Below are positions 1 to 64,000 of a DNA stretch of 64,000 nt, one piece after another. The stretch's first letter is position 1, and each line of letters opens with the position of its first letter. Made by a program: the position numbers and the translations under genes. This DNA comes from Dictyostelium discoideum (taxonomy: Eukaryota): the NCBI GenBank assembly GCA_000004695.1, contig CM000154.2, positions 1,344,001-1,408,000 of the forward strand. The letters run 5' to 3'. The notes beneath the pieces were generated by a model. It made no database searches and had not been told where the DNA came from. It saw nothing but the letters and a program-made list of their open reading frames with translations.

Positions 1-21322: not shown

Positions 21323-24300
21323 ATGAATTGCTATTTAAACTTATTTTTTATAATTTTAATTATTTCCTTTGTAAATTGTTAGTTTTTTTTTTAAAAAAAA
21401 AAAAAAAAAATTATAAAAATTTTTAAATTGTAAACATTAATAACTAATTAAAAAAAATAAATAGGTGATGTTTCAATAAAATATTATAACGAACCAATAT
21501 CAGATGATTATATAGCAAATGTAAATGGCAATTGTTCTCAAAAAATCTGTTTCTTGGCCATTTCAAATAAAAATATTTCCGATATAAGTGCTTATGGAAT
21601 TCCTTTTACTTTATTACATGATCCATTTTTTGGACCAATTTCTTATGTTGAACTTTCAGTTTTTTCAAATACATCCTCGCCATCAACTATAATTACAATT
21701 GCAATTACAGAAAATGATGGAGCAATAACTCATTTTTTTAAAACAACCTATTGTTTGCGTATGTAATTTTTTACAAAAATAATATTAATTATATAATAAT
21801 AATAATATAATACTAAAAAAAAAAAAACATATATATATATATATAATTCTTAATAGTTCAAGAGACAACAAATTTCCAATTAGTTTTTAAAAATTCACCA
21901 TTTTTTTTAAATGAACCAATGTCAATAGATTCAGAATTTGGTACTAATAGTGGAGGTCCAAAAATGGTTGTACAGTTCATTGGTAATACACCTTCGGTTT
22001 TTAAAAAATTTTCAAGTAATTCATTATTCAACTCAACAGTTAAACTTTTAGGAAATAAAGCAACAAGTAGACTCTATGAAGTAACAATGTTTCCCATATC
22101 AATGCCAAGTATTAATTTTGAAAATCATAATCTTACTTATAAATATAATAGTGGTAGTGGAGAATTACAAACAACTTCATCATTTACACCAATATATTTT
22201 ACTGAATCTCACTATAATACATTTTTTCCTGCAATAAATTCAAAAAATAATATAATATATCAAGTTGATTTTCAATTCACAACTGATATCTATCCATATG
22301 GTTCAATGGTTTGTACTAATTGTTATATTTTCCTAGTTGCAAATAATGGATCCAGGGTGCAATTTCTTATTTATTTTAATAAAATTGGTTCTTACAATTC
22401 TACTGGTACATTTTCTAATGATGCACTCCATAACAATATGTATTTTACAAAAACTATTACAATTAAACCTGATAATTTTTCAAATGGTACAGAGATGACA
22501 TTGGTCTTCCAAGATACTGCATTTGGTACAACACCAATGGGGTTTTCAGCAATTTTAACTGGTGTTCCAGTATTACCAAATACACCAGTAACAATATATT
22601 ATCCAAGTGGCCTTAAAAGACAATTATGGTTTAATCAACCTCCATTCGGGTTAATAGATGGTTTTATGGTGGGTTTGGTCAATAAATTCAATGTCATGTT
22701 TACTATTAAACTATCAAAGTATATGAGTGGTACATTAAGATATAGTTTTAATTCAAACAATCAAAAATCACCAATAGAAATACCATTGCCAACTCAAATT
22801 GATCCACAGTTAATTGATACAGAATCACCAATAGTAACATCAGCTATTGTAGTAGGCGATATTGGTAAAATGAAATTAGTTATTCAAATGGCAATTACAG
22901 ATGATATTTCAGGTTTTTCAGCTTTTGTATGTTTAGATACAAATGAAATCATTTTCGATTATAAAAATTTAATGCTTGGAGGTACAATTAATAATGGTGT
23001 CTATAGCTTTATCTATGATTATGGTTTCACACCAGTTTGTAAAAATTCAGCATTTTTAGATTTCGCAGGTAATGCACAAGTTCAAAATCAACCATTCACT
23101 GATTTTATTAGATCATTTATAAATGCTACTACCAATATTAAATATTTAATGATGAATACACCAAGTTATCAAGCAAAAACATTATCAGATTTTCAAGAAT
23201 TTTATTTTGCATTTAATAATATCAGTTTAACAAATCAAGGTTTTTATAATACATTATATTTCAAATTCAAAGATAATAATAATGATCCAGATTATTGTAT
23301 TAAATTTAGATTAGCAATTTCAGGTGGATATCCAAATCCAATAGATTATTACTCAATATGGGATAATAATTTACAAATGTATAAAGTTGAATTTTATATT
23401 CCACCAAATCTATCAAAAATTAATATACTTTATTATATTTATTTAGGACTTGATTATGAAACTCAATATTCAACATCACATTTCCAATCATGGGTCAGTT
23501 CAAACAATGCAACATTATCAGTATACTCAAATATTGGTGATATGATGCCACCTTTGGTTCGTTCATTACTAATTAGCCCATCAACTGTGGATTCAGATAG
23601 CTTTTTAAATTATTATTTAATCATTGAAGATGTATACAATGGATTTGGTTATGGAGAAATTACAATTATGGGTTCAGTGGATTTTATACAATGGAATTTT
23701 ACATTTTCATCTGGTGAAAATAAAAATCCATTGGTTGATGTTTATAATTTTTCAATATATATTCCAAAGTGTATATCCCAATCCTACAATATCTATCATT
23801 TGAAATTAGTAGATAAAGCAGGAGTATTCTCAGAGTATACATTTGGTAAATCACAGCCTTTCCCAATCATCGATCCTTTGGTTAAAATAGTTGTTAATGA
23901 ATACAAATTCAATTGCTCAGTTAATCTTTATTCAAACTCTTTACCAGTTTTGAAAGATTTTACATTTGAACCATTATCAATAGATGTAGGTGGCCCAGAT
24001 TCATCAAGAACTGTTATATTTAAAATGGTGGTGGATGGTGCAGCCAAAGCAGGTTCAAAACCCACCATTTATTTAGGTGATACTTATATAAACTATGTAA
24101 CAGTACCAGTTTTATCAGATGGTGTATTTGATCCAATTGCAAATATCACAACATTTACAGTTTCAACAATTATTCCATATGGTTTTGGTTATCCAGAAGG
24201 TATTTTATTAAATGTATTTGGAATTCAAACTACATATTCCACATTTCAAGGTTATTCTTCACTGGATTTACGAGATGCTAATTTCACATATACACTTTTA

Positions 24301-25698
24301 ACTCCAACATTCTCTTCTTATCCAAAAATGACTTCATATTTACCAATTTCAGCCAATGGAGGAGAGTTAACTATTTTTGGAAGAGAATTATCAACAATAG
24401 CAAATTCATTTTATAGAATTATATATTCGGTAAATAGTAGTAATTCTACACCAGTGGCTTCAAATATTAATGTAAAATACATTTCTAATGTTGCAATTAA
24501 ATTAAATGTTTCTTCAACAACTGGTCCATTCACGATTGAATATACAACCTCATCAAAAACCATTGATACAATCACTATATATCCATATCATGATTATTGG
24601 AATCCAAACCCAGTAACACCAACACCAACCGAAACACCAACAGTACCACCTACTATAGCACCAACTGAAACACCAACAGTACCACCAACAAATCCACCAC
24701 AAAAATGTGGTGGTAATCCACAATGTGGTGGTGAGTCAAAAGGTAATTGTGTGAATGGAGTAGGTTGTGTTTGTATTTCACCATGGATTGGAAGTGAATG
24801 TCAATCAAGAATTATTACTATCCCACCACCAGTCATAGATCCAACAAATCCAAATCAAAATTTAACATTAAATTCAACAGGTACAAACGAATTCACATTG
24901 GTCAGTTTAGTATCATTAGTATCATTAAGAGAATTAAATTTTAAAAATGAATTAGTTAGATCATTCCGTTTCGATAAATGGAAATTAATATCAAACACTA
25001 CAACCGATAGTAATTATATAACAGATGTAATAGACCCAAAAAATAATAATACAATTTGTTCAGTTAATGTTTCAACTACTTGGTATCAAACAAAAACAGA
25101 TATCGAATTTGCAGGTCAAAAATTAACAATGAATCCAAGTACATTAAAATATAATATCAATATTACATCATTCCCATTCACATATGGATTGAATACACTT
25201 CAATTAGTAATGTCAGCAACAGCACAATCAACATCACAACAAGATGATCAATGTTCATCCAATGAATTTGGTGATACTACATCAAATGATAATTCAAATT
25301 ATCTTCAACTATCAGTCAATCAACATTCACTCTATGGTAGATTTATTAAAAGAGGTATTGTAGATAACAATATCAAATCAATTGGTAATGAAATTTTAAA
25401 AGATCTCTCAAGTGAAAACTCTTATTACATTTCACAATCATATATTGGTATAAATATTCCATTTTACAAAGAATCTGTTCAATTAGATCCAGATTTCTCA
25501 GTTTTATTAGATCAAAGATCAGCATCATCAATTTGTAATAATAAAGGAAATAAATTATCAAAAGGTGCTATCATTGGTATATCAATTGGGTGTGCTGCCT
25601 TCACTATCATTGTTGTAACTTTAGTTGCAATACTTTTAAAGAATAAATATTTCTTTAAAAGTGTTCAATTAAAAGTGATTAAAATGGTGGCAAAATAA
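21323..25698 (+). CDS. Tgr-like cell-surface glycoprotein A (signal peptide, IPT/TIG-like repeats, EGF-like module, single TM). Exons 21323..21377, 21465..21758, 21857..25698.
   Basis: Signal-peptide exon MNCYLNLFFIILIISFVN with donor GTTAGT. Exon 2 (C)DVSIKYYNEPISDDYIANVNGNC...KTTYCL with donor GTATGT at 21759. Acceptor cttaatag at 21856 leads into the long ORF. IPT-like motifs include FTFEPLSIDVGGPDSSRTVIFKM and SYLPISANGGELTIFGRELS. The EGF-like module is QKCGGNPQCGGESKGNCVNGVGCVCISPWIGSECQ. The TM segment is GAIIGISIGCAAFTIIVVTLVAILL, followed by a short tail. Many N-x-S/T sequons are present. Confidence 0.7.
24690..25665 (+). repeat. Near-identical 3' block of Tgr-like gene A. It is about 98% identical over about 0.9 kb to 29914..30889.
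   Basis: Direct comparison shows only scattered single-base differences from ccaccacaaaaatgtggtggtaatcc... through the TM region. The antisense ORFs 25373..25561 and 30597..30785 in the track are identical. Confidence 0.85.
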
Positions 25699-26519
25699 TA
25701 AATAAAACATTTCCACTTGTGTATTTATAAGTTATAAATAGATTTTTACAATATTTTAATTTTTTTTTTTTTTTAGAAAATAAAATTTTATTTGATATAG
25801 TCATTTATTTATTTATTTTTTTTTGTTTTTTTTAAAAGAATAATCTAAAACGATCTGGAAACAATTCTCTTTAAAGAATTTAGAGCGAAATTTGGAAACA
25901 ACAATAGTGTGGTGGGCAATCAATTTTTTATTAGTAATTTCTTTTTTTTTTTTTTTTTTTTAGTAAATGGGGGTTGTTTACCACTTTGAAACTATTTTTA
26001 ACTGATTTAAAATAATTTATTTAATATTTAATTTTCAATGTGTCCATAGTTAAAAATGCTCTTTAATTTATTTGTTTTACTTGTAATGGATGTGGATTAC
26101 AATAATTTTATAGACTATCATTTAATTTTAAAAAATCCTATAGTTCTTTTATTGTATCAGTTTCAAATAAAAAAAATAGATATTTATTTTAATTTTACCA
26201 GTATTAATATTTCAAAATCCCAAAAAAAACCGAAAGGCGTTTCTTTACATTTTTTAGTTGAATTTCAAAGAAAAAATTTTAATATGTTTTTTCAAATCAA
26301 ATTTATTATAATTATTGAAAAAAAAAAAAAAATTATTTAAAAATTATTTAAATCTATATTCCATGTACTTTTATTTTAAATAGGTTTATAAATAACCAAT
26401 AATAACAACAGTTATTAATATTAAATAAAAAATAAAAAATGAATTTTCATAAAAAAAAACGAAAAAAAATCTTTCCCGGCTCCTCTTTTTTTACACTATT
26501 AAATTCGCAACATATAAAT

Positions 26520-26554
<35 letters not shown>

Positions 26555-26560
26555 AAAAAA

Positions 26561-26664
26561 ATGATTAACATTAATATAAACAAAATATTTATTTTGATTT
26601 TCTTTATTATAACTTATATAAACATAATTAAGGGTAATTATAATAATAAAAATTCTGAAAATAG

Positions 26665-26698
<34 letters not shown>

Positions 26699-27095
26699 TT
26701 TTAATTAAAAATATTGCAAACAGGTGATATATCAATAAAGTATTATGATGAACCATTACCGGAAAATTTTGTTGCTGATTCAATTGGTAATTGTAAAGTA
26801 AAGTATTCTTTGTTTATAAAAAGCGATGTGCCAATAAAATCCATAGAAACTTCTCCAAGTGCCACAAATCCATTTGGTGAATTAAATAAATTAAATACCA
26901 CATTCTCGTTTCAAATAATATCAAATTTAGATTCGCCAAACTTTACACTCACAGTAATAATTATTGATAATAATTTAAAAGAATTTAGAGATTCAAGAAT
27001 AGTATATTGCGTTAGTAAGTTATAGTTTTAATATTATATTTTTCAATTTTTATTTTTACAATTATTCAATTTATCATTTCAATAAAATAATAAAA

Positions 27096-27133
<38 letters not shown>

Positions 27134-30100
27134 TTAGAATTAAATAATTATGGCCCAACAACAGAATATTTATTACAGACAAAGAAAAATAAAAGTAAAC
27201 TTTTTTTAAATGGTGTAATTAGTAAAAGTTCAAATACAGGAAAAGTAAGTGGGCCATTAATTGTTGTTGAATATATTAGTAATACACCACCACTTTTAGA
27301 ATCATTATACCCCAATCCATTTGATTTATTAATAAAACCATTAGGAAATAAAAAAACAAGTATATTGTATGAAATTTTATTTTTTACTTCAGCACCAAAC
27401 TATTTTTTCGACCAACTTGAAATATTTTATGCATGGGGTAGTTTTAAAATAGAACAAGCTCCCTCAACAAATCCCCAAATTATATTTTCCCAAATTTCTA
27501 TTTTTCCAACAGTTCAACCGAGTGCTAGTGCAATTGGGCTTTTTAGTTTAAAATTTAATGATTCTTCACAAGAAAGAACAATTAGAATTATCTCTGTAAA
27601 TTCTTATGTATATCCAGCTTTCAATGATGGTTTAAATGTAACATATCTTTGTTATTTTAATGAAAAAGGTAAATCAGATATTAATTTATCATACGGTATC
27701 CAATCTAAACCAATCTTTTCGGGTACTGTAAATATCCAAGCTGAAGATTACTCACAAGGCAAAGAAATGTTATTATTATTCAATGATCAATTAATGAATA
27801 TCACTCCAACAGCATTTACAGTAGTTTTAAGTGGAGTACCACTATTACCACAATATCCAATAAAATTAACATATCCAAGTGGTTTCGAGAGACAATTATG
27901 GCTCAACCAAAATCCATTTTCATTAAAGAATGGTTTTAGAAAAGATTCAATTGATACTTATGAAATAGTTTTCACTGCAAAGTTATCAAAATATTCAAGA
28001 GGTTCACATATTTTAAAATATAATTCAACAAATTACCTTACTTTCGAAGCTACACCTAAACCAGAATTAATTGTTGATAGTAGTCCACCAGACATAATAA
28101 TGGTTCGATCTTTTAATATTGGTAGAATGAAAATAGACATTCAAATTTCAATTATTGATGATATTTCAGGTTTTTCAGCTTTTGTATGTTTAGATACCAA
28201 TGAAATCATTTTCGATTATAAAAATTTAAAAATAGGTGGCACAATAAATAATGGTGTTTATAGTTTTATTTATGATTATGGTTTCACACCAGTTTGTAAA
28301 AAATCAGCATTTTTAGATTTCGCAGGCAATGCATTAGTACAAAATCAATCATTTGTGGATTTAATAGTTTCAAATGGAATGTTTAACTATTTTTCAATTG
28401 ACCTTCCAATTACAAAACCAAAAACATTATCAGATTTTGATCAATTTTATTTTGCATTCAATAATATCAATTTAACAAACCAAGGTTTTTACAATACATT
28501 ATTTTTTAAATTTAAAGATAATGATAATGATCCAGACTATTGTATTAAATTTAGATTGGCAATTTCAGAAGGTTGGCCAAATCCAGTGGATAGTTTTTCA
28601 ACATGGGATTACAATTTGCAAATGTATAGAGTTGACTTTTTTTTACCGTCAAACTTATTAAATATGGATATACTTTATTATATTTATTTAGGACTTGATT
28701 ATGAAACTCAATATTCAACATCACACTTCCAATCATGGGTCAGTTCAAACAATGCAACATTATCAGTATACTCAAATAATGGAGATATAATGCCACCTAT
28801 GGTTCATTATTTAGATTGGCTCATAACTGATATGCTAAACTATTCAATACAAAGGAATTTAATATGGATGTTTAATATTGAAGACCAATATAATGGTTTT
28901 GATATGGGTGAGCTTACAATTATGGGTTCAGTAGATTTTATACCATGGAACTTTAAATTTTCATCAAATAATAAGAATCCACTATCAGATTATTATAACT
29001 TTACAATTTCTATTCCTCAAAATTCAAGAACTCAAACCTATTATATCACTCATTTGAAATTAGTTGATAAAAATGGAATATTTTCTGAATATAATATTAG
29101 TAAACCACAAGTTTTCCCAAACGTTGATCCATTAATTAAAATGCCCTCTCGATCATTTAAAGTTCTTGGTGATGATGATAATCCTATTTCAAGTACACTT
29201 CCAACATTGGTTGATTTCATTATAACACCAAGTTTAATCGATGTCGGAGGTTCAGATATTTCAAGAAATGTTATATTCACTATTAAAACCCAAGATGTGG
29301 TTGGAATTAGACAAGATGTAAAACCAACCATTTATTTAGGTGATACCTATTTAAATTATATACCAGTACCAGTTACATCAGATGGTGTTTTAGATCCAAT
29401 TACAGGTGTCACGACATTTACGGTTTCAACAACTATTCCATATGGTTTTGGTTACCCAGAAGGTATTTTATTAAATGTATTTGGAATTAAAAGCTCACAT
29501 TCTACATTTCAAGGTTATTCATCATTTGATTTACGTGATGCTTTTTTTAGCTATTCAATCACTACTTCAACTTTCTCAGTAGGTACGAAATTATTATCCT
29601 ATTCACCAATTTCAAACAAAGGTGGTCAATTTACAATTTTTGGAAGATCATTAGATGCCATAGAGAATCCTTCTTACTATATTACTTTAAACTCTCAAAC
29701 AAATGTATCAAAAATAATTCCAGACATTCAATTTATTTCAATTAGTAGTTCAGCAGTTATAATTACAGCAGTTCCTTCTAATTCTTCATTTTCAGTATTT
29801 TTAGTAGATTCCTCAAGTAATAATATAATTGATTCAATTATTATTAATCCATATTATGATTATTGGGTATCCAATCCGATAAAACCAACTGAAACACCAA
29901 TAGTATTACCTACAAATCCACCACAAAAATGTGGTGGTAATCCACAATGTGGTGGTGAATCAAAAGGTAAATGTGTGAATGGAGTAGGTTGTGTTTGTAT
30001 TTCACCATGGATTGGAAGTGAATGTCAATCAAGAATTATTACTATCCCACCACCAATCATAGACCCAAAAAATCCAAATCAAAATTTAACATTAAATTCA

Positions 30101-30931
30101 ACAGGTACAAATGAATTCACATTGGTCAGTTTAGTATCATTAGTTTCATTAAGAGAATTAAATTTTAAAAATGAATTAGTTAGATCATTCCGTTTCGATA
30201 AATGGAAATTAATATCAAACACTACAACCGATAGTAATTATATAACAGATGTAATAGACCCAAAAAATAATAATACAATATGTTCAGTTAATGTTTCAAC
30301 TACTTGGTATCAAACAAAAACAGATATCGAATTTGCAGGTCAAAAATTAACAATGAATCCTAGTACATTAAAATATAATATCAACATTACATCATTCCCA
30401 TTCACATATGGATTGAATACACTTCAATTAGTAATGTCAGCAACAGCACAATCAACATCACAACAAGATGATCAATGTTCATCCAATGAATTTGGTGATA
30501 CTACATCAAATGATAATTCAAATTATCTTCAACTATCAGTCAATCAACATTCACTCTATGGTAGATTTATTAAAAGAGGTATTGTAGATAACAATATCAA
30601 ATCAATTGGTAATGAAATTTTAAAAGATCTCTCAAGTGAAAACTCTTATTACATTTCACAATCATATATTGGTATAAATATTCCATTTTACAAAGAATCT
30701 GTTCAATTAGATCCAGATTTCTCAGTTTTATTAGATCAAAGATCAGCATCATCAATTTGTAATAATAAAGGAAATAAATTATCAAAAGGTGCTATCATTG
30801 GTATATCAATTGGGTGTGCTGCATTTACTGTTGTTGCTGTAACTCTACTTGTAATTTTATTAAAGAATAAATATTTCTTTAAAAGTATTCAATTAAAAGC
30901 TATAGAATTAGTAGAAACAAAAAATAAATAA
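26561..30931 (+). CDS. Tgr-like cell-surface glycoprotein B, tandem paralogue of A. Exons 26561..26633, 26724..27014, 27138..30931.
   Basis: Same three-exon architecture and phases as gene A (MINININKIFILIFFIITYINIIKG | GDISIKYYDEPLPENF...RIVYCV | KLNNYGPTTEYLL...). The N-terminal two-thirds is diverged. Mosaic blocks and the C-terminal about 330 aa are near-identical to A. Confidence 0.7.
29914..30889 (+). repeat. Near-identical 3' block of Tgr-like gene B, partner of 24690..25665
   Basis: See partner feature. Confidence 0.85.
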
Positions 30932-31028
30932 AGTATAGTGTATTTATAATAAAAAAATAAATAAAAATTATTAAAAGTATAAAAGAGAAGATATATTTAT
31001 ATATATATGGAAAAAAATTAAATATTAT

Positions 31029-31807
31029 TTATTCTTTTATTTCATTTTTTTCTTTTTTGTGTAATTTTGAGAAAAATGAATGTTTTTTCTCTTTTTTCTC
31101 CTTTTTATTATCACCAAGCTCTTCATTTTCATTTGATATATTATTTTCTTTTGCAAGATTTGGTTGGTTATTTGATTTATAATCGTTTTGTTGATAGTTG
31201 TCATATGCTTGTTTATTTAATTGTACTGGCGGTTGATTATAATTATAGTCCATGTATCCTGGTTGTTGTTGTTGTGGCTGTTGTTGATATTGATTTGGGT
31301 ATTGATCTTGTCTTTGTAAATATTCAGGTGGTACTTGAGCCATTGGGGCGTCATATTTTCCTTTTTTATGATTTTTTTCATTATTTTCAGCTTCAAATTT
31401 AACATCGTCAGGATTATTAAAAGTAGGCATAGTTTCTTTTTCATAATATGGAATTGTTGCACCACAAGACGGACAATGTAAAAACATATTACCATTTTTT
31501 ACTTTAAAGAATGGAATAAAAAATAAGTGAAACCACTCATCATTTTTTACTAATTGAACTCCACTATTTTTACAATTAACACACTTTTTTTTTTTTTTTT
31601 TTTTAAAGTTTTAGTTATTTTAAATTATAATATTATTATTACGAAAAAAGTAAATTATAGTTACAATTCTTTTCTTGTTATCAATTAATTTCGACTTTCC
31701 TCTAAGTCCAAATGGAATAATTATTGGAATCCACTGTAATAAAACTAATGATTAATAAATTAAATTTTAATAAACAAATAAAAATAATAAAATTTTAAGT
31801 TTACCAT
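31029..31807 (-). CDS. LITAF-like zinc-ribbon membrane-hairpin protein with a Q/N-rich tail. Proposed exons 31805..31807 (ATG only), 31665..31733, 31029..31583.
   Basis: ORF 31029..31487 extends upstream to an acceptor at 31584 and gives CVNCKNSGVQLVKNDEWFHLFFIPFFKVKNGNMFLHCPSCGATIPYYE. This is a CxxC ... hydrophobic ... HCPxC arrangement as in the LITAF/SIMPLE-like domain. An upstream exon WIPIIIPFGLRGKSKLIDNKKRI has donor GTAACT and is preceded by acceptor ttattacag. The only upstream ATG is aaaaaaaaaATG|GTAAAC at 31805-31807, which would make exon 1 the start codon alone. Confidence 0.45.
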
Positions 31808-31867
31808 TTTTTTTTTCTCTGTTTTAGTAAATTAAAAAAATAAATTTCATTTTAATAAAAAGGAAAT

Positions 31868-31901
<34 letters not shown>

Positions 31902-32109
31902 AAAGAAAAAAGAAATTAATTTAAAATTTCCTTTTTTAAACAATTTTTTTTTTTTTTTTATTTTTTTTTATTTTAATTTTAATTTTATTTTTTTATTTTT
32001 TTATTTTTTTATTTGCATGTAAAAAATTAAATTAATTAATTAACACTTTTTTTAATTTTTATTATTTTTTTTATTATTTTTTTTTTTTTTACAATTTCAT
32101 AAAAAAAAT

Positions 32110-32800
32110 AATTTTACATGATTTTGGGATCTGTTTGTTACCAGAGCGCTTGATAAAGAGTATGCCCATACACATCCTCATGGGATATAATCTTCAAAAA
32201 TCGTATTAAACCAGAAAATGTGGTTAATATAAATGAAAAGGGTATCATTTGCCAAATCAAATTCCAAGGTAATTTATATAATATTCAAATAAATTAATTA
32301 TAAATCTATTTTTATTAATACATTTTTCATAGTTGATATTACTCATCAAATTATTATTTTGTAGATGCATCAACTTTGAAAAGCAAATACGAATGTACTA
32401 TGTTGACACTTTTTCCAAAAGATCTAAAAAGACTAACCACTACCCAACCTAAGGATAAAATTAAATTTTTAAAAAACAAAATGGAAAGAATAGAGTTGTG
32501 TTTAAAATACAATATATGCATTGGTAATATAAGTCTTGGTATGGATGGAGTCAACCCGAGAAATCATCTTGAATATAGATAACCACACTTTAAAGAAGGT
32601 GTCAGTGGATGAAATCAAAAATACCAAAGATTTTCTAAAACGAGTTCATGCACCGCGCATATCCATTTAACTAAATTTTCCGAAACAATATATTCTAAAA
32701 ATTCTCAAAACCAGACAATCATATCTCAGAATGTCGGTGTTCCTTCTATTGATGAAATTCTTAACCGTTTCATCAGAAGAAGTAGTTAATTAATTTATTC
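32110..32800 (+). other. GC-richer compositional island containing a coding-like ORF (32337..32582, plus an upstream frame-matched segment 32185..32268) with C-ending codons. Gene model unresolved.
   Basis: ...RVCPYTSSWDIIFKNRIKPENVVNINEKGIICQIKFQ then GTAATT donor at 32269. Acceptor attttgtag at 32364 precedes DASTLKSKYECTMLTLFPKDLKRLTTTQPKDKIKFLKNKMERIELCLKYNICIGNISLGMDGVNPRNHLEYR*. No in-frame ATG or consistent 5' exon found. Downstream 32590..32790 has further short frames. Confidence 0.3.
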
Positions 32801-32941
32801 TAAAAAAGCTAAAAATAAAATAATATTTTCCATATTAAATTTTCTTTTTTTTTTTTTTTTGTCATTATTTTTTTTCAGAAAATAATTATTTATTTTTAGA
32901 AAAAAAAAAATTATTTATTTTTGGAAAAAAAAAAAACATTA

Positions 32942-59867: not shown

Positions 59868-61272
59868 ATGGATTGGGGTATTGTATTATAATATATATAT
59901 ATATATATATAAAAAGAAATTTAATCTTTTTTAAAAATGAAATAAACTAATTAAATAAAATCCAATTTAGATAATATTTTTTCATATAATACAGCAAAGA
60001 TTGTAACTATCAAAGATAGAAGATTAGGTGGACTTCATATAATATTTATGGTATTAATTATTGTTTATATTGTTATTTACTCAACAATATATAAAAAAGG
60101 TTATTTACTTACAGAAACACCAGTTGGTAGTATAAGGGCTAGTTTACTTGCTGTAATTATTATTATTATAATATAATAATGATAATAATAATAATTAATA
60201 TTTTATACTAATACAAAAACTATTATTTATTATGATTTAGCCAAATGAATTTAAAGATGATAGTAATTTTAAATATTGTGATGATAATTTAATTGAATAT
60301 AATTTTACAAAATTAGAATGTGATTATTATGATGAAGCATTTGTATCATTTCCAGTTGGTGATGATGTTTCATTTGCAGTGACCACAAGAGTGAAAACAT
60401 TGGATCAAGTTTTAAATTGTTCATCAAAGAATCCAAAATGTAAATATACAACAGTGTCAACTAGAAATGTTTATGTGTCGGATATTGAGGATTTTACAAT
60501 TTTAATTGATCATACAATGTTTGCACCATCATCATTGATTCAATATAATTCAAAGCAATTAAAAGGCTACATTTTAGATAATGATAATAACGAGATTCAA
60601 ATCAATGAAACTATAAATACAGTTGGTATACCGGGTAAACCTGATATATTAACCATTGGTAAATTATTACAATTGGCAAATATAGATTTGGATGGCGCTT
60701 CATCGGTGAATTCCACAAATTCAGTTCGATATGATGGTGTGGTTGCATTGGTTTTCATAACTTATTCAAATACGTTCTCCTATAATACCAATAATTTCAA
60801 ATATGTTTATTCCATTCAAAAAGTTGAAGATACGGAATATGGTGTACCTGAAGCTGTGATTTTGGATAATGTAAGCTCGAGAATGTATTATAATCGTCAT
60901 GGTATAAGATTAATTTTCATTCAAAATGGTGAGATTGGTTCTTTTAATTTTCAAGCATTACTCCTGACATTCGTATCAGGTTTAGGGTTACTTGCAATTA
61001 GTACAGTTTTAGTGGACCAATTGGCAATTCGTTTCTTACCTGAAAGAAAAACTTACAGTTCTCATAAATTTCAAATCACTCATGGTTTCTCTGAAAGTAG
61101 AAATAAATTAAGAATTTCTCAAAATGAAAAAGATCCATTATTATTAGTTGAAACTACTAAAAATAATGAAAATAATAATAACAATGATGATTATAACGAT
61201 GATGATAATGAAATTTTTGATGATAATAATAATGGGTATCAAAATATTCAAAATAATAATATAATTTTATAA
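59868..61272 (+). CDS. P2X purinergic receptor-type ATP-gated channel subunit. Exons 59868..59877 (10-nt first exon), 59961..60142, 60241..61272.
   Basis: Exon 1 ATGGATTGGG (M D W) with donor GTATTG. An 83-nt intron has acceptor aatttag. The phase-1 junction gives DNIFSYNTAKIVTIKDRRLGGLHIIFMVLIIVYIVIYSTIYKKGYLLTETPVGSIRASLLA (TM1). Donor GTAATT at 60143, acceptor tgatttag. The ectodomain has conserved Cys pairs (ECDYYDEAF...). GIRLIFIQNGEIGSFNFQALLLTFVSGLGLLAISTVLVDQLAIRF is the pre-TM2/TM2 P2X signature. The order DWD-IF-Y-T-KIV-I-DRRLG matches Dictyostelium P2XA-type N-termini. Confidence 0.78.
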
Positions 61273-61892
61273 ATAAATAAACAAATAAATAAATAAAAAT
61301 GTAAATAATATAATTATTCACAATCTTTAGTTTCTTAAAGTATTTTATGAATAAAGAGAACTATTAAATGGTGTATTTATATAAGGAATGAACTCATTCT
61401 TAATTGATTTTATTGTTCCACCTCAACAATATCGACAGCGGCTTCAACAATTTAATCAAGTTTAATTTCTATTGATGGAAATAGAATTGGTAGTGGTATA
61501 AGTAAAGAAAATAGTAGAGATATTAGTAATAGTTTAGGTGATAGAGACTGTATTGGTAGTAATAGTACAAATAGTGATAATTCAAATTTAAATAAAAAAT
61601 CATTATCTGTAAAAATATATGCAAATGGTTAAGAGGTCAAATTTTCCAAAATCAAATTCAATGACATTGATTTAGATTTGGTGATAGTAAAGCAGCATCA
61701 GTGATTATCTTTTAAGTTTCAAATCTACATCCACTCAAAATTATTAAAAAAATTTCATGTAATAATAAATATTTTTTTTTTATTTTTTATTTTTTATTTC
61801 TTTTTTTTTTAATATCTGATTTTTATTTTATTTTTTTTGTATTTTAAATATCTAGAAAAAACTTTAAAAAAGTTGAAAACAAATGGAACAAA

Positions 61893-64000
<2,108 letters not shown>

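Follow-up and report, generated by a model that had tools for sequence, protein, structure and literature searches.

A membrane-proximal module probably homogenised by repeated gene conversion in a tandem pair of ComC-like genes of Dictyostelium discoideum

Regional gene conversion has been described for the variable exons of the clustered protocadherin genes of fugu, zebrafish and human; in fugu, their 3' part is more than 99% identical and their 5' part has diverged (PMC1852091). ComC (communication mutant C) is a protein with a signal peptide, a transmembrane segment and EGF domains, and its mutant aggregates aberrantly (PMC4931340; PMC2873529). The Tgr (tiger) proteins are dictyostelid type I membrane proteins of beta-sandwich domains. 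Their genes are clustered, turn over by birth and death, vary in copy number and bear signs of interlocus conversion, the last reported in the tgrB cluster (bioRxiv 10.1101/2025.10.22.684067). Here, we compare with these systems two genes, A and B, in a 64,000-nucleotide window from D. discoideum AX4. They are very probably ComC-like tandem paralogues, in which a tail module of ~0.9-1.0 kb has been converted repeatedly while the ectodomain bodies diverge.

Gene A (DDB_G0288301, 1396 aa) and gene B (DDB_G0288317, 1385 aa) lie head-to-tail and consist of three exons each: a signal-peptide micro-exon, an exon of 98 (A) or 97 (B) codons, and a giant exon (Table 1). The initial annotation had recognised this tandem three-exon pair, but its length of about 1300 aa gives way to ~1390 aa in our models. 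The peptide encoded by exon 1 of A is kept at the start of all orthologue annotations. Exon 3 of A is 99% identical to P0001, which is DDB_G0288301. The spliced B product is exactly KAM9947198.1, from an independent D. discoideum annotation, and clusters with DDB_G0288317. The AX4 reference model of gene A has an upstream exon at ~20968-21036 in place of 21323-21377. We found no expression or mutant data for DDB_G0288301 or DDB_G0288317 in the literature.

Table 1 Features of genes A and B, in positions of the window
Feature	Positions	Strand	Basis
Gene A exon 1, signal peptide MNCYLNLFFIILIISFVNC	21323..21377	+	sole splice model with open frame
Gene A exon 2	21465..21758	+	splice model; tblastn to orthologues
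Gene A exon 3, giant, including stop	21857..25698	+	open frame 21847-25695
Fast-evolving N-terminal ectodomain of A, aa 118-435, part of exon 3, all-beta, without Pfam family	21859..22812	+	
DUF7743 of A, aa ~436-533, with conserved block ISGFSAFVCLDTNEIIFDYKNL	22813..23127	+	Pfam E = 1.8e-11, scanned alone
DUF7035 (aa 677-805) and DUF7034 (aa 813-932) of A	23536..24303	+	Pfam E = 1e-26, 1.5e-19
IPT/TIG-like beta-sandwich of A, aa 937-1029, with PISANGGELTIFG	24316..24594	+	fold only
Pro/Thr-rich low-complexity linker of A, 5' edge of tract	24595..24705	+	indel/mismatch list
Putative conversion tract, A copy, aa 1061-1364	24688..25598	+	10/911 mismatches to B
Cys-rich EGF-like module of A, DUF7949, aa 1067-1102	24706..24813	+	Pfam E = 6.5e-11
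ComC supersandwich of A, PF22933, aa 1121-1333	24868..25506	+	Pfam E = 2.2e-16
Transmembrane helix of A, aa ~1352-1379	25561..25644	+	hydropathy; AF2 model helix 428-471
Gene B exon 1, signal peptide	26561..26633	+	splice model
Gene B exon 2	26724..27014	+	splice model
Gene B exon 3, giant, including stop	27138..30931	+	open frame and splice model
DUF7743 of B, aa 433-533	28070..28372	+	Pfam E = 2.4e-10
DUF7035 (aa 670-792) and DUF7034 (aa 810-933) of B	28781..29572	+	Pfam E = 1.2e-28, 2.2e-25
Putative conversion tract, B copy	29912..30822	+	10/911 mismatches to A
DUF7949 (aa 1053-1088) and ComC supersandwich (aa 1108-1319) of B	29930..30730	+	Pfam E = 2.2e-11, 9.3e-16

Both proteins contain DUF7743, DUF7035, DUF7034, DUF7949 and the ComC supersandwich (ComC_SSD, PF22933), and this full Pfam architecture matches that of the ComC-like 'EGF-like domain-containing protein' family at curated thresholds. 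A/B and this family also have in common a signal peptide, one transmembrane helix and confinement to dictyostelids. DUF7035, DUF7034 and ComC_SSD are present in 20/20 full-length relatives and DUF7949 in 19/20. Phmmer retrieves 757 representatives at E <= 1e-3 (365 at E <= 1e-30), and all 18 looked-up representatives with an organism name are dictyostelid. By Pfam architecture, A and B are placed as members of a large, apparently dictyostelid-specific ComC-like family of at least 757 representatives. A and B are uncharacterised paralogues, and they are likened to ComC itself through this architecture. The initial annotation rightly described type I membrane glycoproteins, with a signal peptide, 22-27 N-x-S/T sequons, one transmembrane helix and an EGF-like cysteine module, and the motifs that it quoted are present in A/B. 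Its IPT/TIG and EGF assignments hold in part: neither Pfam TIG nor Pfam EGF matches A or B, also when the region is scanned alone at E <= 10, and TIG (PF01833) is missing in the 20 full-length relatives, but the structure model has one IPT-like fold and the cysteine pattern is EGF-like.

In the AF2 model of the C-terminal part of A (aa 925-1396, pLDDT 75), residues 13-105 form the IPT-like sandwich (pLDDT 73-89), which Foldseek matches to the IPT/TIG domains of EBF3 (3muj, 3n50) and TonEBP with probability 1.0. In this region, Pfam TIG is absent and Ig_TgrO1 reaches E = 0.074 only. The adjoining linker is disordered (residues 106-146) and carries a 42-nt insertion (24613-24654) that is missing in B. 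The EGF-like module has six cysteines, with the pattern ...C-x-C-x8-C and the CVCISPWIGSEC motif, and EGF_2 and EGF_TEN matches overlap DUF7949 in relatives. The ComC supersandwich of A scores 60.6 bits against a cut-off of 24, covers profile positions 8-222 of 222 and is modelled at pLDDT ~85-95. Foldseek matches it to the GLMP luminal domain and to galactose-mutarotase-like supersandwiches. The GLMP domain is the best solved-structure match (6nyq_C, 8r8q_B; E ~1e-5), and, as in A/B, one transmembrane helix follows this domain in GLMP, which is likewise glycosylated and a type I membrane protein; however, the similarity is at fold level only, with 7-8% identity and a modest TM-score of 0.43-0.45. 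The 8r8q entry that contains the GLMP chain is labelled a lysosomal peptide transporter, and we found no evidence that A/B-type proteins pair with a transporter. The GLMP resemblance, seen in a predicted structure, is a lead, not a finding. The transmembrane helix of A is followed by a cytoplasmic tail of ~17 aa. At the other end, the N-terminal ectodomain of A, with an orthologue dN/dS of 0.52-1.06, is poorly modelled (pLDDT ~40-70) and matches generic Ig-like domain strings only; the first ~430 residues of A/B have no counterpart in most family members.

Overall, the A and B proteins are 62% identical, but identity varies along their length: ~33% in aa 1-440 (19-48% in the N-terminal ectodomain, aa 118-435), ~75% in aa 441-700, ~55% in aa 701-1050, and 97-100% in the tail. 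The near-identity of 24690-25665 and 29914-30889 noted in the initial annotation is borne out, with 23/976 positions differing (97.6% identity), and synonymous divergence along the genes, which it had proposed as a check, is non-uniform. Paralogue dS is 0.93, 0.44, and 0.74 in three body regions and 0.038 in the tail. Codons for the same amino acid differ between A and B at 10/298 sites in the tail and at 112/472 in the body (Fisher p = 3e-16). The tract takes in the last part of the Pro/Thr linker, runs on through the EGF-like module, the ComC supersandwich, and the juxtamembrane segment, and stops halfway along the transmembrane helix. Its longest perfect run is 437 bp (25162-25598), compared with a longest identical run of 51 in 2000 column shuffles. 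At its abrupt 3' edge, inside the transmembrane codons, 12 mismatches follow within the next 37 bp.

An assembly artefact, that is, collapse or mis-join of the two repeats in the AX4 reference, has practically no probability as an explanation of the identical tail. Nothing points to it except that AT-rich repeats are generally hard to assemble. The two AX4 copies are told apart by 10 fixed differences and by their flanks, the B protein from an independent D. discoideum assembly is identical, and the same mosaic is present in six other assemblies. These six are long-read assemblies, five of them nanopore plus Illumina (PMC12745789).

Across AX4 and these six assemblies, gene bodies and flanks are orthologous and in the same order, and outside the tail orthologues are nearer than paralogues. 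In sliding windows across the tail, by contrast, the closest sequence is the paralogue from the same genome. The A and B tails of one genome are 96.6-99.3% identical (six genomes), whereas between-species A-A tails are 88-90% identical. In neighbour-joining trees, own-genome tail clades have 100% bootstrap in AX4, one D. cf. discoideum strain, D. citrinum, and D. firmibasis, and all-A or all-B tail clades have 0%. Within the protein, constraint is strongest in the tail (dN/dS 0.10-0.25), as expected if extreme purifying selection at the protein or RNA level kept the copies alike, with no ongoing process. But orthologue tail dS between species is 0.30-0.41, close to the 0.43-0.44 of the neighbouring housekeeping gene pdx1, compared with ~0.04 within each genome. 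A single recent tail swap fares no better, since an ancestral swap predicts orthologous A and B clades rather than own-genome clades in four lineages. Both versions are refuted by tail identity between species, tail dS, and tail trees, and we give them a negligible chance. Because tails group by genome in all seven assemblies, which shows concerted evolution, and diverge between species at near-neutral dS, ongoing regional gene conversion, as put forward in the initial annotation, is strongly favored over selection or assembly collapse; that it was repeated over time is strongly supported by these sequence comparisons. Tails of two D. discoideum-labelled assemblies are less cleanly sorted, one with 32 A-B mismatches, about the distance between strains, indicating that conversion is episodic rather than continuous. 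GC-biased signatures often accompany gene conversion. GC3 is not raised in the tract (0.115-0.125 vs 0.14), but this is weak evidence against conversion because the genome is only ~22% GC.

The internal blocks that the initial annotation listed as identical do exist, at 88-94% A-B nucleotide identity, but its suggestion of recent conversion there fails for AX4, where paralogues are no closer than orthologues. In AX4, these blocks look like conserved domain cores rather than recent conversion. In the DUF7743 block (88-90% identity), the paralogue is nearest only in D. firmibasis and D. citrinum.

The A/B mosaic is similar to what regional conversion has produced in the clustered protocadherins. 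Both are tandem genes for single-pass surface proteins in which the membrane-proximal 3' part of a large exon is homogenised and the distal ectodomain is divergent, and in both, constraint is excluded via synonymous sites (PMC1852091). Fold, kingdom, and biology are unrelated, however, and protocadherin tracts have raised GC3, whereas the A/B tract does not. Splicing to common constant exons is a further protocadherin trait that is not seen for A/B, and A/B-type arrays are small (2-4 copies).

We propose that A and B had already duplicated before D. discoideum, D. citrinum, and D. firmibasis separated. The proteins comprise a signal peptide, a variable beta-rich head, DUF7743, DUF7035, DUF7034, the IPT-like sandwich, the Pro/Thr linker, DUF7949, the ComC supersandwich, a transmembrane helix and a short tail. 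Since the duplication, the ectodomain bodies would have followed independent orthologous lines of descent, with the N-terminus changing fastest, while the ~0.9-1.0 kb module was repeatedly overwritten between neighbours by non-reciprocal interlocus gene conversion. Its copies stay ~97-99% identical inside a genome and drift between species at a roughly neutral synonymous rate. The module begins at the indel-prone low-complexity linker and ends in or after the transmembrane codons. The tract may persist since high identity itself sustains conversion. Alternatively, neighbours may need one common membrane-proximal module, for a shared partner or cis-association, while the heads diversify in ligand specificity. 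The proteins may act in cell-cell adhesion or signalling.

The initial annotation went further and assigned the genes to the Tgr family, as a polymorphic self/non-self ligand-receptor pair like TgrB1/TgrC1, in which conversion keeps the stalk and selection diversifies the distal ectodomain. We consider this very improbable. A and B are indeed type I membrane proteins with beta-sandwich domains and a sub-threshold TgrO1-like Ig match, and their copy number varies among strains. The ComC-like and Tgr families are also alike in being clustered, with birth-and-death turnover, variable copy number and traces of interlocus conversion. The N-terminal ectodomain is fast, with an orthologue dN/dS of 0.5-1.06, a value that indicates fast evolution and falls short of demonstrating positive selection. 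However, the hallmark of Tgr proteins is IPT/TIG or Ig E-set repeats, for which A and B have no profile match, an outcome that the initial annotation had itself named as refuting. The defining Pfam matches of A/B are those of the ComC-like architecture. To our knowledge, Tgr proteins have neither an EGF-like module nor a ComC supersandwich. The source names of A and B are 'hypothetical' or 'EGF-like domain-containing', not tgr. TgrB1/TgrC1 are extraordinarily polymorphic and lie head-to-head with a common promoter, whereas A and B are head-to-tail, and their ectodomain dS among D. discoideum-labelled strains (0.05-0.11) is mostly similar to that of flanking genes (0.03-0.075), with no excess of the kind expected from balancing selection. 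One closer strain pair has a small ectodomain excess over flanks, on very few sites. Without a consistent excess, allorecognition is unsupported. In one lineage, gene B is frameshifted and partly inverted and appears to be a pseudogene.

Copy number bears on a further alternative to conversion, in which unequal crossing-over, through duplication and deletion cycles of array members, keeps the tails alike. Three-copy arrays (A-B1-B2) are present in two strains, and in the one strain examined the 3' flank of B1 is of the A type for ~120 bp, which fits a crossover inside the tails. But a single tail crossover would swap everything downstream or alter copy number, whereas the AX4 tract has two internal edges, and bodies and flanks stay orthologous and in unchanged order in all genomes. 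As the source of homogenisation, unequal crossing-over is very improbable; it probably contributes to copy number, and the homogeneous tail may serve as its substrate, giving extra B copies. A homogenised tail is also present in unrelated tandem pairs of Tieghemostelium, Heterostelium and Polysphondylium: in T. lacteum, H. album and P. violaceum, tails are 76-99% identical, compared with 17-79% elsewhere in the protein. In H. album, a neighbour in inverted orientation also carries the shared tail, which crossing-over could not homogenise without rearrangement. A Tieghemostelium pair has the same low-complexity linker edge as A/B. In one T. lacteum pair, dS is 1.22 in the body and 0.05-0.07 in the tail, and the EGF-like module is exactly where the tract begins.

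The window has a GC content of ~22%, and the proteins encoded in it are exact or near-exact matches to Dictyostelium discoideum AX4 proteins. The two genes of interest, DDB_G0288301 (A) and DDB_G0288317 (B), lie head to tail on the plus strand, separated by a gap of 862 bp. Their models are chosen by trying every GT-AG combination with the open frame kept. The splice models bear out the three-exon design that the initial annotation had proposed for both genes, and the spliced B product is identical to KAM9947198.1 from an independent D. discoideum annotation. The first exons chosen here are those that open all orthologue annotations (N-termini MNCxLKLFFIILIISFVNC and MINININKIFILIFF). The AX4 reference models open otherwise: that of A begins MIGIVILSLILF... 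from an exon further upstream, and that of B has 1364 aa and begins MLFNLFVLL.... Judged from these sequence comparisons, the first-exon calls of both genes in the AX4 reference are probably wrong and need correcting. Both genes are already annotated, as 'hypothetical protein DDB_G0288301 / DDB_G0288317' or 'EGF-like domain-containing protein', yet uncharacterised; a literature search finds no published work naming either of them.

Coordinates of the tandem pair, its tails and neighbouring features. L-numbers are loci fetched from other dictyostelid assemblies.
Feature	Locus	Position	Strand	Size or product
Gene A, DDB_G0288301 (UniProt Q54J46)	window	21323-21377, 21465-21758, 21857-25698	+	1396 aa
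First exon of A in AX4 reference	window	20968-21036
Gene B, DDB_G0288317 (Q54J45)	window	26561-26633, 26724-27014, 27138-30931	+	1385 aa
DUF7743 patch	window	22869-23109
Tail in global alignment, A and B	window	24655 to ~25600, 29879 to ~30825		97-100% identical
Sharp tract, A and B	window	24688-25598, 29912-30822		911 bp
Remnant of intergenic segment	window	25699-25929		230 bp
Small gene 3' of B	window	31029-31487	-	orthologues with Zn_ribbon_15
Gene beyond it	window	32942-37956	-	~1630 aa
Direct repeat, two copies	window	38606-38839, 39201-39434		234 bp, 595 bp apart
Repeat-packed ORF	window	3341-8203	-	1620 aa
Gene between A and B	L001	14607-15626	-	~300 aa
Gene between A and B	L002 (D. cf. 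discoideum)	14464-15483	-	~300 aa
Gene between A and B	L003	14576-15635	-	~300 aa
Broken B	L002	16039-20350
Inverted piece of B tail	L002	19483-20350		868 bp
Extra B copy	L003	22330-24448
Extra B copy	L007	10827-15190
P0006	L005 (D. firmibasis)	10001-12890		1902 aa
ComC-like cluster	L009 (Heterostelium album)	3001-21576		four genes

In both proteins, a ComC supersandwich (PF22933) adjoins the membrane (A, E = 2.2e-16, 60.6 bits; B, E = 9.3e-16, 58.6 bits; cut-off 24), the Pfam profile being covered nearly end to end. It is preceded by DUF7949 (E = 6.5e-11 in A and 2.2e-11 in B), a Cys-rich, EGF-like module of 35 residues with six cysteines and a terminal C-x-C-x8-C. Pfam also finds a DUF7743-DUF7035-DUF7034 ectodomain core in A and B; DUF7035, DUF7034 and the ComC supersandwich are present in 20 of 20 full-length relatives, DUF7949 in 19 of 20, and DUF7743 in 15 of 22 alignment members. 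Hydropathy peaks at the N-terminus (signal) and at aa ~1352-1379, a single transmembrane helix that also appears in the AF2 model, and the proteins carry 22-27 N-glycosylation sequons. The N-terminal ~430 residues match no family. The model of aa 118-560 has a pLDDT of 64 and is confident only over DUF7743, and its Foldseek matches are unspecific chains of Ig-like domains (TM-scores 0.17-0.35). Therefore, the reading of the head is limited to 'all-beta'.

An HMMER scan of 1.84 billion representatives, used for family size instead of a word-indexed search (7 proteins; low-complexity words), gives 757 matches at E <= 1e-3 and 365 at the stricter E <= 1e-30; their length is mostly 1300-1400 aa. 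Of the representatives looked up, 18 have an organism name, and every one of these is dictyostelid; 17 bear the name 'EGF-like domain-containing protein' or 'hypothetical protein', and the remaining one has a gene-model identifier only. Sequence profiles thus support the assignment of A and B to the ComC-like family.

The initial annotation had placed the pair in the Tgr (tiger) family, which is defined by profile-detectable IPT/TIG or Ig E-set repeats (bioRxiv 10.1101/2025.10.22.684067). Like Tgr proteins, A and B have a signal peptide and a single transmembrane helix, but they lack such repeats by profile. TIG (IPR002909 / PF01833) gives no match in the full proteins at E <= 1, in the isolated aa 930-1040 at E <= 10, or in any of 20 full-length relatives at E <= 0.01. 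Ig_TgrO1 is sub-threshold in the isolated region (E = 0.074, 13.7 bits versus a cut-off of 27.9), and no Pfam EGF family matches A or B. With neither TIG nor EGF found and ComC-type domains in their place, the Tgr label is not supported. Nor are A and B among the 63 tgr genes of AX4, judged by names in annotation sources. In addition, TgrB1 and TgrC1 are encoded by head-to-head genes with a common promoter, whereas A and B are head to tail.

At the level of fold, the proposed combination of IPT-like sandwich, EGF-like module and transmembrane helix is right, as two observations show. First, the AlphaFold model of aa 925-1396 (pLDDT 75) runs from a beta-sandwich through a disordered Pro/Thr linker, a small Cys-rich module and a large supersandwich to a transmembrane helix, and its aa 937-1029 match the IPT/TIG domains of EBF3 and TonEBP (Foldseek, PDB; probability 1.0, E 0.02-0.03, TM-score ~0.4-0.5). 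Second, the shorter ComC_SSD proteins P0015 and P0025 carry a genuine Pfam TIG directly before DUF7949. This recipe is, however, that of the ComC-like family. The predicted structure shows an IPT-like module, from which Tgr membership does not follow. The modelled supersandwich matches the GLMP luminal domain and galactose-mutarotase-like domains (Foldseek, PDB).

In a global DNA alignment of A and B, the 5' halves are 40-65% identical and patches in the middle 83-91%, before the near-identical tail (Table). The tract within this tail is sharp, with 10 mismatches in 911 bp, including a perfect run of 437 bp; in column shuffles the longest identical run is 51, never more. The 37 bp directly 3' of the tract, within the transmembrane codons, contain 12 mismatches, and directly 5' lies a low-complexity Pro/Thr-coding stretch with a 42-nt indel. 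The tail intervals of the initial annotation are 97.6% identical on recount, and its expectation of non-uniform dS holds: A-B dS (Nei-Gojobori) is 0.93 over aa 1-440, 0.44 over aa 441-700 and 0.74 over aa 701-1050, and collapses to 0.038 in the tail. Synonymous codon differences number 10 of 298 in the tail versus 112 of 472 in the body (p = 3e-16). No closer tail donor is found elsewhere in AX4, the next-best tail, that of DDB_G0281459, being 53% identical.

To find the origin of this identity, the syntenic locus is compared in six further assemblies (D. citrinum, two D. cf. discoideum strains, two D. discoideum-labelled assemblies at dS ~0.03-0.075 from AX4 in flanking genes, and D. firmibasis), five of which come from a nanopore-plus-Illumina study (PMC12745789). 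Identity between the A and B tails of one genome is 96.6-99.3% throughout, whereas A tails compared across species reach only 88-90%. In the neighbour-joining tree of the tails, the own-genome pair has 100% bootstrap support in four lineages (AX4, D. citrinum, D. firmibasis and one D. cf. discoideum strain), and the second D. cf. discoideum strain has 79%; groups of all A or all B tails have 0%. The pattern is reversed 5' of the tract, where the orthologue is always nearer than the paralogue. Orthologue tail dS is 0.30-0.33 between AX4 and D. citrinum and 0.39-0.41 between AX4 and D. firmibasis, near the 0.43-0.44 of the adjacent gene pdx1. The low paralogue but near-baseline orthologue dS and the clustering of tails by genome therefore indicate neutral-like drift between species and repeated homogenisation within each genome.

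This combination excludes three other causes of the identity. Constraint would keep orthologues alike as well, and is ruled out by their near-baseline tail dS; a single old swap is ruled out by the grouping by genome, with 0% for all-A or all-B; and assembly collapse is ruled out by the recurrence of within-genome homogenisation across assemblies. Gene conversion, as the initial annotation had concluded, is thus correct and well founded, with tails sorting by genome and bodies by gene. Sorting of tails is incomplete among the two other D. discoideum-labelled assemblies, indicating that conversion events are episodic. The 3' edge of the tract also differs by genome: in AX4 it falls within the transmembrane helix, and D. 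firmibasis and one D. cf. discoideum strain have it at the stop codon. Shorter internal identical blocks had likewise been ascribed to conversion. In AX4 this does not hold, as paralogues are no nearer there than orthologues; among the internal blocks, signs of conversion are confined to the DUF7743 patch in D. firmibasis and D. citrinum.

Many gene models of the family are fused tandem neighbours, and nine such pairs are split at the DPDF motif. In six pairs with diverged bodies, from Tieghemostelium lacteum, H. album and Polysphondylium violaceum, the last ~300 residues are 76-99% identical and the rest 17-79%, mostly 25-55%. For one T. lacteum pair compared as DNA, dS drops from 1.22 in the body to 0.05-0.07 in the tail. 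The tract of this pair begins exactly at the first EGF-like cysteines, after a Pro/Thr linker, and the stop codon follows ~90-150 nt beyond its end. H. album has a cluster of three tandem ComC-like genes plus an inverted fourth, and all four have ~1-kb tails that are 88.6-91% identical in nucleotides; homogenisation therefore works between convergent neighbours too. Homogenisation thus affects one and the same module, with shared edges, in independent pairs, and this recurrence appears, from a literature search, to be unreported. In terms of process, the closest parallel is the regional gene conversion of clustered protocadherins, where neighbours are >99% identical in the membrane-proximal 3' part of their variable exons and divergent in the distal ectodomain (PMC1852091). 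GC3 is raised in the converted part of protocadherins, but shows no rise in the tails of A and B (0.125 and 0.115 versus 0.141 and 0.140 in the bodies).

Pairwise Nei-Gojobori dN/dS between orthologues is 0.52-1.06 in the N-terminal head, 0.26-0.60 in the middle and 0.10-0.25 in the tail, compared with 0.00-0.03 in pdx1. By these estimates the heads evolve fast. They do not demonstrate balancing or positive selection on the head, the orthologue ratio peaking at 1.06. Between the two B copies of one strain (B1 and B2, see below) the head ratio is 1.78, from ~20 non-synonymous and 3 synonymous changes (estimated from rates), too few for significance. The allorecognition reading of the initial annotation also lacks support. 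The genes tgrB1 and tgrC1 are marked by long-lived polymorphism (bioRxiv 10.1101/2025.10.22.684067), of which the A and B sequences give no clear sign, a comparison that is weak and of low power because it has only three D. discoideum-level lineages. Between AX4 and the two D. discoideum-labelled assemblies, ectodomain dS is 0.05-0.11, without clear excess over the flanking genes pdx1 (0.064-0.075) and Frag1 (0.034). Between these two assemblies it is somewhat raised, at 0.03-0.08 versus 0.01 in pdx1, from very few sites. The head-to-tail order likewise speaks against an allorecognition pair.

A and B add a clean new case of a known evolutionary process, in two genes that are annotated but unstudied. 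Since the genes are already annotated and regional conversion in tandem receptor genes is known, the pair does not represent a new kind of system. The added value lies in the family-wide, domain-delimited recurrence of the homogenised module, from the EGF-like start to the transmembrane helix, in distantly related genera. In practice, family trees, orthology calls and short-read mapping mislead unless the last ~1 kb is left out. The supersandwich by the membrane is the part that neighbours have in common, which makes it a sensible place to seek a partner that they share. Candidates for ligand specificity are the heads, which evolve fast; comC, the only studied member of the family, affects aggregation. 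It reportedly acts upstream of lagC and lagD; our literature search finds no paper joining comC with lagC. Two papers list comC as a signal-plus-TM gene with EGF domains whose mutant aggregates aberrantly (PMC4931340, PMC2873529). A bolder reading, which we consider improbable, is that the family presents a variable head on a locally shared constant stalk: conversion would keep the EGF-like/supersandwich/transmembrane module identical among chromosomal neighbours for a common partner or cis association, and the heads would diversify into a combinatorial adhesion or recognition code in aggregative multicellularity. If true, this would be a protocadherin-like variable-head/constant-stalk family, evolved independently of animals and separate from Tgr.

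The homogeneous tail may also serve as a substrate for non-allelic recombination. Two strains have A-B1-B2 arrays; in the one whose flanks were compared, B1 has a 3' flank that is A-like for ~120 bp, as expected of unequal crossover inside the tails. Automatic annotation merges B1 and B2 into ~2750-aa proteins. In one D. cf. discoideum strain (L002), B is broken across several reading frames and its tail contains a precise inversion, whose junctions show no convincing, and no long, inverted repeat. From its sequence this B is apparently a pseudogene; alternatively, there may be an assembly or polishing problem. The annotation of this locus joins the inverted piece to the adjacent Zn_ribbon_15 gene.

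D. citrinum and both D. cf. discoideum strains carry a minus-strand gene between A and B, with no Pfam match on record; ~1.1 kb is absent here from AX4 and from the L004 assembly, and AX4 retains only a remnant by the A stop codon. The D. firmibasis protein P0006 looks like an upstream Cys-/Thr-rich gene fused to the B orthologue, and its first ~530 residues are therefore unrelated to the ComC-like family. The small gene 3' of B and the gene beyond it, which is without a Pfam match, are syntenic in all genomes examined. The window contains no further ComC-like family members or tRNA genes. The direct repeat is perfect and intergenic, has a GC content of ~15%, and shows no tRNA or obvious coding content. 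The 1620-aa ORF has no relation to the tandem pair; it is packed with 9-15-nt periodic repeats and therefore encodes a low-complexity product.

Follow-up and report, generated by a model that had tools for sequence, protein, structure and literature searches.

Decaying unitary or fragment pseudogenes are characterised by in-frame stops, a lost start, divergence at the intergenic rate and independent deletions in sister lineages, and they go unannotated. The short, GC-richer block of Dictyostelium discoideum DNA described here shares all of these properties; unlike such pseudogenes, however, it has neither a findable parent or orthologue nor codon-position periodicity. Fragments of the Dictyostelium transposons TRE, DIRS-1, Skipper, DDT and thug resemble it as well, being lineage-specific, GC-richer blocks in AT-rich spacer with no gene model. 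In contrast to them, the block lacks terminal repeats and an element-type protein domain, lies near no tRNA gene and has no second copy in the DNA examined. The conceptual peptide of the block, with its spaced cysteines, recalls the saposin-like (SAPLIP or amoebapore-like) proteins over 20 residues at the C-terminal end of one of their domains, but it lacks the first cysteine, and two of its spacings exceed the expected ones by 5 and 10 residues. The remaining class to consider is that of the intergenic long non-coding RNAs (lncRNAs), of which 621 are reported from rRNA-depleted, stranded developmental RNA-seq of strain AX4 (Rosengarten 2016, PMC5295588). These are, according to that catalogue, similar in length (median 628 nt, as compared to 691 nt) and likewise have a GC content above that of untranscribed spacer (13%). 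However, their median GC content is 17%, against 28% for the block, and the catalogue lists no model at the block, while two are listed on the far side of one of its neighbours.

The block corresponds to AX4 chr5:1,376,110-1,376,800, that is, to positions 32110-32800 of the window, by which we mean the whole 64-kb stretch of DNA analysed. The conversion (chromosomal position = window position + 1,344,000) follows from the published coordinates of two genes. One is DDB_G0288307, an ankyrin/BTB gene on the minus strand at 32942-37956 (chr5:1376942-1381956 in a published table), and the other is alg5 (DDB_G0288321), at 41100-42562 (chr5 1385100-1386562), whose spliced model of four exons is an exact match to the recorded product. 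The block lies between DDB_G0288307, the stop codon of which is 141 nt away, and DDB_G0288303. The latter was identified by exact-product look-up, since a hand-spliced model with an ATG micro-exon at 31807-31805 followed by two exons gives exactly the 208-aa protein XP_636803.1. This neighbour had been described as LITAF-like; in the precomputed tables its Pfam domain is Zn_ribbon_15. The same kind of look-up found no exact product on record for ankyrin/BTB open reading frames (ORFs) of 950 and 654 aa or for a ComC-like ORF of 1259 aa, because these genes have several exons. With the exact neighbour proteins as handles, the orthologous spacers were fetched from five assemblies.

The GC-richer block is a real feature with sharp boundaries. 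In windows of 100 nt the GC content rises from 5-7% to 32% at 32101 and falls from 31% to 10% at 32801, and the average over 32110-32800 is 28.4%, compared to 12.6% for 31500-32109 and 9.2% for 32801-32941, so that a block at 32101-32800 stands out from flanks of 9-13%. The value of 35-40% given in the original prediction is too high, the maximum being 31.5% per 200-nt window and 32% per 100-nt window. About 28% is in fact the ordinary level of coding sequence, which has 28-30% in the vicinity. The richness in CpG that had been pointed out is not clearly unusual either: 10 dinucleotides are observed and 13.9 expected (observed/expected 0.72), and the ratio reaches 1.14 only in the last 218 nt, where it is based on 6 CpGs.

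The layout of the block is gene-like, with a T-run, an ATG, a first block, an AT-rich GT..AG spacer, a second block and an AATAAA in succession. A single plus-strand frame spans all of it, from the ATG at 32118, just 3' of the T-run, to the TAA at 32787. It is the only long reading frame, and it carries four internal stops, namely the tandem TGA TAA at 32151-32156, the TAA at 32580 and the TGA at 32610. The initiator ATG that had been reported as missing thus exists in frame, at 32118-32120 and in an A-rich context after the long T-run; the start stretch (32118-32156) reads MILGSVCYQSA, i.e. the ATG and 10 sense codons, before it runs into the TGA TAA after 11 codons. All downstream segments are in the same frame. 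The two frame-compatible segments and their peptide are as originally described. The first of them (32157-32268, "exon 1") has a GC content of about 33% and an open frame RVCPY...CQIKFQ, and it includes an inverted repeat, CCCAT at 32165-32169 and ATGGG at 32180-32184. The putative intron, GTAATT...TTTTGTAG, is indeed present between the GT at 32269 and the AG at 32364, with a length of 96 nt, a multiple of three, and a GC content of 11.6%; it has GT..AG ends on the plus strand only.

The second segment (32365-32582, "exon 2") holds a 72-codon open frame, DASTLK...HLEYR, and within it a 60-aa ORF that starts with ATG (32400-32582). The stop at 32580-32582 had been read as TAG and is a TAA. In the tail (32583-32789, 31.7% GC) the same frame continues through the TGA at 32610-32612 to the TAA at 32787-32789. 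Here a second frame is about equally open, and the number of stops in the tail taken alone is at chance level (P=0.22). Over the whole long frame, 5 stops are found in 193 codons where about 14 are expected, but this depletion is weak, with P=0.005 for the given frame and 0.06 for the best of six. Close to its end the block contains a hairpin that is stable in folding calculations (32743-32779, plus strand; arms CTTCTATTGATGAAA and TTTCATCAGAAG, loop TTCTTAACCG), and the AATAAA follows just 3' of the block at 32814-32819, on the plus strand. The latter carries little weight, since hexamers of this kind turn up often where the DNA is so rich in AT. Taken as a whole, the block does not contain the ATG-initiated frame free of internal stops that a functional protein-coding gene has. 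We have also considered that the stops might be passed by selenocysteine insertion or readthrough, and rejected this, two of the four internal stops being TAA.

It is important to consider whether the codons themselves look coding, since the original prediction had emphasised a codon usage of the highly expressed type. The codon log-odds were calculated with tables from 15 long ORFs of the same window and compared to those of real 70-codon chunks. For the three segments of the proposed frame the values are 0.09, 0.02 and -0.20 bits per codon, while real coding sequences average 0.52, with their 5th percentile at 0.18. The proposed frame is the best of the six by this measure, the minus-strand frames scoring lower, and still it lies under the 5th percentile of real coding sequence. 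The GC content by codon position is flat in exon 2 (GC1/2/3 of 0.31/0.32/0.25), whereas in the real genes of this region GC1 and GC2 are mostly about 0.3-0.45 and GC3 is about 0.13. The periodicity chi-square of exon 2 is 4.4 (p=0.62), lower than that of all 137 real coding chunks of equal length, and for the spliced block as a whole it is 13.4, as compared to a median of 58.6 for real coding sequence.

The C-ending codons are indeed frequent in the proposed frame, with NNC/(NNC+NNT) of 0.53, 0.26 and 0.43 in the three segments and 0.06-0.35 in real genes. However, the wrong frames of the block contain them at a similar frequency (0.18-0.46), because the GC content is flat across the codon positions. 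What looked like the usage of a highly expressed gene is thus, given also the low log-odds, an effect of composition. Codon-position periodicity and genome-typical codon usage, both of which a coding gene displays, are absent here, and by the three tests of codon log-odds, GC by codon position and periodicity the block is not coding.

We now consider the close relatives. An independent assembly of AX4-type D. discoideum (GCA_054883475.1) has the block with 100% identity over 691 nt, which shows that the in-frame stops are real and not sequencing errors; the annotation of this assembly places no gene in the interval from the 1639-aa ankyrin/BTB gene to DDB_G0288303. Two further assemblies, GCA_054859385.1, labelled D. 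discoideum (L005 below), and GCA_054859205.1, D. cf. discoideum (L004), have much shorter spacers, of 677 and 714 bp, respectively, compared to 1135 bp in AX4.

In L005, the counterpart of 32110-32305 and the 3' end of the block are retained, and the DNA from 32306 to about 32757 is missing. At the start the ATG is replaced by GTT and there are 4 extra bases, while the first segment has 91% identity, a deletion of 21 nt (about 32188-32208) and a CAA>TAA change. The deletion stops at the left arm of the hairpin at 32743-32779, whose loop appears to be flipped (by eye, 9 of 10 positions match in the flipped orientation and 4 of 10 in the direct one). In L004, the first 25 nt are retained and a segment corresponding to 32180-32243 is inverted, with 55 of 64 positions identical; it adjoins the inverted repeat CCCAT/ATGGG. 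Positions 32346-32661 and 32701-32790 are missing, and between them a 38-nt piece (32663-32700) is kept with 38 of 38 positions identical and with the DNA on both sides of it gone. The AT-rich GT..AG spacer is divided in the same way, its 5' part being kept in L005 and its 3' part in L004. Exon 2 is wholly absent from L005 and gives no BLAST HSP in L004, where a global alignment, when forced, pairs 49% of it with an identity of 49%, as unrelated AT-rich DNA would also give.

Relative to AX4, the neighbouring coding sequences of L005 and L004 are 97-98% identical and the flanking intergenic DNA 87-88%. The retained DNA of the block, with 91% identity and with indels, has diverged at the intergenic rate rather than at the coding rate. 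The conservation under purifying selection that a coding gene shows in close relatives is thus not seen, and what is seen, disabling mutations together with neutral evolution, is characteristic of a pseudogene. The deletions have different boundaries, and each of the two relatives has preserved pieces that are gone from the other. It follows that the losses were independent and that a full-length block like that of AX4 was ancestral to the three.

Outside this complex the block was not found. D. citrinum has an intergenic spacer of about 300 bp and D. firmibasis one of 389 bp, and in these two species the block is absent, the vestige seen in local alignments not being above shuffled controls. 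The order of these relatives is given by alg5, in which L005 and L004 share 99.1-99.4% identity with AX4, D. citrinum 97.9% and D. firmibasis 93.9%. The suggestion that the locus is lineage-specific therefore holds for the assemblies compared, in which the block is confined to the D. discoideum complex. The conservation in other Dictyostelium genomes that had been proposed as a check turned out to be erosion in L004 and L005 and absence from D. citrinum and D. firmibasis. Judged from these sequences, the simplest history would be that the block was gained on the stem of the D. discoideum complex. It may also be older and have disappeared completely from the outgroups, because the spacer loses DNA fast.

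The searches for homologues gave nothing credible, in agreement with the earlier statement that the peptide belongs to no known family. There is no match in Pfam for the block in all six frames and none among the PDB sequences for its peptide. An exhaustive HMMER search of 1.84 billion representative proteins, made with exon 2, gave three matches, all of them to internally repetitive proteins with scores summed over 4-7 repeats. These were rejected as artefacts, because the scores add up across the repeats. As the AX4 proteins are part of this collection, an annotated AX4 protein containing exon 2 would have matched. A word-indexed protein search with the 178-aa conceptual peptide also found no match, which is a weak null, since two ankyrin/BTB queries came back empty too, their low-complexity words having swamped the index. 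Five candidate products, namely four ORFs, including those of 68 and 60 aa, and one spliced model with a GTG start, were looked up by exact sequence, and none is on record. No match to the block was found in metagenome, viral, prokaryote, plasmid and phage collections, and a horizontal transfer from bacteria, phage or plasmid gained no support from these collections. Neither the 64-kb window nor the fetched loci (L001-L008), about 130 kb in total, contain a second copy. A recognisable functional parent or orthologue, as a pseudogene would have, did not emerge from these searches.

The resemblance to saposins mentioned above was treated as due to chance. It concerns a stretch of 20 residues, IKFLKNKMERIELCLKYNIC, that is similar to the C terminus of one saposin B domain of a multi-saposin protein (P0003). 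A local HMM built from the repeats of P0003 aligns these 20 residues only, with 13.9 bits, and the library E-value of the hit (2e-4) is inflated by the seven repeats of that protein. Pfam SapB_1 and SapB_2 have no match to the peptide at E<=10, while the control, P0003, gives 1e-47 to 1e-57. The cysteines of the conceptual peptide are arranged as C-x28-C-x15-C-x34-C-x5-C, as compared to C-x2-C-x27-C-x10-C-x24-C-x5-C in saposins, and the position of the first saposin cysteine is a stop codon in the frame of the block.

At the RNA level, Rfam 15 has zero matches at the gathering score in the whole window, and the local matches at E<=10 are noise only. There are no tRNA or tmRNA genes in the 64 kb, and Rfam gives no rRNA signal. 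A mitochondrial-DNA insert or a piece of rDNA may also be considered as the source of the block, but no rRNA or tRNA signal accompanies it. The folding z-scores relative to shuffled controls are -0.39, -2.09 and -0.07, so that folding beyond shuffled controls combined with conservation, the signature of a structured non-coding RNA, is not found for the block. The 11-nt motif that we take to be typical of Class I RNAs is absent. A box C/D snoRNA was considered as well, UGAUGA and CUGA being visible by eye on the minus strand, and was rejected, since a terminal stem is missing and the motifs are wrongly spaced.

We turn to annotation and expression. In the four annotated assemblies examined, the spacer contains no called gene. 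Supplementary file 19 of the developmental lncRNA study contains no model at the block, although its catalogue omits transcripts that tile into a neighbouring gene (PMC5295588). In the neighbour table of the same study DDB_G0288307 appears twice, both times with models on its other side (38227-38819 of the window on the plus strand and 40331-40632 on the minus strand), and DDB_G0288303 never appears; among the chr5 features listed there with starts at 13759xx-13769xx, DDB_G0288307 is the only one (PMC5295588). As far as this catalogue goes, the absence of a model argues against an abundant independent transcript. Read-through from a neighbour may still occur, since the filter of the catalogue would remove it (PMC5295588).

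Taken together, these results lead us to regard the block as probably a non-functional, unconstrained relic specific to the D. discoideum complex. Most likely, it is not a conserved RNA, and it is not a highly expressed gene either. Among the three options originally put forward, a pseudogene comes closest, considering that the stops are confirmed in a second assembly, that the divergence is at the intergenic rate and that the losses are independent; however, no parent gene was found, and coding periodicity is lacking. The small, highly expressed gene with a micro-exon start is not supported, in view of the missing periodicity, the poor codon scores, the deletion of the main exon in the relatives, and the lack of both a gene call in the four assemblies and a catalogue model. 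The third option, a structured non-coding RNA locus, is not supported either, in view of the Rfam search, the folding z-scores and the lack of sequence conservation.

The course of events would then be as follows. On the stem of the D. discoideum complex, the DNA would either have been inserted or have been left behind when a short-lived orphan gene died. In the close relatives it is being removed piecemeal, through deletions and through inversions at short inverted repeats. Today, presumably, no functional protein or RNA is made from it, and the 72-codon ORF would be either a leftover or a product of chance. The term "pseudogene of an ordinary gene" fits the observations uncomfortably. A recently dead Dictyostelium gene should keep its periodicity, and since the block has none, this points to a non-coding or foreign donor.

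It is worth noting separately that the gene-like layout and the sharp edges sit less easily with a relic, and that a GC content of 28% needs a source, for which no donor or parent was found.

It is conceivable, but rather unlikely in our estimate, that the block is instead a live and very young transcript of the AX4 lineage, either a small orphan protein, such as the 60-aa ATG ORF, or a spliced lncRNA, running divergently from the promoter region of DDB_G0288303. The anatomy described above would suit this (the T-run, the ATG in A-rich context, the 96-nt GT..AG spacer and the AATAAA at 32814), as would the 72-codon open frame and the orientation, which fits a site between divergent and convergent neighbours; the length of 691 nt is also near the median of 628 nt reported for the D. 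discoideum lncRNAs (PMC5295588). What weighs against it is the absence of coding periodicity, the poor codon scores and the fact that the relevant exon is deleted in relatives whose neighbouring coding sequences are still 97-98% identical. Furthermore, the locus is unannotated in the four annotated assemblies examined, the candidate products that were looked up are not on record, and the AX4 developmental RNA-seq catalogue has no lncRNA model there (PMC5295588). A more specific version, in which stem-acquired DNA would be transcribed and spliced in the AX4-type lineage only, from a promoter region shared with DDB_G0288303, to give a micro-protein of 60-72 aa or an lncRNA, appears quite improbable. 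If true, such a newborn micro-protein or lncRNA would represent an observable gene birth, with the sister lineages having already lost it.

A fragment of a mobile element or repeat, i.e. a non-coding module, an LTR or a non-autonomous element that entered the ancestor of the complex in a single insertion and is eroding today, is an unlikely explanation as well. The pattern of presence and absence, with empty sites in the two outgroups, would be accounted for, about 28% GC without codon periodicity suits a non-coding element module, and no protein homologue is found. However, terminal inverted repeats, LTR-type ends and a convincing target-site duplication are all lacking, the sole flanking repeat being of low complexity with 71% identity. 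Nor does the 64-kb window contain a tRNA gene, as TRE elements would predict, or a second copy, which is also absent from the roughly 130 kb of fetched loci, and Pfam detects no transposase, reverse transcriptase or integrase domain. This explanation concerns the origin of the block and is compatible with its being a relic today.

We consider it very unlikely that the block is part of a neighbouring transcript. In that case it would either extend DDB_G0288307 on the minus strand, as a long 3' UTR or an additional 3' exon, or serve DDB_G0288303 as a non-coding 5' exon lying upstream. It is true that the block begins only 141 nt beyond the stop codon of DDB_G0288307 and that transcripts tiling into a neighbour would be omitted from the lncRNA catalogue (PMC5295588). 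The neighbours are intact, however, and have the same called structure in the relatives that miss most or all of the block. In addition, a UTR with 28% GC would be atypical for the D. discoideum genome, the minus-strand frames score worse than the plus-strand frame, and the spacer has its GT..AG on the plus strand only.

Finally, a gene for a structured non-coding RNA, whether its class is known or new, is hardly credible: the GC content above that of intergenic DNA, the stable hairpin at 32743-32779 and an element GCCCATAC at 32164-32171, which by eye resembles what we take to be the Dictyostelium upstream element, are outweighed by the lack of an Rfam match at the gathering threshold (with E<=10 noise only) and of a tRNA, by the folding z-scores of -0.39, -2.09 and -0.07, by the absence on inspection of a box C/D arrangement with terminal stem on either strand, and by a sequence that is not conserved even within the species complex.

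Read as a decaying relic, the block is unannotated, lineage-restricted DNA with no hidden gene in it, and it has little biological weight. It is useful as a cautionary case, since in a genome this AT-rich any block of 28% GC with a chance ORF and a GT..AG spacer looks gene-like, and codon-position periodicity together with very close relatives can resolve such cases quickly. It also provides a small natural record of the speed at which unconstrained DNA is removed from Dictyostelium spacers: while the coding sequences diverged by about 2%, two independent deletions of several hundred bases occurred, together with two inversions at short inverted repeats.

We begin with the two small inverted repeats of the GC-richer island, at window positions 32165-32184 and 32743-32779, both of which match rearrangement breakpoints in related genomes. 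One of them adjoins a segment that is inverted in L004 (GCA_054859205.1, D. cf. discoideum), and the other forms a hairpin whose loop is flipped in L005 (GCA_054859385.1, labelled D. discoideum). Since breakpoints are found at both repeats, the island rearrangements in the relatives suggest inversion at short inverted repeats.

The left neighbour of the island, DDB_G0288303 (window 31029-31807, minus strand), has a first exon that consists of a single ATG codon. It was called LITAF-like in the original prediction, but its Pfam match in precomputed tables is Zn_ribbon_15 (PF17032), not LITAF. In D. citrinum, an unrelated GC-richer block (L007:1-540) occupies the expected site of the large 3' exon of the orthologue, and the annotation calls no orthologue there. 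This block may have arisen by insertion or by rearrangement.

Two ComC-like genes (DUF7743/DUF7035/ComC_SSD) beside this neighbour lie at window 21919-30931, L004:11801-21289, L005:10869-20058 and L006:10877-20779, the last in the AX4-type assembly GCA_054883475.1. Their gene calls differ strongly among these close relatives, being 1385 aa and 1401 aa in L006 and a single gene of 2758 aa in L005. In L004 they are split into pieces of 440 and 479 aa, and a third product of 435 aa is fused to the Zn-ribbon gene. Either the locus or its annotation is unstable.

The patchy-GC 3-kb spacer between DDB_G0288307 and alg5 contains two 100-N assembly gaps (window 39101-39200 and 40702-40801). The AX4 reference gap is bridged in the newer assembly, GCA_054883475.1, by ca 230 bp of extra sequence, with a locally duplicated match (window 39100-39430 vs L006:2199-3212); outside the gap region, identity between this assembly and the reference is 99.4-100% over 25-41.7 kb. 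Two AX4 intergenic lncRNA models published in Rosengarten 2016 (PMC5295588), CUFF_4142_1 (window 38227-38819, plus strand) and CUFF_4143_1 (40331-40632, minus strand), also map inside this spacer.

Finally, two first-exon donors are on record for alg5 (window 41100-41183). In the AX4 model the first exon is spliced at 41178 and the protein has 327 aa; in newer annotations the donor is a GTAATT further upstream and the protein has 318 aa. Each product has a database record.
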